Source: Patescibacteria group bacterium
GTDB lineage: Bacteria > Patescibacteriota > Patescibacteriia > 2-01-FULL-39-33
Assembly (NCBI GenBank): GCA_041649575.1
Contig: JBAZMW010000002.1
Location: 78,159-142,158, forward strand
Direction: 5' to 3'
DNA: 64,000 nucleotides
Shown: positions 1 through 64,000 of the stretch, one piece after another
Layout of the letters: each line of letters starts with the position of its first letter
Position numbering within the stretch: the first letter of the stretch is position 1
The notes under the pieces: generated by a model
Told to the model about the DNA's origin: nothing
What the model saw: the letters and a program-made list of their open reading frames with translations, nothing else
Database searches by the model: none
Made by a program: the position numbers and the translations under genes

Positions 1-20
1 TCACCACGCCTCTTGGCCGT

Positions 21-1112
21 GTGCCCAATGCCTATGCCTATGGCGCGGCCTTGATGTGGCTGCCGTTTTTTCTGATCGCTCATCCGTTGTCTTTGGTTTT
101 CCAAGGCGTTAATCAATCGCTTTTTGCCGCCGACGGTTATTCTTATTTTTATAATTTGTTTTTAAATTTTGGTTCCTGGTTTTATAGTTCGCTCGCCCTG
201 ATTTTTTGTTTTAAAATTCTAAAAAGATTTTTCAGCGAACGGACGGCTTTCTTGTCCGCTCTGGCAATCTATCTGGCGACGCCATGGTTCTATTATCAGA
301 ATTTCGAGCCATTTATGGCGCACTCGGTCTCTTTGTTTTTGGTCAGCGTTTGGTTGTATCTGATGGTTCGGCTTTGGCATAAGGAAAAAGTGAATCATTG
401 GCTGTTAATTTTTATTTTGTTTTTAATGTGCGCCACTCGTTGGCAAAATTTATTTTTTGCCGCCGCATATTTACCAATATTTTTTTTCCCCCTGCCAGAG
501 GGGGAGACCAAGAGGGGGTGGGAGAAGAGGTGTCTTTTCTTTTTTAAAAAAATTTCGATTCTTGTCGTGCCGATAATTTTATTTGCTCTTAGTCAGGCCA
601 TAATCTGGGGCCGTCTTTATGGGCAATATCTACTTGTGCCGCAGGGCCATCGGTTCCTAAGGCCCGAATTTCACGGGCTGTACACGCTCTTTTCTTCGGA
701 TCATGGCCTGCTGTTGTGGTCGCCGATCCTGATTTTGGCCTTGATCGGTTTATACTGGCTGTGGAAAAAATCAAAATTTTTGACTGGCATTGTTTTGGCG
801 GTTTTTATCTGCCAGTGGCTGATCAACAGCTCGCTCAATGATTTGGGCGGTGGCGATGCTTTCGGCGGCCGTCGTTTTATTGAAACCTTGCCGTTTTTGG
901 CGCTGGCTTTGGCGGCACTAATAGAAAAAATAAAGAAACACTATTGGCAGGCTTTTGTTGTCATAATTATATTCATTGGCTGGAATTTTTTGCTTTTGGA
1001 AAATTACCGTCTACAAACCATTCCTCATGCCGGCCACTTTGATTTTTTTCAAGTTAATTTTTTTCAGGTTGTCGGCCGAGACATTAATAGATTTATAATC
1101 TCTAAATTTTAA
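21..1112 (+). CDS. Polytopic membrane glycosyltransferase, GT39/ArnT-like (5' partial; reading frame is open to window edge)
   Basis: Highly hydrophobic multi-TM protein with aromatic-rich loops typical of GT-C (PMT/ArnT-like) enzymes. No stop codon upstream in frame back to position 3, so the gene is truncated by the window edge. Confidence 0.4.
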   Translation: MPNAYAYGAALMWLPFFLIAHPLSLVFQGVNQSLFAADGYSYFYNLFLNFGSWFYSSLALIFCFKILKRFFSERTAFLSALAIYLATPWFYYQNFEPFMAHSVSLFLVSVWLYLMVRLWHKEKVNHWLLIFILFLMCATRWQNLFFAAAYLPIFFFPLPEGETKRGWEKRCLFFFKKISILVVPIILFALSQAIIWGRLYGQYLLVPQGHRFLRPEFHGLYTLFSSDHGLLLWSPILILALIGLYWLWKKSKFLTGIVLAVFICQWLINSSLNDLGGGDAFGGRRFIETLPFLALALAALIEKIKKHYWQAFVVIIIFIGWNFLLLENYRLQTIPHAGHFDFFQVNFFQVVGRDINRFIISKF

Positions 1113-1115
1113 TTT

Positions 1116-1877
1116 ATGGACGCCAAAACTATTGTCAGAAAACTAGACCAAAAATTGGCCCAGTTTGCCAATAAAGAGAGGGCCTATTGGAGCAAAAAAT
1201 ATCTAAAGAGCCATTTTGAATTTTATGGTGCCGACAACGAGGCTGTCGTTGCCATCGCCAAAGGTTTCAAAAAAGAAAATAAAGATATCATAACTTCCGA
1301 TTTGTGGAAAATAATCGATCTGTTGTGGCAATCCGGCTGCCATGAACAACGCGCTTTGGCTATTAAAACATTGAAGCTATACCCCGATCTTTTGGAGATA
1401 AAGATAATGCCGCGTTTGGAAAAATTGCTTCGGACTTCGATCAATTGGGATCAGGTTGATGAAATTTCGGTACACTTGGTGGGGCGGGTGCTGGAAAAAG
1501 ATTTTAAGCCAGGGGAGAAATATTTGATCAAGTGGAGTCAGAATAAAAATTTTTGGCTACGCCGAGCCAGTTTGCTAGCCCAACTTTTATTGTTTAGAAA
1601 AAAGCAAGGCGACAAAAAATTATTTTTCATTTTGGCGGAAAAAATGTTAGACGAAAGCAAGTATCCAAAAAATTATTTTGTCACGCCCTACACCGAAGAA
1701 AAAATGGGCCGGTTTTTTATTCGCAAGGCGATTGGCTGGGTACTAAGAGAATTGAGCGCCAAAGATCCGCAAGCAGTGGCAAGCTTTCTTAATAAGAATG
1801 AAAGGAAAATGTCTGGCCTGACTTATCGCGAGGGCAGCCGCAATTTGCCCAAAGCTTACAAAAATAAACTAAAATGA
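1116..1877 (+). CDS. DNA alkylation repair enzyme (AlkC/AlkD-like HEAT-repeat glycosylase family)
   Basis: About 250 aa helical-repeat protein with conserved W/R/K-rich repeats (e.g. NFWLRRASLL, RKAIGWVLRELS) characteristic of the DNA_alkylation (PF08713) family. Confidence 0.55.
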   Translation: MDAKTIVRKLDQKLAQFANKERAYWSKKYLKSHFEFYGADNEAVVAIAKGFKKENKDIITSDLWKIIDLLWQSGCHEQRALAIKTLKLYPDLLEIKIMPRLEKLLRTSINWDQVDEISVHLVGRVLEKDFKPGEKYLIKWSQNKNFWLRRASLLAQLLLFRKKQGDKKLFFILAEKMLDESKYPKNYFVTPYTEEKMGRFFIRKAIGWVLRELSAKDPQAVASFLNKNERKMSGLTYREGSRNLPKAYKNKLK

Positions 1878-1941
1878 TTAGCGCTTGGTCTCATTCTTAT
1901 TTTTTTGCTATGATTAAGTTGATTAAAATTAAATTTATTTT

Positions 1942-2817
1942 ATGAGTCAATCTAGTGTTCGCAAGTTAATCATTCCCGTGGCCGGTATTGGCACGCGCAT
2001 GCTGCCAGTCACCAAGGCCCAGCCCAAGGAGATGCTGCCGGTTTTGGATAAGCCGGTTATTCAGTATATTGTGGAAGAGGCGGTCAAGGCCGGCATTAGA
2101 GACGTGATTTTTGTCACTGGCGCCAGCAAGCGTGCCATTGAAGATCATTTTGACCGCAACGAAGCTCTGGAGCGTGTTTGTCTGGAATCCAACAAAGAAG
2201 AGGTCTGCCGCAAGATCAAAGAAGTTGCCGAATTGGCTAATTTTATTTTTATTCGCCAGCGTGGACCATATGGCACGGGCACGCCGGTATTAAACGCCAA
2301 GGATTTAATTGGTAATGAGCCCTTTGCTGTGGTTTGGGGCGATGAAATTATCAAGTGCCCCGAAGGCAAGGCGCATCTCAAGCAGCTGATAGATGTTTAT
2401 GAGAGATATGGCGATCCGGTGGTGACTGCTATTGATACCGATGACGAAGGCACTAAAAAATATGGCGTTGTCGAGGGTGTGAAGATTAGCGATGATTTGT
2501 ATGAGGTAAAGAGGCTTTTGGAAAAACCAGGTCCCGCCGGCACTGCCAGCCGTGTCGGTTCGATTGGCGGCTATGTACTGACTCCCGATGTTTTTGAAAT
2601 TATCGAGACGATGCCGGCGGTCAACGGCCGCGAAAGATATCTGACCGATGCCATTGATTTATTAATTAAAAAACGCCCGGTTTATGGCAAGGTTATCGAA
2701 GGCACGCAGCACGATACCGGCAATAAATTCAATTGGATCAAAACTAACATCGAGTTTGCCCTGGAAGATCCAGAAATTAGTCAGCGGCTTAAGGAATTTT
2801 TAAAAAGCGTAATTTAG
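1942..2817 (+). CDS. galU: UTP--glucose-1-phosphate uridylyltransferase
   Basis: N-terminal KLIIPVAGIGTRMLPVTKAQPKEMLPV...KPVIQYIVEEA nucleotidyltransferase signature typical of GalU; 291 aa. Confidence 0.9.
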   Translation: MSQSSVRKLIIPVAGIGTRMLPVTKAQPKEMLPVLDKPVIQYIVEEAVKAGIRDVIFVTGASKRAIEDHFDRNEALERVCLESNKEEVCRKIKEVAELANFIFIRQRGPYGTGTPVLNAKDLIGNEPFAVVWGDEIIKCPEGKAHLKQLIDVYERYGDPVVTAIDTDDEGTKKYGVVEGVKISDDLYEVKRLLEKPGPAGTASRVGSIGGYVLTPDVFEIIETMPAVNGRERYLTDAIDLLIKKRPVYGKVIEGTQHDTGNKFNWIKTNIEFALEDPEISQRLKEFLKSVI

Positions 2818-2828
2818 TAAGAAAATAG

Positions 2829-2858
2829 AAAAAGCGACCAAAATCGCTTTTTTCATTT
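2829..2858 (+). terminator. Rho-independent terminator after galU
   Basis: Hairpin aaagcga-ccaaaa-tcgcttt followed by a T-run (tttcatttt). Confidence 0.55.
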
Positions 2859-2865
2859 TAGCTTT

Positions 2866-2877
2866 GTTTGTGTTATA
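2866..2877 (+). promoter_or_regulatory. Extended -10 promoter (TGtTATAAT) only about 9 nt upstream of the hydrogenase beta-subunit ATG (leaderless-like)
   Basis: TGTTATAAT at 2869-2877 and ATG at 2887. The same arrangement (TGTTATAAT 7 nt before an ATG) recurs at 40994-41012. Confidence 0.35.
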
Positions 2878-2886
2878 ATATATCCC

Positions 2887-3864
2887 ATGCTAGACCAAAA
2901 TATTAAAAAGTTTTTGGCTAAACTCTCGCAGTCGTTTCTTTTGTTCGCCCCGCAACCGTTGGGGAGTGTTGTTAAAATAAAGCCAGTTGCAGAGATTGGC
3001 AATATCGACTGGTCGGGCGCTATGCCGCTCAACTCCTGGAAAGAAATTTTTTTACCAGCCAGAGAAAGATTATTCGACCTAAAGAAAAATTCTTTTTTTG
3101 AGTCCAAGACGGATTATCCGGCTACCGCCTGCATTGGCATTAATGTTTTGGATTTAAAGGCCTTTACTTTATTTGAACAGGTGTTCGGCCGCGATGCTTA
3201 TTATCAACAGCGGCGTCGCAATCTGTTGCTTGTCGGCTACAGCGCCCAGTGGCCCAATGATTACAAAAAATACAAAGTTTTCAGTCATAACTGGGAAGAA
3301 GATATTTTAGAGCATCTGGTTTTTGATATTTTTATAATTCAACTGAAGAACGATAAAACCAAGATTTACTCCGGTTCAGAGAAAGGGCAATTGATTCTAG
3401 AAAAATACGGCCTGAAAAATTACACGCATTTGGAATTTGCCGGCGCTGTCAAAGAGCAAGGCCCGGATAAAAAAATGTTGGAGCTCAAGGAAAAGCTGGC
3501 TAAGGCCTCCAGCCACAAACTCTGGAACGAACTTGATAAAATTTGCCTGGCCTGCGGTAAATGCTCGATCGCTTGCCCCACTTGTTTTTGTTTTGATTTA
3601 TTTGATAAAGTCGACCCCGATAAGAATTGTCGCGAGCGTTATTGGGGCAATTGTTTTTATAACGATTTTTCCAAGGTGGCCGGCGGTTTTAAAGAGCTAG
3701 ACACAGTCAAAAAGAAGATTTATTTTTGGTATACCCACAAATTTGTCCGCATTCCGCACGAATATTCTCTGCCCGGTTGTGTCGGTTGCGGCCGTTGCAC
3801 TCGTGTTTGTCCGGTGGGAATTGATATTGCCAAAAACGTTTCTATTATCGGTAAAATCAGATAG
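2887..3864 (+). CDS. [NiFe]-hydrogenase group 3b (sulfhydrogenase-type) beta subunit, 4Fe-4S ferredoxin domain protein (HydB/AsrA-like)
   Basis: C-terminal CxxCxxCxxxCP-type motifs (CLACGKCSIACPTCFCFD; CVGCGRCTRVCPVG). Followed 6 nt later by the gamma subunit. Confidence 0.7.
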   Translation: MLDQNIKKFLAKLSQSFLLFAPQPLGSVVKIKPVAEIGNIDWSGAMPLNSWKEIFLPARERLFDLKKNSFFESKTDYPATACIGINVLDLKAFTLFEQVFGRDAYYQQRRRNLLLVGYSAQWPNDYKKYKVFSHNWEEDILEHLVFDIFIIQLKNDKTKIYSGSEKGQLILEKYGLKNYTHLEFAGAVKEQGPDKKMLELKEKLAKASSHKLWNELDKICLACGKCSIACPTCFCFDLFDKVDPDKNCRERYWGNCFYNDFSKVAGGFKELDTVKKKIYFWYTHKFVRIPHEYSLPGCVGCGRCTRVCPVGIDIAKNVSIIGKIR

Positions 3865-3869
3865 TTTCA

Positions 3870-4691
3870 ATGAACAATATTTACCAAGCTCAACCAGCCA
3901 AAATAATCAGTGTCGTTCAAGAATCTTTAGACACCAGGTTTTTTCGCTTGACCTTTGTCAACAAAAAATTACAAAAGGAGCTGGCTTTTCTGCCGGGCCA
4001 ATTCGTGCAAATCGGTTTGCCGGGCTGGGGCGAGTGTCCTATTAGCATCTGTTCTTCCCCCTCCAACGCCAATAAATTCTTTGAGTTAGCCATCAGAAAC
4101 GTCGGTACGCTGACTAATGAGCTTAGTCGGTTGAAAGCCGGGGAAATAGTGTTTATCCGCGGGCCATACGGCAACGGTTTTGATATCGATTTTTCCAAAG
4201 ATAAGCCGCTAGTGATAATCGGCGGTGGTTGCGGTTTTGTGCCACTAAGGCCACTGATTCAGGATTTTTTGGCTGGCCGTTTGTCTAGTTCCAGCCTGCA
4301 GATATTTTATGGCTGCCTCAATGAAAAAACCCTGTTGTTTAGAAAAGAATATCATCTTTGGAATCGCCGCGCCGAACTCAACATTATTTTGGAAAAGCCG
4401 TCCAGAGAATGGAAGGGCAAAAAAGGCCTGATTACAGATCTGCTGGCCCAAAAAAAGATTTCGGCCAGCTCGGTGGCTGTTCTGGTGGGCCCGCCAGTGA
4501 TGTACAGGTTTGTCATCAAGGAACTCAAAAAAAGAAATCTGAAAGATGAAAATATTTATTTGTCGCTGGAGCGGAAAATGTATTGCGGCACTGGTGTTTG
4601 CCAGCATTGTGCCATTGGCCCGTATTATGTCTGTAAAGATGGCCCGGTTTTCTCTTGGAGCCAGCTGAAAGGTTTGCCTCAAGCGATTTAA
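3870..4691 (+). CDS. [NiFe]-hydrogenase group 3b gamma subunit (FAD/NAD(P)-binding oxidoreductase with C-terminal 2Fe-2S cluster, HydG/AsrB-like)
   Basis: Ferredoxin-NADP reductase-like fold motifs (RxFS-type FAD site, GGGCG NAD site) and C-terminal CGTGVCQHCAIG Fe-S motif. Confidence 0.7.
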   Translation: MNNIYQAQPAKIISVVQESLDTRFFRLTFVNKKLQKELAFLPGQFVQIGLPGWGECPISICSSPSNANKFFELAIRNVGTLTNELSRLKAGEIVFIRGPYGNGFDIDFSKDKPLVIIGGGCGFVPLRPLIQDFLAGRLSSSSLQIFYGCLNEKTLLFRKEYHLWNRRAELNIILEKPSREWKGKKGLITDLLAQKKISASSVAVLVGPPVMYRFVIKELKKRNLKDENIYLSLERKMYCGTGVCQHCAIGPYYVCKDGPVFSWSQLKGLPQAI

Positions 4692-4694
4692 TTT

Positions 4695-5207
4695 ATGCTG
4701 TTAACGGTTTTGTTCTTAATAATTATGGTGATTCTTGGCTCTGCCGCCGTTGCCGGTTTGTCTGCTGCTCCTTGGGTGCCAATGAGGAAAGCGGATGTGA
4801 TACGAGCCGTGGAATTAGCTGAAGTGAAAGCCGGTGACAGGGTTTACGATTTGGGTTGTGGTGACGGTCGGTTGGTTTTTGCCGCCAGTGGTCGCGGTGC
4901 CAAAGCGATTGGCTTGGAAATTTCCTTATTGCCTTTTGTTATTGCCAAAATCAGAAGCTGGTTTCAGCCGCTGACCAGGGTGTCATTTAAAAGTTTTTTC
5001 AGACAGAATTTGGAAGATGCCGATGTGGTTTTCGTTTTTTTGATGAAAAAGATTTATCCGAAACTGGCGACAAAACTAACCAAAGAATTGAAGCCGGGAG
5101 CCAGAATCGTGGTTTACTGCTGGCCGATTGATGAATTAAAAAGCAGTCTGATTGAAAAAAATAAGCCAACCGAAAAAGATTTGCCGCTCTATCTTTATCA
5201 AATTTAA
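4695..5207 (+). CDS. Membrane-anchored class I SAM-dependent methyltransferase (paralogue of 50615..51163)
   Basis: N-terminal TM helix, then motif I DLGCGDGR. Aligns along its length with the 50615 ORF (GDxxYDLGCG...G.E....EADVVF.YL...P.ARVVV). Confidence 0.6.
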   Translation: MLLTVLFLIIMVILGSAAVAGLSAAPWVPMRKADVIRAVELAEVKAGDRVYDLGCGDGRLVFAASGRGAKAIGLEISLLPFVIAKIRSWFQPLTRVSFKSFFRQNLEDADVVFVFLMKKIYPKLATKLTKELKPGARIVVYCWPIDELKSSLIEKNKPTEKDLPLYLYQI

Positions 5208-5224
5208 TAATTAATTTAAAAACT

Positions 5225-5365
5225 ATGTTTGGAGTCGCCCTCATTATCGTCGGAGCCATTTTTCTGCTCAAAGGTCTGGGCCTGTTATCCATGTTCCAAT
5301 GGGACTTGATCTGGCCAGTCGTTTTAATTGTCATTGGTATCTTGATGGTTTTCAAAAGGAGGTAG
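5225..5365 (+). CDS. Small hydrophobic protein (46 aa, two predicted TM helices), not in the supplied ORF track
   Basis: ATG at 5225; translation MFGVALIIVGAIFLLKGLGLLSMFQWDLIWPVVLIVIGILMVFKRR, stop at 5363-5365. Fills the gap between flanking genes. Confidence 0.3.
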   Translation: MFGVALIIVGAIFLLKGLGLLSMFQWDLIWPVVLIVIGILMVFKRR

Positions 5366-5395
5366 CTCTCCCGGCCATAAGCTATAAATCTATTT

Positions 5396-6676
5396 ATGTG
5401 CCTCACTCTGCCGGCCAAAGTTGTTAAAGTCAAAGGGTTACAAGCCGAGATTTTAGCCAGTGGCGCAAAACAAGTGGTGAAAATAGGCACTGCCGCTAAA
5501 ATTAGAGCGGGGGATTGGGTGCTTTATACCAATAATTTTTTAATAAAAAAAATCAGTCAGACTGAAGCCGAAGAAATTTCCGCCTTGCTTGGTTCCTATC
5601 AAGGCGTTACCGAAGCTAAACTAGAAAAAAAATTAAAGGACATTCTAACGGCCTCGTCCGTTCGCGATCTAAACGTCGAAGAGATTGAATATCTTTTGGG
5701 AGTTGATGGTCAAATTTCACAGGCAGCTCTTTTTTCACAGGCCAATGTGGCCAGAAAAGCCAATATCAAAGATCATATCTGTATCCATGGCATTATTGAG
5801 TTTTCCAACCACTGTCAAAACGATTGTCTTTATTGCGGCCTAAGGAGAAGTAATGACAAAGTTAGCCGTTACCGCCTGTCGCCGGAAAAAATAATCAAAA
5901 TAGCAGTGGCTGCTGTCAATAATCGCGGTTACAAGATTCTGGTCTTGCAATCGGGCGAAGACGATTATTATAGCGATGGTAAAATAGAATTAATTATAAA
6001 AGAAATAAAAAAACAGGCCAGAGTTTTCATTTATTTAAGTATTGGTGACAGAAGTGAAGCGGCTTACAAAAAATTCAAAGTTGCCGGCGCCAGCGGTGTC
6101 CTATACCGTTTTGAAACTTCCAACCCCGATATCTATGTCAGCCTGCACCCCGGCGACTCTCTGGAAAAAAGATTGGAAAATTTAGAAATGATGAGAAATC
6201 TGGGTTATGCGCTTTCCTCCGGGCCACTCATTGGCTTGCCAGCTCAAACATTAAAAGATTTGGCCAGTGATATAACACTAATGAAAAAGCTGGGTGTGTT
6301 TATGCCCTCAATGGGGCCGTTAATTCCTTCAGCCGAGACGCCGTTGGCCGGTGAAAAAAAGATTGATTTTGGCTTAGTTTTAAAAATGATTGCTGCCAGC
6401 CGTTTGGTTATGCCCAAAGCCAGAATTCCCGTTACTACTGCCATGGAGACTTTGGCGCGAGGCGAGGGAATAAGTATCGATGAAGCTAGACAGAAATGTT
6501 TTATGGCCGGCGCTAATTCCGTAATGTTGAATCTGACTCCTGAAACCCAACGGCAGAAATATTATATTTATGAAAACAAATTTTTTGATGTCGAAAAGAA
6601 ATATGAGAATTGGGGGTTGTTTAAGGGAGAATTGAGTTATCGGATGTTGGAAGAAGAGTTACGGGTCAGTATTTAA
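5396..6676 (+). CDS. Fusion protein: N-terminal HypC/HybG-like hydrogenase maturation domain plus BioB/HydE/ThiH-family radical SAM domain
   Basis: First ~75 aa MCLTLPAKVVKV...GDWVLYTNNFLIKKISQTEAEEISALL match the HypC pattern (MC[LI]x[IVL]P, GDWVLVH...EA). Downstream, IEFSNHCQNDCLYCGLRRSN has a CX3CX2C radical SAM motif closely resembling the HydE/ThiH signature. Single uninterrupted ORF. Confidence 0.65.
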   Translation: MCLTLPAKVVKVKGLQAEILASGAKQVVKIGTAAKIRAGDWVLYTNNFLIKKISQTEAEEISALLGSYQGVTEAKLEKKLKDILTASSVRDLNVEEIEYLLGVDGQISQAALFSQANVARKANIKDHICIHGIIEFSNHCQNDCLYCGLRRSNDKVSRYRLSPEKIIKIAVAAVNNRGYKILVLQSGEDDYYSDGKIELIIKEIKKQARVFIYLSIGDRSEAAYKKFKVAGASGVLYRFETSNPDIYVSLHPGDSLEKRLENLEMMRNLGYALSSGPLIGLPAQTLKDLASDITLMKKLGVFMPSMGPLIPSAETPLAGEKKIDFGLVLKMIAASRLVMPKARIPVTTAMETLARGEGISIDEARQKCFMAGANSVMLNLTPETQRQKYYIYENKFFDVEKKYENWGLFKGELSYRMLEEELRVSI

Positions 6677-6689
6677 AATAAAAAAAGAA

Positions 6690-6721
6690 GCAGCTTCAGG
6701 CCGAACTCGGCCCGAAGCTGC
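6690..6721. terminator. Bidirectional terminator hairpin between convergent genes (radical SAM fusion on + and phosphatidyltransferase on -)
   Basis: 14-bp nested stem gcagcttc-a-ggccga-ac-tcggcc-c-gaagctgc, flanked by an A-run on + (a T-run for the - strand transcript). Confidence 0.6.
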
Positions 6722-6740
6722 GAATGATCGCCTCTTGCCA

Positions 6741-7298
6741 TCACACTTGCTGCTGAACCACTATCTTGCGGTAGTAGTCCAGCCCCGACCAGATGCAGAC
6801 CGCGCTGATGAGTATCCCAGTGGTGTAGTACAGCATTTCCCTGAAGCCAGAGAGCGGACTTAAGTAGCTGCCCGGAACTGGTAGCGCCGCCACCAGGGAG
6901 CACATGCAAGTCAAATTGACCACGGTCTTGATCTTGCCCGAGGTCTTGGCGCCGATCACCTCGCGCGCGTAGTAGTGGCGCAGTATGGTGGAGAAGGTGT
7001 CGCGCAAGACGATGATGATCACCGGCAAGAGATGGATCATCCCATGAAAGTACAGCGGGACAAAAATCAAGATCAGCACTTTATCGGCCAGCGGATCCAG
7101 CCATTTGCCGGCAGCCGTGGAGCCCCAAAGACGAGCCGCGAGACCATCGAGCTTATCGCTTATGGCGCACCACAACACCAGTACAAACAGCAAGACGTGT
7201 GACTGAGGCGAGATTGGCGAATAGCACAGAATAATCAGCGCGGGGCCTGTCAAAACGATTCTCGACAGGGTGATAAAATTGGCAATATTCCTTTTCAA
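6741..7298 (-). CDS. CDP-alcohol phosphatidyltransferase family protein (PgsA-like); visibly G+C-richer than neighbours; likely TTG start with GGAGGG Shine-Dalgarno
   Basis: Motif DKLDGLAARLWGSTAAGKWLDPLADKV (D-G-x2-A-R-x8-G-x3-D-x3-D); multi-TM. On the opposite strand to all neighbours. Confidence 0.7.
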   Translation of the reverse strand: MKRNIANFITLSRIVLTGPALIILCYSPISPQSHVLLFVLVLWCAISDKLDGLAARLWGSTAAGKWLDPLADKVLILIFVPLYFHGMIHLLPVIIIVLRDTFSTILRHYYAREVIGAKTSGKIKTVVNLTCMCSLVAALPVPGSYLSPLSGFREMLYYTTGILISAVCIWSGLDYYRKIVVQQQV

Positions 7299-7406
7299 GG
7301 TACGCCCTCCTCAAGGGTTGAAAATCAGAATCAGCATTACTATCAAATTCTATTTAAATTATTTTTATAAGTCAATATAGCTTAGCTAATTAATAATTAG
7401 AAAATT

Positions 7407-7958
7407 ATGAAAAAAATTATCACCTTATTTTCCCTAATCTTTTTTTTGCTGGTGCCATTTTTTTCTGTTTTTGCAAATCCGCTCACTCCAATTCAAACGC
7501 CACCTTACAATTATATAGCACAAGTAGTCATTTTAATTGTCTCGGTAATAATTGAGGCCGTCGTTTTATTAGTTCTGGCCAAGTGGCTGATGAGGGAAGT
7601 AGGAAAAAATAATAGTACAAGAAAAATTATTCTAACCGGTTTGATATTAAATTGTATTTCAATTCCTTTCTTTTGGTATATTTTGTTGTCGCTTTTTAAC
7701 CAGATTTTGGCAAATTTTTATTTTGGTTATTCCAGATTTGTTATTTATATTGTCTGTGAATTACTCATTCTTATATATGAGGCGATAATTTATAAAAATA
7801 TTTTTAAGATTAGTTTTAGAAAAGCGTTGATTCTATCATTTTGTTGCAATCTAGCCTCACTGCTATTCAGTTTGTACGCGATAGCGCCAAATAGCGTCGT
7901 TATGAATTTTATAGGTTGGTCTATATTTACGATTCATCCTTATCAATACCCCTTTTAA
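7407..7958 (+). CDS. Hypothetical polytopic membrane protein
   Basis: Signal/TM-rich, low-complexity hydrophobic 183 aa protein. No recognisable motifs. Confidence 0.35.
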   Translation: MKKIITLFSLIFFLLVPFFSVFANPLTPIQTPPYNYIAQVVILIVSVIIEAVVLLVLAKWLMREVGKNNSTRKIILTGLILNCISIPFFWYILLSLFNQILANFYFGYSRFVIYIVCELLILIYEAIIYKNIFKISFRKALILSFCCNLASLLFSLYAIAPNSVVMNFIGWSIFTIHPYQYPF

Positions 7959-7961
7959 TTT

Positions 7962-8792
7962 TTGATTACTAATTACATGGCCAAGGCAAAAAAACCACGA
8001 TTAGCAATTATCGGCCTGACATCTTGTGAGGGCTGCCAGTTTTCCATGCTCGACAAAGGCCGGAGATTCTTGGGTTTAATGAAAAATTTTCAGGTAAAGG
8101 AATTTCGTCTAGTGGAGGATGAAAAAATGCTCGAAGAGAATTTTGACCTGTGTTTGGTTGAGGGCAACCCCGTCACCAAAGAAAACATTAGATTGCTCAA
8201 AGAAATGCGGCGGCGGTCGAAATTGTTAGTAGTTATTGGTAATTGCGCGGCTTTGGGTGGTGTCTGGGAGCTCAAAAATTATCAGAATAAGAAAAAGACC
8301 ATCAGGCAGGTTTATAAAAAAATAAAAGTAGCCAATCCTGACATTAAGGAAGTGGATAATTTTGTTAAAGTTGACTTTACCATCCCCGGTTGTCCCATAG
8401 ACGGTGAGGAGTTTATGGAGCTGGCCTATCAGCTTTTAAGTGGCCGGATTCCGAAAATCCCTCAGAATCCTGTTTGCCATGAATGTCAAACAAGAGGTTA
8501 TGAGTGTTTACTGCAGCAAGGAGAGATTTGTCTCGGGCCGATTACTCTGGGTGGTTGTCGGGCAGTGTGCCTCAAAAGCCGGCAGGCCTGCTGGGGTTGC
8601 CGTGGATTGTTTGAGGGCGCGCGAGTGGAAAATTTAATGAAGGAACTGCTGTCAAAATTTCCTCGCGAACAGGTTTATCGGGTGATGGAGGTGTTTGGAG
8701 CGAGAGATAGTATTTTGAAGGAGTTGGAACAGGAAGAAAAGCCAGCTGAAATTAAAAATGTAAAACTAAAAGTTAAAAATTCTAAAAAATAA
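7962..8792 (+). CDS. [NiFe]-hydrogenase group 3b small (delta) subunit
   Basis: N-terminal LAIIGLTSCEGCQFS Fe-S motif of NiFe small subunits / NuoB-like fold; further Cys clusters (GCPIDG, CHECQ, CLGPITLGGC). Confidence 0.7.
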   Translation: MITNYMAKAKKPRLAIIGLTSCEGCQFSMLDKGRRFLGLMKNFQVKEFRLVEDEKMLEENFDLCLVEGNPVTKENIRLLKEMRRRSKLLVVIGNCAALGGVWELKNYQNKKKTIRQVYKKIKVANPDIKEVDNFVKVDFTIPGCPIDGEEFMELAYQLLSGRIPKIPQNPVCHECQTRGYECLLQQGEICLGPITLGGCRAVCLKSRQACWGCRGLFEGARVENLMKELLSKFPREQVYRVMEVFGARDSILKELEQEEKPAEIKNVKLKVKNSKK

Positions 8793-8796
8793 AGCT

Positions 8797-9117
8797 ATGG
8801 ATAAACAAGAAACAAAATCAGCAAAACCAGAATTACGTGTATCTAGGGATTGTCAAATCGCCTTGGTCACTAAAATGCAAATAGAGCTGATGAAGATGGA
8901 CGGCATTGAAGATACCGACGAAGAAGCCAATCAAAAAGCGCTTGAGTGGGTTGAAAGCAATTCCCCCAAGTTCAGAGAAATTTTTGAGGAGATGTTAGCC
9001 AGAATCCAGGACGATCCTCGTTACGGAGAAATAATTATAAAGGCTGAGGCCGGGTATACTGATGATTTAGTAGAAGCGATGCTGCCGGAAATCAGAACTC
9101 GCATGATGATACTTTAG
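8797..9117 (+). CDS. Hypothetical acidic protein (106 aa) embedded in the hydrogenase cluster
   Basis: ORF tightly packed between the small subunit and the PLP enzyme. No recognisable motif. Confidence 0.3.
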   Translation: MDKQETKSAKPELRVSRDCQIALVTKMQIELMKMDGIEDTDEEANQKALEWVESNSPKFREIFEEMLARIQDDPRYGEIIIKAEAGYTDDLVEAMLPEIRTRMMIL

Positions 9118-9141
9118 CGGTTTAAATAAAAATATATTAAT

Positions 9142-10173
9142 TTGAGTTTTATGTCATTATCTAAAGCGGAGGCTAAAATTCTGCAGTCAATTATTGTGTC
9201 TTCAGAAAATAATCCCAGTCGACCAGAATTTCCGGCCGATGATCCTAAATTTCCCGCCACCCCAACTTATAAAATTAAAGTGCCAGGCTTTTCTAATGTT
9301 TGGCTCAAAGATGAAAGCCATAATCCCACCGGAACCCATAAAGATCGGATGGCTTGGGAAATAATTGTTACTTATCGTGATTTTTTATTGACCCAAAAAC
9401 GAGGGCAAATTAAAGGTATTCTACCGGCCGTGTCAATTATTTCCTCTGGATCGGCGGCTGTCGCCATCCAAACACAACTACGGAAATATCATTTGCCAAA
9501 TCTCAAAGTTTTAGTCGACTCTTATCTTAATCAGGAAATTGTAAATTCACTCAAAAAAATTGGCTGTAGAATTTATAAAACTGATTTAAGCAAAAAACCA
9601 TTTCATTGGAAGGAAATTTTAGAGTTGACTCATAATCCAAATGGTTTTGATATTACTTCTAATGAGGCTTTAGACCCGGCTATGAGATTTTATGACTGGC
9701 TAAGTTATGAGATAATTAATAATTCACCAGACTATTGTTTTATTCCTTTCGGTACCGGCAATCTTTATGAGAATATTTTGAATATTAATAAAAAAGAAGT
9801 TTCAACTAAAAATCATGACCCTCGATTCAAGGGTAAGGTTGAAATTCTTAGGAATTGTAATTTTTTTGGCGTGACGACAAATAATCCAAGATCCCGAGCC
9901 GAAAAACTTTATTCGCCTCACTTGCCTTTTGTCCATTACGATGAGCAGTGGATTAGGCTGTATCGGCATGCCGGTTATTGTGGTCCAAAATCAAATGTTT
10001 ATTTATTGAAGGAGCAATATCTTAATGAGGCAATGAAAATTGCCGTTGCTCAAAAGATAAATTATGAGCCTTCTGGTATCTCTGGACTGGCCTTGCTTCT
10101 ACAAATAAAAAATAAACTTCCTAAAAATAAGAAGATTTTAGTTATTAATACTGGGAAAACTAAATATATTTAG
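9142..10173 (+). CDS. PLP-dependent enzyme, fold type II (threonine synthase / TrpB-like superfamily), divergent
   Basis: LKDESHNPTGTHKDRMAW matches the K-x-E-x-x-NPTGSFKDR PLP-lysine motif. Gly-rich SSGSAAVA, FGTGN and C-terminal EPSGISGLA are consistent with ThrC/CysK-like folds. Confidence 0.5.
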   Translation: MSFMSLSKAEAKILQSIIVSSENNPSRPEFPADDPKFPATPTYKIKVPGFSNVWLKDESHNPTGTHKDRMAWEIIVTYRDFLLTQKRGQIKGILPAVSIISSGSAAVAIQTQLRKYHLPNLKVLVDSYLNQEIVNSLKKIGCRIYKTDLSKKPFHWKEILELTHNPNGFDITSNEALDPAMRFYDWLSYEIINNSPDYCFIPFGTGNLYENILNINKKEVSTKNHDPRFKGKVEILRNCNFFGVTTNNPRSRAEKLYSPHLPFVHYDEQWIRLYRHAGYCGPKSNVYLLKEQYLNEAMKIAVAQKINYEPSGISGLALLLQIKNKLPKNKKILVINTGKTKYI

Positions 10174-10221
10174 ACATAGGCGGTGTTTTGATATAAAATA
10201 ATTTAAAAATATTAATTTATC

Positions 10222-11520
10222 ATGCGTATCCAAATAAATCACATTGGTAAAATGGAAGGCCACACGGACTTCGTGGCCGAGATTTTGAAAGGTGATGTCA
10301 AATCAGCCAAACTGATGACCACCGAAGGTGCTCGTCTGATAGAGGGCATTTTGGTCGGCCGTAATTTTTACGAGGCGCCGATTATCACTTCTCGCATCTG
10401 TGGTATCTGCCCGGTGGTTCATAAAATTTCCTCCATTAGGGCGCTGGAGAACGCTTTAGCTATTAAGCCCAGTGAACAGACAATTAAATTAAGAAAACTA
10501 ATGCTGATGGCGCAAACCATTCATAGCCACGCCTTACATTTGTTTTTTTTGTCTTTGCCGGATTTTTTCAACCTATTGGACGACTTTAAATTTATTGCCA
10601 ACCATAAAAAAGAAACTGATTGCGCTATTAAGGTGCGTGAGTGGGCTTTGAAAGTTATTGAAACTGTTGGCGGACGGGCGGTACATCCGATTGCTTGTGA
10701 AGTTGGTGGCTTTAAGGTTTTGCCCGACAAAAAAGAATTGAAAGATTTGGCTGATCAATACGAAAACATTCTAAAACAGGCACTGTGTCTGGTGAATCTG
10801 ACTATCAAAATAAAATTTCCCAAATTTAGCCGGCCCACGACCTTCATTTCTTTGACCAATGAAAAAGAATACGCCTTTTATGATGGCGATATTAAAATTT
10901 TAAATAAAAATGGCCAGACAAGGATTATTAAGGCCAAAGATTTTACCAAGAATATTAAGGAGATCGAAGAGCCCTATCGCGCCGCCAAATCGGCTGAGTT
11001 AAAGGGTGAGCCGTTTATGGTCGGCGCTTTGGCGCGACTAAATAACAATCATAGCCAATTGAATCACTTGGCCAAGGGAATTCAAAAAGGTTTAAAATGG
11101 AAGTTCCCGCAGTATAATTCTTTTGAAAATATTACCGCCCAGGCTATTGAAATCGTCCATTGTCTAGAGGAAGCCAAAAAATTACTTGACGATTTAGTTA
11201 AAAATTTGAAAAATGAGACCAGTCAGGCCGAGAAGCTCGGCTTAATTGGTCAGGCCAATCCCTTGGGACGTGAGACAAGTGGCTGTGACGCCAGCGAGGC
11301 GCCGCGTGGCACCTTGTATCATTATTACGCCATTGATAAAGACGGCTATATCAAGGATTGTCAGATTATCACGCCGACGGTGTCTTTTTTAAAAAATTTG
11401 GAAGCAGATATTATTGCCTATATCCCGGATTTGAAAAAAATGTCGCCCGAAAAATGTTCACGCAAAATCCGCGCCCTTATTCGCGCCTATGATCCTTGTA
11501 TTAGTTGCGCCACACATTAA
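10222..11520 (+). CDS. [NiFe]-hydrogenase group 3b large (alpha) catalytic subunit; ends exactly at the C-terminal His of the DPCxxCxxH motif
   Basis: N-terminal Ni-binding motif RICGICPVVH and C-terminal DPCISCATH followed directly by a stop codon. Confidence 0.85.
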   Translation: MRIQINHIGKMEGHTDFVAEILKGDVKSAKLMTTEGARLIEGILVGRNFYEAPIITSRICGICPVVHKISSIRALENALAIKPSEQTIKLRKLMLMAQTIHSHALHLFFLSLPDFFNLLDDFKFIANHKKETDCAIKVREWALKVIETVGGRAVHPIACEVGGFKVLPDKKELKDLADQYENILKQALCLVNLTIKIKFPKFSRPTTFISLTNEKEYAFYDGDIKILNKNGQTRIIKAKDFTKNIKEIEEPYRAAKSAELKGEPFMVGALARLNNNHSQLNHLAKGIQKGLKWKFPQYNSFENITAQAIEIVHCLEEAKKLLDDLVKNLKNETSQAEKLGLIGQANPLGRETSGCDASEAPRGTLYHYYAIDKDGYIKDCQIITPTVSFLKNLEADIIAYIPDLKKMSPEKCSRKIRALIRAYDPCISCATH

Positions 11521-11558
11521 ATAGCATATAGCTTATGGCGTATAGCAAATAGTTTTTT

Positions 11559-11915
11559 ATGGCATTTAGATTCGAAAGTTTGGAGATTTGGAAAGAGGCG
11601 ATTAATTTTTCTAGTTCTACTTATAAAATTACTCGTCAGTTTCCCAAAGAAGAACTGTTTAGTTTATCTAGTCAGTTAAATCGGGCTGCGATTTCTATTT
11701 CGGCTAATATAGCCGAGGGCTCGGCAAGTGATAGTGTAAAAGAGTTTAGAATGTTTCTGAATATTTCCATTAGATCTGGCGTCGAAGTAATATCTGAATT
11801 ATTTATAGCTAAAGAAAGAAGCTATTTATCAGACGAAGAATTCGGCGAGTTATACAATACTGGAGAATTATTAATAAGAAGAATTTCCTCATTTCGCAAT
11901 CAATTAAAATTATAA
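11559..11915 (+). CDS. Four-helix-bundle protein (23S rRNA intervening-sequence protein family, TIGR02436/PF05635-like)
   Basis: Signature SSQLNRAAISISANIAEGSA; 118 aa. Family is common in CPR genomes. Confidence 0.75.
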   Translation: MAFRFESLEIWKEAINFSSSTYKITRQFPKEELFSLSSQLNRAAISISANIAEGSASDSVKEFRMFLNISIRSGVEVISELFIAKERSYLSDEEFGELYNTGELLIRRISSFRNQLKL

Positions 11916-11938
11916 ACCATAAGCTATAAGCCATCCTT

Positions 11939-12193
11939 ATGCACGATTTCCACTTAGCCGACATAATCTATAAAACAATTTTAGATTACGCCCAAAAAAA
12001 TAATTTGAAAAAAATCACCAAAGCGGTGATTGATTTGGGACAGATTATTGAGCATGGTGAGGAGGTGTTGGCGGAAAATTTGGATTTTAATATCAAAATG
12101 TTGGCCCAAGGTGGCCTGGCCGAAGGCTTAGAGCTGGTTATTAACAAAACAGCCGGTGATAGCTGGGTGCTAAAGGAAATAGAAGGAGTATAA
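11939..12193 (+). CDS. HypA-like hydrogenase nickel-incorporation protein lacking the C-terminal zinc-finger domain
   Basis: N-terminus MHDFHL (the MHE Ni-binding motif of HypA) and core similarity to HypA. Protein stops where the CxxC...CxxC Zn domain normally begins. Confidence 0.5.
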   Translation: MHDFHLADIIYKTILDYAQKNNLKKITKAVIDLGQIIEHGEEVLAENLDFNIKMLAQGGLAEGLELVINKTAGDSWVLKEIEGV

Positions 12194-12202
12194 TTTATTT
12201 TT

Positions 12203-13384
12203 ATGAAAGTAAAATCAATCAGGCAATTAAAAAAATTTCAGGGCAAAAAAGTTTTGCTAAGAGTTGATTTTAATGTTTCCTTGGGAGCCAATCATAGGGT
12301 TGATAAAGCGGAAGATTACCGGATTGTCAAAACCTTGCCGACCATAAAATTTTTGACCAGTCGCGGTGCCAGAGTGATCATTATGGCCCATTTGGGCCGA
12401 CCACATGGCAAAATAGTGGAAAACTTGCGTTTAAAACCGGTAGCCGAAAAATTGTCAGAACTATTGAAGAAAAAAGTTTTGTATAGCAAAACCGTTTTAG
12501 GCGCCGAAACCAAACAATTAATCAAACAGATGAAGGCTGGCGATGTTTTAATGCTGGAAAATTTGCGTTTTGACATTCGGGAAGAGCGGGGAGACAAAAA
12601 TTTTGCTCGGCAGCTGGCGGAATTAGGCGATATCTACATCAATGAAGCTTTTGCCGACAATCACCGCCATCACGCTTCGACCGCCATCATTCAAGATTAT
12701 TTGCCGGCTTACGCTGGCCTGCTGCTGGAGCAAGAAATTCTGAATTTGACCAAAGTTCTAAAAAAACCCAAACAACCGCTGGTGGTGATAATCGGCGGTA
12801 CCAAGATGGAAACAAAAATAAGAGTTATTAAAAATTTTTCTAAAGTTGCCAAGAAAATTCTTTTGGGCGGCGCTTTGGCCAATACGGTTTTGCACGTGAT
12901 GGGCGTTAGCGTCGGCAGATCACCGGTGGAAAAATCAATGTTTTCCGAAGTCAAAAAATTTAAATTGACGGCCAATCAGATCGTGGTGCCTCTCGACGGC
13001 GTCATGGCCGCCAAAATCGACAGCCAAAAGGGCCGGATGGACGCTTTGGCAGACGTCAGAGATAATGAATTGATTTTGGATGTCGGTCCTGATACCATAA
13101 AACTCTATGAAAAAATCATCAAATCCGCTAAAATGGTAATGTGGAACGGGCCAATGGGGCTGATAGAAAATCCGGTTTTTGCCAAAGGCACCCAGGCGCT
13201 GATAAAAATTTTGGCCAATTCTTGCGCCGAAACCATCGTCGGTGGCGGCGAGACCGTGCAAATGATTCGGCAAATGAAATTAGAAAACAAATTTAATTTT
13301 GTTTCTACCGGCGGGGGAGCGATGCTGGAGTTTTTGGAGGGAAAAAAATTACCTGGGCTAAAAAAGTTGATTAAGAATTTATAA
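12203..13384 (+). CDS. pgk: Phosphoglycerate kinase
   Basis: 393 aa; motifs RVDFNVSL, MAHLGRP, GGGA..MLEFLEGKKLPG typical of PGK. Confidence 0.9.
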   Translation: MKVKSIRQLKKFQGKKVLLRVDFNVSLGANHRVDKAEDYRIVKTLPTIKFLTSRGARVIIMAHLGRPHGKIVENLRLKPVAEKLSELLKKKVLYSKTVLGAETKQLIKQMKAGDVLMLENLRFDIREERGDKNFARQLAELGDIYINEAFADNHRHHASTAIIQDYLPAYAGLLLEQEILNLTKVLKKPKQPLVVIIGGTKMETKIRVIKNFSKVAKKILLGGALANTVLHVMGVSVGRSPVEKSMFSEVKKFKLTANQIVVPLDGVMAAKIDSQKGRMDALADVRDNELILDVGPDTIKLYEKIIKSAKMVMWNGPMGLIENPVFAKGTQALIKILANSCAETIVGGGETVQMIRQMKLENKFNFVSTGGGAMLEFLEGKKLPGLKKLIKNL

Positions 13385-13390
13385 CTTTTT

Positions 13391-13428
13391 TGTCATTGCG
13401 AGCGGAGTGAAACGCAGCGAAGCAATCT
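13391..13428. repeat. Left arm of an inverted repeat flanking the GIY-YIG gene
   Basis: tgtcattgcgagcggagtgaaacgcagcgaagcaatct. Its reverse complement (with an internal ~10-nt deletion) is at 13737-13764. Confidence 0.75.
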
Positions 13429-13444
13429 TTTAGATAAGACAGAT

Positions 13445-13735
13445 ATGGCCAAATATTATTACGTTTATGTTTTGACTAATGCCAACAATTATGTTTTATA
13501 CACAGGAGTCACAAATAATTTGCAGAGAAGGTTATGGGAACACAAAAGCGGTAAGGCGGACGGTTTTACTAAAAAATATAAGTGTAAAAAATTGGTTTAT
13601 TATGAATATTCGGAGTCAATAGGCGCAGCCATAAATAGAGAAAAACAAATTAAGGCCGGCTCAAGAAAAAAGAAATTGGAATTGATAAACAATTTTAATC
13701 CGCAGTGGTTGGATTTGGGGCTGGAGATGTTTTAA
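13445..13735 (+). CDS. GIY-YIG nuclease family protein (small, 96 aa)
   Basis: YYVYVLTNANNYVLYTGVTNNLQRRLWEH carries the GIY-x10-YIG and R/E catalytic pattern. Confidence 0.8.
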   Translation: MAKYYYVYVLTNANNYVLYTGVTNNLQRRLWEHKSGKADGFTKKYKCKKLVYYEYSESIGAAINREKQIKAGSRKKKLELINNFNPQWLDLGLEMF

Positions 13736-13736
13736 G

Positions 13737-13764
13737 AGATTGCTTCGCTTTGCTCGCAATGACA
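13737..13764. repeat. Right arm of the inverted repeat flanking the GIY-YIG gene
   Basis: agattgcttcgctttgctcgcaatgaca is the reverse complement of the ends of 13391-13428. Confidence 0.75.
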
Positions 13765-13827
13765 AAATAAAACAGCCTACAATCAATGAATTAACTAAGA
13801 AAAATTAATAAATAACCAGAAATTTTT

Positions 13828-14616
13828 ATGGACGAACAAAAACTAGACTGCTGCCATAGCAGTAAATGCCATTGTGCCAAGTACGTAATTCTTGGCATCT
13901 TGGCCTTGGCCCTGATTGTTTACGTGGGCGTTTTAACCAGGAACGCCTGGCGGACTTACGATTATATCGGTAAGTCGCCCGATATTCAGGATAGGATTAC
14001 TGTCACCGGTACCGCCAAAGTCAGCGCCACGCCGGATGTGGCTGTGCTATACTTGGGAATTGTCAGCGAAGGCGCTACGGTTAATGCGGCGCAAAAAGGC
14101 GTCACCGAAAAAATGAATTCCATCATCGATTCTTTGAAAAAAGAATTTAAGATTGAGGCCAAGGATATTCAGACTCAAAATTTTAGTGTTAATCCCAAGT
14201 ACGACTGGAGCGACGGCAAGCAAAGAATTATCGGTTACAGCGCCAATCAAAGTGTTCAGGTAAAAGTCAGAGACTTTGACAAGACCGGTGATATTTTGGC
14301 CAAAGCGACCGATTTGGGCGCTAACACCGTTTCTGGTCCGAATTTTATAATCGACGATCCGGAAAAGGCCAAGGCCGAGGCCAGGGATAAAGCCATTGCC
14401 CAGGCCAAGGAAAAAGCCAGTTTGCTTGCCGATCAGGTTGGCATTAAGCTGGGCAGAATTGTTAATTTTTATGAAGGCGGCAATGAAATGCCTAATGCAG
14501 TTTACAGCCGTGATATGGCCATCGGTCTGGGTGAGACAAAGTCCGTTGCCCCGGTCATTGAACCAGGCAGCCAGGACGTGCAACTCACCGTCAGTATTAG
14601 TTATGAAATAAGATAA
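13828..14616 (+). CDS. SIMPL-domain protein (DUF541 / YggE-like) with an N-terminal Cys/His-rich segment and a TM anchor
   Basis: C-terminal KAKAEARDKAIAQAKEKASLLADQVG...VSISYEI resembles SIMPL/26 kDa periplasmic immunogenic protein. N-terminus CCHSSKCHC. Confidence 0.55.
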   Translation: MDEQKLDCCHSSKCHCAKYVILGILALALIVYVGVLTRNAWRTYDYIGKSPDIQDRITVTGTAKVSATPDVAVLYLGIVSEGATVNAAQKGVTEKMNSIIDSLKKEFKIEAKDIQTQNFSVNPKYDWSDGKQRIIGYSANQSVQVKVRDFDKTGDILAKATDLGANTVSGPNFIIDDPEKAKAEARDKAIAQAKEKASLLADQVGIKLGRIVNFYEGGNEMPNAVYSRDMAIGLGETKSVAPVIEPGSQDVQLTVSISYEIR

Positions 14617-14665
14617 CTTGTCACTTTTCTTTCTCTAGGAGAAAGAAAAGCTGATGCAAAAGAAA

Positions 14666-14754
14666 CCCGCCCGTGCCGAACGCCAGCCCGACAGATCATT
14701 CTGGCGGGGTACGTTCGGGCGGGGAGTCGCGAGCTAAATTTTCATTTAGCTCGC
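14666..14754 (+). promoter_or_regulatory. Two stable hairpins in the eno 5' region
   Basis: Hairpin 1: cccgcccg..cgaacg / cgttcgggcgggg with inner gccag/ctggc (14666-14724). Hairpin 2: perfect 11-bp stem gcgagctaaat-tttc-atttagctcgc (14729-14754). Neither is followed by a T-run. Confidence 0.4.
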
Positions 14755-14796
14755 AGGAAAAAAAATCAAAATCAAAAAAAATACTAAAACTTAATT

Positions 14797-16086
14797 ATGG
14801 CAAAAATCAAGTCAATTGCAGTGCGCGAAATTTTGGCTTCTGGCGGGGCGCCGAGTTTGGAAGCAAAAGTAATTTTAGAATCAGGGGCGACAGGAGTAGC
14901 CTCGGTCTCCTATGGAGCATCGGCCGGCAGTAAGGAAGCTTTTGTGATGCTTGACGGCGACAAAAATCGTTATAACGGCAAAGGCATGCTTAAGGCCAAA
15001 GAAAAAATCGATTTGATAATTGCTCCGGCTTTGATCGGCAAGGAGGCCAATGACCAAAGGGAGATCGACGAGCTGATGCTGCAACTGGATGGAACAATAA
15101 ACAAAGCCAATTTGGGCGGCAATTCTATTTTGGCGGTTTCGCTGGCGGTGGCCAGAGCCGCTGCCGCTGATAATGATTTACCGTTATATAAATATCTAAG
15201 AAAAGTTTTCGCTATCAGTCCAGCTTCTTTGACAAGCAACAGTTCGGAGTATTGGAAAATGCCCAAGCCGATGGTGGTAATGATCGAGGGCGGCAAACAC
15301 GCCGATGAAACCACCGACTTGCAAGAGTATTTAATTTCTTCCCTAGGCAACAGGAGCGCGGCAGAAAACGTGAGAATACAGATGGAGATTTATGAGGCCC
15401 TGAAAAAGATTCTAAAAAGAGAAGGATTGTCCACTAATGTCGGCAATGAGGGAGCTTTTGCGCCGGGCGGTATTGTTGGTAATGAAAAACCGATGGAATA
15501 TTTTGTCGAGGCCATAAAAAATGCTGGTTATACGCCCGGTGTTGATGCTGGTATTTCCATTGATGCCGCGGCCAGCGAGCTCTACAGCGAAGAAACAAAA
15601 AAGTATACCTTGGCGCTGGAGAAAAAAGAAATGACCTCGGAAGAATTAGTCGCTTATTATTTATCTTGGATAGATAAATACCCTTTCGTGTCCTGGGAAG
15701 ACATGCTCTCGGAGTTTGACTGGGAACATTGGCCAAAACTGGTGGAGGCGGTAAACAGTAAAATAATAATTATCGCCGACGATTTGACAGTGACCAATCT
15801 CAAGTTGTGGCAAAAAGCCATTGATGAAAAAGCAGCCACCGGGATTTTAATTAAGCTAAATCAGGCCGGTTCGGTGACCGAGACGGTGGATTGCTGTGTT
15901 TTGGCTCAAAAGCATGGTTTTTGGAAAGTGCCCTCTCATCGTGGCGGCGGAGAAACCAACGATACCTTTATGGTTGATTTGGCCGTAGCGGTTGGTGGTG
16001 AGTATATTAAAGTAGGCCCCACCAGAGGAGAAAGGGTTTGTAAATATAATCGGCTGATGGAGATAGAGGAGGAGATTAACGGCTAG
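14797..16086 (+). CDS. eno: Enolase
   Basis: 429 aa with canonical enolase motifs (SIAVREILASGGAPSLEAKV; LIKLNQAGSVTET; SHRGGGETND). Confidence 0.95.
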   Translation: MAKIKSIAVREILASGGAPSLEAKVILESGATGVASVSYGASAGSKEAFVMLDGDKNRYNGKGMLKAKEKIDLIIAPALIGKEANDQREIDELMLQLDGTINKANLGGNSILAVSLAVARAAAADNDLPLYKYLRKVFAISPASLTSNSSEYWKMPKPMVVMIEGGKHADETTDLQEYLISSLGNRSAAENVRIQMEIYEALKKILKREGLSTNVGNEGAFAPGGIVGNEKPMEYFVEAIKNAGYTPGVDAGISIDAAASELYSEETKKYTLALEKKEMTSEELVAYYLSWIDKYPFVSWEDMLSEFDWEHWPKLVEAVNSKIIIIADDLTVTNLKLWQKAIDEKAATGILIKLNQAGSVTETVDCCVLAQKHGFWKVPSHRGGGETNDTFMVDLAVAVGGEYIKVGPTRGERVCKYNRLMEIEEEING

Positions 16087-16123
16087 TATTAAAATATTTT
16101 TGCCTCAGTGGGTTAAGAGTTTT

Positions 16124-16169
16124 TTAAAAAAGAAAACTGCCTCATCCTGCGCGTGCGTAGGTGAGGCAG
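16124..16169 (-). terminator. Rho-independent terminator for the minus-strand gene at 16191-16631
   Basis: Stem ctgcctca...tgaggcag with the T-run on the minus strand (plus-strand aaaaaagaaaa at 16126-16136). Confidence 0.6.
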
Positions 16170-16190
16170 TCGTGAAGAACGGGTCGGCCA

Positions 16191-16631
16191 CTACTTTACG
16201 AAGTTGAAGTGGCCATAGCGCATGCCGCTGTGAAGCCACCCGACGATTGCTTCGCCCTTGTACTCGCCGTCAAGGACATGGGCCGTGAATAGCCAGGAGG
16301 CTTCCCTACGCTCTCCCAAAAAGTCCAACAGGAGACCGGTGATGCGAATCGTTACTGTTTTCAGGTTGAATTCGTCGCTGGTCGCCGTACGGATTTGCTC
16401 GTCGGTAGCGCTCAGGTTGGTCGTGGCATACTGCAGGAGGCAGTAAATCATCTGTCTACCATTGTATATCCTGAGCGAGTCTATTAGCGTCGCCTGGCCC
16501 GGACAGCTTGTCACGTGGTTTTCGAAGTGCTCCCGCTTTCTGTACTTTGAGTCGGTAAGCAGCTTTGTTAGGGCCAGCCGGACAGCCTCGTCAAGCTCCA
16601 CAAAGCAGCCATTTCGTTCATTTGTTGCCAT
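16191..16631 (-). CDS. Hypothetical protein, G+C-rich orphan gene (likely start at the second Met with a GGAGGTG Shine-Dalgarno sequence)
   Basis: ORF of about 146 aa (MATNERNGCF...) with strong RBS ggaggtgcctt-ATG. Composition is clearly G+C-richer than flanks. No recognisable domain. Confidence 0.45.
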   Translation of the reverse strand: MATNERNGCFVELDEAVRLALTKLLTDSKYRKREHFENHVTSCPGQATLIDSLRIYNGRQMIYCLLQYATTNLSATDEQIRTATSDEFNLKTVTIRITGLLLDFLGERREASWLFTAHVLDGEYKGEAIVGWLHSGMRYGHFNFVK

Positions 16632-16772
16632 AAGGCACCTCCATTTCTTGCTAACGTACACCAGTCTCACTCACAGAGGCGGAGACTTGCCTCCATATTC
16701 CGCTAGGCGGAACGACCCATCCATAAGAATGGGAATTAATATATTTTACTAAATAGAATAGTTTTTGTCAAG

Positions 16773-18341
16773 ATGGCAGTTAATAAACCAAAACAATCTA
16801 AAAAAGTGATTTTATTAATTTTAGACGGCTGGGGGATTGGCAAAAATGACGCCTCCAATCCGATTTTTTTGGTCCGGCCGAAATTCATCAATTCGCTTTA
16901 TAAGAAATACCCTCACACCCAGATTTGCGCCTCTGGCCGTTGTGCCGGGCTGCCGCCGGATCAAGTAGGTAATTCCGAGGCTGGGCACATGAACTTGGGT
17001 GCCGGACGAGTGGTCGACCAGGATGCTGTCAAAATTTCCAAACAAATAAATACCGGTGAATTTTTCAAAAACCCGGCTTTTTTGGCGGCGTTTAGCCACG
17101 TCAGAAAAAATAATTCCGCCCTGCACTTGATAGGCATGCTTTCTAACGGGCAGAGTCCGCACAGCGATCCCGATCATCTTTTGGCCCTGTTGACCATGAC
17201 GCGGAAATATAAGGTCAAAAGGATTTATCTGCATTTATTCACCGACGGACGCGATAGCCCGCAACATTCCAGTCTGAAGTCAATAATGGCCTTGGAGCGA
17301 TCTTTGAAACCTAATGAAATAATCGCCACTGTCATTGGCCGTTTTTATGCCATGGACCGCAAAAAATCATGGGACCGCACGGTGCGCTCTTATAACGCCA
17401 TGACCGCCGATCACAGCGAACATCGCGCCAATAGCCCGCAGGCCGGAATCATGCGCGCCTATAACGCCAACATTACCGATGAGTTCATAGAGCCGATTGT
17501 TATTTATCGAAAAGGAAAAATAATCAGAAGAATAAGTGACGATGACGCGATTATTTTTTTTAATTTGCGCAGCGACCGCGCCCGTCAGCTGGCCAAGCCT
17601 TTTGTCCAGCATGATTTCGAAGCAGCCAATCCCGGCTCGGAAAAATTTCCCCGCAAAGAAATCCTAAAAAATATAGTTTTTGTCGCCATGACCGATTTTG
17701 GCCCCGATTTAGATAATATCTTGACCGCCTACCCCTCCGAAGATTTAAAAAATACTTTGCCTTTTGTTTTAAAAAACAAGAAGCAGGTTTATATTGCCGA
17801 GAGCGAGAAATACGCCCACGTCACTTTCTTTTTTAATGGCGGTTATGCCGATCCGGTTGCCGGGGAAAAAAGGATAAACGTTCCTTCGCCCCGAGTCAGG
17901 TCTTATGATGCGGCTCCGGCGATGTCGACCGCGGCCATTACCAAAAAAGTTATCTCCAGCCTCAAGAGTTACGATTTTATTTGCGCCAATTTTGCGTGTC
18001 CGGATATGATTGGCCATACCGGCAATCTGCTGGCGGCCAAGCAAACAGTCAAAGCGGTTGACGGCTATCTAAAAAAGGTGGTTTCCGCTTGCCTGAAACA
18101 GCAGGCAACCTTGATCATTACAGCCGATCATGGTAATATAGAGTACATGCGCAATCTTGATACCGACGAAGTTGTTACCGAGCATACCACCAATCCGGTG
18201 CCCTTTATTGTTATCAATAAAAATTTTAACAGAAACAGTCATTTGAAAAAGGGCGGATTTTTGGGTAATGTGGCGCCTACGATTCTAAAATTACTTGGCA
18301 TCAAAAAGCCAAAAGAAATGACCAAAGACAGCCTGATTTAA
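16773..18341 (+). CDS. gpmI: 2,3-bisphosphoglycerate-independent phosphoglycerate mutase, copy 1
   Basis: LILDGWG, GNSEAGH (phospho-Ser site), GRFYAMDRD, PDMIGHTG, TADHGN motifs. Confidence 0.9.
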   Translation: MAVNKPKQSKKVILLILDGWGIGKNDASNPIFLVRPKFINSLYKKYPHTQICASGRCAGLPPDQVGNSEAGHMNLGAGRVVDQDAVKISKQINTGEFFKNPAFLAAFSHVRKNNSALHLIGMLSNGQSPHSDPDHLLALLTMTRKYKVKRIYLHLFTDGRDSPQHSSLKSIMALERSLKPNEIIATVIGRFYAMDRKKSWDRTVRSYNAMTADHSEHRANSPQAGIMRAYNANITDEFIEPIVIYRKGKIIRRISDDDAIIFFNLRSDRARQLAKPFVQHDFEAANPGSEKFPRKEILKNIVFVAMTDFGPDLDNILTAYPSEDLKNTLPFVLKNKKQVYIAESEKYAHVTFFFNGGYADPVAGEKRINVPSPRVRSYDAAPAMSTAAITKKVISSLKSYDFICANFACPDMIGHTGNLLAAKQTVKAVDGYLKKVVSACLKQQATLIITADHGNIEYMRNLDTDEVVTEHTTNPVPFIVINKNFNRNSHLKKGGFLGNVAPTILKLLGIKKPKEMTKDSLI

Positions 18342-18353
18342 AATTTATTTTTT

Positions 18354-19949
18354 ATGTCTGACATAAATAACAATACTCGCCCCAAGCCGGTGGTTTTGAT
18401 AATTCTCGACGGTTGGGGAGTGGCGCCGGCCTCGCGAGCCAATGCCATTTCTCTGGCCAAAACGCCAGCCATTAACAATCTAATCAAGACTTATCCGGCC
18501 ATGACGCTTCAGGCTTCTGGCGAGGCAGTGGGCTTGTCGTGGGGAGAAATAGGAAATTCCGAGGTTGGCCATCTTAATCTCGGTTCCGGGAAATTAATTT
18601 ATCAAAATTTGCCGCGAATCAACAAGGCTATTACCGATGGCTCCTTTTTCAAAAATGACAAATTTTTGGCAGCAGTAAAATCCGCCAAAGACAAAGGCGC
18701 CGCTCTTCATTTGATGGGCTTGGCTTCTTCCGGCGGCGTCCATAGCTCCATCGACCATCTGTTTGCTTTAATGGAACTTTGTGCCAAGGAAAAACTCAAA
18801 GAGGTTTTTATTCATGTTTTTCTGGATGGTCGCGACATGCCTTACAATTCCGGCATTGATTTTATTAATAAGATTCAACAGAAAATCGCCGAGTATAAAA
18901 TTGGCCAGATTGCTTCTATTTCCGGCCGTTTTTATGCCATGGATCGCGATAATCACTGGGAGCGCATAATTTTGGCCTATAACGCCATGGTGAAGGGAGA
19001 GGCGGAAAATAAATTTACTGATCCGCTAAAGGCCGTTCAATCATCTTATGACAAAAAAATTTATGATGAAGAGTTTGTCCCGACGGTTATCATCAAGAAT
19101 AATTCTCCGGTGGGCACCATTAAGGCCGGTGATTCAGTAATTTTTTTCAATTTTAGAAGCGACCGCGCTCGAGAAATCACCAAAGCTTTTGTTCTGCCAG
19201 GTTTTGAGAAGTTTCCTCGCCAGTATCTCAAAGATTTGTATTTTGTATCTATGACCGAGTATGAAAAAGAGTTGCCGGTAGAAGTCGCTTTCCCACCGGA
19301 AAATATCACCGAGCCGCTAGCCAAAGTGATTGCCGCCGCCGGTCTGAAACAGCTTCATATTGCCGAAACCGAAAAATACGCCCACGTCACTTTCTTTTTT
19401 AATGGCGGCCTGGAGGAGCAATTTACCGGCGAAGAACGCATCTTGGTCCCTTCGCCGCGCGTGGCTTCTTATGCTCAGAAGCCAGAGATGTCTGCCAAGG
19501 AGGTGACCAAAAAAATAGTTAAGGAAATCATGGATGATAAATACGATTTTATAGTGATTAATTTTGCCAACGGCGATATGGTTAGCCACACCGGTGACCT
19601 GAAGGCCACCATTAAAGCCTGCGAGGTGATTGATGGTTGTGTTAAGCAAATAGTCGAAGTAGTTTTAGCCAAAAATGGAGCGGCTTTTATTACAGCCGAC
19701 CATGGCAATGCCGAGGAGCTGGTTAATTTGCAATCGGGCGAAATCGACAAAGAGCACAGCACTTATCCGGTGCCTTTTATTATTATCGGCAAGCAGTGGG
19801 AAGGCAAAACTGCCGGTTTGTCCGAGGTGCCTAATTCCGATTTAAGCTTGGTTCAGCCGTCGGGCATCCTTTCCGATGTCGCTCCGACGATTCTTAAGGT
19901 GATGAATTTGGAGAAACCAGAGGCAATGACCGGTCGCAGCCTGCTTTAA
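18354..19949 (+). CDS. gpmI: 2,3-bisphosphoglycerate-independent phosphoglycerate mutase, copy 2 (tandem paralogue)
   Basis: Same motif set (LIILDGWG, GNSEVGH, GRFYAMDRD, GDMVSHTG, TADHGN). Roughly 40% identical to copy 1 by eye. Confidence 0.9.
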   Translation: MSDINNNTRPKPVVLIILDGWGVAPASRANAISLAKTPAINNLIKTYPAMTLQASGEAVGLSWGEIGNSEVGHLNLGSGKLIYQNLPRINKAITDGSFFKNDKFLAAVKSAKDKGAALHLMGLASSGGVHSSIDHLFALMELCAKEKLKEVFIHVFLDGRDMPYNSGIDFINKIQQKIAEYKIGQIASISGRFYAMDRDNHWERIILAYNAMVKGEAENKFTDPLKAVQSSYDKKIYDEEFVPTVIIKNNSPVGTIKAGDSVIFFNFRSDRAREITKAFVLPGFEKFPRQYLKDLYFVSMTEYEKELPVEVAFPPENITEPLAKVIAAAGLKQLHIAETEKYAHVTFFFNGGLEEQFTGEERILVPSPRVASYAQKPEMSAKEVTKKIVKEIMDDKYDFIVINFANGDMVSHTGDLKATIKACEVIDGCVKQIVEVVLAKNGAAFITADHGNAEELVNLQSGEIDKEHSTYPVPFIIIGKQWEGKTAGLSEVPNSDLSLVQPSGILSDVAPTILKVMNLEKPEAMTGRSLL

Positions 19950-19981
19950 TCAATAACGCGCCAGTTCCAGTTCCCGCTATC

Positions 19982-21535
19982 ATGGCGGGCTTTATATTTG
20001 ATTTTTTACCTGAAAAGTGGTATTTTTTATCTATTATGAAAAGCAAAACTTCTCAAAGAATTGCTGAAGTATTTCCGGCTGCCCTAGTTTGGGCGACCTT
20101 TTTTTTGGCTTTTCTAATTTCTTTTATCCGGCCGCTGTGGGCCATTTATTTTATTCTCATTTTTGTCGTTTATTGGATTGTCCGCTTGTTTTATATGATG
20201 ATTTGGCTGGTGATTTCCTGGCTTTGCTATCGTCGCGATATTAAAATCGATTGGCTTGGCAGGGTCAAACAGCTGCCCAAAAATTATTTGGACTATTATC
20301 ATGTCATAACCTACCCCACCTATAAAGAGCCTTTTGAGGTCATTGAGCGATCACTTGATAAATTATTAGAGACTGATTATCCCAAAGATAAATTTATTGT
20401 TTGCCTTGGCGGGGAAGACAGAGACCAGGATAATTTTTTGCAAATTGCCGAAAAAATAAAAAATAAATTTGCCGAAAAGTTTTTTAAATTATTAATCACC
20501 GTTCATCCCAGATCTCCCGACGAATTGCCCGGCAAGGGCTCTAACGTCCATTACATGGAGCAAAATTTAAAAAAGGTGATCGATGAGCTACAGATACCTT
20601 ATGAGAGAGTCATAGTTTCTTGTTTTGATGTGGAAACCCTGCCTCATCCCCAATACTTCGCTTGCCTAACTTATAAATATCTCACTCACCCCAATCCCAC
20701 TCATGCCAGCTATCAGCCGTTGATTCTTTATAATAATAATATTTGGGAATCGAACCCGATCATTCGCGTCGTTGCTTCCGCCACCACTTTCTGGCTTCTG
20801 ACCGACCTGTCTCGCCCCGAACGATTATTGACTTTTTCTTCCCACAGTATGAGCTTTAAAATGCTCGTTGATGTCGGTTTTCACGATAAGACGATTGTTA
20901 CCGAGGACTCCCGCATTTGTCTGCAAGCCATGGTTCGTTATGACGGTGATTATGAGGTGGTGCCGATGTTTGTCACTTTATCGATGGACACAGTGCAAAT
21001 TGGTTCATTGAGAAAAAGTTTTATTAATCAGTACAAGCAAATGAGGCGCTGGGCTTGGGGGGTGGAGCATTTTCCTTGGCTTTGGGCTAATTTTTTTGGC
21101 GCCAGTGCTAATCATAAAATTCCTCTCAAAAAACGTTGGCAATATTTATGGAATCAGACCGAAGGAATGTATTCTTGGTCCACCGCGCCACTGCTGATAT
21201 TTGTCGTTGGCCGGCTGCCGTTGTTAATGGCCTCCGACGCCGTTAAGGCCACCGCTTTTTTTCAGAAGGCCCCTTACACGCTGGAGCATTTGATGTTAAT
21301 CGGCATGGTTGGTTTGATAGTCAACTCAATTATGTATACTTTGATGCTCCCGGCCCGGCCCAGAGGTTATGGTCTCTGGAATTATCTGATTATGATAGCG
21401 CAATGGGTTATTTTTCCCGCCACCATGATCATTTTTGGTTCTATACCCGCTACCGAGGCCCAAACCAGGCTGATGCTGGGCGGCAAGTATCGTTTAGGTT
21501 TCTGGGTGACAGAAAAACAAGTTAAAAATCAATAA
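19982..21535 (+). CDS. Membrane-embedded processive family-2 glycosyltransferase (cellulose/chitin synthase-like)
   Basis: TED motif (IVTEDSRI) and QxxRW motif (QYKQMRRWAWG) with flanking TM helices. Confidence 0.6.
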   Translation: MAGFIFDFLPEKWYFLSIMKSKTSQRIAEVFPAALVWATFFLAFLISFIRPLWAIYFILIFVVYWIVRLFYMMIWLVISWLCYRRDIKIDWLGRVKQLPKNYLDYYHVITYPTYKEPFEVIERSLDKLLETDYPKDKFIVCLGGEDRDQDNFLQIAEKIKNKFAEKFFKLLITVHPRSPDELPGKGSNVHYMEQNLKKVIDELQIPYERVIVSCFDVETLPHPQYFACLTYKYLTHPNPTHASYQPLILYNNNIWESNPIIRVVASATTFWLLTDLSRPERLLTFSSHSMSFKMLVDVGFHDKTIVTEDSRICLQAMVRYDGDYEVVPMFVTLSMDTVQIGSLRKSFINQYKQMRRWAWGVEHFPWLWANFFGASANHKIPLKKRWQYLWNQTEGMYSWSTAPLLIFVVGRLPLLMASDAVKATAFFQKAPYTLEHLMLIGMVGLIVNSIMYTLMLPARPRGYGLWNYLIMIAQWVIFPATMIIFGSIPATEAQTRLMLGGKYRLGFWVTEKQVKNQ

Positions 21536-21537
21536 TT

Positions 21538-22581
21538 TTGGTTATGAAATTTCCCAAGGTCACCATTCAGCTAGTCACCTGGAACAGTCTGCGTTATTTG
21601 CCAGAGTGCTTGAAGTCTATTTTTGATCAGTCTTACCGCGATTTTCAAGTTTTGATTATTGACAATAACTCTCAAGATGCTACCATTGATTGGTTGAAGC
21701 TAAACTATCCTCAAGTAGCGATTTTTCAAAACAAAAAAAATGTCGGTTTTTCCAGGGCCAATAACCAGGGAATAAAGTTATTAAATTCGCCTTATGTGGT
21801 GCTTTGTAATCCCGATATAATTTTGAGTACTGACTGGCTAGGCAAAATAATGGCTAGCGTCGAGAGTGACAGCGACAAACAATATGGTGTTTTTGGCGGC
21901 AAGTTATTGAAGCTCAAAATCGTCAACTGGGAAATCAGTGAGCTGGAAAAAACCAAGATCATAGATTCTTGCGGTTTGCGAGTGCTAAAAAATCACCGGG
22001 TATTGGAACTGGGCGCTGGAGAGGCCGAGGAAGGCTGGAACAAGCAACAGGAAGTTTTTGGCTTTTCTGGGGCTTTGGCGCTTTATCGCCGGGAGGCGCT
22101 GGAAACTTGTCTGATAAAAACCAAAAGCAACCCGCAGGGCGAGTACTTCGATGAAGATTTTTTCTGCTACAAAGAAGATGTGGATTTGTCTTGGCGGTTG
22201 CAACTTCTCGGTTGGCGAGCCTGGCTTAATCCTCAGGCTGTGGCCTATCATTTGCGCTCGCTCGGCGGTTCAGAAAAAATTGGTTTTAGACAAATTTTTG
22301 GCAATCGCCGCCGACAATCAACTTTTTCTCGCTATTATTCTTATCGCAATCATCTTTTAGTTTTATTGAAGAATGAATTTTTAATTAATCTTATCAAATA
22401 CGGACCAAGAATTTTTTGGTACGAGTTTAAAAAGTTTTGTTATCTCTTACTCTTTGAATGGAGCAGTTTGTCTGCAGCAGGGGAAGCGATCAGATTGTTA
22501 CCGAAAATTTTTAGCAAGAGAAAATTAATTTTTAAAAAAACTAGGGTCGAAGCCGGTTATTTGCGAAAATGGTTTAATTAA
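21538..22581 (+). CDS. Glycosyltransferase family 2
   Basis: N-terminal VTIQLVTWNSLRYLPECLKSIFDQSY...LIIDNNSQD GT-A fold signature. Confidence 0.75.
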   Translation: MVMKFPKVTIQLVTWNSLRYLPECLKSIFDQSYRDFQVLIIDNNSQDATIDWLKLNYPQVAIFQNKKNVGFSRANNQGIKLLNSPYVVLCNPDIILSTDWLGKIMASVESDSDKQYGVFGGKLLKLKIVNWEISELEKTKIIDSCGLRVLKNHRVLELGAGEAEEGWNKQQEVFGFSGALALYRREALETCLIKTKSNPQGEYFDEDFFCYKEDVDLSWRLQLLGWRAWLNPQAVAYHLRSLGGSEKIGFRQIFGNRRRQSTFSRYYSYRNHLLVLLKNEFLINLIKYGPRIFWYEFKKFCYLLLFEWSSLSAAGEAIRLLPKIFSKRKLIFKKTRVEAGYLRKWFN

Positions 22582-22590
22582 AAACAAAAA

Positions 22591-23391
22591 ATGGAAATCT
22601 CCATAATCATCAATAATTACAAAACCAGCGGCCTGTTGAAACAGTGCCTCAAAGGAATCTTTTTATATCCGCCAAGCGTGGCCTACGAGATAATAGTCGT
22701 CGATAATAATTCCCAAGACGGTAGCGTCGAGGTGGTAAAAAACAACTTCCCTCAAGTCAAACTGATTGAGGCCGGTGGCAATTTGGGTCATCATAAGGGC
22801 AATAATTTGGGCATTAAGAACTCTAGTGGTAAATATTTACTGCTGCTTAATACGGATATAGCGTTTTTGGATAATTCCATAGACAAGATGTATCAATTTA
22901 TGGAGGCACAGCCGCAGATTGGCCTGGTTGGTCCAAAATTAAAGAATCCCGATGGCTCAATCCAATTGTCTTGCCTGCGTTTTCCTGGCAAAATGGTGCC
23001 TATTTATCGCCGGACTTTTTTGGGCAAGTTGCCTTTTGCTCGCCGGAAGATCAATCGTTATTTGATGACCGATTTTAGCCATCAGGAAACCAGGCCAGTA
23101 AATTGGATTTTAGGCGCTTGCGTTATGGTCAGGCGTTCGGCGGTCGAGAAGGTAGGCTTAATGGATGAAGACCTTTTTTTGTATTTTGGCGATGTGGCTT
23201 GGTGCCAGAAATTGTGGCAAGCCGGCTACCAAGTTTATTATTTTATTGATGCCAATATCGTTCACTATCACAAGCGAGAATCAGCGCAAAGCGGAATTTG
23301 GTCTAAAATTTTTTGGATTCATATTTTTGATTGGTTTAAATATTTAAAAAAATACTCTCAAATCAATGTGGCTGAAGAAAAAAACAGTTAA
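22591..23391 (+). CDS. Glycosyltransferase family 2
   Basis: ISIIINNYKTSGLLKQCL...IIVVDNNSQDGS GT-A signature. Confidence 0.75.
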   Translation: MEISIIINNYKTSGLLKQCLKGIFLYPPSVAYEIIVVDNNSQDGSVEVVKNNFPQVKLIEAGGNLGHHKGNNLGIKNSSGKYLLLLNTDIAFLDNSIDKMYQFMEAQPQIGLVGPKLKNPDGSIQLSCLRFPGKMVPIYRRTFLGKLPFARRKINRYLMTDFSHQETRPVNWILGACVMVRRSAVEKVGLMDEDLFLYFGDVAWCQKLWQAGYQVYYFIDANIVHYHKRESAQSGIWSKIFWIHIFDWFKYLKKYSQINVAEEKNS

Positions 23392-25342
23392 ATACAAAAT
23401 CGACGATTTTTTAATGGAGCATGGTCTCAAGAAAAAAAAATCCAAGACTTGGATTTGGCTGATTCTGGTCGGAGCAGCTGTGATTTTTTTGTTGGTCATT
23501 CTGGTGCCTCTGGCGACGAGTAGCCAGAAATTATTAAACGGTTTGAAAGCTGCCGAGCAAAAAGCTAACCTAGCTTTTGGTTATGCCAGTAGCGGCAACT
23601 GGAGTCAGACCGCCCGGACTTTGGAGGAATTAAATAAAGAATTGTCAATTGTCAAGGCCAGTTCCCAGCAATTAGGCCTGATTTCTTATTTGCCTCCAAT
23701 TAAAAAAATTAATTTATCTTTCGGTCAATTGGTTGATTCGGCCAATGATTTGACCTTTGCCTACGGTATGATTTTTTCTGTTTTAGATAAAATGGAACAG
23801 GAGTTAGACGTAGAAAAATTGGCGAGCGGTCTTAGTGATCGAGATAATTTTAAGGGATTGTTAAAATCAATAGCTGACAATCGCCAGGATTTGTTGTTGG
23901 CTGAAAAAAAGATTGATTCGGCTGGCCAAAAGTTATTGCAGATTAATACTAATAATTTTTCCGGGCCGCTTAAAGACAAATTATTACAAGTTAATAAGTT
24001 GCTTCAGACCGGAGTTGACAATACCAAGACGGCTTTGCCTTTAATAACTAATCTGCCTGAAATTTTGGGCTACAACCAGGAAAAAACCTATCTTTTTGTT
24101 TTTCAAAACAATATGGAGCTCCGGCCAACTGGAGGGTTTATTGGTTCTTATGGATTAATTAAAATTAAGGACGGAAAGATAATAAACGTTTTTACCGACG
24201 ACATTTATAATCTTGATAAGTTGTCGGAAGGTAAGTTGTTGGCTTTGGCGCCGGTGCCGATGCTAAAATACAACGCCCAAAAATATTGGTACCTGCGCGA
24301 TGCCAATTGGTCGCCGGATTGGCCGACCTCGGCTCAAAAGATAATTTGGTTTTTTGACCAGGAAAGGGCGGTTGCCAACCTACCGCCACTAAAACTCGAT
24401 GGCGTGATTGCCATCAACCCCGATTTTATTAGTAATCTTTTGGCTGTCATCGGACCGATCACGGCTCAAGGTTTGACTTTTAAGTCTGACAATTTTGCCA
24501 GTGATTTGGAAAAATTCGTCGAATTCGATTATGTTCACAATCAAATAGCTAAGACGCAACGCAAGGATATTATTGGTGTTTTGACCGGCATAATAATAAA
24601 CAAGGTTTATGATTTGCCGCCCGCCGAGCTATTGAAAATCTGGCTGGCTTTTAAGAAGAGTATTGATGAAAAAAATATTTTAGTTTTTCTGACCGATGGC
24701 AATTTACAGCAGGAATTCAGTCGAAACAATTGGTCCGGAGAAGTCAAGACGGCCGACGCCGATTATTTAATGGTAATTGATAGCAATTTTGCCGCCTTAA
24801 AAACCGACCAGGTAATGAAACGGTCCTTAAGCTATAATTTGACCGTTGATGACAGGGGAGATTTATTCGGACACCTTGAGGTGACCTATCAGCATCAAGG
24901 TAAATATGTTAAAGATTTGATTACCAAATATCGCGATTACGTCCGGGTTTATGTGCCAGAAAATAGTTGGTTTAACAGGATAGCCGTTAAACACAACAAC
25001 GAGATTAAGGATTTGAATCTAAAAGATGAAGTGGTTTTTAACAAAGAGCTAGGCAAATCAACGGCCGCAACTTTTTTCACCGTTGAGCCGGGGGAGACCA
25101 AGACTTTGATTTTTGAATATAAACTGCCGGAGTCGGTCAAAAAACAGTACCAGTCGGGGCTGTACAAATTTAGTGTTCAGAAGCAGCCAGGGACGGTTGG
25201 ACATAATCTTAAAATTTATCTAGACTTTAATCAACCGATTATTGCCTATCACGCTGATGCTTTGCCGCATAAAATGGACAGCGAAACGGTTAGTTGGCAG
25301 ACCGACCTGTCTTTGGATCGTAATTTCACCATTAAGTTTTGA
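23366..25342 (+). CDS. Membrane-anchored extracytoplasmic protein, possibly DUF4012 family (often next to glycosyltransferases)
   Basis: N-terminal TM anchor and large soluble domain; family assignment from gestalt only. Confidence 0.3.
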   Translation: MWLKKKTVKYKIDDFLMEHGLKKKKSKTWIWLILVGAAVIFLLVILVPLATSSQKLLNGLKAAEQKANLAFGYASSGNWSQTARTLEELNKELSIVKASSQQLGLISYLPPIKKINLSFGQLVDSANDLTFAYGMIFSVLDKMEQELDVEKLASGLSDRDNFKGLLKSIADNRQDLLLAEKKIDSAGQKLLQINTNNFSGPLKDKLLQVNKLLQTGVDNTKTALPLITNLPEILGYNQEKTYLFVFQNNMELRPTGGFIGSYGLIKIKDGKIINVFTDDIYNLDKLSEGKLLALAPVPMLKYNAQKYWYLRDANWSPDWPTSAQKIIWFFDQERAVANLPPLKLDGVIAINPDFISNLLAVIGPITAQGLTFKSDNFASDLEKFVEFDYVHNQIAKTQRKDIIGVLTGIIINKVYDLPPAELLKIWLAFKKSIDEKNILVFLTDGNLQQEFSRNNWSGEVKTADADYLMVIDSNFAALKTDQVMKRSLSYNLTVDDRGDLFGHLEVTYQHQGKYVKDLITKYRDYVRVYVPENSWFNRIAVKHNNEIKDLNLKDEVVFNKELGKSTAATFFTVEPGETKTLIFEYKLPESVKKQYQSGLYKFSVQKQPGTVGHNLKIYLDFNQPIIAYHADALPHKMDSETVSWQTDLSLDRNFTIKF

Positions 25343-25356
25343 ATTAAAATATTTTT

Positions 25357-26364
25357 ATGTTTTTAAGAAGGATTGGCATCGATTTGGGCACCACCAATGT
25401 TTTAGTGCATGTGCCCAAAAAGGGAGTGGTTATTAATGAGCCTTCGGTAGTGGCTATTTCTACTATTGATAAAAAAATTATTGCGGTTGGGGTTGAGGCC
25501 AAAGAAATGTTAGGCCGGACTCCCGATACCATTATTGCTCAAAAACCCCTTAAAGACGGGGTTATCGCCGATTATAAAACTACCGAGGCCATGCTTAGAT
25601 ATTTTATTAATAAAGCCCTGGGTGGTGTGAGGTTGTTTCGGCCAGAAGTGATGGTGGCAGTGCCGGCCGGTATTACTTCCACCGAACGTCGCGCGGTTAT
25701 TGACGCTACTATTGCCGCCGGCGCTAAAGCCGCTTACATTATAAAAGAACCGATCGTCGCTGCCATTGGGGCCAATATTCCAATCGGCTCGGCCTCTGGC
25801 CACATGATTATCGATATCGGTGGCGGTACTTCCGAAATCGCCGTGATTTCTCTGGGCGGGATTGTTTCTTCCACCTCGGTTCGTGTTGGCGGCAACAAAT
25901 TTGACGTTGCCATCGCCGAGCACGTACGTCGCAAGTATGGATTGGCTATTGGTGAACGTACGGCCGAGGAAATTAAAATCGGCATCGGTTCGGCCCTGTA
26001 TCTAGAAGAAAAGATGGCCATGGACATCAAGGGGCGGGATATTATTACCGGTTTGCCAAAAACTATCACTGTTTCTTCAGATGATGTCACCGAGGCCATT
26101 CAAAACGAGCTGGACGGCATTATTTTGGCCGTTAAAAGTGTTTTGCATAATACGCCGCCAGAACTCTCCGCCGATGTTATTGACAAGGGAGTGGTGATGT
26201 CCGGCGGCTCTAGTTTGCTGCGCAACATTGATAAATTAATAACCCAGGCTACCGGTGTTTCCGCCTACATTGCCGATGACGCTCTGTTTTGTGTGGCCAA
26301 AGGCACAGGTATCGCCCTGGACAATTTGGAGAGCTATAAAAGATCGATTTTAGCCACAAAATAA
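25357..26364 (+). CDS. mreB: MreB/Mbl actin-like protein (paralogue 1, located in the glycosyltransferase block)
   Basis: [43 protein letters not shown] actin-fold motifs. Confidence 0.85.
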   Translation: MFLRRIGIDLGTTNVLVHVPKKGVVINEPSVVAISTIDKKIIAVGVEAKEMLGRTPDTIIAQKPLKDGVIADYKTTEAMLRYFINKALGGVRLFRPEVMVAVPAGITSTERRAVIDATIAAGAKAAYIIKEPIVAAIGANIPIGSASGHMIIDIGGGTSEIAVISLGGIVSSTSVRVGGNKFDVAIAEHVRRKYGLAIGERTAEEIKIGIGSALYLEEKMAMDIKGRDIITGLPKTITVSSDDVTEAIQNELDGIILAVKSVLHNTPPELSADVIDKGVVMSGGSSLLRNIDKLITQATGVSAYIADDALFCVAKGTGIALDNLESYKRSILATK

Positions 26365-26368
26365 ACTT

Positions 26369-27505
26369 ATGACCATCGCCATCGACGCCTCACGGGCCAA
26401 CCGCGACCATAAGACTGGCACCGAATGGTACTCCTGGCACCTGATTCAAGAACTGAAAAAAATAATGCCTGAAAATATTCAGGTTCTTTTATATACTAAC
26501 GAAAAATTAAAGGGGGAGTTAGGCAGTTGTCCCCAAAATTTTCAAGAAAAAATCATTTCTTGGCCACCCCGATATCTATGGACGCAGATCCGTTTGTGGT
26601 GGCAGTTATTGGTTTGTCCGCCGGAAATTTTATTTGTTCCCGCTCACACCATTCCTTTTTTGCCGTTGAGAAAAAAAATCAAGGTGGTGGTGACGGTTCA
26701 TGATGTCGGCTTTAAGCGTTTTCCCGAGCTATATAAAAAGATTCAAGTTTATTATCACGATTTGACCATGAAAAAAATAAAAAGCCGGGCCGATGTTATC
26801 ATTACCGATTCCGATTTTTCCAAAAGAGAAATAACAAATTTTTATGGTATCGAGCCGGAAAAAATAAAAATCGTTTATCTGGGCTATGATCAAAGCAAAT
26901 ACAATTTACAGGCCGGAGCGCTTTTGAAAGACCAGGGAAAAGAAGTTTTAACCAAATATAAAATCGTCAGCCCTTACCTATTATATATTGGACGCCTGGA
27001 AAAGAAGAAAAATATTGGCAATATCATCAAGGCGTTTGCTCTGGCTAAATTGGAGCAAGAAGACTTAAAGCTGGTTTTGGTTGGTAATGCCGGCAACCAA
27101 TATGAAGAAATAAAAAAAATAATTACCGATTTAAGATTGGAGCAAGAAATCATCATGCCTGGCTACTTGGCAGCGGAAGATTTGCCCTTGGTAATTGCCG
27201 GGGCAAAAATGTTTTTATTTCCCACGCTTTACGAAGGTTTTGGTTTGCCGATTTTAGAAGCCATGGCTTGTGGCACGCCGGTTATTACTTCTGATTTAGA
27301 ACCGCATCGAGAGGTGGCTGGCGCGGCGGCGATTTTTGTCGACCCTTCGAGCCCGGAGGATTTGGCCAACAAAATTTTAAAGGTTTTAGCCGATAGCAAT
27401 CTGCGGTTGGAGTTGATCTCCGGCGGCTTAAAAAGGATAACAGAATTCTCCTGGAGAAAAACAGCTCAGCAAACGTTGGCCTGGCTCTTGCCCAAGACCC
27501 CCTAG
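26369..27505 (+). CDS. Glycosyltransferase family 4 (GT-B)
   Basis: EGFGLPILEAMACGTPVITSD motif. Confidence 0.8.
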   Translation: MTIAIDASRANRDHKTGTEWYSWHLIQELKKIMPENIQVLLYTNEKLKGELGSCPQNFQEKIISWPPRYLWTQIRLWWQLLVCPPEILFVPAHTIPFLPLRKKIKVVVTVHDVGFKRFPELYKKIQVYYHDLTMKKIKSRADVIITDSDFSKREITNFYGIEPEKIKIVYLGYDQSKYNLQAGALLKDQGKEVLTKYKIVSPYLLYIGRLEKKKNIGNIIKAFALAKLEQEDLKLVLVGNAGNQYEEIKKIITDLRLEQEIIMPGYLAAEDLPLVIAGAKMFLFPTLYEGFGLPILEAMACGTPVITSDLEPHREVAGAAAIFVDPSSPEDLANKILKVLADSNLRLELISGGLKRITEFSWRKTAQQTLAWLLPKTP

Positions 27506-27526
27506 TTGTGTTAAAATAAAAAATGT

Positions 27527-28555
27527 ATGGCGGAGAAAAACGACAAAAAATTCGACTGGGATATCTGCGGTCATAAAAAAATAATTGAATTTTTACAATT
27601 ATCTATTACCAACCGGAAAATCGCTCAAGCCTATTTATTTTCTGGTCCCGCCCAGCTTGGCAAATACTCGGTAGCTAAAAAATTCATTGCCTCAATTTTC
27701 TGTCAGGGCCAATCAAAAATTATTCCTTGCAATGATTGTTTGCATTGTCGACAGCTATTAAACAATATTCATCCCGATGTTTTTTTTATCAAACGTGAAA
27801 CAGATGAGAAAACCGGCAAGCTCAGAAAGGATATCAGCGTCGATCAGATTCGTAAGCTAAAGGGCAGCTTGCAACAGGCCAGCCTGCTGGATAGTTATAA
27901 GGTCGCGATCATACCAGAAGCCCAATACATCAACGGCAACTCCGCCAACGCTTTACTGAAAGCCCTGGAGGAGCCAACCGCCAAGACAGTCATCATTTTA
28001 ATTACCAATGATATTAATAAAATACCGCCGACCATCGTTTCCCGTTGCCAAAGATTGAAATTTTTACCAGTGGCCAGCGAACAAATCAGAGATTATTTAA
28101 AAATTAAGAACATCAAAGAACCTGATAAATTAGCTCGGTTGGCGGCCAATCGTCCGGGCTTGGCGCTAACTTTTTGGGAGTCAGAAGAGTTGAGAGAGAA
28201 TCATTCGTTTAATGTCGGTAAGTTTTTAGAAATCATTGATGCTTCTACCGACCGTCGCTTCGCTTTGGCTGAAGAGCTGACTGGTTGGACCAGCGACGAA
28301 ACGCTAAACGCCAATCAGGTTAATAAGCTGGTGGCCGATTGGCAGCTGGTTGTTCGGGATTTTTTGCTCCTTAACTGTGACAAGGAATCGCTGGTTTCCA
28401 ACCTCGACTTTTTAGCCAGCTTCAAAAAGTATTTAGCCGCCTTTCCTAGTAAAAAAATTGGCCAGCTTTTAAAGTCACTGGCGCAGGTCAAATTTCAACT
28501 TAATCAGAACGTTAACTCGAAATTAGTTTTAGAAAATCTAATTATAAATCTATGA
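27527..28555 (+). CDS. holB: DNA polymerase III delta-prime subunit
   Basis: AAA+ clamp-loader fold; AYLFSGPAQLGK with Zn-module CNDCLHC; SRCQRL sensor. Confidence 0.7.
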   Translation: MAEKNDKKFDWDICGHKKIIEFLQLSITNRKIAQAYLFSGPAQLGKYSVAKKFIASIFCQGQSKIIPCNDCLHCRQLLNNIHPDVFFIKRETDEKTGKLRKDISVDQIRKLKGSLQQASLLDSYKVAIIPEAQYINGNSANALLKALEEPTAKTVIILITNDINKIPPTIVSRCQRLKFLPVASEQIRDYLKIKNIKEPDKLARLAANRPGLALTFWESEELRENHSFNVGKFLEIIDASTDRRFALAEELTGWTSDETLNANQVNKLVADWQLVVRDFLLLNCDKESLVSNLDFLASFKKYLAAFPSKKIGQLLKSLAQVKFQLNQNVNSKLVLENLIINL

Positions 28556-29631
28556 GGCAAATAAAAAAAGTTTTTTTTCTGGCAATTTTGACTCTGGTGG
28601 TGGTGGCGACCAGCGGTTGCACCATTAGCTTGGGTTCCTCAAAAAGCAAAGGCGCCGATGGTGGTGTTTGGAAATCGCTCGACGGCGGCAAAAAATGGGT
28701 CCAAAGCGTTTCCGTTCCCACCATTACCGGCAAGCCAGCCAGTATCGCCAACGTGGATGTCAGAAGAATGATTTTTGACCCTCAAGACTCTAATACTATT
28801 TATCTGGCCACTGAGGCCAATGGCGTCATCTACACCTACGACGGTGGCAATAACTGGCGGCAGTTTAAGGATTTCCGCAGTGGACAAATCAGATCGATAG
28901 CGGTTGATACAAAATATAAATGCACTCTTTATCTACTGACGGAAAATAAGCTTTATAAATCCAATGATTGCGGACGTTTTTGGAAAAACATTTATTTTCA
29001 CCAAAATCAGCAGGTGACTTTAAATGATATTTCAGTCAGCTTTGATGACAATAATGTTTTATACCTGGCCACCAGCGCCGGCGAGGTGATCAAAAGTGCT
29101 GACGGCGGTCAGACCTGGGCTACGGTTTTTCGGCCAGAAAAGGGCACGGCGGTTTTTGTAGATCTCTTAATAGATCCAGGTGACAGCAATAAAATATATG
29201 CGGCTTCCACCAAGAAAGGAATTTTCAAAACCAGTGACGGGGGTTCAAATTGGGAATCCTTGGGCGAGGGGCTGAAATCTTACACCGGTAGTCACGATTA
29301 TAAAGCCTTGATTAGTGACCCAGTCACTCCGGAGAGCCTGATTCTAATTTCCAAGTATGGCATGCTGCGGAGCCGCGATGGTGGCCAGAGCTGGGAAATA
29401 ATAAACTTACTGCCCTCATCAAAAGCCACCACTATTTATTCCGTGGCGGTTAATCCAAAAAACAGCAATGAGATTTACTATAGCACCCGCACCTCCCTGG
29501 TTAAATCAATAGATGGCGGTCAGACTTGGTCGTCGCAAAAACTGCCTTTTTCTCGCGTTGCCAATCAAATTATTATTGATTGGGAAAATCCGCAAGTGGT
29601 TTATCTGGGCGCTTTATTAGTCAAAGATTAA
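28552..29631 (+). CDS. Lipoprotein with six BNR/Asp-box (SxDGGxTW) repeats, beta-propeller
   Basis: Lipobox ATSGC, and repeats SLDGGKKW, YDGGNNW, SADGGQTW, TSDGGSNW, SRDGGQSW, SIDGGQTW. Confidence 0.6.
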   Translation: MRQIKKVFFLAILTLVVVATSGCTISLGSSKSKGADGGVWKSLDGGKKWVQSVSVPTITGKPASIANVDVRRMIFDPQDSNTIYLATEANGVIYTYDGGNNWRQFKDFRSGQIRSIAVDTKYKCTLYLLTENKLYKSNDCGRFWKNIYFHQNQQVTLNDISVSFDDNNVLYLATSAGEVIKSADGGQTWATVFRPEKGTAVFVDLLIDPGDSNKIYAASTKKGIFKTSDGGSNWESLGEGLKSYTGSHDYKALISDPVTPESLILISKYGMLRSRDGGQSWEIINLLPSSKATTIYSVAVNPKNSNEIYYSTRTSLVKSIDGGQTWSSQKLPFSRVANQIIIDWENPQVVYLGALLVKD

Positions 29632-29649
29632 TAATAACAATAAAATTAT

Positions 29650-30201
29650 ATGAACCTCATTGATAATTATTCTCAGGATTTTATCAAAGCTGTTGAGCAT
29701 TTTAGGCAAGACATCGCCACTCTAAAAACCGGCCGGGCTAATCCGGCCCTTTTGGACGCAGTGACTATCGAGGCTTACGGTGCCAAAACGCCGCTTAATC
29801 AATTAGCCTCCGTCTCCGTGCCCGAAGCGCGGGTGATTATAGTTCAGCCCTGGGACAAGAATCTTATAAAAGACGTGGAAAAGGGGATAATCGACGCCAA
29901 TTTAGGCCTGGCGCCAGTCAACGAGGGAGAAAGAATTAGAATTTTTTTGCCCCAAATGACCGAAGAAATGCGGAAAGAAATCGTCAAGCATTTGCACCAA
30001 AAAGCGGAACAAGCGCGCGTGGCTATTCGTACCTTGCGTGACCAGGTCAAAGAAGCTGTTTTGACTGCCGAAAAAAACAAAGAGTTTGGCGAAGATGAAA
30101 AATATAATTTATTAGAACAGTTGGACAAAAAAGTCGGAGACTATAACAACAAACTCAAAGCGATCAGTGAAGAAAAAGAAAAAGAAATAATGACTATTTA
30201 A
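29650..30201 (+). CDS. frr: Ribosome recycling factor
   Basis: 183 aa; typical RRF sequence (TLKTGRANPALLD...). Confidence 0.9.
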   Translation: MNLIDNYSQDFIKAVEHFRQDIATLKTGRANPALLDAVTIEAYGAKTPLNQLASVSVPEARVIIVQPWDKNLIKDVEKGIIDANLGLAPVNEGERIRIFLPQMTEEMRKEIVKHLHQKAEQARVAIRTLRDQVKEAVLTAEKNKEFGEDEKYNLLEQLDKKVGDYNNKLKAISEEKEKEIMTI

Positions 30202-30206
30202 ATTGT

Positions 30207-31385
30207 ATGTTTTTGACGATAGTAATTTTTGTCGCCATTTTATCGCTTTTGGTTTTTGCTCACGAGATAGGCCATTTTTTTACAGCCAGGAAATTTGGTA
30301 TTAGGGTGGATGAGTTTGGTTTTGGCTTGCCGCCGCGAGTCATCGGCCTGGTTTTTTTGTCAGCCAAGAAAAAAATTCGTTTTTTATTCGGGAACCGGGA
30401 ATTAAAAGCTGAAAATGAGACCGAACAGACTGGGACTATTTACTCTCTCAACTTAATACCGGTCGGCGGTTTCGTTAAAATTAAAGGTGAAAACGGCGAA
30501 GCCGCCGGTGATCGTGATAGTTTTGCCAGTAAAGCCATTTGGCGTCGGGTTTCGGTTTTGGCCGCCGGAGTAATCATGAATTTATTTTTATGCGCCTTAA
30601 TATTGATCATTGGCTTTATTATTGGTTTGCCCTCGGCGGTTAGCGGCCAAATGTCCGGAGCCATTGTTTCCGACAACAATATTCAGGTGGTGGAGGTTTT
30701 AAAAGGCACGGCGGCGGAACAAGCTGGCCTCAAGCCTGGCGATATCATCAACGGAGTTGATGGCAAAACTTTTGGCAGTATCGAAGAATTACAAAAATAT
30801 TTGTCAGGCCGAGCCGATCAGCTAATTAGCTTGAAACTGACAAGAAACACCGAGAGTTTGACCAAGGAACTGCTGGTGCAAAAATACCAGGCAGTGACCG
30901 GTATCGGCGTGGCTTTGGTGGAAACGGCCATCGTTCGCTATCCCTGGTACTTGGCGATTTGGCAAGGGATCAAGGCTACCTTTTTTTGGCTGGTGGCAAT
31001 TATTTTAGCTTTTGCCTCCATAATCAAAAATTTAGTTTTGGGCCAGCCGATTGGCATAGAAGTTGCTGGACCGGTGGGTATTGCCGTGATGACCGGCCAG
31101 GCGGCTCGGTTGGGCTTGGTTTATGTTTTGCAGTTTACCGCCCTGCTCTCGCTTAATTTGGCGATTATTAATATTTTACCCTTTCCGGCCTTAGACGGCG
31201 GCCGCATTCTCTTTTTGGTGATTGAGAAAATCAGAGGCCGAGCGGTTAAACAACAATTAGAGAATTTAATCCATAACATCGGTTTTGCCCTGCTCATGCT
31301 CTTGATAGTTTTTGTCACCTACAGAGACATCATCAGGTATGGTGGCAAAATTTTCGGTGTCTTTAAAAATTTAGTGGGGATATAA
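30207..31385 (+). CDS. rseP: RIP metalloprotease (site-2 protease) RseP
   Basis: HEIGHFFTARKFGIRV zinc motif, PDZ domain, and C-terminal LDGG motif. Confidence 0.85.
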   Translation: MFLTIVIFVAILSLLVFAHEIGHFFTARKFGIRVDEFGFGLPPRVIGLVFLSAKKKIRFLFGNRELKAENETEQTGTIYSLNLIPVGGFVKIKGENGEAAGDRDSFASKAIWRRVSVLAAGVIMNLFLCALILIIGFIIGLPSAVSGQMSGAIVSDNNIQVVEVLKGTAAEQAGLKPGDIINGVDGKTFGSIEELQKYLSGRADQLISLKLTRNTESLTKELLVQKYQAVTGIGVALVETAIVRYPWYLAIWQGIKATFFWLVAIILAFASIIKNLVLGQPIGIEVAGPVGIAVMTGQAARLGLVYVLQFTALLSLNLAIINILPFPALDGGRILFLVIEKIRGRAVKQQLENLIHNIGFALLMLLIVFVTYRDIIRYGGKIFGVFKNLVGI

Positions 31386-31389
31386 TTTT

Positions 31390-31850
31390 TTAAAAAAAGA
31401 GATGCCAGTCCATTCTCGTGACGGACTGGCATCAGGCATTACTATAGAGCAAGAGAGATTAACCGGCAGACAGGGCGAGAGGGGATCGTCTCTTTTCCCA
31501 TCTTAATAACTTGTCATCCTCCCCCAGTGTTGCAGTAGTGAGCTCCTCCGGAGTGGTTAACTCCAGTTTAGTTCTAGCGCCCGGAAGGAGAAAGGGGGGC
31601 TCCTGCAAACACATCCGGAAGGATTAGGCTGATATAGCTTTGGCTTTCGGTGCTGTTCTGGTCCAGCCCCGAAATAATCCCAGCCCCGCAATGACGAAGG
31701 AATCAGCCATACTCTGAAAACAAGTTAACTGTCGGGACTAGTCCTTGCCCGGCGCTGGACTAGTCGTTGCGCTGGTGGCAGCTTAACCTCTCTTAGAAAA
31801 GATCTAAAGGGCACTGAAGTAGCTAGTTTCCATCCTAATATAAAATTAAT
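31390..31850 (-). ncRNA. Candidate structured non-coding RNA (~450 nt, G+C-rich, ORF-free), family not identified
   Basis: No ORF of 60 aa or more on either strand. G+C-rich against AT-rich flanks. Ends (minus strand) in an 11-bp perfect hairpin (31401-31433) followed by a T8 run. Confidence 0.4.
31401..31433 (-). terminator. Rho-independent terminator (minus-strand orientation)
   Basis: gatgccagtcc-attctcgtgac-ggactggcatc, with plus-strand A8 immediately upstream (a T-run on the minus strand). Confidence 0.65.
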
Positions 31851-31853
31851 TAT

Positions 31854-32225
31854 TTGGCAAATATGAAAATAACCGTCTTCAATAATTTTGATCCGGTCCT
31901 GGTGCTACGTCGTAGCGGTTATGGCTTAATGACCAACAGAAAAACTGGCGAACAAAGCTTTGTTCGCCGCCTGGGCAACAATTCTTATCCGCGTTTTCAC
32001 GCCTATCTTAAAGATGGTTTTATTAATCTGCATTTAGACCAGAAGCAACCCAGCTACAGCGGCGTTAAGGCGCATAGTGGTGAATATGAGGGAGAGGTGA
32101 TAACCAAAGAAGCAAACAGAATCAAAGAAGTAATAAATTTTTTAAAAACCGAAGACAGACCGACATCAGAGCGTGAAATTGCCGCACCAGCCAAGGGTTT
32201 TTGGTCTAAATTTTTTGGGGATTAG
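31854..32225 (+). CDS. Hypothetical protein (123 aa)
   Basis: ORF only; no recognisable motif. The true start may be the second ATG (31863). Confidence 0.3.
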   Translation: MANMKITVFNNFDPVLVLRRSGYGLMTNRKTGEQSFVRRLGNNSYPRFHAYLKDGFINLHLDQKQPSYSGVKAHSGEYEGEVITKEANRIKEVINFLKTEDRPTSEREIAAPAKGFWSKFFGD

Positions 32226-32302
32226 TCTCTAAAATTATAAGAATTAATTTTTGACAAAACAATAAAAAAATGAAAGAATGATATAATTATAACCATAATT
32301 TT

Positions 32303-33808
32303 ATGAGGGAAAATAAGAGCAAAAAAGACAATAACGAAACAAGCGAATTCTCTATTACCAAGCGGAGTGAAGATTATTCGCAGTGGTATTTAGACGTCAT
32401 TAGCGCTGGTAAATTGGCCGATAATTCCCCCGTTCGCGGTTGCATGGTAATCAGACCGAATGGTTATGCTGTTTGGGAAAAAATGCAGAAAATTCTAGAC
32501 GAGATGTTCAAAGAAACGGGAGTGGCTAATGCTTATTTTCCCTTGTTCATCCCGATCAGTTTTCTTAATAAAGAGGCAAAACACGTGGCAGGGTTTGCCA
32601 AGGAGTGTGCCGTAGTGACTCATCATCGTTTAGAATTAGATACCAAAGGCAGATTACAACCGACAGCCGAGCTAGAAGAGCCGCTGATTGTTAGACCTAC
32701 TTCGGAGACCATAATGTATGACACCTTTTCCAAGTGGATTAACTCACATAGAGACTTGCCGTTGCTTATTAACCAATGGGCCAATATTGTAAGATGGGAA
32801 ATGAGAACGCGACCCTTTTTGAGGACCATGGAATTTTTGTGGCAAGAGGGACACACGGCCCATGCCACCAAGGAAGAAGCTGACACGAGAACCGAACAAA
32901 TGATCGCTGTCTACAAAAAGTTTTGTGAAGAATATTTGGCGATCCCAGTGATTGCCGGGCTAAAAACCGAGTCAGAAAAGTTTGCCGGAGCAGTTTATAC
33001 CACCTGCATCGAGGCCATGATGCAGGACGGTAAATCGCTCCAGACCGGTACCTCCCACATGCTTGGCCAGAATTTTGCCAAAGCCTTTGAGGTAAAATAT
33101 CTCGATCAGAAAGGTGAGAGTCAATATGTTTGGCAAACCAGCTGGGGACTAAGCACCAGGCTGATCGGAGCTTTGATTATGGTTCATAGTGACGATAAAG
33201 GGCTAGTATTGCCTCCGAGATTAGCGCCCACCCCGGTGGTTATAGTACCCATCTGGTCTTCACTGGAGGAAAAAGAAAAGGTACTAGTGGCAGCCCACAA
33301 AATATCAAATTTGGTTTCAAGTAAACTCGGGCTAAATGTTAAAGTTGATGACCGTGACTTAAGGCCGGGACCAAAATTTTATGAGTGGGAAAAAATGGGC
33401 ATCCCTTTGCGGTTGGAGCTGGGTCCGAAGGATTTGGCCAATAATTCCTTAATGGCTGTCAGGCGTGACAACGAGGTCAAAGAAGAAGTAAACCAGACAA
33501 ATATTATAGACTATGTTTCCCGAGCCCTCGAAGATATCCAAGATAGCTTATTCAAGAAAGCTTTAAAATTTCAAAAGAATAATACCAAGAAGACAGATTC
33601 TTGGGATGAATTTAAGAAGCTAGTGACCGATGATGGTGGTTTTATTTTGGCTCATTGGTGTGGCTCGGCCAAGTGCGAGCAGCAAATAAAAGAAGCAACC
33701 AAAGCCACTATAGCTTGCATTCCCTTTGATCAGAAAAAGGAGACGGGTAAGTGCATTCTTTGTGGTAAAAAATCTGAAGGAAGAGTTATTTTTGCAAAAG
33801 CTTATTAA
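32303..33808 (+). CDS. proS: Prolyl-tRNA synthetase, archaeal/eukaryotic-type (class II, C-terminal Zn-binding domain ending in Tyr)
   Basis: Class II motifs, and the C-terminal CILCGKK...FAKAY typical of archaeal-type ProRS. Confidence 0.9.
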   Translation: MRENKSKKDNNETSEFSITKRSEDYSQWYLDVISAGKLADNSPVRGCMVIRPNGYAVWEKMQKILDEMFKETGVANAYFPLFIPISFLNKEAKHVAGFAKECAVVTHHRLELDTKGRLQPTAELEEPLIVRPTSETIMYDTFSKWINSHRDLPLLINQWANIVRWEMRTRPFLRTMEFLWQEGHTAHATKEEADTRTEQMIAVYKKFCEEYLAIPVIAGLKTESEKFAGAVYTTCIEAMMQDGKSLQTGTSHMLGQNFAKAFEVKYLDQKGESQYVWQTSWGLSTRLIGALIMVHSDDKGLVLPPRLAPTPVVIVPIWSSLEEKEKVLVAAHKISNLVSSKLGLNVKVDDRDLRPGPKFYEWEKMGIPLRLELGPKDLANNSLMAVRRDNEVKEEVNQTNIIDYVSRALEDIQDSLFKKALKFQKNNTKKTDSWDEFKKLVTDDGGFILAHWCGSAKCEQQIKEATKATIACIPFDQKKETGKCILCGKKSEGRVIFAKAY

Positions 33809-33817
33809 AATTACGGC

Positions 33818-34855
33818 ATGTTTAAAAAAATTTTTAGTAAATTTAATAAAGGCCTAGGAGTCGATCTGGGTAGCACCAAGACCATGATTTATCTTCAGGA
33901 TCGCGGTATTGTTGTTAATGAGTCATCGGTAGTGGCGGTTAATAATCGTACCGATCAGATTTTGGCCGTTGGTGACACCGCCCGGCGCATGCTCGGCAAA
34001 ACACCGCCTCATATCATCGCCACCCAGCCGATAGAAAACGGCATTATTTCTGATTTTGAAATAACCGAAAAAATGTTGAAGTATTTTTTTAATAAAATCC
34101 AGGCCGGTAAATTTTTCTTTTCAGTCAAGCCCAGGGTAGTTGTTGGCATACCGCTGGATGTAACCGAAGTCGAAAAGAAAGCGGCCGAAGATGCCATGCT
34201 CTCTGCCGGGGCCGGTGAGGTTTTTTTGGTGGAAAACATTATGGCGGCGGCCATTGGCGCCAGAGTTCCCATTCAGGATCCAACCGGTAATATGGTTGTC
34301 AATTTGGGCGGTGGCTTGACAGAGGTGGCGGTTATCTCTTTGGATGGCATTGTTAATTGGCGAGTCTCCCGGGTAGCCGGGCTGACTTTGGGCAATGATA
34401 TTATTAGATTTGCTAAAGATGAATTTAATTTAGTTTTGGGCGAGATGGTAGCCGAAGATATTAAGAAAAAAATCGGTTCAGCCGTGGAATTAAAGGACCC
34501 CCTGGAAATGCAAATGCGGGGCAGGGATGTGGTTTCCGGTTTGCCCAGAGAAGTGACAATTAATAATATTCAGATTCAGAATGCCATTGGCCGCTCCACT
34601 CAAAATATTCTCGACACTATCAAGGCTACCTTAGAGACCACTCCACCGGAATTGGTGGCCGATATTTACCAGAAAGGTATAATTTTGACCGGTGGTACCG
34701 CCCAGCTTAGGGGATTGGATAAATTTATTTCTCAAGGCATTCGGGTGCCTGTTCATATTGCCGATGACCCCCAGACCTGTGTTGTCAGGGGCATGGGAGC
34801 AATTTTAGACGATGAGCATCTTTTAAAAGATATCGCCATCCCTTCTTCTCAATAG
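33818..34855 (+). CDS. mreB: Rod shape-determining protein MreB (paralogue 2, canonical mreBCD context)
   Basis: GVDLGSTKTMIYL, NLGGGLTEVAVIS, ILTGGTAQLRGLDKFI. Confidence 0.9.
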   Translation: MFKKIFSKFNKGLGVDLGSTKTMIYLQDRGIVVNESSVVAVNNRTDQILAVGDTARRMLGKTPPHIIATQPIENGIISDFEITEKMLKYFFNKIQAGKFFFSVKPRVVVGIPLDVTEVEKKAAEDAMLSAGAGEVFLVENIMAAAIGARVPIQDPTGNMVVNLGGGLTEVAVISLDGIVNWRVSRVAGLTLGNDIIRFAKDEFNLVLGEMVAEDIKKKIGSAVELKDPLEMQMRGRDVVSGLPREVTINNIQIQNAIGRSTQNILDTIKATLETTPPELVADIYQKGIILTGGTAQLRGLDKFISQGIRVPVHIADDPQTCVVRGMGAILDDEHLLKDIAIPSSQ

Positions 34856-34891
34856 CTTTAAAGCATAATTTTAAAAGTCAACCGAAAGTCT

Positions 34892-35686
34892 ATGGGCAAA
34901 TTGACCAAGTCTATAATTTTAACTTTCCTTATTCTGGTTTTGTTAGTTTTTTTTCATTACCTGGGCTGGTTAAGGCCGGTGGAAAATCTGACTTTCAAGG
35001 CCCTCGGTCCGGTCCAGGGGCAAGTTTATAATTTTGCTTCTCAGTTGAAAACCCTGCAACAAAACTGGTTTTCTAAAAGAAATCTGCTTAAAGAAAATAG
35101 TGACTTAAAAGAAAATTTAAAGCTGTTTCAGTTGGACCGGGTGGAATTTAATAGATTGCAACAAGAAAACGACCTATTGAAAAAAGAACTTGGTTTTGTC
35201 AGCCAAAACCAAGTTAAATATCTTTCGGCCAGAATTATTACAGGTATTTCCGATCCACTGTCGCAATCGGTAATAATTAATCGTGGCCGTAGCGATGGCA
35301 TTGTCAAGGGTTTGCCGGTGGTGGTCGACAAGGGGGTTCTGGTTGGTAAAATCAGTGAGGTAGGCGACGGCTATAGTAAAGTCTTGTTGCTAAACGACAG
35401 CAAGAGTCGAGTGGCGGCTGCCATCCAAAATTCTAGTCAAACCGTTGGTTTGGTCGAGGGTAGTTTTGGCTTGGGCTTTACTATGACCAACATCCCTCGT
35501 GATCAACAGATCAAAGATGGCGATTTGGTAGTGACTTCCGGACTGGAGGGACAAATCCCAAGAAATTTACTGATTGCCGAGGTTGACAGTGTTAATCAGG
35601 TGGAAAGCGAGATTTTTAAAACAGCGGTTTTAAAGCCGATCATTCCTTTGAATAATTTGAGTTATGTTTTAGTAATTATTCCTTAA
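34892..35686 (+). CDS. mreC: Rod shape-determining protein MreC
   Basis: N-terminal TM and coiled coil, then beta-rich domain (GLPVVVDKGVLVGKISEV). Confidence 0.8.
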   Translation: MGKLTKSIILTFLILVLLVFFHYLGWLRPVENLTFKALGPVQGQVYNFASQLKTLQQNWFSKRNLLKENSDLKENLKLFQLDRVEFNRLQQENDLLKKELGFVSQNQVKYLSARIITGISDPLSQSVIINRGRSDGIVKGLPVVVDKGVLVGKISEVGDGYSKVLLLNDSKSRVAAAIQNSSQTVGLVEGSFGLGFTMTNIPRDQQIKDGDLVVTSGLEGQIPRNLLIAEVDSVNQVESEIFKTAVLKPIIPLNNLSYVLVIIP

Positions 35687-35690
35687 TTTA

Positions 35691-36212
35691 ATGAATTACA
35701 AGATTATCATTTTTATTTTAATAATTTTATTAGTTTTTATTGTTCAAAATGCTTTCCTAGACAATTTGAGCTTTTTTTTCTTTAGTTTTAACTTATTGCT
35801 AATAACCCTGGTTTTATTGGTCGATTTGGCCGATTTTAAACTGGCTTTGTGGTTTTCCTTGGTTGGTGGTTTTTTGCTTGATACCTATTCTAGCTTGCCT
35901 TTCGGTATTTTTTTGCTGACGTTATTTTTAACGGCTATTGTTTTGAAATTTCTATTTTTTAATTTTTTTACCAATCGTTCTCTTTATTCCCTGATTATTT
36001 TGGGCTTAGTGGCGGTTTTGGTTTATCAGGGCGGTTTTTTGCTCCTAAGCAGTCTGTTTTATCTTCTCGGTTTTAGTGATTTCCTGGCCGGCTGGTCTTT
36101 CATCTGGTTGATTTCGGCGCAACTGGTCAATATGACCATTGTCTTAACTGTCTCTTTCTGGCTGATTAACAAGCTCTCGAAATTTTTTAAACCCATTTTT
36201 CTTAAATCATAA
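35691..36212 (+). CDS. mreD: Rod shape-determining protein MreD (polytopic membrane protein)
   Basis: Position after mreC and before PBP2; 173 aa, fully hydrophobic. Confidence 0.6.
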   Translation: MNYKIIIFILIILLVFIVQNAFLDNLSFFFFSFNLLLITLVLLVDLADFKLALWFSLVGGFLLDTYSSLPFGIFLLTLFLTAIVLKFLFFNFFTNRSLYSLIILGLVAVLVYQGGFLLLSSLFYLLGFSDFLAGWSFIWLISAQLVNMTIVLTVSFWLINKLSKFFKPIFLKS

Positions 36213-36215
36213 ATC

Positions 36216-38135
36216 ATGAGAAAAAATAATCCCTTTTTCATTACTGAAGGCATCGATACGGGTCGTAAAAATTTTTCTGACTGGGTGGAAGAAAGTTTTA
36301 ATCCGGGAGCTAGCTTTAGTTCTGACTCAACTCATAGTTTTTTAACGCCCTCCCTGCCGATTAAAAAGATCAGAATCCTTTTTTTTGTAATTATTTTTGG
36401 TTTGGCATTATTGTTGGGCCGAAGTTTTTACTTGCAGGTTTTAAACGGCAGTTATTATTTTTCTTTGGCAGAAAATAATCGTATCAGAATAAAAAACATC
36501 CAGGCTCAACGCGGCATTATTTATGATCGTAACGGCAAAATCTTGGTTAAAAATATTTCTGGTTTTTCTCTGTTAATCACCCAGGCGGATTTGTCCAAGG
36601 ACCAATTTCAAAAAACGGAAGTTCTAAGAAAGACCAGCGAACTGGCAGGCATACCTTTAGCAGAGATTGAAGAAAGGTTAAACAAGGCTGATAAATATTT
36701 TTGGCAGCCAATAGTGGTAAAAACCGGTATTGATTATGAAAAAGCCATGGCTCTAAAAATTGCCAGCATTGACTTGCCGGGCATTAGTCTGGAGGATGAT
36801 AGTTGGCGGCAATATCTTTTTAGTAATAGCTTGTCTCATCTGATGGGTTATGTTGGTAAAATCAGCACCGAGGAATACGAAGACAATAAAAGTGGTTACT
36901 TGTTAAGCGACAATATTGGCAAGACCGGCCTGGAGAAATATTATGAGAATTTACTTCGTGGTAAAAACGGTATCAAGAAGATAGAGGTGGATTCCCTGGG
37001 TCGGGAAAAAAAGATTATTGCCCAGGAAGAACCGGTTAATGGCAGTAATTTGGTTCTGACTATTGATGCCGATTTGGAAGAAAAAATTTATCAGACGTTT
37101 AAGGAAGCTTTGGGCAAAAAGTATAACGCGGTGGCAGTTGTTTCCAACCCGCAAACCGGCGAAATCTTGGCCTTAGTCGATTATCCCAGTTATGACAACA
37201 ATCTGTTTGCCACCGGGATTAGTCAACAAGATTATAATAATTTACTCAATGACGAGAAAAAGCCGCTGTTTTTTAGAGCCATCTCGGGCGAATATCCATC
37301 CGGTTCAACCATTAAGCCGGTCATCGCTTTGGCCGCTTTGCAGGAAAAAGTTGTTGATAAAAACACCAGTTTTAATAGTGTTGGCGGCATTTGGGTCGGT
37401 AGTAAATGGTTTTTTCCCGACTGGAATCCCGGTGGCCACGGCATAACCAATGTAATTAAGGCGCTTGCTTTATCGGTTAATACCTATTTTTATTATGTTG
37501 GGGGTGGTTATGGTAATTTTAACGGTTTGGGGGTTGATTTGATTGACAAGTATCTCAATCTCTTTAATCTTGGTCAAAAAACAGGCATTGATTTACCGGC
37601 CGAAAAATCAGGTTTAGTGCCTACGCCTGCTTGGAAGGAAGAGAATAAAAAAGAACAATGGTATATCGGCGATACTTATCATTTGGCCATTGGTCAAGGA
37701 GATTTACTGGTGACGCCGCTGCAGGTTAATAGCTGGACCGCCACCATTAGCGCCGGTGGCGCCATTTACCGGCCGCATCTGGTCAAAGAAATTGTAAATC
37801 CCGATGGTCGCAAAGAATTGATCGCGCCGATAGTAGTGAAAAGCGGGATTGCCGATCGAAAAAATATTGATATTGTTAGGGAGGGAATGAGACAGGCAGT
37901 GTTGGCTGGTTCGGCCCGAGGAATCTCGGGATTACCGGTTACTGCTGGCGGTAAAACCGGTACCGCTCAATGGAATGAAAAAAAGAATAATCATGCTTGG
38001 TTTACCGCCTTCGCTCCCTTTGATCAGCCATCTTTTTGCATCACCATCTTAGTCGAAGAAGGGGGGGAAGGATCCAGCATCGCCGTCCCGATTGCTCGGG
38101 AGGTAATGAATTATTGGTTTACCAGGCAGAATTAG
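36216..38135 (+). CDS. mrdA: Penicillin-binding protein 2 (peptidoglycan D,D-transpeptidase)
   Basis: SGSTIKP (SxxK), SVN, and KTGTAQ motifs. Confidence 0.85.
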   Translation: MRKNNPFFITEGIDTGRKNFSDWVEESFNPGASFSSDSTHSFLTPSLPIKKIRILFFVIIFGLALLLGRSFYLQVLNGSYYFSLAENNRIRIKNIQAQRGIIYDRNGKILVKNISGFSLLITQADLSKDQFQKTEVLRKTSELAGIPLAEIEERLNKADKYFWQPIVVKTGIDYEKAMALKIASIDLPGISLEDDSWRQYLFSNSLSHLMGYVGKISTEEYEDNKSGYLLSDNIGKTGLEKYYENLLRGKNGIKKIEVDSLGREKKIIAQEEPVNGSNLVLTIDADLEEKIYQTFKEALGKKYNAVAVVSNPQTGEILALVDYPSYDNNLFATGISQQDYNNLLNDEKKPLFFRAISGEYPSGSTIKPVIALAALQEKVVDKNTSFNSVGGIWVGSKWFFPDWNPGGHGITNVIKALALSVNTYFYYVGGGYGNFNGLGVDLIDKYLNLFNLGQKTGIDLPAEKSGLVPTPAWKEENKKEQWYIGDTYHLAIGQGDLLVTPLQVNSWTATISAGGAIYRPHLVKEIVNPDGRKELIAPIVVKSGIADRKNIDIVREGMRQAVLAGSARGISGLPVTAGGKTGTAQWNEKKNNHAWFTAFAPFDQPSFCITILVEEGGEGSSIAVPIAREVMNYWFTRQN

Positions 38136-38274
38136 CAAAAACTCAAATAATGTGGATAAAGGTCTTGACACCTTTTTAAAAAAGTACTATTCTCCTATCT
38201 ATATTAATTAGTCGAATTAAGTTGAATTTCTACACCCTTTCTCGGTGGTTTTTATTTAAACTAAAAGTATCAAG

Positions 38275-38736
38275 ATGGCAGAAAATTATATCTCAGCGGC
38301 GGGCCTGGAAAAGGTCAAGGAGGAATTAGAAAAATTAAAAAATATCGATCGTCCCGAGGTCATAGAGCGTATTGCCAGATCCAGGGAGCTGGGCGATTTA
38401 TCAGAGAATGCCGAATATCATGAAGCTCGGGAGAAGCAGAGTTTTATTGAAGGCAGAATTCAGGAATTAGAGGCCTTGATTAAAAACGCGGTCATTATTA
38501 AGAATGATAAAAAGCCAAGTTTGGTTGGATTGGGATCGACTGTTTTGGCCACTTGTGATAACGGCGCTAAGATAAAATATATGATCGTGGGCCACCAAGA
38601 GGCCGACCCCTCTAGTGGCCGGATTTCTCATGAGTCGCCACTGGGGCGCGCTTTTATCGGCAGGAAAATAGGAGATGAATTTGAGCTTCAAGTCCCGGCC
38701 GGCAAACTCAAGTGTAAAATTAACAAGATTGAATAA
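38275..38736 (+). CDS. greA: Transcription elongation factor GreA
   Basis: 153 aa; GDLSENAEYHEAREKQSFIEGRI motif. Confidence 0.9.
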   Translation: MAENYISAAGLEKVKEELEKLKNIDRPEVIERIARSRELGDLSENAEYHEAREKQSFIEGRIQELEALIKNAVIIKNDKKPSLVGLGSTVLATCDNGAKIKYMIVGHQEADPSSGRISHESPLGRAFIGRKIGDEFELQVPAGKLKCKINKIE

Positions 38737-38740
38737 CTTT

Positions 38741-38768
38741 AAAATGACCGCCAGCTGGCGGTCATTTT
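38741..38768. terminator. Bidirectional terminator between convergent greA and gyrB
   Basis: Perfect palindrome aaaatgaccgcc-agct-ggcggtcatttt with A/T runs on both sides. Confidence 0.75.
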
Positions 38769-38792
38769 AAAATCTTCACTATTTTTGCTTGT

Positions 38793-40865
<2,073 letters not shown>

Positions 40866-41009
40866 TTAATGGAGATGAATTTTACTAAATTATTTTATCA
40901 TATTTTAAACTTTTTGACAATAAAAATCTGGGTCTATTTTTGGCCATTTTTCTTTTTTAATTTGGTATTCTTATATACACAGATGAATTTTTTGTGTTAT
41001 AATTTAATC

Positions 41010-41843
41010 ATGATTAAATCGGCAGACAACTTGACTGATCGCCAGCTGAAATTAAGTTATTGGTATATCACCAACAAGCTGCTTTTAAGAAAATGGCTTA
41101 AAATTTTTCTGATTGTTTTATCGGTCATTTTCTGGCTTTTTGTCCTGTGGCAGTTGATTTTTTTGGCCATCAATTATAGCCAGGAAGATTATCAAACCAG
41201 GCGGTTGATTTTTGGTGGTAATCCCAATTTATTGCCACTGGACAGCTTAAAGCCGGCTCCACTTCAGACGTCAGTCGTTCAAGCGCTAGGCAATGAGAGT
41301 AATGGCTATGACTTTTTTGTTCAGGTGGCCAACAACAACAAGGACTGGCTGTCAACTTTCGACTACCAATTTGTCGCTCCGGATGGTGGTGGCCAGCTCA
41401 AATCGGGCTTTGTTTTACCGGGAGAAACCAAGTACTTAATGGCTTTGGGCGTCAAAAGTTCGGCGGTTCAGTTTCAGCTAGCTAACCAAAAATGGAGACG
41501 GGTCAGCGATATCAGCGGTCTCTATGGTGATCGTTATAATTTTTTAATTGAGAACGATAAATTTGTCGCCGGTCAAGCGGTTGGTGATCCCGGCAAACTG
41601 ACCTTTGAGCTAACCAATAAATCAGCCTTTAGTTATTGGGAGGTGGGCATAACTGCTGTTTTATCCAACGGCGGCAATATCGTTTCGGTCAATTATCTCA
41701 CTTTAAATCAGGTTAAATCCGGAGAGAAGAGGTTGGTTGAGCTTTTATGGAACAATCCCTTGCCTCGAGTCGACAGCTTTGAAATTGTTCCCGAAGTGAA
41801 TATCTTTGACGACAACAATATTATGCCGGTTGACAGTCTTTAA
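41010..41843 (+). CDS. Hypothetical membrane-anchored/secreted protein (start placed at MIKSADNL; the ORF-track 5' extension is probably not translated)
   Basis: TGTTATAAT extended -10 at 40994-41002 lies 7 nt upstream of this ATG. Signal-anchor helix follows. Confidence 0.4.
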   Translation: MIKSADNLTDRQLKLSYWYITNKLLLRKWLKIFLIVLSVIFWLFVLWQLIFLAINYSQEDYQTRRLIFGGNPNLLPLDSLKPAPLQTSVVQALGNESNGYDFFVQVANNNKDWLSTFDYQFVAPDGGGQLKSGFVLPGETKYLMALGVKSSAVQFQLANQKWRRVSDISGLYGDRYNFLIENDKFVAGQAVGDPGKLTFELTNKSAFSYWEVGITAVLSNGGNIVSVNYLTLNQVKSGEKRLVELLWNNPLPRVDSFEIVPEVNIFDDNNIMPVDSL

Positions 41844-41907
41844 AAAAGCCGGTTTTTTATCTTTGACTCAACAAGAAGGTTTTATTTACCTTTATTTTTT
41901 TGCCCTC

Positions 41908-41936
41908 TTGACAAGCTTTTTTGTTTGCCTTATTAT
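41908..41936 (+). promoter_or_regulatory. Sigma70-type promoter of the hrcA heat-shock operon (TTGACA-17-TATTAT)
   Basis: TTGACA 41908-41913, 17-nt spacer, TATTAT 41931-41936, immediately upstream of CIRCE. Confidence 0.6.
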
Positions 41937-41941
41937 TAAAA

Positions 41942-41968
41942 TTAGCACTCTAATATTGAGAGTGCTAA
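41942..41968 (+). promoter_or_regulatory. CIRCE operator (HrcA binding site), perfect consensus TTAGCACTC-N9-GAGTGCTAA
   Basis: ttagcactc taatattga gagtgctaa, 12 nt upstream of the hrcA ATG. Confidence 0.9.
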
Positions 41969-41980
41969 TTAAACCAAACC

Positions 41981-42679
41981 ATGGCCGACAGAAAAGACAA
42001 TCTATTTAAAATTATTGTCGAAGAGTATTTAAATTCGGCCAATCCCGTTGGCTCTTCTTTGGTGGTAGAAAAATATTTTCCGGATTTAAGCTCCGCCACC
42101 ATCAGAAACGAAATGGCCGAATTGGAAGAAGCCGACTTAATTTATCAGCCACACACTTCGGCTGGCCGCATTCCCACCATCAAGGGTTATCAATATTATT
42201 TGGACAAGTTTGTCGGCGCTGGAGAGCTAAACGCCAAACAGCGAAAGAATTTAGATAAGCTTAGGTCTGAGCTCAAGGCCGATCAAGAGAGTATAAAAGT
42301 TTTGGCTAAGAATTTAGCCGAGTTGTCCCGGGAAGCTGTCTTGATTGGTTTTGGTCCGCAGGATGTTTATTACACCGGTATCGCCAATCTCTTCCGTCAG
42401 CCGGAATTTTATCAACAGGCCCTGGTCTATTCCATGTCGGAAATAATCGACCATCTCGATGAAGTGATGTTTAAAATTTTTACCAAGATAGATGCCCGAG
42501 CCAAAATTTTACTGGGAGCCGACAATCCTTTTGGTGAAGCGTCGGCCGTCATTTTAGGGCAATACCGCCTGAAAGGACAGCCGGGACTGGTTGGCATTTT
42601 GGGGCCGAGTCGCATGAATTATGCTAATAATTTAGGACTAATAGACTATACCCAACAAATTATTGGATCCTTAAAATAA
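41981..42679 (+). CDS. hrcA: Heat-inducible transcription repressor HrcA (compact 232-aa form)
   Basis: N-terminal winged helix (PVGS...SSATIRNEMAELEEADLIYQPHTSAGRIPT) and C-terminal GPSRMNY motif. Shorter than the typical ~340 aa. Confidence 0.8.
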   Translation: MADRKDNLFKIIVEEYLNSANPVGSSLVVEKYFPDLSSATIRNEMAELEEADLIYQPHTSAGRIPTIKGYQYYLDKFVGAGELNAKQRKNLDKLRSELKADQESIKVLAKNLAELSREAVLIGFGPQDVYYTGIANLFRQPEFYQQALVYSMSEIIDHLDEVMFKIFTKIDARAKILLGADNPFGEASAVILGQYRLKGQPGLVGILGPSRMNYANNLGLIDYTQQIIGSLK

Positions 42680-42685
42680 TTAATT

Positions 42686-43186
42686 ATGAGTGAAAACCAA
42701 AAAATAGCCGAACTTCAAGAGGAAGTGGCCAAGCTAAAAGAAGCCTTAACCCTGGCCGAAGGGCAATCGCAGGAACATTTGGCTGGTTGGCAAAGAGCTC
42801 GGGCCGATTATTCAAATTTTAAAAGAGAACAGGAAAAGCGTCAGCAAGAAGTGGTTGAGTTTGCCAACGCCGTTACCTTGGCTGAGATTTTGCCGGTTTA
42901 TAGCCATTTTAAGTTGGCCTTAAAACACATTCCTCAGGAACAAAAAAAAGAAGCCTGGGTAGAAGGTATAATCCAAATTGGCAAACAATTTATTGATTTT
43001 TTGAAAAAATTCAAAATAGAAGAGATTAAAACCATAGGGGAAAAGTTTAATCATGAATTTCATGAAGCTGTAGTTCACGAAGAAAAAAATGGCTTTGAGT
43101 CGGACGTGATTTTTGAAGAGGTGAGTCCGGGCTATTTGTTGGCCGGCAAAGTCTTGCAGCCGGCTAAAGTCAAAGTAGCAAAATAA
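42686..43186 (+). CDS. grpE: Nucleotide exchange factor GrpE
   Basis: RARADYSNFKREQEK, HEAVVHEE, VLQPAKVKV. Confidence 0.85.
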   Translation: MSENQKIAELQEEVAKLKEALTLAEGQSQEHLAGWQRARADYSNFKREQEKRQQEVVEFANAVTLAEILPVYSHFKLALKHIPQEQKKEAWVEGIIQIGKQFIDFLKKFKIEEIKTIGEKFNHEFHEAVVHEEKNGFESDVIFEEVSPGYLLAGKVLQPAKVKVAK

Positions 43187-43322
43187 TTTTAAAATTTTAG
43201 AATTCTAAAATTACTGCCGTGCTGGTCTGCCGGCAGCAGGAAGATTTTATAAATATTAATTCGCTTATTCGCTTTGTCTGTAAATTTTTATAGGCAAGCA
43301 TAGGCGGCAAGGAGACAAAGAT

Positions 43323-43745
43323 ATGGCCTTAATAAAATGGACACCATTTCCTTTTGCCGAACCATACGACGAAATGGACAAGTTTTTTGAATCTTGGCCG
43401 GCTTTAGCCAATAACTTCACCCCGGCTATTGATGTCTATCAGGATAAGGAGGCGGTGATCGTCGAAGCGCCCTTGGCTGGCATCGATCCGGAAAAAATAG
43501 ACATTGCTATCGAAAACGATGTTTTGACCATCAAAGGCGAAAATGAGAAAAAATCAGAGGTGGATGAAAAAAATTATTATCGCAAAGAGGTGCGTCATGG
43601 CAGTTTTTATCGAGCGGTGCAATTGCCAACCCGTGTTGCTGGCGATGCGGCTCAAGCCACTTATAATAAGGGCATCCTAACTATCCGGATTCCCAAAAGC
43701 CCGGAAGCCAAGCCCAAGAGCATCAAAGTTCAAATTAAAGATTAA
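43323..43745 (+). CDS. Hsp20/alpha-crystallin family small heat-shock protein
   Basis: Alpha-crystallin domain (AIDVYQDKEAVIVEAPLAG...GILTIRIPK). Confidence 0.85.
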   Translation: MALIKWTPFPFAEPYDEMDKFFESWPALANNFTPAIDVYQDKEAVIVEAPLAGIDPEKIDIAIENDVLTIKGENEKKSEVDEKNYYRKEVRHGSFYRAVQLPTRVAGDAAQATYNKGILTIRIPKSPEAKPKSIKVQIKD

Positions 43746-43819
43746 TATTTTCTTTTTGAGGCGAGAAAGGCCTTTCTCGCTTCTGATGGATAAGTATTAA
43801 ATTAAAAATAACCAAAAAT

Positions 43820-45730
43820 ATGCCAAAAATTTTAGGAATCGATCTGGGAACTACCAATTCCTGTATGGCCATCATCGAGGGTGGCCAGCCGAAAGTTTTA
43901 GAAAATAAAGAGGGAGCCCGCACCACGCCCTCCATTGTCGCTCTGGCCAAGAACGGCGAACGTTTGGTTGGTGTTGGCGCCAAGCGCCAAGCCGTCACCA
44001 ATCCGACTAACACCTTATTTTCCATCAAGCGTTTGATCGGGCGTAAATGGGATGACCCGGAAGTGCAAAGAGATTTGAAATTAATGTCTTATGAAATCAA
44101 GCAAGCTGGCGGGGGAGTCAAGATTGTCATGAATGGCAAAGAATACAGCCCGCAAGAAATTTCCGCCATGGTTTTGCAAAAATTGAAAGAAGATGCCGAG
44201 GCCAAGCTTGGCGAAAAGATAACCGAGGCGGTTATTACCGTGCCTGCCTATTTTGACGACAGCCAGCGCCAAGCCACCAAAGACGCCGGAGAAATCGCCG
44301 GGCTGACGGTCAAAAGGATTATTAACGAGCCGACCGCTGCGGCCTTGGCTTATGGTTTTGAAAAGAAAAAAGGCCAGCAAATCGCGGTTTATGACTTGGG
44401 TGGCGGCACTTTCGACATTTCTATTTTGGATGTGGCGTCAGATACGGTGGAAGTCAAATCTACCAACGGGGATACGCATTTGGGCGGTGACGATTTTGAT
44501 CAAAAAATCATGAATTATATTTTGGACGAATTCAAAAAGCAGGAAGGCCTTGATTTGTCCAAAGACGTCACAGCCTTGCAGCGTGTCAAGGAATCGGCCG
44601 AGAAAGCCAAGATAGAATTATCCACTCAAATGGAGACCGAGATTAATCAGCCTTTTATTACTCAAGGAGCCGATGGCAGTCCCAAACACTTGACCATGAG
44701 GCTGACCCGGGCACAACTGGAGGGTTTGGTTGTGGATTTGGTAGACCAAACCTTTGAGCCGGTTAAAAAGGCTTTAAGCGATGCCGGCATGAAGACTTCC
44801 GACGTCGAAGAGGTGGTTTTGGTTGGTGGCATGACGCGTATGCCTCTGGTACAGAAGAAAGTGGAGGAGTTTTTTGGCAAAAAACCAAATATTAGCGTTA
44901 ATCCCGATGAAGTAGTGGCCATGGGAGCAGCGGTTCAAGCCGGCGTGCTGCAGGGCGATGTCAAAGACGTCTTGCTGCTGGATGTCACTCCTTTGACTTT
45001 GGGTATCGAGACGTTAGGCAGCGTCATGACCCCGCTCATCGAAAGAAACACTACCATCCCTACTTCTAAGAGCCAGGTGTTTTCCACGGCCGCCGATAAT
45101 CAGCCGAGCGTGGAAATCCATGTGCTTCAAGGCGAACGGCCGATGGCCCATGACAATAAGACGCTGGGCCGATTCATCCTAGACGGTATACCGCCGGCTC
45201 CTCGCGGCGTGCCGCAAGTAGAAGTCAGTTTTGATATCGATGCCAATGGCATTTTAAATGTTAAAGCCAAAGACAAAGCCACTGCTCGCGAACAGCATAT
45301 TACCATCACCGCTTCCTCCGGTCTGTCCAAAGACGAGATTGAGCGCATGAAACGTGAGGCGGAAATGCACGCCGATGAAGACAAAAAGAAAAGAGAAGTC
45401 ATTGATCTGAAAAATCAAGCCGAGAGTTTGATTTTCACCACCGAAAAAACTCTAAAAGATGCCGGGGATAAAGTTGATGCCGCTACCAGAAAAGATATTA
45501 TGGATAAAGTCGAGGATCTAAAGAAAGTCAAAGAAGGTGAGGACAAGGATTTGATTAAGCGCAATTACGACGCTTTAAGCGAAGCGATTCAGAAGGTTGG
45601 CGCGGCCATGTACCAATCGGCCGGGGCCAGTCAGGCTGGAGGCGGCGCAGCGCCCCAAGAAGAAACCGCAACCGAAGGGGGGCAACAGCAGGGCCCAATT
45701 GAAGGTCAATACGAAGAAGTGAAAAAATAA
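43820..45730 (+). CDS. dnaK: Molecular chaperone DnaK (Hsp70)
   Basis: [18 protein letters not shown], and the C-terminal lid. Confidence 0.95.
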
Positions 45731-45746
45731 TTTTATTATTGTTATG

Positions 45747-45774
45747 TTAAGGGCAGGCCATGGCCTGCCCTTAA
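45747..45774. terminator. Perfect palindromic hairpin after dnaK
   Basis: ttaagggcaggcc-atgg-cctgcccttaa. Confidence 0.7.
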
Positions 45775-45777
45775 CAT

Positions 45778-46140
45778 AAAAGAAAAACGCCTCACCTATG
45801 ACAGCGTGAGGACGTGTACTTGCAAGGACAACGGCATGGTCATTCCCCGTCAGGCAGACTTTGTCTGGCCGAGATGCCCATACCCACGCCCAGCCGATGC
45901 GTTTCATTGCGAATCTGACCCGGGCTAGTGGCTTCACCGGTAAATCCGAGATAAAACCCACCCCACCAGAGGGCAGCGGCGTTATTCCTGGTCATTTCAT
46001 CTGGGAGCAGACTGGGGCACCCGGGTGCGTGGTGGAAGTCTTGGTCGAGGTTGCAGAATCGGCATGATGGTGACTGTGACATAACTGAACCTCCCTAGTC
46101 ATGTAGTTTCGCCAAGCAGAAACTGAAAGGACAATCGCTA
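45778..46140 (-). ncRNA. G+C-rich transcription unit on the minus strand (~360 nt) with consensus promoter and intrinsic terminator: structured RNA or horizontally acquired small protein gene (80-aa ORF with GGGAGG RBS)
   Basis: Minus-strand TTGACA-17-TATAAT (plus coordinates 46171-46176 and 46148-46153). Terminator hairpin cctcac/gtgagg plus a T-run at 45778-45811. Internal 80-aa ORF 45840-46082 with GGGAGG 8 nt before its ATG. Confidence 0.35.
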
Positions 46141-46147
46141 ACTTTTT

Positions 46148-46176
46148 ATTATAGATTATAAATTTATTTTTGTCAA
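46148..46176 (-). promoter_or_regulatory. Perfect consensus sigma70 promoter (TTGACA-N17-TATAAT) driving the minus-strand island transcript
   Basis: Reverse complement reads tttgacaaaaataaatttataatctataat. The -35 overlaps the ATG of the divergent + gene at 46170. Confidence 0.6.
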
Positions 46177-47096
46177 ACATGAAAGTGGGCATACCCCGAG
46201 CCGGGCTGTATCATCTTTTTCACCCTTTTTGGTCGGAGTTTTTTTCGTCCTTGGGTTTTGAGGTGGTAATCTCGGCAGCTACCGACAAAGAAATATTAAG
46301 CCAAGGCCTAAAAATTGCTAACAGCGAGATGTGTTTGCCCATGAAGATAATGTATGGCCACATTTTGTCGCTTAAAGACCGATGTGATTTTTTGTTTCTG
46401 CCGCAACTGGGAGCAGCCAAATGGGGCCAGGCCAAGCCTGGCACCAGCACCTTTTTTTGCCCTTATTTTGTCGGTCTGGCCGATTTGATGGCGGCCGAGT
46501 TTCCTCAAATGAAGTTTTTTCGTCCCCAGATTTCTTTTTGGGACAATCTTTTTCAGGCCGCCGATTGGCTGGAATTCGCCCGAGAAATCGGTTTTGCTCC
46601 GGCCGCGGCCAAGAACGCCTTTTCTCGAGCCGAAAAAGCCTACGAGGTTTTCCGGCAACAGCAAATAAAAGAAGCGCCTTTACCTCGAGACAAAAAAATC
46701 GCGCTGGTGGGCCGGCCTTATCTTATTTATGATCACCAGGCCAATCTGGATATTATCAAAAAAATTAATCAGCGGGGCTATCAGGTGGCGACGGTAGAGA
46801 TGATCCCGGATTCCGACTTAAAAACAGCTTGGCTCAAGTTGCCTCCCGATTTTGTTTCCCATTGGTATCTGACCAATAAAACCTATGGGGCCATAAATCA
46901 TTTTTCCCAAAGGCCGGATATCTCTGGTATAATTTTTTTGGTGCCCTTCAATTGCGGCCCTGATTTTTTGGTGGAGTATCTGGTTATCCAGAAAGCCAGA
47001 GCGCATAAACCCATTACCACCATCTCCATCGATGAGTCCACGGGTGAGGCCGGTTTGCTTACCCGTCTAGACGCTTTTATCGATATCCTAAAATAA
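46170..47096 (+). CDS. Acyl-CoA dehydratase activase-associated protein (DUF2229-like)
   Basis: N-terminal KVGIPRAGLYHLFHPFWSEFFSSLGFEVV matches the IGIPRAL..Y..FW..FF..LG signature of this family. Confidence 0.5.
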   Translation: MSNMKVGIPRAGLYHLFHPFWSEFFSSLGFEVVISAATDKEILSQGLKIANSEMCLPMKIMYGHILSLKDRCDFLFLPQLGAAKWGQAKPGTSTFFCPYFVGLADLMAAEFPQMKFFRPQISFWDNLFQAADWLEFAREIGFAPAAAKNAFSRAEKAYEVFRQQQIKEAPLPRDKKIALVGRPYLIYDHQANLDIIKKINQRGYQVATVEMIPDSDLKTAWLKLPPDFVSHWYLTNKTYGAINHFSQRPDISGIIFLVPFNCGPDFLVEYLVIQKARAHKPITTISIDESTGEAGLLTRLDAFIDILK

Positions 47097-47100
47097 ATCC

Positions 47101-48189
47101 ATGAAGTACGCTTCTTTGCCAGGACTAAATTCATATCTAGCCATGAAGACCATGATTCGTTATTTTGGTCATGATTTTGTCGAGATGCCAGATATCAACG
47201 AAGAAATGCTCAGCTGGGGATCGGCCCAATCGCCGGAATACGCTTGTCTGCCTTTCAAAATTTATTTAGGTTTTTTTAGGAAACTGACAGAGCAAAAAAT
47301 AGACCGAGTTTTTATTTATGGTTCTCGGGACAGGCGCGCTTGCCGGTATCTGGATTTATGCAACGGCATTGCGCAGATATTGCGCGACCATGGTCTGACC
47401 AAGATGGATGTTCATTTTTGGGGCGGCTATGGTCTGTGGCAGGGACTGGTGGATTTTAAAAAAGCAATGGGCAATCCTTCCTGGCTGAAAGTGATTAACG
47501 GCATTATCATTCATGGCTCGACTTTAACCGCTGTCGATGAATTGAACGATTTGGCCAACTGGGCGCGGCCGCGGGAAACAGTAAAAGGTTCAGTAGATGT
47601 TTGGCTAAAAAAATGGTGGCAAATCATGGGTGAGTCTTTGAGTCGTCGCAAAATAAAAGAAGCTCTAATCTTGGCTAAATCAGAATTCGCCCTGATAAAA
47701 TTAGATGATTCTCGGCCGATTATCAAGGTGGCTTTAATTGGCGATTTATTTAAAATTCATGAACCCTTTTTTCACTTTGATACTATTAGAAAACTAAACA
47801 AAATGGGCGTTGAGGTAAAGCAATCCCAAGCTTTTTCTTTGCTCTTTTTTGGTACTACCAATTTGCCCTCGCGGGCTCATTACCGCGAGCTATATGCCGC
47901 TTATCGACAAAAAGCTCAAAAATACCTAAAATCAGTGCCAGCCTCTTGCATTGATATCAGTGTTGGCGAGACCATTGATCAGCTGGAGCAAGGCGCCAAA
48001 GGCATTGTTCATTTTCAGTCTTTTGGTTGTATGCCCGATATCATGTTAAAGCCGATTTTGGATCGGGTGGCCAAGGATTTTAAAGTGCCGATCATTCATT
48101 ATTTACGCGACGTTCATTCTTCTGACGGAGCTTACCAAACCCGACTGGAAGCTTTTGTCGATTTAATAAAAAGAAAGGGAAAAATATGA
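47101..48189 (+). CDS. 2-hydroxyacyl-CoA dehydratase D-component-like protein (HgdB/BcrB-like)
   Basis: Context between the DUF2229 and activase genes; Cys-containing segments (ACLPFKIYLGFF; FQSFGCMPD) resembling HgdB-type subunits. Confidence 0.45.
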   Translation: MKYASLPGLNSYLAMKTMIRYFGHDFVEMPDINEEMLSWGSAQSPEYACLPFKIYLGFFRKLTEQKIDRVFIYGSRDRRACRYLDLCNGIAQILRDHGLTKMDVHFWGGYGLWQGLVDFKKAMGNPSWLKVINGIIIHGSTLTAVDELNDLANWARPRETVKGSVDVWLKKWWQIMGESLSRRKIKEALILAKSEFALIKLDDSRPIIKVALIGDLFKIHEPFFHFDTIRKLNKMGVEVKQSQAFSLLFFGTTNLPSRAHYRELYAAYRQKAQKYLKSVPASCIDISVGETIDQLEQGAKGIVHFQSFGCMPDIMLKPILDRVAKDFKVPIIHYLRDVHSSDGAYQTRLEAFVDLIKRKGKI

Positions 48190-49157
48190 ACCAAAAAATT
48201 TATCTGGGTATTGATGTCGGTTCGGTAAGCTGCAATGTCGTTGCTCTTAGCGAAGAGAGCCGAGTTTTGGCAAAAGTCTATATTCGCACGCAAGGTGATC
48301 CGATTCAGGCGGTGAAAAGGGGCTTACAGGAAATTAGAGATCAGGTCAACGAATTTACTGTTGCCGGCGTGGGCACTACCGGTAGCGGCCGGACTTTGGC
48401 CGGAATTTTGGCCGGAGCCGATGTCGTCAAAAACGAGATCACTAGTCACGCTCTGGCTGCCGTGCACGAAGTGCCAGGAGTCAGGACGGTTTTGGAGATT
48501 GGCGGACAGGATTCCAAAATAATTATTTTGGATGATGGGGTGGTGGTTGATTTTGCCATGAATACGGTTTGCGCCGCTGGTACCGGATCTTTCTTGGACC
48601 AGCAATGCGGCCGTCTGGGTATTCAGATAGAGGAATTCGGCGACTTGGCCCTGAAATCCAGCACCAAAATCAATATTGCCGGCCGCTGCACCGTTTTTGC
48701 CGAGTCCGATATGATTCACAAACAACAACTGGGCGCAAAACGCGAGGATATTATGCGCGGCCTGTGCGAATCACTGGTCAGAAATTATTTAAGTAACGTG
48801 GCTAAGGGCAAAAATATTTTAGAATCGATTGTTTTTCAAGGGGGAGTGGCCGCCAATAAATGTATTAAGGCCGAGTTTGAAAAAGCGTTGGATAAAAAAT
48901 TGATTATCCCAGAAAATTTTGATGTCATGGGAGCGATTGGCGCCGCCTTGTTGGCTCGGGAAGCCGAAGTTGAAAAAAGCCGGTTTAAGGGATTTGATTT
49001 GATTGAGACTGATTTTCAGACTACCGCCTTTCAGTGTTTCGACTGCGCTAACAAATGCGAGGTTATCGAATTTAAGGAAAATGGCGCAGTCATCGCTCGC
49101 TGGGGCGACCGTTGCAATAAATGGAGCGACGACCCGGGTCGTCAGCCGGAAAAATAA
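48186..49157 (+). CDS. CoA-substrate-specific enzyme activase (BadF/BadG/BcrA/BcrD ATPase family, HgdC-like), C-terminal Cys pair
   Basis: IYLGIDVGSVSCNVVAL, GVGTTGSGR, LEIGGQDSK, CAAGTGSFLD actin-fold ATPase motifs; 4-nt overlap with the upstream gene. Confidence 0.75.
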   Translation: MNQKIYLGIDVGSVSCNVVALSEESRVLAKVYIRTQGDPIQAVKRGLQEIRDQVNEFTVAGVGTTGSGRTLAGILAGADVVKNEITSHALAAVHEVPGVRTVLEIGGQDSKIIILDDGVVVDFAMNTVCAAGTGSFLDQQCGRLGIQIEEFGDLALKSSTKINIAGRCTVFAESDMIHKQQLGAKREDIMRGLCESLVRNYLSNVAKGKNILESIVFQGGVAANKCIKAEFEKALDKKLIIPENFDVMGAIGAALLAREAEVEKSRFKGFDLIETDFQTTAFQCFDCANKCEVIEFKENGAVIARWGDRCNKWSDDPGRQPEK

Positions 49158-49197
49158 ACTTGGCAATTTTATCGATAAATAAATAACAAACAAATTT

Positions 49198-49485
49198 ATG
49201 GAAAATCAAAATCAACAACCGCAGGAAATAAAAATTACTGATAATTTTGCCGGCGGTGAGTATGCCAACGGCATGCAAATTTCTTATAACAAAGAAGAAT
49301 TCCTCATTTATTTTTTCAATATTATGCCGCCGGCCGGCCGCGTTTGCGCCAAAATCATCACCAGTCCCGGACACCTCAAGAGAATGGCCGCTGTTTTGGA
49401 GGACAACTTAAAAAAGTATGAGAGTCAATTTGGTTCTGTCTCTGTAGCCGAGAATCCCAAAGACGGTATCGGTTTTAAAGTTTAA
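49198..49485 (+). CDS. DUF3467-like small protein
   Basis: 95 aa; [19 protein letters not shown]...[26 protein letters not shown] pattern. Confidence 0.45.
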
Positions 49486-49490
49486 CTTTT

Positions 49491-50600
49491 ATGGCCAAAG
49501 ATTACTACGACATTTTGGGGGTTTCCCGGTCGGCTTCTCCGGAAGAGATCAAAAAAGCTTTTCGCAAATTAGCTCACGAACACCATCCCGACAAAGCCAA
49601 CGGCAATGCGGAGAAATTCAAGGAAATCAACGAAGCCTATCAGGTTTTGAATAACCCGGATAAAAGAAAGCAGTACGATCAGTTCGGCTCGGCTTTTGGC
49701 GGCGCCGGTGCCGGTGGTTTTAATTACCAAGATTTTGGCCGGGCGGCCGGCGGTCCTTTTGGCCAGGGCGGTTTTTCCCAAGACGGAATTAGTTTTGACT
49801 TCGGCGATCTTGGTGATCTAGGCGATCTTTTCGGCGGTTTTGGCAGTTTCTTTGGCGGTGGCAACAGGACAGCCAAAAAAGCAGTCAGAGGCGAAGACGT
49901 GGAAATAGAACTAACAATAGAGTTCGAAGAAGCGGCTTTTGGTGTTGACAAGGTAATTGACTTGCAGAAGCAGGTTGTTTGCGAGCATTGCCATGGCTCG
50001 GGAGCCGAGCCGGGCGCCAAGATTTCCGTTTGCGCTACCTGTGGCGGCACCGGAAAAATAAACCGGGTTCAACAAACGATTTTGGGAAATTTTCAAACTC
50101 AGACTGTTTGTTCGGATTGCCAGGGCGAAGGGCAGAAATATGAAAAAAAATGTTCCACCTGTCACGGCAGTGGTGCGGCTTATGGTTCGGAAAAAATCAA
50201 AGTTAAGGTTCCGGCCGGTATCGATGACGGCCAAACAATAAAATTATCAGGCCAAGGAGAGCCGGCTCCCAAAGGCGTGCCTGGCGATCTTTATATTCGT
50301 ATTAAGGTCAGACCGAGCAAAATTTTTAGACGACAGGCTGATAATATTTTTTCAGAAAAACATCTTTCCCTTAAGCAGGCGATTTTTGGCGATAAAATAG
50401 AAATCGAAACCGTCGACGGCCTGGTCAGCCTAAAAATTCCTCCCGGGACCCAAAGTCATACGGAATTTCGTCTGCGCGACAAGGGCGTCTATCACCTCAA
50501 GGGTCGCGGCCGAGGGGATCATCTGATCAAGATAATTGTTGACATCCCTAAGAATCTTAGCCGCCAGCAGAAAAAAATACTGGATAGCTGGGAAAAATAA
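49491..50600 (+). CDS. dnaJ: Chaperone DnaJ
   Basis: J domain with HPD, G/F region, four CxxCxGxG repeats. Confidence 0.9.
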
Positions 50601-50614
50601 TTTATTTATAAAAA

Positions 50615-51163
50615 ATGTTGCTTTATTTATTCTTGTTTTTATTTTTATTTTTAACGATTTTTGCCCTGCTGATGTCTTTCTCTTTAATCGTCGGCCTGAT
50701 TCAAACGGGGGGAGTGCCTTTCGTTTCTACCTCTAGAAGAGGTTTCGACGCCATTTCGCAATTAGCCGAAATAAAGCCCGGTGATATTATTTACGATTTG
50801 GGTTGCGGCAAGGCGCATTTTCTGATTCAGACGGTTAAAAAACATAACGCCCGAGGCATCGGTTACGAATTGGCTCTTTGGCCATATCTGTGGGCCAAGT
50901 TTAATGTTTGGCGGAGTCGGGCTAGGGTAAAAATTTATCGGAAAAATTTTTTTAAAGCCAGTCTTAATGAAGCCGATGTCGTTTTCTGTTATCTGTTTCC
51001 CGGGACAATGGTCAAATTGGAGCCGAAATTTAGCGTTGAATTAAGACCCAACGCCAGGGTGGTTGTCGCTGCTTTCCAGTTACCCAATCTAGAGCCGAAA
51101 AAATCAGTTTTAATTAATGATAATAACACAAAATTAGGTAAGTTTTATCTCTATGTTTTTTAG
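50615..51163 (+). CDS. Membrane-anchored class I SAM-dependent methyltransferase (paralogue of 4695..5207)
   Basis: N-terminal TM helix; DLGCGKAH motif I; collinear with the 4695 ORF. Confidence 0.6.
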   Translation: MLLYLFLFLFLFLTIFALLMSFSLIVGLIQTGGVPFVSTSRRGFDAISQLAEIKPGDIIYDLGCGKAHFLIQTVKKHNARGIGYELALWPYLWAKFNVWRSRARVKIYRKNFFKASLNEADVVFCYLFPGTMVKLEPKFSVELRPNARVVVAAFQLPNLEPKKSVLINDNNTKLGKFYLYVF

Positions 51164-51224
51164 AGACGAAGGCTTGATTTTATTGGCCAGAAGCATTATA
51201 ATAAAGAAACATGATTAAAAATAA

Positions 51225-51299
51225 GCCGGGTTCGTCTAGTGGCTAGGACGCATCCCTCTCACGGATGAAACACGAGTTCGATTCTCGTACTCGGTACCA
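51225..51299 (+). tRNA. tRNA-Glu (anticodon CUC), CCA encoded
   Basis: Cloverleaf: acceptor gccgggt/actcggt (two G-U pairs), D stem gtct/ggac, anticodon stem catcc/ggatg with loop ctCTCac, T arm acgag-ttcgatt-ctcgt, then a-cca. Confidence 0.8.
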
Positions 51300-51337
51300 G
51301 TAAAAGTCATAGAATTATTAATAGTTTATTTAAGTTT

Positions 51338-52996
51338 ATGAAAAAAATTTTTAAAAGAAAGTCCTTTTGGTTAATTGTGGTCGTTATTCTCCTCCTGATT
51401 GTCGGTGGAGTTTATTATCAGTTTAAGCAGGGATCCTCTTTGATCGAATATACCACCGAGAAAGTCAAGCGAGGCAAATTGGTTCAGACAGTCACGGCCA
51501 CCGGCCAGGTCGAATCAGCCGAAGAAATAAATCTTAATTTCCAGATCACCGGCAAGCTGGTTTATTTGAAAGCCAAAGAGGGTGATACGGTTAAGGCTGG
51601 CGACGTACTGGCTAGCTTGGATTCTGGCGGAGCAGCCGCCTTGATCAATCAATACAGAAGTAATGTTTCTGCCGCCGCAGCCGATTTGGCAAAAGTCAAA
51701 GCCGGTTCCTCCCCCGAAGATATAAAGGTGACAGAGGAACAATTTCTCAAAGCCGAGGCCGATCTGGCTAATCTAAAATCAGAAAGCACCAATCAACTGC
51801 TGATTTTGCGAGAAAAAAATTTGGATACTTTAAATAATGCTGTTTTTACTTTTACCGTGGCCCTAGATAAAGTTTATAATTATTTTATTAATGATAAAAC
51901 CACTAACGGCCTCCAGGTTACCGACACCAGCTTGTTAAATAAAGTGGAGAGTGATTATTATTTACTCAGAAAAAACTTGGATTCTGCCAGAGAAATTATC
52001 AATCAGGCCAATAGTGTCAAAAGCGATGATTTAATTTTGGCTTCGTCCGATCAGATGCGGGACTCGATGATAAAACTCAACTATTTTCTAAATGATGCCT
52101 TTGGCTTGGGCGACACCATTATTCTTAACACCTATTATTCGCAAACCACCAAAGACACCATTAAAACCGACATTGGCACTCAACAATCAACCAACAATAC
52201 CGCCCTAACTTCCCTGCAGACGGCCAAATCAAACCTGATTAACGAAACAAACAGCTATAATTCTCAGATCAAAGCCGCCGAAAACAACCTTGGTATTTAT
52301 CAGGCGCAGCTTAATCTTAAAAAAGCCGGGCCTCGGAATTTTGAGGTTGAATCGGCCGAAGCCAAAGTAGCTCAAGCCCAGGCCCAGTTGAACAAGGCTT
52401 TGAGTGATTTTGGAAATTATACTATCAAGGCGCCAATTAATGGCAAAATTACCAAAGTTAATTTTTCTGTTGGCGAACAAACCAGCTTGACTGAGCCGGT
52501 TATTAGTATGCTGGGTACTGAAAAATATCAAATTAAAGTAGATATACCCGAATCAGATATTACCAAAGTTAAAATTGGCGATAAGGTTTCTATTGAATTG
52601 GACGCCTTCGGTTCCGATCATCCTTTTTCTGGCGCCATCAGCTTTGTCGACCCGGCCCAAACTGTAATTAAGGACGTGACTTATTATAAAACCACCGTCA
52701 GTTTTGACCAAGATTCCTGGAACGATCAAATCAAACCCGGCATGACTGCCAATATCACCATTATGACCGGAGAAAAAGACGATGTTCTATTTATACCGCA
52801 ACGAGCCGTTAGGGTTAAAGAGGCCTCACTCGGTGAAACTGCGACCAAGGTCGTTTCTGTTCTGGCTAATAACCAGGAGGAAGAAAAAGTGGTTGTGGTT
52901 GGTTTAAGAGGCGATAACGGTTTAGTGGAGGTTCTCTCTGGTTTGACTGAAGGCCAAGAGGTCATCACCTTTAAAAAGGACAACGGTAAAAAATAA
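51338..52996 (+). CDS. HlyD-family efflux periplasmic adaptor (MacA-like)
   Basis: N-terminal TM, biotinyl/lipoyl-like and beta-barrel domains, long coiled coil. Confidence 0.75.
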   Translation: MKKIFKRKSFWLIVVVILLLIVGGVYYQFKQGSSLIEYTTEKVKRGKLVQTVTATGQVESAEEINLNFQITGKLVYLKAKEGDTVKAGDVLASLDSGGAAALINQYRSNVSAAAADLAKVKAGSSPEDIKVTEEQFLKAEADLANLKSESTNQLLILREKNLDTLNNAVFTFTVALDKVYNYFINDKTTNGLQVTDTSLLNKVESDYYLLRKNLDSAREIINQANSVKSDDLILASSDQMRDSMIKLNYFLNDAFGLGDTIILNTYYSQTTKDTIKTDIGTQQSTNNTALTSLQTAKSNLINETNSYNSQIKAAENNLGIYQAQLNLKKAGPRNFEVESAEAKVAQAQAQLNKALSDFGNYTIKAPINGKITKVNFSVGEQTSLTEPVISMLGTEKYQIKVDIPESDITKVKIGDKVSIELDAFGSDHPFSGAISFVDPAQTVIKDVTYYKTTVSFDQDSWNDQIKPGMTANITIMTGEKDDVLFIPQRAVRVKEASLGETATKVVSVLANNQEEEKVVVVGLRGDNGLVEVLSGLTEGQEVITFKKDNGKK

Positions 52997-53005
52997 TTTT
53001 TTGTT

Positions 53006-53722
53006 ATGGCTCCTCTAATCGAGATTAAGGATCTAAAAAAGGATTATATTAACGAAGAGATAATAACCAAGGTTCTCTTCGGGCTGTCTTTTGCCATAGA
53101 AAGTGGCGAATTTGTGGCCGTGATGGGCCCTTCTGGCAGCGGCAAATCGACTTTAATGCACATCCTCGGCTTTCTAGACACCTTAACTAGCGGCAGCTAT
53201 TTTTTCAAAGGGCGTGAAGTCAGTAATTTGAACGATGATCAGCTGGCCAAGATTCGCAACGAAGAGGTTGGTTTTGTTTTTCAGGCCTTTAATCTCTTGC
53301 CGCGTACCACCGTGTACGATAATGTCAAACTGCCGTTAATTTATAGTAATCAGAAAAATCAGGATCAGCTGATTAGAGCGGCCATTAAAGCGGTTGACCT
53401 GGAACATCGAGTTAATAATCTGTCCAATCAGTTGTCCGGTGGCGAAAAGCAGCGAGTGGCTATAGCCAGAGCCTTGGTCAATAATCCCAGTATTATTTTT
53501 GCCGACGAACCTACTGGCAATTTGGATAGCAAGTCGGGCAGCGCTATCATGGAAATTTTAGAAAACTTGAATAATCAAGGACATACTATTATTTTAGTGA
53601 CTCACGAAAGCGATACGGCCAGGCACGCCAAGAGAATTATTAAGATGTGCGACGGTTTGATTTGCAGTGATGAAGTTGTCGAACGAAGAAGATCGGTTCG
53701 TGACGGTGAATTGAAAAAATAA
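53006..53722 (+). CDS. ABC transporter ATP-binding protein (MacB/LolD family)
   Basis: Walker [10 protein letters not shown], signature LSGGEKQR, Walker [13 protein letters not shown]. Confidence 0.9.
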
Positions 53723-53736
53723 AACTACTATTTTTT

Positions 53737-54972
53737 ATGCGGCTTAGTGATATCGTCAAACTATCTTTTTCTGTTCTGCGTCGCAATCGGATCCGCAGTT
53801 TTTTGACTGGCCTGGGAATTATAATTGGTATCGCCTCGGTAATAATTATCATGTCTGTCGGCGCCGGAGCCCAAAGCTTGATCATCAACCAGCTCAATTC
53901 ACTAGGTACCAATCTGATCGGCATTCTGCCGGGAACTTCAGACGAGAATGGGCCGCCGGCTTCGGCTTTTGGCGTCATTGTCGCCACTTTAAAATATGAG
54001 GATGCCACGGCCATCGCCAAAGAAGTACCCAATGTTTTGGCTGTTAGTTCTTATAACACCGGTTTGGGGACCATCAGTTATCAGAATGCCAGTTTGGACA
54101 CCAATTTTTATGGAGTAATGAGCTCTTATCCTATAGTGGAAGACACCGAGGTAGGTCTGGGTCGCTTTTTTACTCCGGAAGAAGAAAAAAACAGTTCTCG
54201 AGTCGTGGTTTTGGGCTATCAAGTCTGGCAAGAACTCTTTAGTGGCAGCGACCCTTTGGGCAAAAAAATAAGAATTAATAAAGAATATTTTGACGTTATC
54301 GGCGTAATGAAAGAGCGGGGTGTCGCTGGTTTTCAAAATCAAGACAAACTGGTTTTGATTCCGATTTCCACCGCCCAAAAAATTATGCTCGGCATCAGAT
54401 ATGTTAATTTTATCAGAGCCAAGGTCAACGATGCCAAAAACATCGATCAGGCCACCAATGACATCACCTTATTACTAAGAGACCGCCATAATATTTTTGA
54501 ATCGGGTATTGATGATTTCTCGGTGCGTAATACCAAAGAAGCTATAGACACACTGACAATGATAACCGACGCTCTGAAATTTTTCTTGGCTGCCATCGCT
54601 GGTATTTCTTTGATTGTTGGCGGCGTGGGAGTAATGAATATTATGCTGGCATCGGTCAACGAAAGAATCAGGGAAATTGGTTTGCGCAAAGCGGTTGGCG
54701 CCAAGAAAGCCAATATTATGACACAGTTTGTTTTGGAGACTATAACCATCACCTTGCTGGGTGGGATTATCGGTATAATCCTGGGGTCACTAGTGGCGCT
54801 TTTAGTGATGCTTGTCGCCAGATACCTGGGCTATCAGTGGGATTTGGTGATCACTATAAATTCTATTTTGGTCGGTGTCGGCATGGCGGTTTTAGTGGGT
54901 TTGGTTTTTGGTTTGTATCCGGCCCGGCGGGCCGCCAAATTAGATCCAATAGAAGCTCTGCGTTATGAATAA
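53737..54972 (+). CDS. ABC transporter permease, FtsX/MacB-type
   Basis: MacB periplasmic core domain and four TM helices; C-terminal FtsX-fold motifs. Confidence 0.8.
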   Translation: MRLSDIVKLSFSVLRRNRIRSFLTGLGIIIGIASVIIIMSVGAGAQSLIINQLNSLGTNLIGILPGTSDENGPPASAFGVIVATLKYEDATAIAKEVPNVLAVSSYNTGLGTISYQNASLDTNFYGVMSSYPIVEDTEVGLGRFFTPEEEKNSSRVVVLGYQVWQELFSGSDPLGKKIRINKEYFDVIGVMKERGVAGFQNQDKLVLIPISTAQKIMLGIRYVNFIRAKVNDAKNIDQATNDITLLLRDRHNIFESGIDDFSVRNTKEAIDTLTMITDALKFFLAAIAGISLIVGGVGVMNIMLASVNERIREIGLRKAVGAKKANIMTQFVLETITITLLGGIIGIILGSLVALLVMLVARYLGYQWDLVITINSILVGVGMAVLVGLVFGLYPARRAAKLDPIEALRYE

Positions 54973-56215
54973 TTTTTTTCTACCGTTAAAATTTGCCTGG
55001 CAATCTCTGGGCCATCACCGCGGCCGCACTTTTTTGACTATCGTGGGTATTGTAATTGGTATCGCCGCCGTCATCATGGTCATGTCTGCCGGTGACAGCC
55101 TCAAGGGTTTGGTTCTAGATCAGGTGGAGTCTTTTGGTTCGGATTTTATTCAGGTAGAGGTAAAGGTGCCCAGCACCGGCAAAAACTCTTTTGACAATGC
55201 TGCCGCTATGGTTCAAGGGATTCAGGTGACTACTCTAAAAATCGAAGACGCCGAAGCCATAAAAAAATTGTCCAATGTAAAGAATTATTACGCCGGAATT
55301 ACAGGGCAAGAGGTTATTTCTTATCTGGACACACAAAAGTCAGTCACTTTTATGGGCATCTCGCCTTCCTTTATCGATATCGATAAATCCAAGATGTCGG
55401 CTGGGCGTTTTTTTTCCAAAGATGAGGACAGCGAATTAGCCAGGGTTTTGACCTTGGGCTCCAAATTGGCCGTCAAGCTTTTTGGCAATCAGGATCCGGT
55501 AGGCAAGAGCGTAAAGTTGGGTAAGAATAAATTTTTAGTTGTTGGGGTAATGGAAGAGCGGGGGAGCGGCTTTGGTTTGGATTTCGATCAATTTGCTTAT
55601 TTGCCCTTGCAGACGGCGCAGAAGCTGGTGATGGGAGTTGATTATGTTGTTTGGGCTACGGTTCAGGTAGAAGATACTAAACTCCAAGATCAAACCGCCG
55701 AAGAGATTACAACTCTCTTAAGAGAGAGGCATAAAATAGATAATCCTAAGCGTGACGATTTTGCCGTGACCACTGCTGCCGAGGCTATTGACATGGTTAA
55801 TACTATTTTTGGCGGTATCACCCTGCTGCTGACTGCCATCGCCGGCATTTCTCTTTTGGTTGGCGGTATTGGTATCATGAATATTATGTATGTTTCGGTC
55901 AGCGAGAGAACTTTTGAAATTGGTCTAAGAAAAGCCGTTGGAGCCAAAAACGTTCAGATTTTGTGGCAATTCTTGTGGGAAGCGATAGTGGTTACTGTTT
56001 TTGGCGGTATTATTGGCATCACTCTGGGAATTTTATTTTCACTTATCATCAGTTTTGTCGCCGGACAATTCGGTTTTGCCTGGGGCTTTAGCCTGCCGCC
56101 GCAAGCGATTATCATCGCTTTTGGTTTTTGCGCCGCGGTGGGTTTGATTTTTGGCTATTATCCCGCTCAAAAAGCAGCCAAAATGAATCCCATAGTTGCC
56201 TTGGGCCACGAGTAA
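54965..56215 (+). CDS. ABC transporter permease, FtsX/MacB-type (second copy)
   Basis: Same architecture; 8-nt overlap with the upstream gene. Confidence 0.8.
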   Translation: MNNFFLPLKFAWQSLGHHRGRTFLTIVGIVIGIAAVIMVMSAGDSLKGLVLDQVESFGSDFIQVEVKVPSTGKNSFDNAAAMVQGIQVTTLKIEDAEAIKKLSNVKNYYAGITGQEVISYLDTQKSVTFMGISPSFIDIDKSKMSAGRFFSKDEDSELARVLTLGSKLAVKLFGNQDPVGKSVKLGKNKFLVVGVMEERGSGFGLDFDQFAYLPLQTAQKLVMGVDYVVWATVQVEDTKLQDQTAEEITTLLRERHKIDNPKRDDFAVTTAAEAIDMVNTIFGGITLLLTAIAGISLLVGGIGIMNIMYVSVSERTFEIGLRKAVGAKNVQILWQFLWEAIVVTVFGGIIGITLGILFSLIISFVAGQFGFAWGFSLPPQAIIIAFGFCAAVGLIFGYYPAQKAAKMNPIVALGHE

Positions 56216-56229
56216 TTTTTGATAGTTCT

Positions 56230-57345
56230 ATGATTCTCGATCAATATTTTTCCCATCTCAAAAAAAACGATTGGGCGCTACTGGCCGCCGTATTTTTGTT
56301 GATTGCCTTCGGCTTGTCGGCTATTTACAGTGTGGCCTTGGGTCAGGGATTAGGGGAATTTATTAATTTCAAAAAACAGCTGGTGTGGTTGGTGGTGGGG
56401 GTTTTTCTGATGTTTTTTATTTCCAGCGTCAATTATCATTATTGGCGTCGCTGGGCTTGGTTGGGTTATTTTTTGGGTTTGATTTTGTTGGTATTGGTTT
56501 TGACTCCCTTAGGTTCGACTATTCGCGGTTCTCAAGGTTGGTTTTCGTTGGGCATTTTTTCTTTCCAGCCGGTCGAATTTATGAAAATTTTTTTAATCAT
56601 TGTTCTGGCCGATGTTTACAGCCGTTACGCGCGCACTATCAATAAATTTTTACAGTTGGTTTTGATTGGTTTGCTGGTAGTTTTGCCACTGGGCCTGGTG
56701 ATGCTCCAGCCGGATTTTGGTTCGGCCATGGTTATTTTTTTCGTTTGGCTGTTGTCCAGCCTGCTTTTGATTAGAAAAAAATGGCACTTGGCTGTTATTA
56801 TTATTCTAATTTTGGCTTCTTTTTTAGTTAGTTGGAACTTCGTTTTCCAGGACTATCAGAAAGATCGAATTATAACTTTTGTTAATCCGGCTGCCGATCC
56901 CTTAGGTAGCGGCTATAATGTCAGGCAGTCGATCATTGCGGTCGGCGCTGGCCGGCTTTTGGGGCGGGGCTTGGGTTTTGGTAGCCAGAGTCAGTTAAAA
57001 TTTATTCCCGAAAGCCAAACGGATTTTATCTTTGCGGTAATTGCCGAAGAGCTGGGTCTGGTTGGCGTGCTTTTGGTGCTAGTTTTTTTCTTTCTGATTT
57101 TCTATCGGGTCTATCTTGTTGCCACCAGAGCACCCGACGATTTTGGCATGTTTCTGGCTCTGCTGATTCTGATAGTTATTTTTGTCCATGTTTTTATCAA
57201 TATCGGCATGGGTTTGGGTTTGATGCCGGTGACCGGCATTTCTCTGCCCCTGGTTTCTTATGGTGGCAGTTTTTTGATAGTCACTCTGTTTTTTATCGGC
57301 CTAGTTTTAAATATTTACAAGTCAGCCTTGGTTTTCCGGCGCTAA
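56230..57345 (+). CDS. ftsW: SEDS-family peptidoglycan glycosyltransferase FtsW/RodA (start placed at MILDQY)
   Basis: Ten-TM SEDS pattern (GSQGWFSLG, QPDFGSAM, FIPESQTDFIFA, SYGGSF). The upstream in-frame extension overlaps the previous gene. Confidence 0.8.
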   Translation: MILDQYFSHLKKNDWALLAAVFLLIAFGLSAIYSVALGQGLGEFINFKKQLVWLVVGVFLMFFISSVNYHYWRRWAWLGYFLGLILLVLVLTPLGSTIRGSQGWFSLGIFSFQPVEFMKIFLIIVLADVYSRYARTINKFLQLVLIGLLVVLPLGLVMLQPDFGSAMVIFFVWLLSSLLLIRKKWHLAVIIILILASFLVSWNFVFQDYQKDRIITFVNPAADPLGSGYNVRQSIIAVGAGRLLGRGLGFGSQSQLKFIPESQTDFIFAVIAEELGLVGVLLVLVFFFLIFYRVYLVATRAPDDFGMFLALLILIVIFVHVFINIGMGLGLMPVTGISLPLVSYGGSFLIVTLFFIGLVLNIYKSALVFRR

Positions 57346-57401
57346 CGCCGTTTCGCCACTAGTCTAGTTTTATAAAAAAACAATAAATTTAATTTTATTT
57401 T

Positions 57402-57743
57402 ATGCCAGACGCCTTTTCTACAAATTTTAATCGTTTTTTGGATGACGGCCTGAAGATCGTTGCCAATTGCCCGGTTTGCCATTATCATTACAACCCGGGT
57501 GAAGCCAAAGTCTTGGAAGAGAATGAGGGGGCTCACTTGATTTATCTCAAATGTCGTCGTTGTTATTCGGCAATTCTGGTTTTAATAATGGCCAATAATT
57601 TTGGCATTAGTTCGGTGGGCTTGATCACCGACTTGGACAGTCACGAAGTGATGAAGTTTAAAGCCGCCAAAGAAACAAACAGCGACGACGTCTTGTCTGT
57701 TCATCAGCTTTTAGAAAATAATTCTTCCGGCTGGTTTGGCTAG
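57402..57743 (+). CDS. Hypothetical zinc-ribbon protein (CPVCH...CRRC)
   Basis: Two CxxC pairs spaced as in Zn ribbons; 113 aa. Confidence 0.35.
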   Translation: MPDAFSTNFNRFLDDGLKIVANCPVCHYHYNPGEAKVLEENEGAHLIYLKCRRCYSAILVLIMANNFGISSVGLITDLDSHEVMKFKAAKETNSDDVLSVHQLLENNSSGWFG

Positions 57744-57851
57744 GCGGGTTAGTCGTTATTTTTAAAAGCCGCCGCTAAAGGTTGACTTTTTAAAATTTTT
57801 GTTCTAAGATATTTTAAGTTTTAAAAACCATTTAAATTTAGGTTAATTATT

Positions 57852-58508
57852 ATGACTAGCAAATTAGAAGCGGCAACCAGAACCCTGTCCGGTAAAAAAT
57901 TATTCAAGTTAAGGCAGCAGGATAAAATACCGGCAGTTATCTATGGCCATGGCTCGGAAAACAAGAGTTTAGAGTTGGGATATTCGTTTTTTTCCAGTCT
58001 TTATCAGGAGGCTGGAGAAAATACCATTATTGATTTGGTAATCGACGGTGGCGCTCCGGTTAAGGCGCTGATTGCCGATGTTCAGTATAATCCTTTGAGC
58101 GGCCGCATTCAGCACGTTGATTTTCAGACCGTCAAGATGGACGAAAAGATACACGCTCATGTCAGTTTCGAATTTATCGGCGAATGCCGTCTGGTCAAAG
58201 AAGAAGGCGGTGTTTTGATTCATAATCTGGACGAAGTGGAAATCTATTGTCTGCCGGGCGACTTGATTCATGAGATCGAAATCGATCTCTCCGTCCTCAA
58301 GGAATTCGGCGATGTCATCGCCGTCAAGGATCTAAAGTTGTCTCAAAAGGTGGAAATCATCGGCCACGAGCCGGAGGATGTAATTGTCACGATTACCCGG
58401 CCGAGGGAAGAAAAAGAAGAGGTAGTGGCGGCTCCGGCCGAAGAGGTTGCGACCAGTGAAGTCAAGGAAGCAGCCAGTGAGAAAGTTGAAAGTACGGAAA
58501 AGCAATAA
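57852..58508 (+). CDS. rplY: 50S ribosomal protein L25 / general stress protein Ctc
   Basis: L25 N-terminal and Ctc beta-barrel domain with an acidic C-terminal tail. Confidence 0.9.
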   Translation: MTSKLEAATRTLSGKKLFKLRQQDKIPAVIYGHGSENKSLELGYSFFSSLYQEAGENTIIDLVIDGGAPVKALIADVQYNPLSGRIQHVDFQTVKMDEKIHAHVSFEFIGECRLVKEEGGVLIHNLDEVEIYCLPGDLIHEIEIDLSVLKEFGDVIAVKDLKLSQKVEIIGHEPEDVIVTITRPREEKEEVVAAPAEEVATSEVKEAASEKVESTEKQ

Positions 58509-58521
58509 AATCTATAACTCA

Positions 58522-58556
58522 AAAGAAGGCCGGTATCTAGGCCTTCTTTTGTTTTT
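58522..58556 (+). terminator. Rho-independent terminator after rplY
   Basis: aagaaggcc-ggtatcta-ggccttctt followed by ttgttttt. Confidence 0.75.
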
Positions 58557-58573
58557 GCCGATTTTTACCTGTT

Positions 58574-58602
58574 GATATTTAGTTTGACGTTTTTACTAAA
58601 TG
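58574..58602 (+). promoter_or_regulatory. Sigma70-like promoter TTGACG-N17-TATTAT driving the candidate sRNA
   Basis: ttgacg (58574-58579), 17-nt spacer, tattat (58597-58602). Confidence 0.55.
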
Positions 58603-58608
58603 GTGATA

Positions 58609-58880
58609 TTATAAAAATGCACCTAGTTTTTGGGAATGGGAGGAGACAAAGAGAGCCCAAGTTGGTGGTGGCGAAGGAGGGGAAAACACACTGACCTTGT
58701 CGGTGTGGGATCAACCCGCATTTCCTGGCGGAAGAGGAGAACAGCGGTATGGTTCGCGAACGCCCACCCTGATCAAATTATCGATTCTACATAACAGGTA
58801 GTCGCTGTTGATACGATTCGGGTGCGTCAAAGCTCGGGGCATGGCTTAACGGTCGTGCCCCGGGCTCTCTATTTTTTAAT
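58609..58880 (+). ncRNA. Candidate small structured RNA (~270 nt, G+C-rich, no ORF) with its own promoter and terminator; family unassigned
   Basis: Only tiny ORFs (19 aa or less). G+C-rich. Ends in hairpin cggggca...tgccccg plus a T6 run, abutting the prmC stop on the other strand. Confidence 0.45.
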
Positions 58881-59784
58881 CAACTATTTCTAAAATTCGA
58901 TTGAGGCCGGCTAGGTCTTTTTTTATTTCTATTTTGGAATCTGGAAAATATTTTTGTGCCAGTTTCTTTGTCTCCTGCGGGTAAGCGTGGCCAATCTCGC
59001 AAAAAATCGCTCGTGGCTGGTGGGCCATTTTTTTTATTTGCTGAAATAATTTATCAGAAAGTTCTAAACCAAACTTGCCGCCGGCCAAGGCCAATTTTGG
59101 CTCAAAGTCCAGGGAGTGTCGGTGCGCTTGTTGATTTTTTTCTAGGCGTAGGTTTTTTTCTTTATCGTCCAGATAAGGAAGATTGGCCACAATAACGTCA
59201 ATTTTTTTATTACCAACATTCTTCAGTAAGTCGCTTTTAAAAAATTCAATTTTTACTTTGTTAATCTCGGCATTTAAGCTAGCTATTTTTAGGGCTTTGC
59301 TGGATATATCTAGAGCTAAGATTTGGGCCTGTGGCAGGCTTTTTTTGAGAGCCACGGCAATGCAGCCAGAACCAGTGCCCACATCAACCAGGATCGGTTT
59401 TTGGCTTCTGGGCGGTTTCTGGCAATAAGCGATCGCCTCCTCCACCAATAACTCTGTTTCCGGGCGGGGGATTAGGACGTTTTTGTTGACTTTGAACCGC
59501 AGGCCGAAAAATTCTTTGTTGCCGGTAAGATAAGCCACCGGCTCGTGGCGGGTCCGGCGGCTGATTAATTTTGAAAAAGCTTGCCGCTGTTTGTCGGTCA
59601 ATTTTTTTTCACCATGGGCATAAAGGAACTCTCGCGGTTTTTTTAGCACAAAACTTAAAATTACTTCAGCATCCAATCCGGCCGAAGTAATTCCGCTATT
59701 TTGCAGTTTTTTGCTAGCCGCTGCCAAGGCTTGTTTGGCGGTCATAAATTCTCGTAACGTTTCATGGCTCGTCTGGCGCGCCAA
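58876..59784 (-). CDS. prmC: Release-factor glutamine N5-methyltransferase PrmC (HemK); true start possibly Met14 (59745)
   Basis: SAM motif VDVGTGSGCIA, and catalytic motif IVANLPYL (an NLPY variant of NPPY). Confidence 0.8.
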   Translation of the reverse strand: MARQTSHETLREFMTAKQALAAASKKLQNSGITSAGLDAEVILSFVLKKPREFLYAHGEKKLTDKQRQAFSKLISRRTRHEPVAYLTGNKEFFGLRFKVNKNVLIPRPETELLVEEAIAYCQKPPRSQKPILVDVGTGSGCIAVALKKSLPQAQILALDISSKALKIASLNAEINKVKIEFFKSDLLKNVGNKKIDVIVANLPYLDDKEKNLRLEKNQQAHRHSLDFEPKLALAGGKFGLELSDKLFQQIKKMAHQPRAIFCEIGHAYPQETKKLAQKYFPDSKIEIKKDLAGLNRILEIVD

Positions 59785-60413
59785 ACCTGGCCGTTTAGTT
59801 TCAGCCGCCAGCTAAAACCCTGCCACAAGCCCCATTTTTTCTCTTTGATTATTTGGTGCAAGTTTTTCAGGATTGGCGTGGCGACTTTCAGTTTATGCTT
59901 CCTGGCGTAGTAATTCATCACCGTTTCAATGCCAAAGTCTAAAAGATTTTCGTCTTTGGGCAGTGAGTCAAAAAATTTTCTGGTCATAGCCCTTTCACCG
60001 CCGATAGCATACATGGGAAAAATTTTTGGTATCAGCGCTCCCAGGCCAAAAACGCGGTCTCTTAGGCCCACCGACATGGTTGCTTGGCCGTTTAAAACCG
60101 GCCGCAAAACTTGTTTGATGTGGCTGGTTGTCAGGTTTTCCAAATCGGCGTCGGCAAACATGATAATGTTGCCGCTGGTCGCTTTGACTCCGGCCGTCAT
60201 CGCGCTGCCTTTGCCCTGGCTAGTGGGTCTTTTTAAGACTTTGACTTTGAATTTTTCCGCTACCTTGGCGGTTTTATCGGTGCAGGCATCGGCTATTACC
60301 AAGATCTCGTCCAGTTCTTCCACTTTAGTGACTACCTTTAGGACGCTGGCAATATTGTCCGCTTCGTTGTGAGCGGGAATGATCAGAGAAATTTTTTGTT
60401 TTTTATTTTTCAT
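59742..60413 (-). CDS. Glycosyltransferase family 2 (DPM/DPG-synthase-like), inserted between prfA and prmC
   Basis: ISLIIPAHNEADNI...ILVIADACTD...FADADL GT-A motifs. Confidence 0.75.
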   Translation of the reverse strand: MKNKKQKISLIIPAHNEADNIASVLKVVTKVEELDEILVIADACTDKTAKVAEKFKVKVLKRPTSQGKGSAMTAGVKATSGNIIMFADADLENLTTSHIKQVLRPVLNGQATMSVGLRDRVFGLGALIPKIFPMYAIGGERAMTRKFFDSLPKDENLLDFGIETVMNYYARKHKLKVATPILKNLHQIIKEKKWGLWQGFSWRLKLNGQVWRARRAMKRYENL

Positions 60414-60485
60414 TCTTTAAATTATACCATAGAAAAAATAAATAAAAAAATCCTCATTGGGTTTCAATCAGGCTTTCTTAATTTT

Positions 60486-61556
60486 TTAAGTGGCCGCGGC
60501 CAAGGCCAGCTCTTCGTCTAGTTTTTTTAACTGATTAATCACAGACTGCAGATTGCCGTCCATGATAGAAGCGATATTATTGAAGTTTTCGTTCAAGCGG
60601 TGATCGGTAAGGCGGTCTTGGGGAAAGTTGTAGGTGCGGATTTTTTCACTGCGGTCGCCCGAGCCGATTTGCGCTTTTCTGGTTTGGCTTAACTTTTTTT
60701 CCTCCTCTTCTTTTTTTAACAATAAAAGCCGCGAACGCAATACTATCATCGCTTTTTCTTTGTTTTGCAGTTGCGAGCGTTCGTCTTGGCAGGAGACAGC
60801 CAGGGCGGTCGGCAGGTGAGTGATGCGCACAGCCGAATACGTGGTATTGACGCTCTGGCCTCCGTGGCCGCCGGCGCAGAAGGTATCTATTCTCAAGTCT
60901 TTAGGGTCAATTACCAAATCCACTTCCTCGGCTTCGGGCAAAACGGCCACGGTCACGGTGGAAGTATGGACGCGGCCCTTTTTTTCTGTTTCCGGCACCC
61001 GTTGCACCCGATGAACCCCGCTCTCGTATTTCAAGACGCCATAAACATTCTGACCGGTAATTTCGAAAATTATTTCCTTAAAACCGCCGATGCCGATACG
61101 GTTGGCGGAAATTATTTTGCTTTTCCAGCCGTTTTTTTCTCCATAGCGGCTGTACAAACGGAAGAGCTCGGCCGCGAACAGGGCCGATTCATCGCCGCCG
61201 GCGCCGGCTCTGATTTCCACGATGACATTTTTTTTGTCATTGGGGTCTCTGGGCACAAGTAATGTTTTTATTTCTTGTTCCAACTCGACTTTTCTTTTTT
61301 CCAATTCCGTTCTTTCTTCGGCCGACATCTTTTTTAATTCTTCGTCGCCTTCGTTTTCCTGACCGATTTTTTCCATTTCTCTGATATCGATCTCGGTCTT
61401 TTCTAATTCTTTTTTGGCGGCGATTATTTCTTTTAGGTCGTCATACTCCTGCGATATTTCTTTGATTTTTTTGGGATCGGAAATAGTCGCCTCGTCTTGC
61501 AACAGGCGTTCCAATTCCTCAAATCTTTCCTGGAGTTGTATCAGTTTCGATAACAT
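60486..61556 (-). CDS. prfA: Peptide chain release factor 1 (start placed at MLSKLIQL)
   Basis: GGQ motif (GGHGGQSVN) and RF1-type tripeptide region [17 protein letters not shown] (a PxT-class motif, not the SPF of RF2). Confidence 0.9.
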
Positions 61557-61625
61557 ATTTGTATTATAGCTTAAACAAAAAGAACTCCGCAAACAAGCCG
61601 CGAGCTCTTTTTATTATCAACGATG

Positions 61626-61928
61626 TTATTTGCCTTCTTTTTTGACTTTGGCCTTTTTGACTTCCTTGGCTTTCTTTTGTTTTTCCTTTTTGATTTTTTT
61701 GCCCTGCCTGGACAGCGCCAGACTGGCCTTGGCCTCTACCCGTTTCTGAAATTTATCCACTCTTTTGGCGGTATCAATAAGTTTTTGCTTGCCGGTGTAA
61801 AAAGGATGGCAGGCCGAACAGATTTCAACGTGGATTTCCTCCAGGGTCGAACCAACGGCAAAAGTATTGCCGCAGGCGCAAATCACCTTGGCTTCTTTGA
61901 AGTACTGTGGATGAATGTCTTTTTTCAT
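61626..61928 (-). CDS. rpmE: 50S ribosomal protein L31 (Zn-binding type) with a Lys-rich C-terminal extension
   Basis: CACG...[10 protein letters not shown] zinc motif; about 35 extra Lys-rich residues. Confidence 0.9.
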
Positions 61929-62040
61929 AAAGAAAGGTAGTTAAAATTTGATATTAAATAGTTTACAGGTTTTTAAGATAAATGTCAATTATTTTATTTG
62001 TCCCGTTGAATTTTGCCAGGTGAATTGATTAACTGGGGTA

Positions 62041-62082
62041 AAAAAAAAGAAGCCCCGCGATTCTCGTCAGAGAATCGCGGGG
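62041..62082 (-). terminator. Rho-independent terminator of the beta-helix lipoprotein gene
   Basis: 13-bp perfect stem ccccgcgattctc-gtca-gagaatcgcgggg, with a T-run on the minus strand (plus-strand A8). Confidence 0.75.
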
Positions 62083-62108
62083 TTCCAAGGTACTTGTTGC
62101 TTGGCAAC

Positions 62109-63758
62109 TCAGCCGGGCATGTTTAGCCAATCGATGCCGATGTCCCGGCCATCGCCAGCCGTGCCGATACAAGGTGAGCCGGCATCAAGATGCCAGTCCT
62201 CGGTGAGCAACGGGTCGGCGAAGACGAGGTTGATCACGTCGACCGTCCAAGGGTTTCTCTCGCACGTTGCCAACGTGTCGTAGTTCCAGACGCAGTTGGG
62301 CCCAACTGTGTAGTAGCCGTTGCTGCAATGAAACGTTGTTTCGCAGCCAGTGACTACCGAGTCGAAAACCGCGACACTATCTTCATTGTACGCGGCTATG
62401 CCTCGCGTCGACCCGACGTGGGGCACCAAGAAGAAGCGTGGACCGACTACGACACAGTGATGGACCGATAAGCCGCTCGCGTAGTTGACCTCTAGTGGCG
62501 AGTTACTCTCGCTGGCGACTACCACGTTTCTCATAGTTAGTGCTACGCCACCTTCGCAGGCAACCGCCGCGTCGCTGTAGTACAGGTTGCGTTTGCCAGG
62601 GCCATTGTGGATGCTGATGTTGTACAACCACATCGTCCAGTCGCCTTTGGCCACCGAAACCGATTTGCCCAGATTGGCCGTGGCTTCGGCCTGGCTCGTG
62701 GGGTATGACCAGGGCGCGGTGTAGATCACATGTGGCCGGTTTGGGTTGTTATCCACGATCCGGCTCTTATCGGGCCCCAATCCAGAAATGCTGATCGTTT
62801 TGGGGTTGGGATAATAGGGGATTGTGAATCCCTCATAGTCGCCCTCGCCCAAGGTGATGTCCACCGGCGTCTCGCACGCGTCGATCGCATCCTGAATTGT
62901 CAGGTACTGCTGGCCGTTCGCGGTGACCGGCGGCTTCTCGTATCCGAACGTGATGTCCAGGTCGAGTTCGCCGTAGATGTCCACTGGCGTGTAGTCGTAG
63001 CACAGGCCACCACTGAAACGGAACGAGCCGGCGAAGTCCAGCTCGGCCACGACCAGGGGCAAAGCCGACTGATAGATGTCGCCGTTATCGTCGGTCGCCA
63101 CCAGCGTCCCGCCCTGGAAGTCGAGCGGTAAACTGAAGCCAAAATCCACTCCGTTTGCTCCTAGCGCCCAGCACCCAGGCCATTCAGTCCCTTCAGCCGT
63201 AACCAGTTTAGCACCACCACGGCCGAAGCTATAATCGCCAGGTAAACCGTTGACGCCGAATCGGAAGTAGTATGTGGGCAGGAAGTCCATTTCCACTTCC
63301 AGGTTTGTGGTCTGTCCGGCGGCGATACTCGCGGCTGTCTCCCCCCAGAAGAGTGGTGCCTTATCCGCGTCCATGATGTACACGGATGCTTCATAGTCAC
63401 CCGGCCAGATGTCTTTGGCCGTTCCGTCGAACACGCCGTCGATGATCGGGAATTCGAGAAAACGGCTGTGGTCGACTGAACCCCCAGCCTTACCCATACC
63501 GGTTCCCGCTTCCCAGAGATGGACCTGAATCCAGCGAGCTCTCGACTTGAAGGCGTCACCGATCGCAATCAACTCTGGATAGGTGAGCGATTTCTCGCCC
63601 GATGCCGCGTACAGGTTACCGTGGATCCGGATGCTACCGGTCTGTGGCTGATTCGGGTCCGGCGGTTTCGGCGTGTCTTGCGCCGGACAGCCCGCGAACA
63701 GAAATGCCGCCAACACCGTCAGCACGGCCAACGTCATACCATTCATCATCTTACTCAT
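62109..63758 (-). CDS. Secreted lipoprotein with right-handed parallel beta-helix (pectin-lyase-like) C-terminal domain; G+C-rich, probably horizontally acquired (start placed at MSKMMNGM with GGAGGA RBS)
   Basis: Lipobox LFAGC after the signal peptide. Repeated NxxxxG/VxxC-type coils in the C-terminal half. G+C content clearly above genome background. Confidence 0.5.
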   Translation of the reverse strand: MSKMMNGMTLAVLTVLAAFLFAGCPAQDTPKPPDPNQPQTGSIRIHGNLYAASGEKSLTYPELIAIGDAFKSRARWIQVHLWEAGTGMGKAGGSVDHSRFLEFPIIDGVFDGTAKDIWPGDYEASVYIMDADKAPLFWGETAASIAAGQTTNLEVEMDFLPTYYFRFGVNGLPGDYSFGRGGAKLVTAEGTEWPGCWALGANGVDFGFSLPLDFQGGTLVATDDNGDIYQSALPLVVAELDFAGSFRFSGGLCYDYTPVDIYGELDLDITFGYEKPPVTANGQQYLTIQDAIDACETPVDITLGEGDYEGFTIPYYPNPKTISISGLGPDKSRIVDNNPNRPHVIYTAPWSYPTSQAEATANLGKSVSVAKGDWTMWLYNISIHNGPGKRNLYYSDAAVACEGGVALTMRNVVVASESNSPLEVNYASGLSVHHCVVVGPRFFLVPHVGSTRGIAAYNEDSVAVFDSVVTGCETTFHCSNGYYTVGPNCVWNYDTLATCERNPWTVDVINLVFADPLLTEDWHLDAGSPCIGTAGDGRDIGIDWLNMPG

Positions 63759-64000
63759 CTCGTGTTCCTCCTCGGTTTTGCTCTTTACCAGACATAGTAA
63801 ATAGCGAATCACGCCCTGTGCGTGTTCGCTGTTGTTGCCAAATTCTCAAGGTGCAACTAATTATAATATCATATTTATTTATTTTTGTCAATAGATGTTA
63901 AAAAATAATCATTTTTTTGTTTTATTTTAGCTATTTTATTTATTTTTATTATATTAATTACTTAAAATGTTGACAGATATTTTTTAATTTGTTAGAATTT

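Follow-up and report, generated by a model that had tools for sequence, protein, structure and literature searches.

A probable Ssn-family nuclease gene between inverted hairpin motifs in a Patescibacteria genome

The Ssn proteins (CDD cd10448) form a family of single-domain GIY-YIG proteins of ~94 aa (Chenal et al. 2025, Nat Commun, PMC11893778). They bind a short oriented hairpin motif in single-stranded DNA only and cleave a few nucleotides 5′ of this motif, again only when the DNA is single-stranded, with no activity on double-stranded DNA or RNA (PMC11893778). The motif is named NTS in Neisseria (CGTCATTCCCGCGMAVGCGGGAATCYRG) and SRM in general; the GTC ahead of the palindrome is most important for cleavage, the C directly after the palindrome is most important for binding, and the loop is dispensable (PMC11893778). 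Typically the motif flanks the ssn gene itself, and the resemblance of NTS-ssnA-NTS to an insertion sequence was left by the authors as a hypothesis (PMC11893778). In N. meningitidis, SsnA modulates transformation via NTS copies, and SsnA does not bind RNA (PMC11893778). We found no later literature on Ssn mobility.

The locus described here, a small GIY-YIG gene between two hairpin motifs, also resembles other systems in part. In the IS200/IS605 and RAYT (REP/BIME) systems a small nuclease gene is likewise located between short hairpin-forming repeats, which are recognised in single-stranded form; target sites are not duplicated, and gene-less repeat pairs are spread in genomes. The enzymes of these systems are of the HUH/Y1 type, form covalent 5′-phosphotyrosine intermediates and can rejoin strands, whereas GIY-YIG enzymes just hydrolyse DNA, without a covalent intermediate and without rejoining. 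Moreover, the ends of IS200/IS605 elements are not inverted copies and are both cut on the same strand, whereas the motifs studied here lie on opposite strands. GIY-YIG homing endonucleases of the I-TevI type also have their catalytic domain encoded in a small selfish insertion. These enzymes, of about 250 aa, have a linker and a separate C-terminal DNA-binding domain. They cleave the intron-less allele as double-stranded DNA and lack flanking recognition hairpins of their own. A homing-type cassette had been suggested by an earlier inspection of the DNA (the sequence-only reading), but this assignment is not supported: the protein is a bare 96-aa domain, and the characterised Ssn nucleases cut only single-stranded DNA by their own flanking motif and not an empty allele (PMC11893778). 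The NCBIfam model for group I intron endonucleases, TIGR01453, scored 15 bits against a cut-off of 56, no second domain was detected, and the gene occupies the interval between pgk and a SIMPL gene and not an intron, an intein or a free-standing position in a phage. Finally, the UPF0213/YhbQ-type proteins (PDB 1zg2, 1ywl) share the bare GIY-YIG domain of about 95-105 aa and are the closest solved structures, but the sequence similarity is weak (E 6e-5 to 1e-4) and they belong to a different CDD subfamily from Ssn in the published tree (PMC11893778).

The locus and its protein

We analysed a stretch of 64,000 nucleotides from a Patescibacteria (CPR) genome, referred to below as the window. The inverted repeat that the sequence-only reading had described around a 96-aa GIY-YIG gene was recovered at the positions listed in Table 1. 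The unit is located between pgk (12203-13384) and a SIMPL/DUF541 gene (13828-14616), with 16 nt between the left arm and the ATG and 1 nt between the ORF and the right arm, which begins at the second nucleotide after the stop codon. The two arms share 13 + 12 identical nucleotides and differ solely in the central loop, of 13 vs 3 nt, which accounts for the whole 10-nt difference in length. Arm cores of 12 and 13 nt were found at just these two places in the window, where ~0.2 matches per 64 kb are expected by chance with one mismatch allowed. The inverted repeat is real and not a chance occurrence. The GC content of the unit is 0.37, compared to 0.435 for the window. The 16-nt spacer ahead of the start codon is partly conserved in the closest units (TTTAAAATAAGnGTAnT in the alignment) and is presumed to be the translation-initiation region. 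The left arm, just past the pgk stop codon, is followed by a short T-run (TCTTTT). A promoter and terminator scan detected no site at either arm, with counts at the level of shuffled sequences and no convincing promoter, and no relevant Rfam family was matched.

Table 1. Positions of the arms, the gene and their parts in the 64-kb window
Feature	Position	Strand	Description
Left arm	13391..13428	+	38 nt; hairpin-motif copy, Ssn-related; GTC end outward, away from the gene
Left arm, sequence	13391-13428	+	TGTCATTGCGAGC[GGAGTGAAACGCA]GCGAAGCAATCT; the middle part is the central loop
Left arm, T-GTC	13392-13394 (GTC)	+	
Left arm, outer stem	13395-13399 and 13422-13426	+	ATTGC pairs with GCAAT
Left arm, interior		+	GA-GC[13-nt loop]GC-GAA, then C at 13427
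Spacer, left arm to start codon	13429..13444	+	16 nt, TTTAGATAAGACAGAT
ssn gene	13445..13735	+	96 aa, single-domain GIY-YIG nuclease, probable Ssn family; TAA stop 13733-13735
Right arm	13737..13764	-	28 nt; second motif copy, 3-nt loop; GTC end outward; abuts the stop codon
Right arm, sequence	13737-13764	-	Reverse complement of TGTCATTGCGAGC[AAA]GCGAAGCAATCT
Right arm, core	13763-13738	-	GTCATTGCGAGC-AAA-GCGAAGCAATC
Complete arm-gene-arm unit	13391..13764	.	372 nt from GTC to GAC; 374 nt with the flanking T/A

The 96-aa ORF matched the Pfam family GIY-YIG (PF01541; E 6.9e-15, residues 4-77). As SsnA reference the N. gonorrhoeae orthologue was used (locus L090, 1489-1773, from a chromosome filed in the plasmid collection). 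This 94-aa protein has Y6, Y17 and E64 as described (PMC11893778), and canonical NTS copies surround its gene. Pairwise BLASTP of the window protein against gonococcal SsnA gave 39% identity (E 1e-23), and in a 7.3-Gb database the gonococcal locus was retrieved by tblastn with E 3e-14. Family membership has been defined as homology to Neisseria SsnA at E < 1e-10 (PMC11893778), and both values obtained with the N. gonorrhoeae orthologue lie below this threshold. Residues Y8, Y19 and E66 of the window protein align to Y6, Y17 and E64 and are invariant in 24 relatives; R29, H33 and N85 are further conserved residues. The single domain of about 95 aa, the aligned catalytic Tyr, Tyr and Glu, and the significant similarity to gonococcal SsnA are features shared with the Ssn family. 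Identity of the window protein is 58% to a Rickettsiaceae protein and 53% to one from Burkholderiaceae (L074), whose gene has canonical NTS on both sides, each flank reading GTCATTCCCGCGCA[A/C]GCGGGAATC, the Neisseria-type motif.

The AlphaFold model of the window protein (pLDDT 93.3) has the bare GIY-YIG fold, beta-beta-alpha-alpha-beta-alpha-alpha, and its nearest solved structures are UPF0213, the Slx1 nuclease domain and the UvrC N-terminal domain. Neither Pfam nor the model gave an extra DNA-binding domain in the 96 aa. A sequence search of the PDB returned just UPF0213 proteins (E about 1e-4) and no Ssn structure, and nothing informative was obtained from NCBIfam, PADLOC and PHROGs. The window protein and the neighbouring pgk protein are singletons in the protein database, where the next pgk is 73-74% identical. 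The ssn gene is under strong purifying selection, with dN/dS of 0.06-0.08 and synonymous sites near saturation (pS 0.56-0.79).

Taken with the motif described below, the region is very probably an SRM-ssn-SRM unit, that is, an Ssn-family GIY-YIG nuclease gene between two inverted copies of the recognition hairpin motif of its kind. This arrangement of a gene with flanking hairpins was already published in 2025, and the kind itself is not new. The locus places the Ssn family in a CPR/Patescibacteria genome, which differs from the known Ssn/NTS host.

The hairpin motif and its relation to the protein

Both arms read T-GTC-ATTGC...GCAAT-C, with a GTC preceded by a base other than G on the 5′ side of a semi-palindrome and a C directly on its 3′ side, and at least one such copy is present within 500 bp on each side of the ssn gene. 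The arms thereby share the YGTC-stem...stem′-C frame of the published motif. As in the Ssn/NTS loci, the gene is flanked on both sides by an oriented hairpin motif of 26-36 nt in the frame YGTC-AT..stem...stem′..AT-C. However, several features differ. The stem in the window is ATTGC followed by GAG...GAA, and not ATTCCCGCG; the window protein has AGSRKKK where the Neisseria-type proteins have KKWNRAWK; the GTC ends face outward, whereas those of the nearest N. gonorrhoeae copies face inward; and two copies were found in 64 kb here, compared to hundreds per genome.

As a consequence of this different stem, the published SRM search string, HGTCWYN(0-2)YYVSBRHN(0-5)WNVSBRGN(0-2)RNCYNB, has no literal match anywhere in the 64-kb window, including both arms. 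The string performed well on positive controls, with nine matches around gonococcal ssnA and matches in both flanks of L074, but a literal match was found in just 7 of the 80 loci of relatives. The string is too narrow for the ATTGC-GAG class, which is dominant in this clade, so that the commonest motif class of the clade is missed by the published string.

When folded as single-stranded DNA with nearest-neighbour DNA energies, the single arms of the window unit form weak hairpins (-2.7 and -4.1 kcal/mol) that are no better than those of shuffled sequences (z about 0). The case for a hairpin therefore rests on covariation in the family and not on thermodynamics. For the covariation test, GTC plus the next five bases near the genes of relatives was taken as anchor, and the matching complement plus C was sought in a 72-nt window, in which a given hexamer is expected by chance in about 2% of cases. 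The 5′ stem was followed by its own complement plus C in 90 of 99 cases for ATTGC, 7 of 8 for ATTCT (AGAATC), 4 of 5 for ATTCC, 4 of 6 for ATTAC and 2 of 3 for ATGCT. The majority sequence GCAATC never followed ATTCT or ATTCC, and followed ATTAC in one of six cases. Under this 5′-anchored definition, elements were 14-fold enriched over dinucleotide shuffles (408 vs 29.6); it replaced a looser definition (GTC plus any 5-mer ... complement plus C) that gave just a 2-fold enrichment. The outer stem covaries in the family, through compensatory changes.

Of 128 arms of relatives, 115 have T or C at position -1. Many inner segments form perfect stems of 5-10 bp, and 15 of 58 have z < -2. A 26-mer identical to the right arm adjoins ssn genes in Ignavibacteriaceae (L006, L023) and in a deltaproteobacterium (L069), and the long-loop variant of the left arm is also present in L081 and in 71 metagenomic stretches. 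In the window unit and its three closest relatives, the arm cores are 100% identical despite near-saturated synonymous sites. Strong selection keeps both the gene and the arm cores.

The residues that follow REKQIK in the protein track the stem class. The xGS type (AGS in the window protein) occurs with ATTGC stems in 61 of 62 loci, whereas a Trp as second residue after REKQIK (KKWNR in Neisseria, and L074) occurs with ATTC[C/T] stems in 7 of 8 loci. This association has a Fisher p of 5e-8, without correction for phylogeny and on loci selected by a pattern that favours the GS type. In the model, G72-S73 forms the turn between the helix of E66 and the basic C-terminal helix R74-K-K-K, and this turn together with the helix is likely the part that reads the DNA. 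The correlation of xGS with ATTGC and of xW with ATTC[C/T] makes this turn a candidate specificity determinant, which could help to choose or engineer Ssn enzymes as tools for single-stranded DNA.

Loosely defined, the motif occurs somewhat more often in the window than in shuffles (8 vs 1.6). One further hairpin at 33922-33956 (+), GTC-ATCGGTA...TACCGAT-C, has a 7-bp stem and the GTC...C frame, lacks the GAG/GAA features and is probably a chance match.

Distribution of the unit and of gene-less arm pairs

A genome scan with one genome per species yielded 80 loci with proteins 53-69% identical to that of the window. They belong to Chloroflexota, Cyanobacteria, Bacteroidota, Ignavibacteriota, Planctomycetota, Elusimicrobiota and Nitrospirota, to several proteobacterial classes including Rickettsiaceae, and to the CPR groups Woesebacteria, Parcubacteria and Komeilibacteria. 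The layout was compared across 79 relatives from more than 12 phyla. The sequence-only reading had asked whether GIY-YIG singletons of CPR genomes carry such repeats and whether the repeat occurs only here; the CPR loci have arms too, and so do relatives in other phyla. The nearest upstream element is on the strand of the gene in 47 loci and the nearest downstream element on the opposite strand in 44 loci. Arms with GTC outward on both sides are the commonest layout, seen in 34 of the 79 relatives compared to 6 with the inverse layout. The arms lie close to the gene, at a median distance of 21 nt on the start-codon side and 7.5 nt on the stop-codon side.

In the 29 loci with two strict arms, identical inner segments were never found, the length differed in 25 and the median identity was 0.61. 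These unmatched inner segments indicate that the arms do not co-evolve as a duplex. The arms are therefore copies of a modular motif that vary independently of each other, the ends being conserved and the tip free, which is what the loop-replacement experiments would predict (PMC11893778). The 28-38-nt complementarity between the arms is a by-product of the presence of two inverted copies.

Two loci deserve separate mention. Gonococcal ssnA (region L090 1278-2182) lies within a dense NTS array of both orientations. Its nearest upstream copy is on the - strand and its nearest downstream copy, directly after the stop codon, on the + strand, so that both GTC ends point towards the gene. This is opposite to the window unit and to most relatives in this clade, and the outward geometry is therefore not universal. 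The ssn homologue of L080 (Zixiibacteriota) has arms on both sides and an in-frame stop codon in the region REKQIK-G*LRSKKI, and may be a pseudogene.

The three closest proteins are 77-83% identical to the window protein, and none of their genes adjoins pgk. Their neighbours are an MmeI-type restriction-modification gene in one case, pth and dprA in another and unknown genes in the third. All three units nevertheless have the + arm about 17 nt before the ATG and the - arm 2 nt after the stop codon. When the four units were aligned with their flanks, the homology began exactly at GTCATTGC and ended exactly at GCAATGAC. The host neighbourhood of the window unit (NiFe hydrogenase, HypA, PGK, SIMPL, enolase and iPGM) is conserved in the nearest available relatives. 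In the contigs of four relatives the gap between pgk and SIMPL is 11-13 nt, compared to 443 nt here, and a further relative has two other genes at this spot. As the pgk genes of the syntenic relatives are just 73% identical, these junctions mark the empty site approximately and not to the exact insertion point. Since the unit is absent at the syntenic site and located elsewhere in the closest relatives, a gain by insertion fits better than an old host gene. These comparisons show the gene and its two arms to be a discrete cassette of patchy distribution, inserted and moved between genomic contexts and phyla. The lower GC content of the unit and the selection on both gene and arms point the same way. 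With its sharp borders at the arms, the empty syntenic site and the gene-less pairs described below, the comparative evidence for a discrete insertion is unusually clean, and the cassette-like nature first noted by the sequence-only reading was borne out.

The SIMPL start codon is separated from the right arm by ~63 nt (13765-13827) without counterpart in the relatives, where the entire pgk-SIMPL gap is 11-13 nt; this stretch may belong to the insertion, be left over from an older element or be a diverged spacer. In a relative without ssn at the pgk site (L087, L088), a solo SRM-like hairpin, GTCATTCCGGAAT...ATCCGGAATC, is present between SIMPL and enolase on the - strand (L087 6292-6347, L088 5739-5794). 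A second small-gene cassette is located 1.5 kb upstream of the window unit, at 11521-11934, between the gene for the NiFe hydrogenase large subunit and HypA. Its ORF (11559-11915) encodes a 118-aa protein of the 23S-rRNA-intervening-sequence family (PF05635, E 8e-31) and is bracketed by a 24-nt inverted repeat (11521-11544 / 11911-11934, 83% complementary); the GC content of this cassette is 0.33, compared to 0.435 for the window. The hydrogenase-HypA gap is about 12 nt in L085, and a different ORF of 184 aa is located there in L087.

Searches of mobile DNA gave no clear vector for a spread across phyla in the phage and plasmid collections. The phage collection contained just distant matches (<43% identity), and in the plasmid collection 36 records had matches, mostly on large replicons.

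With the long-loop arm variant of the window as query, a metagenome scan retrieved the 71 stretches mentioned above, almost none of which adjoins an ssn gene. In 51 of 76 matches an inverted partner followed 5-31 nt (median 18) after the arm. These gene-less pairs are GTC-outward, about 90 nt long and equivalent to the cassette minus the gene. Among the 80 genome loci, too, adjacent elements most often form short +/- pairs. Direct target-site duplications of 2-8 nt showed no excess over permutation among 50 gene-sized and 139 gene-less pairs, and none was found at the window unit. Matching between the left and right flanks was confined to positions -1 and -2, outside the GTC. In two sets of metagenomic contigs, gene-less pairs are nested in a larger repeat, with the inverted ends GGGAGCATCCCAAATGTG ... 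AAAATTGGGATGC in the first set (L091, L095, L103, L111, L112, L119, L125) and CCACTCTAAAAA ... TTTTTAGAGTGG in the second (L101, L107, L113, L121, L124, L128). This nesting suggests composite repeats, or insertion into other palindromic elements.

Possible mobility and alternative explanations

From what is described for characterised family members, a mode of action can be proposed for the window unit. When the DNA becomes single-stranded, during replication, uptake or repair, each arm would fold on its own into a small hairpin, in which an outer stem of 5 bp (ATTGC/GCAAT) is followed by an internal loop rich in purines and then by a variable tip. By the same analogy, the protein would bind the arm hairpin sequence-specifically and nick a few nucleotides 5′ of the GTC. 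With the GTC ends facing outward, nicks are predicted at both outer borders of the unit, one per strand. As hydrolysis proceeds without a covalent intermediate, nuclease-driven transposition would need host factors, and to our knowledge no mechanism is known for such transposition by GIY-YIG enzymes. We tentatively propose, as a possibility that we hold at well below even chances, that the arm-gene-arm unit is an autonomous mobile element of an undescribed class. Its only protein, the single-stranded-DNA nuclease, would nick the border arms on opposite strands, host replication or repair would complete the move, the ~90-nt gene-less pairs would be non-autonomous derivatives, and the turn (G72-S73 here, Trp in Neisseria) would set which stem is read. 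The comparisons between genomes lend support to mobility, an idea so far raised just as a hypothesis (PMC11893778).

Two other explanations of the repeat concern the arms as such. The arms might pair in the transcript as a long-range RNA stem, as the sequence-only reading had offered for the whole mRNA. The duplex, for whose sake the repeat would be under selection, could keep the ssn mRNA sequestered, make it more stable, or serve in regulation or termination. A 396-nt RNA does fold with the arms paired (z = -4.9 vs shuffles), as any inverted repeat would, and the left arm with the TCTTTT past the pgk stop codon could weaken read-through from pgk. However, the inner segments never match between the arms of the 29 two-arm relatives and many form 5-10 bp stems of their own, so that pairing along the whole mRNA did not hold up. 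In addition, the covariation is found inside an arm and not between arms, gene-less pairs and solo copies are common, the terminator scan and Rfam yielded nothing at the arms, and SsnA does not bind RNA (PMC11893778), which together make selection for an RNA duplex very improbable. We consider it similarly far-fetched that the unit is a classical transposon remnant or MITE whose arms are terminal inverted repeats read in trans by a DDE-type or other transposase, with the GIY-YIG gene as mere cargo. The sharp limits at the arms, the gene-less arm pairs and the many contexts and phyla would all suit such an element, and in this form, with its ~90-nt gene-less pairs, the earlier description of the unit as MITE-like still applies. 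Against it, direct target-site duplications do not exceed the permutation expectation and the arms are self-contained hairpin motifs whose stems covary internally. Moreover, in more than 12 phyla the arms come with this one small gene, the protein co-varies with the stem class, as expected of a protein that reads the arms and not of cargo, and family members bind and cut exactly such a motif in vitro (PMC11893778).

A third explanation concerns the function of the protein. The gene could serve a domesticated host function without current mobility, for instance restricting incoming single-stranded DNA in natural transformation, and the flanking motifs would be relics or autoregulatory sites. 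This would agree with the modulation of transformation by N. meningitidis SsnA through NTS copies (PMC11893778), with the strong purifying selection on the gene and with the location of one close relative beside dprA, whose product processes DNA that has been taken up. However, there are just two motif copies in the 64 kb, both flanking the gene, and no sign there of a Neisseria-like genome-wide target set, so a host-wide marking system is not evident; the unit is also absent at the syntenic site of relatives and found at other places in the closest ones. We regard a purely domesticated role as unlikely. A host role and mobility are not mutually exclusive.

Apart from their relation to ssn, the arms are visible in predicted proteins. 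ORFs that run into arms give stereotyped peptide tails (...EEIAS...RNDT and ...LSLRAKRSNLL), as in an Anaerolineales protein (P0087) and in the - strand ORF 13661-13786 of the window. In annotations, these arms probably often give rise to spurious C-terminal extensions and to tiny hypothetical ORFs.

Follow-up and report, generated by a model that had tools for sequence, protein, structure and literature searches.

An ORF-free island between rseP and a conserved 120-aa gene in a Patescibacteria genome: a gene-like orphan element and possible minus-strand non-coding RNA gene

Knowledge of non-coding RNAs in the candidate phyla radiation (CPR) is patchy, and a search of the literature found none reported beyond rRNA, tRNA, diverged RNase P RNAs and group I introns. 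Rfam cut-offs are often too strict for the RNase P RNAs of the CPR (PMC8172020), and some group I introns of Patescibacteria are missed by both RF00028 and ARAGORN (PMC13011429). The other described systems that come closest to the locus considered here are the ornate ncRNAs (OLE, GOLLD, ROOL, HEARO and raiA), and cis-encoded antisense RNAs together with transcripts of the "excludon" type.

The locus lies in a 64-kb stretch of DNA, referred to below as the window, on a 235-kb contig (k141_2894300) of an uncultured Patescibacteria genome (ENA ERZ27247363) whose relatives are labelled Buchananbacteria or Falkowbacteria. The genes in this part of the window are all on the plus strand and run in the order holB, a gene for a BNR-repeat protein, frr, rseP, a gene for a 120-aa protein, proS, mreB and mreC. 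A gap of 477 nt, here called the island, separates rseP (30207-31385) from the 120-aa gene. The true start of the latter is ATG 31863 and not TTG 31854, and its product matched nothing in Pfam or NCBIfam. An earlier note on this DNA had described the gap as the longest intergenic stretch in the window. It is among the longest and probably the longest true one; two gaps that look larger on a rough gene map are spurious, produced by ORF calls that overlap. The window is otherwise tightly packed with genes. That no ORF of at least 60 aa exists on either strand proved correct, the longest inside the island being 51 aa. The G+C content, said to be sharply higher than that of the surroundings, is indeed in excess of the window but only modestly so (0.52 vs 0.435): the window averages 0.435 (sd 0.052) and the 360-nt core 0.518, a value reached or exceeded in ∼6% of windows of equal size, and coding regions go as high as 0.62. 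Also recovered were the two copies of GCGCTGG within the island, at 31752 and 31769, along with several short internal duplications (direct repeats D1-D3).

Compared with the described systems, the island is a real orphan element that looks reasonably like a gene, and it is no known RNA. With type A RNase P RNA (RF00010) it shares a length of ∼345 nt between the arms of its closing helix, a stand-alone arrangement with its own terminator and a G+C content above that of the genome; it differs in giving no covariance-model match, in that no P4 pseudoknot could be built, and in that the locus is missing from close relatives. Its size is comparable to that of the group I introns of Patescibacteria (PMC13011429), and it has short resemblances to their P, Q, R and S elements, but these stand in the wrong order, P8 is missing, and the island is not flanked by tRNA, rRNA or CDS exons. 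Like the ornate ncRNAs, it is large, apparently multi-helix and from an uncultured lineage. It is smaller than most of them, however, and whereas wide conservation and covariation define those families, the island has neither. Finally, as in cis-antisense and excludon-type systems, the predicted transcript of the island would run antisense to the DNA between two genes of an operon and could in principle interfere with read-through or trigger duplex cleavage, although it would overlap neither CDS, and its G+C-rich body of ∼350 nt exceeds what antisense pairing needs.

Both strands of a 701-nt query (31250-31950) were compared with Rfam 15 at E values up to 10 and the island matched no family, including OLE, GOLLD, ROOL, HEARO and raiA. 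T-box, riboswitch and leader families gave nothing significant on the plus strand and nothing on the minus strand. Over the whole window, Rfam at gathering score detected only a tRNA-Glu at 51225, and at E up to 1 there was no match to RNase P, tmRNA, group I or T-box models. ARAGORN at default thresholds, with and without introns, found neither tRNA nor tmRNA in the island; calls that appeared at lowered thresholds were not credible and were rejected. The by-eye exclusion of RNase P, tmRNA and T-box signatures in the earlier note was thus upheld by Rfam and ARAGORN. The tmRNA-like tag that it had read on the plus strand does exist (GTC GTT GCG CTG GTG GCA GCT TAA, or VVALVAA-stop, 31763-31786), but is most likely a coincidence because only ∼75 nt remain before the next gene, leaving no room for the 3' pseudoknots and a T-arm.

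The signals for transcription that could be recognized are on the minus strand (Table 1). At the rseP end there is a Rho-independent terminator, a G+C-rich stem-loop followed by a U-tract, which starts 16 nt away from the rseP stop codon and has a stem of 12-13 bp (13 pairs, 7 of them G-C) and a loop of 7-9 nt. The 11-bp perfect hairpin with T8 that had been reported in minus-strand orientation is its core: the arms 31401-31411 and 31423-31433 are 11 nt long and 100% complementary, and the U-tract UCUUUUUUU adjoins them. No U-tract is found on the plus-strand side of the hairpin. At the opposite end, consensus scans picked out a candidate minus-strand promoter of the sigma-70 type. It matches the consensus at 9 of 12 positions and is therefore weak, with TAGGAT as its -10 element, and its -35 element is 2 nt from the opposite-strand start codon of the 120-aa gene (CAT-AT-TTGCCA). 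The predicted transcription start is at ∼31825-31830 on the minus strand. On the plus strand, the consensus scan predicted no promoter inside the island.

Table 1. Features of the island and of the rseP/120-aa junction in relatives. Positions in the island are those of the window; positions after a locus name are those of that locus.
Feature	Position	Strand	Basis or remark
ORF-free island, an insertion separating rseP from the conserved 120-aa gene	31386..31862	.	rseP stop 31385, ATG 31863
Rho-independent terminator	31392..31433	-	inverted repeat I6, pair probability 1.00, then UCUUUUUUU
Candidate sigma-70-type promoter, TTGCCA-17-TAGGAT	31832..31860	-	consensus scans
Alternative promoter, TTCATA-19-TATATT	31867-31837	-	consensus scan
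Closing helix P1, 5' arm (AAGAGAGGUUAA)	31783..31794	-	inverted repeat I1
Closing helix P1, 3' arm (UUAAUCUCUCUU)	31451..31462	-	inverted repeat and fold
Palindrome hairpin, two GACUAGUC copies, 9-bp stem, 12-nt loop AGCGCCGGGCAA	31736..31765	-	I9, D1; pair probability 0.99
Second nested long-range helix, 5' arm (UAACUUGUU)	31719..31727	-	pairs with 31507-31515
Second nested long-range helix, 3' arm (GACAAGUUA)	31507..31515	-	9 bp, mean probability 0.94
Side domain closed by GGCUGA/UCAGCC	31626..31708	-	closing stem probability 0.70; inner hairpin 0.97-0.99
Third nested domain, closed by AUCCUUCC/GGGAGGAU (8 bp)	31516..31624	-	probabilities 0.73-0.98
RNA family genes of relatives	L001 5674-5270; L008 5593-5165; L170 4272-3920	-	rseP/120-aa junction
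Closing-helix arms of relatives			L008 UAGAGAGGU / ACCUCUCUA; L170 GAGGUUAG / CUAACCUC; L001 AGAGGGAUCAG / CUGAUCCCCUCU
Junction cargo: 63-71-aa proteins, sometimes extended to ∼150 aa	L009, L095, L088, L104, L019	-
Junction cargo: three ∼100-aa genes	L023, L125, L143	-
Junction cargo: 115-aa gene	L176	-	same sample as the window
Junction cargo: ORF-free	L001/L081, L008, L170	-

The fold predicted in silico for the minus strand is a rod: three long-range helices lie nested within one another, and hairpins branch off to the side. The three helices are 8-11 bp long with pair probabilities of at least 0.94, and most elements of the fold exceed 0.9. The outermost, P1, has 11 bp (31793-31783 paired with 31462-31452; mean pair probability 0.95), and its arms are ∼345 nt apart. 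The side domain holds a duplicated CGGGGCUGG motif (direct repeat D2), and the third nested domain continues inward through GUGU/ACAC, UGCAG/CUGCA and GAGC/GCUC to the apical hairpin GGAGU-UAACC-ACUCC. As for the palindrome ggactagtcc, said to occur twice, one copy is exact (GGACTAGTCC at 31735-31744) and the other has one mismatch (GGACTAGTCG, 31757-31766); these two matches to GACTAGTC are the only ones in the 64-kb window. The z-score of the minimum free energy of the core was -2.6 for the minus strand and -2.4 for the plus strand, against a background of 34 same-length segments of the window (mean -0.29, sd 1.16), 3% of which score -2.5 or lower. Thermodynamic support for structure is borderline, in the 3% tail, and is suggestive but not decisive. 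The two strands fold equally well and have equal counts of G-U pairs, so that folding energies can neither prove structure nor tell the strands apart. The assignment to the minus strand is made because of the U-tract, the position of the promoter and the comparative picture described below.

To place the island in a comparative context, loci were gathered around relatives of RseP (80 from genomes, 80 from metagenomes and 12 look-ups in assemblies from ENA, Logan and JGI); the comparison set comprised 177 syntenic loci, or about 1.2 Mb. The source organism is a singleton, and a search of 5.8 billion proteins gave ∼60% identity for the closest RseP. Nothing similar to the island was found in the 177 syntenic loci by blastn, nhmmer or tblastx, in phage and plasmid collections, or elsewhere in the window. 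No homologue having been found, there is no conservation and no covariation behind the island. The earlier note had held that a lack of conservation in homologous loci would speak against a structured RNA, and conservation is lacking in the sense that relatives do not have the island at all. In the loci of ∼30 relatives, including most of the closest, rseP and the homologue of the 120-aa gene are only 0-46 nt apart, and two relatives with such a tight junction share the entire ten-gene synteny. The island is therefore an insertion specific to this lineage. Other relatives do carry something at this position, which makes the rseP/120-aa junction a variable site, and the inserted cargo is always on the minus strand. 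In some relatives it encodes proteins and in others it is free of ORFs (Table 1).

The ORF-free cargo of L001, L008 and L170 represents what we regard as a credible, small and previously undescribed family of RNAs of ∼300-360 nt. None of the three matches Rfam 15. Their genes have consensus promoters that adjoin the start codon of the 120-aa gene (TTGACA-17-TATACT, TTGACA-17-TATAAA and TTGACT-17-TATCAT, respectively), and each has a U-run or terminator and a closing helix whose 5' arm is of the GAGG type. L001 and L008, whose RseP proteins are less than 60% identical, have the blocks GGGAAUAUYGGGAUUAG, GAUGUGGC and UCCCAAGGGU in common, and their global alignment gives a z-score of 4.4. RNAalifold placed compensatory changes at 12 of the 43 pairs predicted for these two RNAs. 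L170 carries the family block GGCCUAAA-hairpin-UGAAAUGGC and the 3' motif CCC...CCCRAGGG, and its k-mer chain score against L008 has a z-score of 2.8. A scan of viral contigs with the family motif returned only chance matches in coding sequence.

The island resembles this family in its site, its antisense strand, the size of the cargo (477 nt vs 366-434 nt), the promoter adjoining the ATG of the 120-aa gene and the terminator or U-run facing rseP. The arms of its closing helix likewise follow the family, purine-rich and of the GAGG type on the 5' side and of the CCUC type on the 3' side (AAGAGAGGUUAA / UUAAUCUCUCUU), and the 5' arm contains a 9-mer, AGAGAGGUU, that is identical in the 5' arm of the L008 RNA. 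The first 75 nt of the island at its 5' end, comprising the promoter, a leader of ∼35 nt and the helix arm, align with L001 to a degree equalled by 6 of 1000 shuffles (p about 0.006). The promoter of the island is, however, much weaker than those of the family. A motif search found the body motifs of the family (GGGAAUAUYGGGAUUAG, GCCUAA-hairpin-GAAAU, GAUGUGGC and UCCCAAGGGU) to be absent from the island, where only loose look-alikes occur, such as GCGGGGCUGGGAUUAU at 31689-31674. Searches with nhmmer using the family profiles, including a search with --max against the island as the sole database, returned nothing, and the z-scores of global alignments and k-mer chains between the body of the island and the family were within the range of shuffles and similar to those of the opposite strand. 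A collinear chain of anchors assembled by hand (GGGAUUA, UCCGGGC and GAUCCCCUCU) was discarded as no better than shuffles or the opposite strand. On sequence resemblance, then, the transcription unit of the island may share ancestry with the family in its promoter-proximal part, with a body that is either unrelated or diverged past recognition. A broader proposal, to which we give rather little credence, is that the island and the three RNAs form one fast-evolving class of antisense-oriented RNAs of 300-440 nt restricted to a Buchananbacteria/Falkowbacteria-related clade of Patescibacteria, inserted within frr-rseP-hyp-proS-mreB, which would control rseP read-through or serve as a protein-binding scaffold, with only the promoter, leader and terminal helix conserved across the deepest splits.

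The explanation we favor, tentatively and at slightly less than an even chance, is that the island is a lineage-specific insertion carrying an independently transcribed minus-strand ncRNA gene of ∼435 nt. RNA genes occupy the same site in relatives, and the island itself has gene-like hallmarks: a strong terminator at one end, a promoter-like site at the other, an absence of coding signal between them and a nested predicted fold. To this extent the "uncharacterised large structured RNA" proposed from the first inspection is supported; the structure itself is a prediction, with a borderline z-score and no homologue in the syntenic loci, phages or plasmids. Transcription would begin at the weak promoter near 31825-31830, adjoining the start codon of the 120-aa gene, proceed antisense to the direction rseP to 120-aa gene to proS, and end at the strong terminator (31433-31392), and the product would fold into the rod with its three nested long-range helices and side hairpins. 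With no plus-strand promoter predicted, the 120-aa gene, and possibly proS, would be reached through read-through from rseP. Such read-through across the island would make the minus-strand RNA perfectly complementary to the intercistronic mRNA, and cis-antisense control would thus be its most economical function. This control might act through transcriptional interference or duplex-dependent cleavage and would uncouple rseP from the 120-aa gene, proS and mreB. The RNA may just as well act in trans or bind protein.

The main rival is a decaying, non-functional remnant of minus-strand cargo, either a degenerate RNA gene of the L001/L008 type or a small-protein gene, in which recognizable sequence would be left only at the promoter-proximal end and in the terminator and structure would be incidental. 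We consider this somewhat unlikely. It fits the variation of junction cargo between lineages, the restriction of the likeness with L001 to the 5' end of the island together with the absence of the family motifs, a promoter that is degraded relative to the TTGACA-17-TATACT and TTGACA-17-TATAAA of relatives, the short internal duplications, which are possible marks of neutral, slippage-prone DNA, and a folding z-score that is merely borderline. On the other hand, Patescibacteria genomes are compact and this window leaves little space between genes; an intact, near-perfect terminator would not be expected to outlast neutral decay for long, nor would three nested helices that are long and perfect; and the G+C content exceeds the genome mean, although DNA that decays in an A+T-rich genome usually loses G+C. 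Quite unlikely in our estimation is a function for the plus strand, as a structured intercistronic spacer or leader of the rseP-hyp-proS mRNA, for instance an element for processing or stability or a leader regulating the downstream genes, in which the hairpin at 31401-31433 would be a 3'-end or processing structure. No separate plus-strand promoter is predicted for the 120-aa gene, so the plus strand is probably transcribed; it folds as stably (z-score -2.4), and the two CCGGAAGG hairpins have GGAA tetraloops, of the GNRA type, only when read on that strand. Neither strand matches a riboswitch, T-box or leader, however, and the U-tract is solely on the minus-strand side of the hairpin. In addition, the cargo at the junction of relatives, including RNA genes with clear promoters, is all on the minus strand, and in relatives the same downstream genes are expressed with no spacer in front of them. 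A reading of the palindromes as DNA, with the two GGACTAGTC elements as operator sites for a dimeric regulator, has a very slight chance of being right. They are 22 bp apart from start to start, a spacing of approximately two helical turns, and lie ∼100-130 bp upstream of the 120-aa gene; the 14-nt direct repeat D1 (13 of 14 identical) exceeds what a hairpin needs, and the motif is unique to this region within the window. No regulator gene is nearby, however, no further copy exists in the 64 kb, 8 of 100 shuffles likewise give two matches when one mismatch is allowed, and the terminator and the other 400 nt would be left unexplained.

The two remaining alternatives concern genes of known kinds. 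A small protein could be encoded on the minus strand, by the 51-aa ORF at 31459-31614 or by a 28-aa ORF starting at 31709, and the relatives do encode a small-protein family (MxQ[RK]CKxF...YED) in the same place, on the same strand and in gaps of the same size. Against this, neither ORF is preceded by a Shine-Dalgarno sequence and gene callers put no gene in the island. A Pfam search of all open frames of the island gave no match, and tblastx detected no similarity to any cargo protein of the relatives, including the 63-71-aa proteins. An exhaustive phmmer search with the 51-aa ORF (1.84 billion representatives) yielded four weak, multi-stretch matches with E values of 1e-5 or weaker, all to long proteins (452-1506 aa). 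The probability that the island codes for protein is put at a very low value. The other alternative is a highly diverged form of a known RNA lying below the reach of the Rfam models, namely RNase P RNA, tmRNA or a group I intron, possibly tRNA-embedded. The 345 nt between the closing-helix arms and the long closing helix itself do resemble RNase P RNA, but CR-I (GGAAAGUCCGG) and CR-V (ACAGAAxCCGGCUUA) are absent from both strands. A CR-V-like GCCGGUUAAUC near the 3' arm itself belongs to the closing helix, and this and similar look-alikes noticed by eye in relatives (AGUCCGGGC in L001 and GAUGAUGAGACUGU in L008) do not follow the order of RNase P elements. Short minus-strand stretches that we take to be look-alikes of the group I elements P, Q, R and S (AUUGCGGG, AUCAGC, CAACGACUAG and AAG..UAGUCC) occur in the order R, S, P, Q, which is incompatible with the core even if circularly permuted, and with only 12 nt between R and S there is no room for P8. 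A tRNA-like reading of 31708-31626, with GGCUGAU/AUCAGCC as a 7-bp "acceptor", was also dismissed, as it has no anticodon stem and no T-arm. Close relatives, moreover, do without the island, which is unexpected of an essential RNA at a fixed site. Because the look-alikes are in the wrong order and neither architecture assembles, we rate a known RNA in disguise as very unlikely.

What follows for the biology of these organisms depends on whether the favored minus-strand ncRNA gene or a remnant is present. Should the island be a decaying remnant, it would be nothing unusual, and would mainly caution that a G+C-rich gap, a terminator and a good single-sequence fold do not establish a structured RNA. 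If it is expressed, the island is a large lineage-specific RNA in a genome with little room for non-essentials. The junction as a variable site for antisense cargo, and the family of three RNAs found in relatives, are more solid results than the island itself. Together, the island and this family suggest that a core housekeeping operon contains a place where antisense cargo has been inserted repeatedly, which would be a testable case of RNA-level regulation in organisms where protein regulators are few.

Besides the island (the ORF-free gap separating rseP from the gene for a 120-aa protein), a second orphan unit resembling an RNA gene was found on the plus strand of the window at 58584–58877, where it is flanked by convergent genes. 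A promoter (TTGACG-17-TATTAT) and a terminator (a 16-bp hairpin followed by a U-run) frame the unit, which includes ∼220 nt of G+C-rich sequence and has an MFE z-score of −3.3, with none of the shuffled sequences folding as well. It had no Rfam match at E-values up to 10, and no similarity was found to the island or to any of the loci collected around RseP relatives. The window is richest in G+C at 62100–63850 (up to 0.62 versus a mean of 0.435), where an ORF of 567 aa lies on the minus strand (62109–63812); this region may be foreign DNA. At 40860–41169, G+C is very low (0.28) over 310 nt; this segment adjoins the end of the minus-strand ORF 38793–40859 and is probably a divergent promoter region.

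The protein encoded downstream of the island is kept beside rseP in ∼45 of the RseP-relative loci and has no match in Pfam or NCBIfam. The TTG start at 31854 given for it in the ORF list is probably wrong; the product on record is ATG-started and 120 aa long.

At the junction between these two genes, three related Patescibacteria carry an ncRNA family of ∼300–360 nt with consensus promoters, a closing helix and compensatory changes. Its members share the motifs GGGAAUAUYGGGAUUAG, GCCUAA-hairpin-GAAAU and UCCCAAGGGU. The family has no Rfam match and is undescribed.

Features of the window and of the rseP junction in related loci (locus coordinates are each locus's own)
Feature	Sequence	Position	Strand
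Orphan unit, promoter	window	58584–58612	+
Orphan unit, terminator	window	58831–58877	+
120-aa protein gene	window	31863–32225	+
ncRNA	L001	5674–5270	−
ncRNA	L008	5593–5165	−
ncRNA	L170	4272–3920	−
Small-protein gene	L009	5277–5486	−
Small-protein gene	L095	1858–2073	−
Small-protein gene	L088	4249–4440	−
Small-protein gene	L104	4200–4679	−
Small-protein gene	L019	1330–1785	−
Three-protein cassette	L023	5226–6259	−
Three-protein cassette	L125	4344–5343	−
Three-protein cassette	L143	4181–5182	−
115-aa protein gene	L176	1979–2326	−

In five other loci the junction encodes, in antisense, a family of small proteins (63–71 aa, extended to ∼150–160 aa in two loci) with the pattern M-x-Q-[RK]-C-K-x-F ... 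DGK-x-VI ... L-x-YED and no Pfam match, the gene having its own promoter and its own terminator. The same site is occupied elsewhere by a cassette of three proteins of ∼100–130 aa each, with the N-terminus MI(T/D)T.DQ, and, in a second organism of the sample that yielded the window, by a gene whose product is 115 aa long. The junction between rseP and the 120-aa gene behaves as an insertion hot spot.

Follow-up and report, generated by a model that had tools for sequence, protein, structure and literature searches.

The stretch of DNA analysed here (the window) comprises 64 kb of a Patescibacteria group bacterium genome and carries a heat-shock gene cluster (Table 1). The order of the genes is a CIRCE promoter, grpE, hsp20, dnaK, a small gene on the opposite strand, the DUF2229 operon, DUF3467 and dnaJ. 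The stop codon of dnaK (45730) is separated from the next plus-strand gene (ATG 46179) by 448 nt. The small gene, which is located within this interval, forms a compact minus-strand transcription unit consisting of a consensus promoter, a leader, a strong Shine-Dalgarno sequence, an ORF and a terminator.

Table 1. Positions of the small gene, its expression signals and the neighbouring features in the window
Feature	Position	Strand	Remarks
Near-consensus promoter with perfect CIRCE operator (CIRCE 41942-41968)	41908-41968		upstream of grpE
dnaK (636 aa), convergent neighbour of the small gene	43820..45730	+	
Perfect palindrome of 38 nt, with a 17-bp stem and a 4-nt loop, separating the dnaK stop codon from the terminator of the small gene	45742..45779		
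Intrinsic terminator of the small gene: hairpin 45815-45787, then UUUUUCUUUU	45777..45815	-	-13.1 kcal/mol, z -3.7
Small-gene ORF, 80 codons plus stop (TGA 45842..45840)	45840..46082, ATG 46082	-	
5' UTR of the small gene, about 59 nt, with Shine-Dalgarno sequence GGGAGG 46095-46090	46083..46142	-	read from sequence
Transcription start of the small gene, predicted	near 46142	-	
Promoter of the small gene, sigma-70-type	TTGACA 46176-46171, 17-nt spacer, TATAAT 46153-46148	-	12/12 consensus match
DUF2229, divergent neighbour, first gene of a three-gene activase/dehydratase-like operon	46179..47096	+	Pfam
DUF2229/HGD-D/BcrAD operon	46179-49157	+	
DUF3467	49198-49470	+	tblastn
dnaJ	from 49491	+	tblastn

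Most of these expression signals had been described in an earlier, sequence-only reading of the region, and the exact TTGACA-N17-TATAAT promoter on the minus strand (46176..46148), the 80-aa ORF and the hairpin with its T-run are all present, the ORF as it was quoted. The GGGAGG Shine-Dalgarno sequence was also found, but with a spacing of 7 nt, not 8, to the ATG. The -35 hexamer was said to overlap the ATG of the divergent gene, which is not the case: it stops 2 nt before the likely start, ATG 46179, and overlaps only an alternative TTG start (46170). ATG 46179 was taken as the start of the divergent gene because its homologues begin with MKIGIPRAG. The terminator of the small gene was missed by a pattern scan with a loop limit of 8 nt, probably because its loop is longer. 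As to the supposed rarity of consensus promoters, that of the small gene is indeed the sole perfect 12/12 match in the 64-kb window, but four one-mismatch sites occur elsewhere in it, against 0.38 expected by chance, indicating that near-consensus promoters are common in this genome. From the promoter consensus, and solely from it, a very high expression of the small gene may be inferred.

The perfect palindrome located between dnaK and the small gene has a predicted folding energy of -29.4 kcal/mol on either strand (z about -6) and had been proposed to terminate dnaK. On the dnaK strand it is followed by AAAAGAAAAA instead of a U-run, so that it is not a canonical dnaK terminator; dnaK transcripts probably end there, and/or it serves the small gene as a back-stop. 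Its core stem (GGGCAGGC/GCCTGCCC) is common to the window and a related locus, L094, suggesting that the two loci are orthologous.

The segment had also been described as a G+C-rich island, and positions 45812-46120 have a G+C content of 0.56, which is in the top 3% of windows (window mean 0.435, sd 0.054) but comparable with the 0.55 of the 3' part of dnaK. The codon-usage score, trained on 45 long ORFs of the 64-kb window, was -0.02 bits per codon for the small ORF, versus 0.35+-0.12 for the host genes and about -0.09 for off-frames. The G+C content at codon positions 1, 2 and 3 is flat (0.59/0.53/0.59), and the antisense frame is likewise open over 68-75 codons. On composition alone the small ORF was therefore doubtful, and homology had to decide. 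The low codon score, the flat G+C by codon position, the open antisense frame and the lack of the island in the closest relatives would fit a spurious ORF, either a chance frame in a G+C-rich non-coding remnant or an assembly chimera.

A word-indexed search of 5.8 billion proteins gave a single match, which is the NCBI call from the same genome. This call, labelled 'Patescibacteria group bacterium', has 51 aa and begins only at M30. The public annotation is thus truncated, the Cys/His motif being among the 29 N-terminal residues that were dropped. A phmmer search of 1.84 billion representative proteins revealed one full-length homologue, P0002 (83 aa; E 8.7e-9), with 42% identity across residues 4-77. 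Two other hits, P0003 (815 aa) and P0004 (1116 aa), were rejected as repetitive, eukaryote-like proteins, whose E values of about 1e-4 were made up of 4 and 16 weak repeat matches, respectively. Inspection of related loci revealed an 84-aa ORF with the same motif downstream of dnaK in L023, and hhalign matched it to the two-member alignment A1 with an E value of 4e-6 and a probability of 87%. A profile search with three members recovered this ORF as P0005 (84 aa) along with P0006 (79 aa), the latter from a sister MAG that belongs to the same study. No close relatives of the 80-aa ORF were found in JGI metagenome contigs and IMG/VR using back-translated patterns, and tblastn of P0002 against phage records gave nothing.

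The four sequences (window, P0002, P0005 and P0006) align end to end, and the residues C7, C10, H18, C22, P23, R32, A35, W39, G42, L64 and G65 are invariant. They constitute the motifs C7-x2-C10...H18-x3-C22-P23, R32-x2-A35-x3-W39-x2-G42, with F or W at the helix end, and L64-G65. The family is so far restricted to Patescibacteria related to Candidatus Buchananbacteria, with four distinct sequences of 79-84 aa.

Several lines of evidence indicate that the ORF is a translated gene under purifying selection. Between the window and P0002, the identity at codon positions 1, 2 and 3 is 0.54/0.59/0.35, with dS being saturated, and tblastx of the window against the P0002 locus is significant in the ORF frame only (E 9e-13). 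The closer pair, P0005 and P0006, has a dN of 0.094 and a dS of 0.85, that is, a dN/dS of 0.11. Whether the frame is kept in homologous loci was the check on which the gene depended, and it is conserved, including the N-terminal Cys/His residues, so the micro-gene proposed by the sequence-only reading is confirmed. The idea of a spurious ORF is already contradicted by the homologous loci, since proteins of the same length, with the same motif and at the same position occur in independent assemblies (ENA, JGI, NCBI, Logan), each with a Shine-Dalgarno sequence at the correct distance; together with the frame-specific tblastx match and the low dN/dS, this leaves it hardly credible.

The other proposal for the locus, a highly expressed sRNA, was not sustained. 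No Rfam 15 family was found at the small gene either at E<=1 in the region 45000-47000 or in a gathering-threshold scan of the whole 64-kb window, and the Rfam matches near the locus were at chance level (E>0.4) and all fell on the dnaK palindrome. The 366-nt transcript is less stable than dinucleotide shuffles (MFE z +1.76), while its 5' UTR matches no Rfam family and is not more stable than shuffled sequences (z -0.05). At the nucleotide level, blastn against a homologous locus gave only scattered short matches, none of them collinear. RNase P RNA, tmRNA and 6S RNA, first suspected from the size and G+C content, were rejected on the empty Rfam and ARAGORN results (the latter detecting neither tRNA nor tmRNA at the small gene) and on the positive fold z-score. 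The product of the small gene is thus a protein, not an RNA.

It might nevertheless be that the transcript or transcription itself is functional and the ORF secondary, either insulating the DUF2229 operon, DUF3467 and dnaJ from CIRCE-controlled dnaK read-through, by means of a strong convergent promoter and terminators placed back to back, or providing an sRNA or antisense RNA. A promoter of consensus strength faces dnaK, and in the relatives without the cassette dnaK lies 5-93 nt from the next gene and is probably co-transcribed with it. In addition, the -10 region of the small gene overlaps a weak promoter-like site for the divergent operon on the opposite strand (46123-46152). Such a role is improbable, though, given that the amino-acid sequence is conserved and the nucleotides are not, that the fold and Rfam results are negative, and that neither the conserved Cys/His motif nor purifying selection of the strength observed is needed for insulation.

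In all five known loci (the window, L094, L023, L095 and L096) the small gene is located directly after dnaK in convergent orientation, and the other flank is occupied by the DUF2229 operon, DUF3467 or a 77-aa gene, depending on the locus. The order in L095, for example, is hrcA-grpE-dnaK, the small gene on the other strand, and DUF3467-dnaJ. The setting of the family in every known locus is therefore an HrcA/CIRCE-controlled cluster, grpE-(hsp20)-dnaK-...-DUF3467-dnaJ. The small gene stands alone in the window, in L023, L095 and L096 it follows a 77-aa ORF in an operon of two genes, and L094 shows signs of a different upstream ORF. The promoter of L023, L095 and L096 (TTGACA-N17-TATGGT or TATAGT) likewise lies next to the start codon of the divergent neighbour, and hairpin and T-run terminators equivalent to that of the small gene are also found at homologous loci. 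The 77-aa partner has no match in Pfam, PHROGs or PDB, and relatives of it occur without the small gene in L024 and L025. A type II toxin-antitoxin system was considered and rejected, as there is only one such gene in the window, the small gene and its 77-aa partner are each found alone, and PADLOC was empty.

DnaK proteins of the related loci are 70-92% identical to that of the window, and most of the loci in the range of 82-92% have no small gene. It is absent from the nearest DnaK relatives, L014 and L015 (92%), where dnaK is located 5 nt from DUF3467, as well as from L021, the sister of L094; in L005, L008, L010, L016 and L004, dnaK lies 9-93 nt from the DUF2229 gene. In a rough neighbour-joining tree built from 165 residues of DnaK, the carriers fall into three subclades with non-carrier sisters. 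Elsewhere, the dnaK-DUF3467 junction contains small membrane proteins encoded in convergent orientation, ORFs related to the 77-aa one, an ORF of 140 aa or a gene of 1403 aa. The contents thus differ across the clade and the slot is variable, and the small gene is either an old occupant that was lost repeatedly or cargo moving between relatives.

With respect to a possible horizontal acquisition, the copy in the window is atypical in codon score and G+C content. Only this copy has an excess of G+C, the homologues having a G+C content of 0.41-0.51 versus 0.45-0.49 for their contigs. The presence of homologues at the same dnaK-side site in related Patescibacteria points to a long residence there. 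No second copy of the island was found in the 64-kb window, and neither an integrase nor terminal inverted repeats nor a significant target duplication was detected. Two candidate signs of a mobile element were dismissed: an 11-nt direct repeat flanking the ORF (45821/46124, 10/11 matching) is at chance level, with approximately 2 such repeats estimated per 700 nt, and an AT-rich inverted repeat (I2) is merely the low-complexity flank of promoter and terminator.

These observations bear on the possibility that the small gene is real but is accessory cargo of a variable slot without any tie to DnaK, such as a small regulator, an inhibitor of another protein or the leftover of a two-gene module, which persists by dnaK only because the site tolerates inserts. 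The slot contents vary in about 20 related loci (empty, DUF2229 operon, convergent small membrane proteins, an unrelated 77-78-aa family, 1403-aa gene), the distribution on the DnaK tree is patchy, and the family evolves fast, with 25-42% identity where DnaK has about 85%. The differing operon context of the gene, its own promoter and terminator and the atypical composition of the window copy would also fit. However, in five of five loci the gene has stayed next to the dnaK terminator, with changes on its other side, the signs of mobility named above are lacking, and PADLOC, PHROGs, phage records and viral contigs all gave no match; moreover, the small gene and its 77-aa partner occur separately, unlike toxin-antitoxin pairs. 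Weighing both sides, accessory cargo is a serious possibility, to which we would give somewhat less than even chances.

All four members of the family are acidic (pI 4.8-6.0; 5.4 for the window protein) and hydrophilic and have no transmembrane segment, suggesting a protein partner rather than DNA or a membrane. They matched nothing in Pfam (E<=10), NCBIfam, PHROGs and PADLOC (E<=1), and a profile search of PDB sequences gave hits with E>0.5 only. AlphaFold models from 2 or 4 sequences (pLDDT 53) suggest only an N-terminal knuckle and a helix at residues 29-41, the best block having a pLDDT of 75, and a Foldseek search of PDB from this low-confidence model returned only noise (E>7). Judging from the motif, the invariant residues of C-x2-C...H-x3-C-P most likely form a binding site for one zinc ion. 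The helix R-x2-A-x3-W-x2-G(F/W), also conserved, would be held by this CCHC zinc knuckle and would bind another protein. The locus contains a self-contained gene for a family of small zinc-finger-like proteins beside dnaK, probably with such a zinc knuckle and protein-binding helix.

One lead was the Lar/RalR family of small prophage zinc ribbons (PF14354 Lar_restr_allev, TIGR03655). These proteins have a similar size (about 60-80 aa), a similar N-terminal C-P-F-C-(G/N) knuckle (CPFCN in P0002, CPFCG in E. coli RalR) and a similar later helix E/R-x-A-x3-W, located 16-17 residues past the last metal ligand in both. Their second ligand pair is, however, a C-x2-C about 17 residues later, whereas in the small-gene family it is an H-x3-C after 7-12 residues, and the latter family is longer by about 35 aa at the C-terminus. 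None of the four members matched PF14354 (E<=10) or the NCBIfam Lar models (E<=1), while E. coli RalR, used as a control, scored 53.5 bits against the family HMM. An hhalign comparison of the alignment A3 with one single RalR sequence covered 9 columns, the first knuckle only, with a probability of 21%, and no phage relatives of the small-gene family were found in phage records and viral contigs. With the HMMs silent and only the first knuckle aligned, membership in the Lar family is not claimed.

The nearest analogue in kind is represented by the haloarchaeal C(P)XCG zinc-finger micro-proteins, such as HVO_0758 and Halobacterium Brz, which are very small, soluble, one-domain proteins, some of them regulators (PMC11241148, PMC10716476, PMC2253796). 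Similarly to the small gene, they are encoded by stand-alone genes and are built on a C(P)XC(G)-type Cys knuckle. The double C(P)XCG motif by which they are defined (PMC11241148) is absent from the small-gene family, which has one C-x2-C-(N/G) and an H-x3-C-P in 79-84 aa. The C(P)XCG micro-proteins are haloarchaeal, while the small-gene family is bacterial (Patescibacteria), and no sequence relationship between them was detected.

The gene neighbourhood within one clade offers a sole candidate partner, the DnaK/DnaJ chaperone system. Zinc-stabilised small domains that act on Hsp70/DnaK are found in the CXXCXGXG centre of DnaJ (PF00684) and in the DNL-type Hsp70 escort proteins Hep1/Zim17 (PF05180). 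These domains have C4 ligands, whereas the small-gene family is of the CCHC type with other motif spacing, and the four members gave no Pfam match to PF00684 or PF05180 at E<=10. The likeness is in context alone, and the small gene is convergent with dnaK, not co-transcribed with it, and without CIRCE, the sole copy of which in the window is located upstream of grpE. Having its own promoter without this operator, the small gene is probably constitutive and not made with the heat-shock genes, and the convergent orientation likewise argues against co-regulation with dnaK. As only four sequences are available, all from one clade, the fixed position could reflect simple inheritance and not functional coupling. 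Given also that the closest relatives have no small gene and that the dnaK-dnaJ junction varies, a functional link to the chaperone system is only a hypothesis, and a rather doubtful one. Its most specific form would be a Patescibacteria-specific zinc-finger cofactor of DnaK (an escort, modulator or inhibitor), encoded antisense and made constitutively, so that its ratio to CIRCE-induced DnaK would shift with stress; this we regard as unlikely. If true, organisms with minimal proteostasis networks would possess a new class of bacterial Hsp70 partner. If the DnaK link is false, the small gene would simply be a further small gene that is restricted to a lineage and occupies an intergenic slot of variable content.

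The small gene represents a new, very small and undescribed protein family with an unusually clean expression cassette, fixed against dnaK. Small proteins are often missed or shortened in metagenome-assembled genomes, and in this case the 29 residues omitted from the public annotation contain the whole Cys/His motif. For the Candidate Phyla Radiation, the locus provides a clean and testable case of a conserved micro-protein whose expression signals are unusually explicit, and its fixed position beside dnaK leads to the testable hypothesis that the protein may be a chaperone-linked zinc-finger factor.

In this clade of Patescibacteria, the slot between dnaK and the DUF3467-dnaJ pair varies in content (loci L014-L027 and L094-L096, downstream of dnaK). 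It is empty in some of these loci; in others it contains a DUF2229 operon, a 77-78-aa family, small membrane proteins in convergent orientation, an ORF of 140 aa or a gene of 1403 aa. In L020 no gene follows dnaK; its place (L020:4440-4560) is taken by short repeats in tandem (ATTGTCACATTGTTACATTGTCACATTGTCG) and by hairpins in pairs. Several of the features described here are collected in the table.

Features in the window and in a related locus (L095)
Feature	Location	Strand	Basis or remark
Near-consensus promoter and CIRCE operator	window 41908-41968	+	start of the heat-shock cluster
Perfect 38-nt palindrome after dnaK	window 45742-45779		
NCBI call WC518_01710 (part of the small gene)	window 45840-45992	-	NCBI record
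G+C-rich gene, 567-aa putative lipoprotein	window 62109-63812	-	promoter 63891-63863
Conserved 77-aa ORF, MVIKPVLTG...FLPINDLELVR	L095:3979-4212	+	precedes the zinc-finger gene

In the window, the small zinc-finger gene convergent with dnaK is only partly annotated: the NCBI call starts at M30 and covers the last 51 residues of the protein, leaving out the conserved C-x2-C...H-x3-C motif. In L095, L023 and L096 the gene shares one operon with the 77-aa ORF, which comes first. Relatives of this ORF occur in L024 and L025. The JGI/NCBI record of L095 has no call for it, and it gave no match in Pfam, PHROGs or PDB. On the dnaK strand no U-run follows the palindrome; the sequence of its core stem is conserved in L094, where the loop differs.

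No recognisable Shine-Dalgarno sequence precedes the ATG (46179) of the divergent DUF2229 gene in the window (start region 46123-46181, plus strand), nor in relatives. Its sole promoter-like site (CTGAAA-18-TATTAT, 9/12, 46123-46152, plus strand) has a -10 element overlapping that of the small-gene promoter on the opposite strand.

The putative lipoprotein gene is a second G+C-rich gene in the window (about 0.60-0.62, against a mean of 0.435); its product has an LFAGC lipobox, and its codon score of 0.09 is atypical, like that of the small gene. The first 15 nt of its promoter, TTGACAAAAATAAAT...TATTAT, are identical to those of the small-gene promoter.

Upstream, the heat-shock cluster has the near-consensus promoter TTGACA-N17-TATTAT, followed after 5 nt by a perfect CIRCE operator, TTAGCACTC-N9-GAGTGCTAA; the grpE-hsp20-dnaK cluster begins here, under HrcA control.

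Follow-up and report, generated by a model that had tools for sequence, protein, structure and literature searches.

A candidate non-coding RNA gene with a hypervariable body at the rplY/prmC junction of a Patescibacteria genome

Genomes of the CPR/Patescibacteria are tiny and have very short intergenic spacers, and to our knowledge the non-coding RNA repertoire of this group is almost unknown. A locus in the 64-kb stretch of Patescibacteria DNA analysed here (hereafter the window), which belongs to a 235-kb metagenome contig (ENA ERZ27247363, k141_2894300), raises the question of what such a genome may keep between two protein genes: rplY and the convergent prmC are separated by a gap of 367 nt (58509–58875), in which a self-contained non-coding transcription unit had been predicted from the sequence. 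Because intergenic spacers in the CPR are very short, it appears unlikely that a gap of about 370 nt, keeping a strong promoter and a terminator of its own, should be idle. On the evidence set out below, we put the chances at about even that the gap does hold a genuine non-coding RNA gene, transcribed on its own, about 255 nt long and belonging to no known family. The features that define the locus are listed here in window coordinates.

57852–58508, + strand: rplY (Pfam Ribosomal_L25p and TL5_C)
58520–58551, + strand: intrinsic terminator of rplY, a 12-bp hairpin with an A-run on its 5' side and a T-run on its 3' side (terminator scan and sequence)
58570–58578, + strand: DnaA-box-like 9-mer TGTTGATAT, 7/9 matches to TGTGGATAA, 5 nt 5' of the -35 hexamer
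58584–58612, + strand: sigma-70-type promoter, directly after the rplY terminator
58619–58875, + strand: predicted primary transcript of about 255 nt, placed from the promoter/terminator geometry
58831–58877, + strand: unit terminator, a 16-bp hairpin with 10 GC (58831–58866), followed by CUCUAUUUUUU
58876–59784, − strand: prmC (Pfam PrmC_N and MTS), convergent with rplY

The upstream edge of the unit is the rplY terminator, which looks bidirectional, and the promoter behind it consists of a -35 hexamer TTGACG (58584–58589), a 17-nt spacer and an extended -10 element TGaTATTAT (58604–58612). The original prediction had named both this promoter and a terminator abutting the stop of the convergent prmC, and we recovered both: the promoter with 10/12 matches and a TG-extended -10, and the terminator as a 16-bp hairpin with CTCTATTTTTT on its 3' side, the T-run of which extends into the prmC stop codon (58876–58878). 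We placed the transcript start 6–8 nt past the -10 hexamer and the transcript end inside the U-run. Promoter-like sites numbered 6 against a shuffle expectation of 1.7, and terminator-like sites 6 against 1.6. The unit is thus intergenic and non-coding with its own promoter and Rho-independent terminator, which are the generic attributes of a bacterial small RNA gene. The gene prmC belongs to a prmC-GT2-prfA operon convergent to the unit. Any prmC mRNA extending past the hairpin would be antisense to the last part of the unit RNA.

The composition and the coding content of the gap were checked against what had been claimed for them. The G+C content of 58620–58870 is 0.546 versus 0.435 for the window, within the top 4% of 250-nt windows, so that the excess called marked in the original prediction is present and is better described as moderate; the body minus the terminator, about 210 nt (212 nt, 58619–58830), has a G+C content of 0.524. 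The purine-rich and palindromic motifs reported there (gaaggagggg, ggaagaggagaac and gttcgcgaac) are all present in the sequence. The claim that no open reading frame exceeds 19 aa did not hold, as frames of 25, 32, 34, 40, 43 and 54 aa exist, none of them supported. On the + strand, a 25-aa ATG frame (58617–58694) lies inside a 40-aa TTG frame (58572–58694), and further TTG frames encode 54 aa (58630–58794) and 34 aa (58697–58801); the − strand of the gap has ATG frames of 32 and 43 aa. A well-spaced ribosome-binding site was found for none of the frames in the gap, and none of the frames is conserved.

The predicted fold of the transcript was examined next to these data. For 58619–58880 the folding z score is -3.57 on the + strand and -1.00 on the − strand, and for the body alone (58619–58830) it is -1.34 and +0.33, respectively; the value of -3.57 owes largely to the terminator hairpin, and the thermodynamic evidence from the window copy alone is weak. 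The elements of the predicted structure are the following.

58638–58646, + strand: SD-like purine tract GGGAGGAGA close to the 5' end, largely unpaired in the predicted fold
58661–58773, + strand: core domain, an outer stem enclosing the single-stranded GAAGGAGGGGAAAA and two hairpins (RNAalifold/MFE)
58687–58707, + strand: hairpin H1, CACACUGAC-CUU-GUCGGUGUG, 9 bp, in the MFE, centroid and R1 structures
58708–58755, + strand: three-tier hairpin H2 (GGAUCA/UGGUUC, CCGC/GCGG and UUUCCU/AGGAGA) with the loop GGCGGAAG

In the outer stem of the core, GUUGG.GGUGGCG (58661–58673) pairs with CG.CCCACCCUGAU (58761–58773), and the 5' end itself is predicted to pair, GCACCU at 58619–58624 with GGGUGC at 58820–58825. 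The predicted unpaired probability is 0.70 for GGGAGGAGA, 0.56 for GAAGGAGGGGAAAA and 0.50 for the region of the GGCGGAAG loop, with a transcript mean of 0.39. The tract GGGAGGAGA lies about 20 nt from the predicted 5' end and is followed by no usable start codon, and GGA occurs 8 times in the 212-nt body.

An important part of the analysis was the comparison with related loci. The closest L25 proteins among 5.8 billion sequences searched are 55–62% identical, and because of this we regard the window as having no close relative in the collections searched; the comparison set consisted of about 145 related loci. The convergent arrangement of rplY and prmC is common among the relatives, and what lies between the two genes varies. 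A DUF3048 gene occupies the junction in L057, L065, L075, L087, L107, L115, L131, L135 and L144, and an EamA gene in L138; the junction is essentially empty, with one bidirectional terminator, in L053, L139, L140 and L062. The RNA unit is absent from the junction in L053, L139, L140, L138 and L144. In five other lineages we found, at the same junction, a non-coding and G+C-rich unit bounded by a strong promoter and a terminator of its own, so that, the window included, such a unit is present in no fewer than six lineages of this Patescibacteria group. L048 and L049 have units of about 830–930 nt, L051, L052 and L055 of about 540 nt, L141 of about 720 nt and L142 of about 240 nt; in L135 two units, one of about 150 nt and one of about 290 nt, follow the DUF3048 gene. 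The unit adjoins prmC in every lineage that possesses one, and SD-like tracts are present 20–70 nt from the 5' end in all syntenic units.

The upstream box is among the signals that recur. It is common to four lineages, the window included. L048 and L049 match TGTGGATAA at 9/9 positions, L051 at 8/9, and the window and L141 at 7/9; in the syntenic units it stands 4–6 nt 5' of the -35 hexamer. Among the promoter-like sites of the data set (n = 2044), matches of at least 7/9 to TGTGGATAA were found at 1.4%, of at least 8/9 at 0.29% and of 9/9 at 0.15%. The combined pattern of box and promoter, which was derived from the very units it matches, matches these units alone in the 1.67 Mb scanned (both strands of about 0.83 Mb). 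Free-end global alignment of the promoters failed to separate the units from the controls, and the anchored test of the box was used instead. Elsewhere in the window, a DnaA-box-like element is present at the promoter of greA as well (38151–38159). A replication origin or a cluster of DnaA boxes was considered for the locus and rejected, as only single boxes are present and the G+C skew shows no inflection beyond what gene orientation accounts for.

The transcribed body behaves very differently from these signals. Searches of related loci totalling about 0.8 Mb, made with nhmmer and with a covariance model, recovered no homologue of it; the covariance model R1, which covers 58660–58775, found only itself in 355 kb and, with filters off, gave only noise within coding regions in six syntenic loci. 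Local alignments of the bodies scored as those of shuffled sequences, with the exception of the terminator tail, and tblastx between the units found no open reading frame conserved in any frame. The pair L048 and L049 is the most instructive: their L25 proteins are 88% identical, and the fourfold-degenerate sites of rplY are saturated (34% identity). In this pair the rplY terminator, the promoter, the first 12 or so transcribed nucleotides and the base of the terminator can be aligned at about 80%, and the intervening 800–900 nt do not align. Apparent conserved islands between the two were rejected, because 15 shared 8-mers were seen against about 12 expected by chance, and no conserved consensus structure was obtained for the pair by alifold with column shuffling (z +0.6 to +1.0, a weak test at 47% identity). 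The bodies of L048 and L049 appear to change as fast as neutral sequence would. The window, L048 and L049 have one and the same 13-nt tail, CTCTCTATTTTTT; because it is partly prmC coding sequence in L048 and L049, we read it as the probable positional homology of a terminator common to them rather than as an RNA motif.

What the bodies do seem to keep is their composition and their foldedness. In the window, L048, L049 and L051, the G+C content of the body is 0.52–0.53, as compared with 0.40–0.46 for the locus around it. The folding z scores of the bodies on the + and − strands are -1.26 and +0.31 in L142, -3.41 and -2.17 in the second unit of L135, -1.15 and +1.19 in L051, and -3.13 and -2.56 in L141; when the five transcribed-strand values (window, L142, L135 unit 2, L051 and L141) are combined by the Stouffer method, z is about -4.6. 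Better folding on the transcribed strand is consistent across lineages.

Taken together, these data argue for the best reading of the unit as an unclassified stand-alone bacterial small RNA gene, presumably with an unusual evolutionary signature. In its favour are the better folding of the + strand than of the − strand and the architecture of box and promoter, which is rare and limited to the units. Against it weigh the body z score of the window (-1.34, not significantly below shuffles), the match of only 7/9 of the window box, and the several relatives that have no unit; no homologue of the body was found in which covariation might show, and the claim rests on signals and synteny. The original prediction of a self-contained non-coding unit is accordingly upheld as regards its signals, the absence of conserved coding sequence and the recurrence of its promoter architecture, and not as regards a conserved transcribed region. 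Much the same applies to the comparative search in relatives that had been proposed as its check: a unit was found at the same place, and a homologous transcribed region or a conserved structure was not.

Among the alternatives, the one that survives best, unlikely as we consider it, is that only transcription and the 3' end matter. The unit, whose conserved promoter points towards prmC, would then tune prmC-GT2-prfA by way of an RNA duplex, of cleavage by RNase III or of colliding polymerases, with the body as an arbitrary spacer. This explanation accounts equally well for a free body between a promoter and a terminator or tail that are kept, and it agrees with the overlap of the T-run with the prmC stop codon and with the constant position of the unit beside prmC wherever it is present. 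However, it leaves unexplained both the bodies of 52–53% G+C in A+T-rich genomes and the better folding of the transcribed strand. Moreover, L053, L139 and L140 manage with one bidirectional terminator and without the unit, and no more than CUUUGA lies 3' of the hairpin when it is read on the − strand.

It is improbable, too, that the unit is a non-functional remnant of an older gene or insertion, with a promoter that is fortuitous or left over. The junction is a hot spot of variable content, holding DUF3048, EamA or nothing, and unalignable bodies together with the weak fold z score of the window are what a remnant might leave. Nevertheless, a DUF3048 pseudogene was rejected because neither a DUF3048 HMM against six-frame translations of the gaps nor tblastn with the neighbouring open reading frames gave any signal; neutral DNA in a genome of 40–45% G+C should not keep 52–53% across four units; and the promoter with its specific box has been retained where synonymous sites are saturated. 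A decaying pseudogene would not be expected to look like this, because the control region, the ends, the G+C content and the foldedness are kept, no protein remnant is present, and the synonymous sites are saturated. The pattern would also not be expected for a classical structured ribozyme or RNP RNA.

This last point bears on a divergent housekeeping RNA that Rfam misses, namely RNase P RNA, 6S RNA, SRP RNA or tmRNA, which we consider very unlikely and largely refuted. In support of such an RNA, a strong promoter and a composition like that of stable RNAs would fit it, and the window contains no RNase P RNA, tmRNA, SRP RNA or 6S RNA that Rfam can detect. With Rfam 15, the whole window gave only a tRNA at the gathering score, and the 441 nt at 58480–58920 gave nothing in the core at E ≤ 10; Rfam searches of four syntenic loci, of 20 further loci and of the L051 and L048 gaps revealed no family matching the units. 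The original prediction had recognised no SRP RNA, RNase P RNA or tmRNA signature with confidence, and the Rfam and ARAGORN results agree with it. ARAGORN found only a tRNA-Glu and no tmRNA in the window; a T-arm motif is absent, and the end-to-end pairing shows A3-U with no T-arm beside it. For SRP RNA, no model matched at E ≤ 10, and neither GGAAGCAG nor an AGCAGC motif was found. A fragment that had been described as loosely resembling SRP helix 8 has to be given up as such: its GGAA sits in the 8-nt loop GGCGGAAG closed by UUUCCU/AGGAGA, and the fragment comprises this loop with one strand of a stem and not a GNRA tetraloop with a symmetric loop. For 6S RNA, no Rfam match was obtained, both the MFE and the centroid structure are multi-branched and close with a stem of only 6 bp, and the lengths of the orthologous units are unfit.

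RNase P RNA was taken seriously as a candidate. Its P4 pseudoknot is formed from CR-I (GAGGAAAGUCC) and CR-V (ACAGAA...GGCUUA), with P2 and P1 flanking. In the unit, GGGAGGAGACAAAGAGAGCCC is loosely CR-I-like and AGAGAGCCC (58650–58658) can pair with GGGCUCUCU (58862–58870); this is its only such partner, and it lies 3' of the terminator hairpin. The P4 arrangement is absent, as the CR-I-like tract is loose, no ACAGAA J2/4 element adjoins a P4 3' strand, and the sole GGCUUA is in the terminator loop. A precedent does exist, since RNase P RNAs of the CPR are often missed by Rfam, with helices missing or extended, and 10 of 35 complete CPR genomes required RF00010 at a 5-bit threshold (Lui et al., 2021; PMC8172020). 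RF00010 and RF00011 left the unit unmatched both at the gathering score and at E ≤ 10, and nhmmer with the E. coli M1 RNA (377 nt) gave no match in any unit. A CR-I-like purine tract is also found on the non-transcribed strand of another unit of the window (31.58 kb), which points to an origin by chance. A threading of RNase P RNA by eye, through CR-I-, CR-III- and CR-V-like strings in the window and L051, was rejected on account of the M1 result, the tract on the non-transcribed strand and the missing core in L048 and L049. This pair is decisive for housekeeping RNAs in general, because an essential RNA would be largely conserved at the distance of L048 and L049, and their units have no conserved core and share k-mers at the level of chance; lengths of 240–930 nt are in addition unfit for 6S or SRP RNA.

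A small-protein or leaderless mRNA is more improbable still: frames that might serve exist (the 25-aa ATG, the 54-aa and 34-aa TTG frames, or a 7-aa frame after GAGGAG), and SD-like tracts stand before tiny frames in some units, such as the second unit of L135 with AAAGGAGGAAGGG followed by ATG and 11 codons, yet the SD spacing is poor for the 34-aa frame (13 nt), the 54-aa frame has no SD, the peptides are rich in R, G and W as translated G+C-rich sequence would be, no frame is conserved between units by tblastx, and the ATG at the predicted start is absent in L048, L049, L051, L141 and L142. A mobile element or MITE was rejected for want of terminal inverted repeats, and a phage or plasmid origin because blastn gave no match; a 9-nt direct repeat, CTGTTGATA, and an inverted match of 12 nt to prmC do not, or hardly, exceed what chance would give, and no extended similarity surrounds them.

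Returning to the reading as a stand-alone small RNA gene, we infer from the pairing of the 5' end, the SD-like tract close to it, the G+C-rich hairpins and the long terminator that the RNA would be abundant and stable. It may then be a trans-acting RNA, plentiful and structured, whose short accessible purine motifs, namely GGGAGGAGA, GAAGGAGGGG and the GGCGGAAG loop, would titrate a partner rich in pyrimidines; this partner would be a protein or else the 16S anti-SD/30S subunit. Selection would in that case act only on composition, short motifs, expression signals and ends, and a side effect on the prmC-prfA mRNA through the shared terminator region is conceivable. The enrichment of k-mers over dinucleotide shuffles in four units is highest for AGGAG (z 3.7) and GATC (z 2.9), these values being the best among hundreds of k-mers tested; AGGA reaches z 2.3, and the enrichment of repeated motifs expected of a sponge is marginal; because of this, titration is only a best guess, and a doubtful one. 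More speculatively, and with small probability, the units may form an undescribed class of RNA genes at this junction, strongly expressed under a DnaA-box-like operator, in which signals, ends, a G+C content of about 52% and fold are kept and sequence and length (about 210–880 nt) are near-neutral; such an RNA might be a flexible scaffold, decoy or titrator, possibly tied to replication status or to a symbiotic or phage-exposed lifestyle.

Known systems offer partial parallels. Small RNAs of the CsrB/RsmZ type are stand-alone genes with a conserved regulator site and promoter, a Rho-independent terminator and variable bodies with exposed GGA motifs. Like CsrB, RsmY and RsmZ, the window unit has a conserved box, a promoter and a terminator around a hypervariable body with accessible GGA/GGAGG tracts; unlike them, it has no Rfam match, and its GGA/AGGAG motifs are weakly enriched and not set in a regular array of hairpin loops. 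This resemblance is the closest, and would be one of evolutionary pattern only. 6S RNA is an abundant RNA of about 200 nt with a strong promoter, poorly conserved between phyla and conserved within genera. As in 6S RNA (RF00013), the ends of the window RNA pair and large internal loops precede an inner stem, whereas the predicted structure is multi-branched and not a rod with a central bubble, and the orthologous units, of 540–930 nt, are unconserved within close relatives. In Firmicutes, 5' stabilisers consist of a 5' stem-loop or of an SD-like sequence without translation ('STAB-SD'), and the accessible GGGAGGAGA near a paired 5' end resembles them as a design feature and not as a family. 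The RNase P RNA of the CPR (PMC8172020) is a parallel in the same group of organisms, being a G+C-rich non-coding gene with variable helices that falls below Rfam thresholds; it differs in that the P4/CR-I/CR-V core is unrecognisable here and the orthologous units share no core.

If the unit is expressed, it would represent an RNA gene with a conserved control region and conserved ends around a hypervariable body, and it would also point to a DnaA-box-like operator common to it and greA. If it is not expressed, the geometry of promoter and terminator together with G+C content would, by themselves, over-predict RNA genes in such genomes. Elsewhere in the 64-kb window, at least two further unexplained units of a like kind are present.

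Across the loci compared (L048-L145), the convergent rplY/prmC junction is a hot spot that differs in content from lineage to lineage: some have a DUF3048 gene there, others an EamA gene, one or more non-coding units (150-930 nt) or just one bidirectional terminator, and in the related locus L051 a 91-aa hypothetical ORF lies between the two genes. In L135, the locus whose L25 (the rplY product) is the closest relative (59% identity), two non-coding units are arranged in tandem between DUF3048 and prmC, each with its own consensus promoter (TTGACA-17-TGaTATAAT) and its own terminator.

L135, within 3660-4235: unit 1, ~150 nt, with a 14-bp closing stem GGUGGCGGUGAUGG/CCAUCACUGCCACC
L135, within 3660-4235: unit 2, ~290 nt, with AAAGGAGGAAGGG followed by ATG and an 11-codon ORF

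Neither of these units has a match in Rfam, and an 84-aa minus-strand ORF that the gene caller placed in this region looks spurious. On the other side of rplY, between ftsW/rodA and rplY, the window carries a conserved 113-aa ORF (57402-57743), which has no Pfam domain and contains two CxxC pairs (zinc-ribbon-like); nearly all related loci have a homologue of it, 110-120 aa long, in the equivalent place.

Two near-duplicate hairpins stand side by side in L048, distinguished by a compensatory change from C-G to U-A.

L048, within 10955-11010: hairpin A, GGAUCGCU-GCAACUUG-AGCGAUCC
L048, within 10955-11010: hairpin B, GGAUCGUU-GCACUUUG-AACGAUCC

When the bodies (transcribed parts) of the units from the window, L048, L049 and L051 were pooled, GATC was about twofold in excess (19 seen, 10 expected), its copies being concentrated in L049 (10) and L048 (6). 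A perfect inverted match of 12 nt connects the RNA unit, the predicted ncRNA gene between rplY and prmC, with prmC itself: AGGAGACAAAGA at 58641-58652 recurs identically in the prmC mRNA (58965-58976; codons ...QETKK...). The expected number of such matches is ~0.01 in 600 nt; the match is probably due to chance, because the flanking sequences have no similarity.

Two further gaps of the window are G+C-rich. The ORF-poor gap 45731-46169 (G+C 0.50; no Rfam match at E<=10) has a perfect minus-strand promoter, TTGACA-17-TATAAT (reverse complement of ~46141-46169), and a palindromic hairpin at 45746-45775, between which a minus-strand unit of ~360 nt would extend; the fold z-scores of its body, -0.44 and +1.73 on the two strands, are not significant. 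In the gap 31386-31853 (G+C 0.48; no Rfam match), a T-run comes after the hairpin at 31403-31434 when the minus strand is read, which points to a unit of ~400 nt on that strand. The plus strand of this gap contains GGAAGGAGAAAGGGGGGCUCC, a string resembling CR-I, a conserved region of RNase P RNA, and therefore CR-I-like strings occur by chance in this genome.

The TTGACA-17-TATTCT promoter preceding greA has, 5 nt upstream of it, a perfect DnaA box (TGTGGATAA).

Window, 38275-38736: greA, downstream of the box and promoter at 38151-38200

The box-to-(-35) layout here is identical to that at the RNA unit, and on the basis of this shared architecture greA and the RNA unit may have a common regulator.
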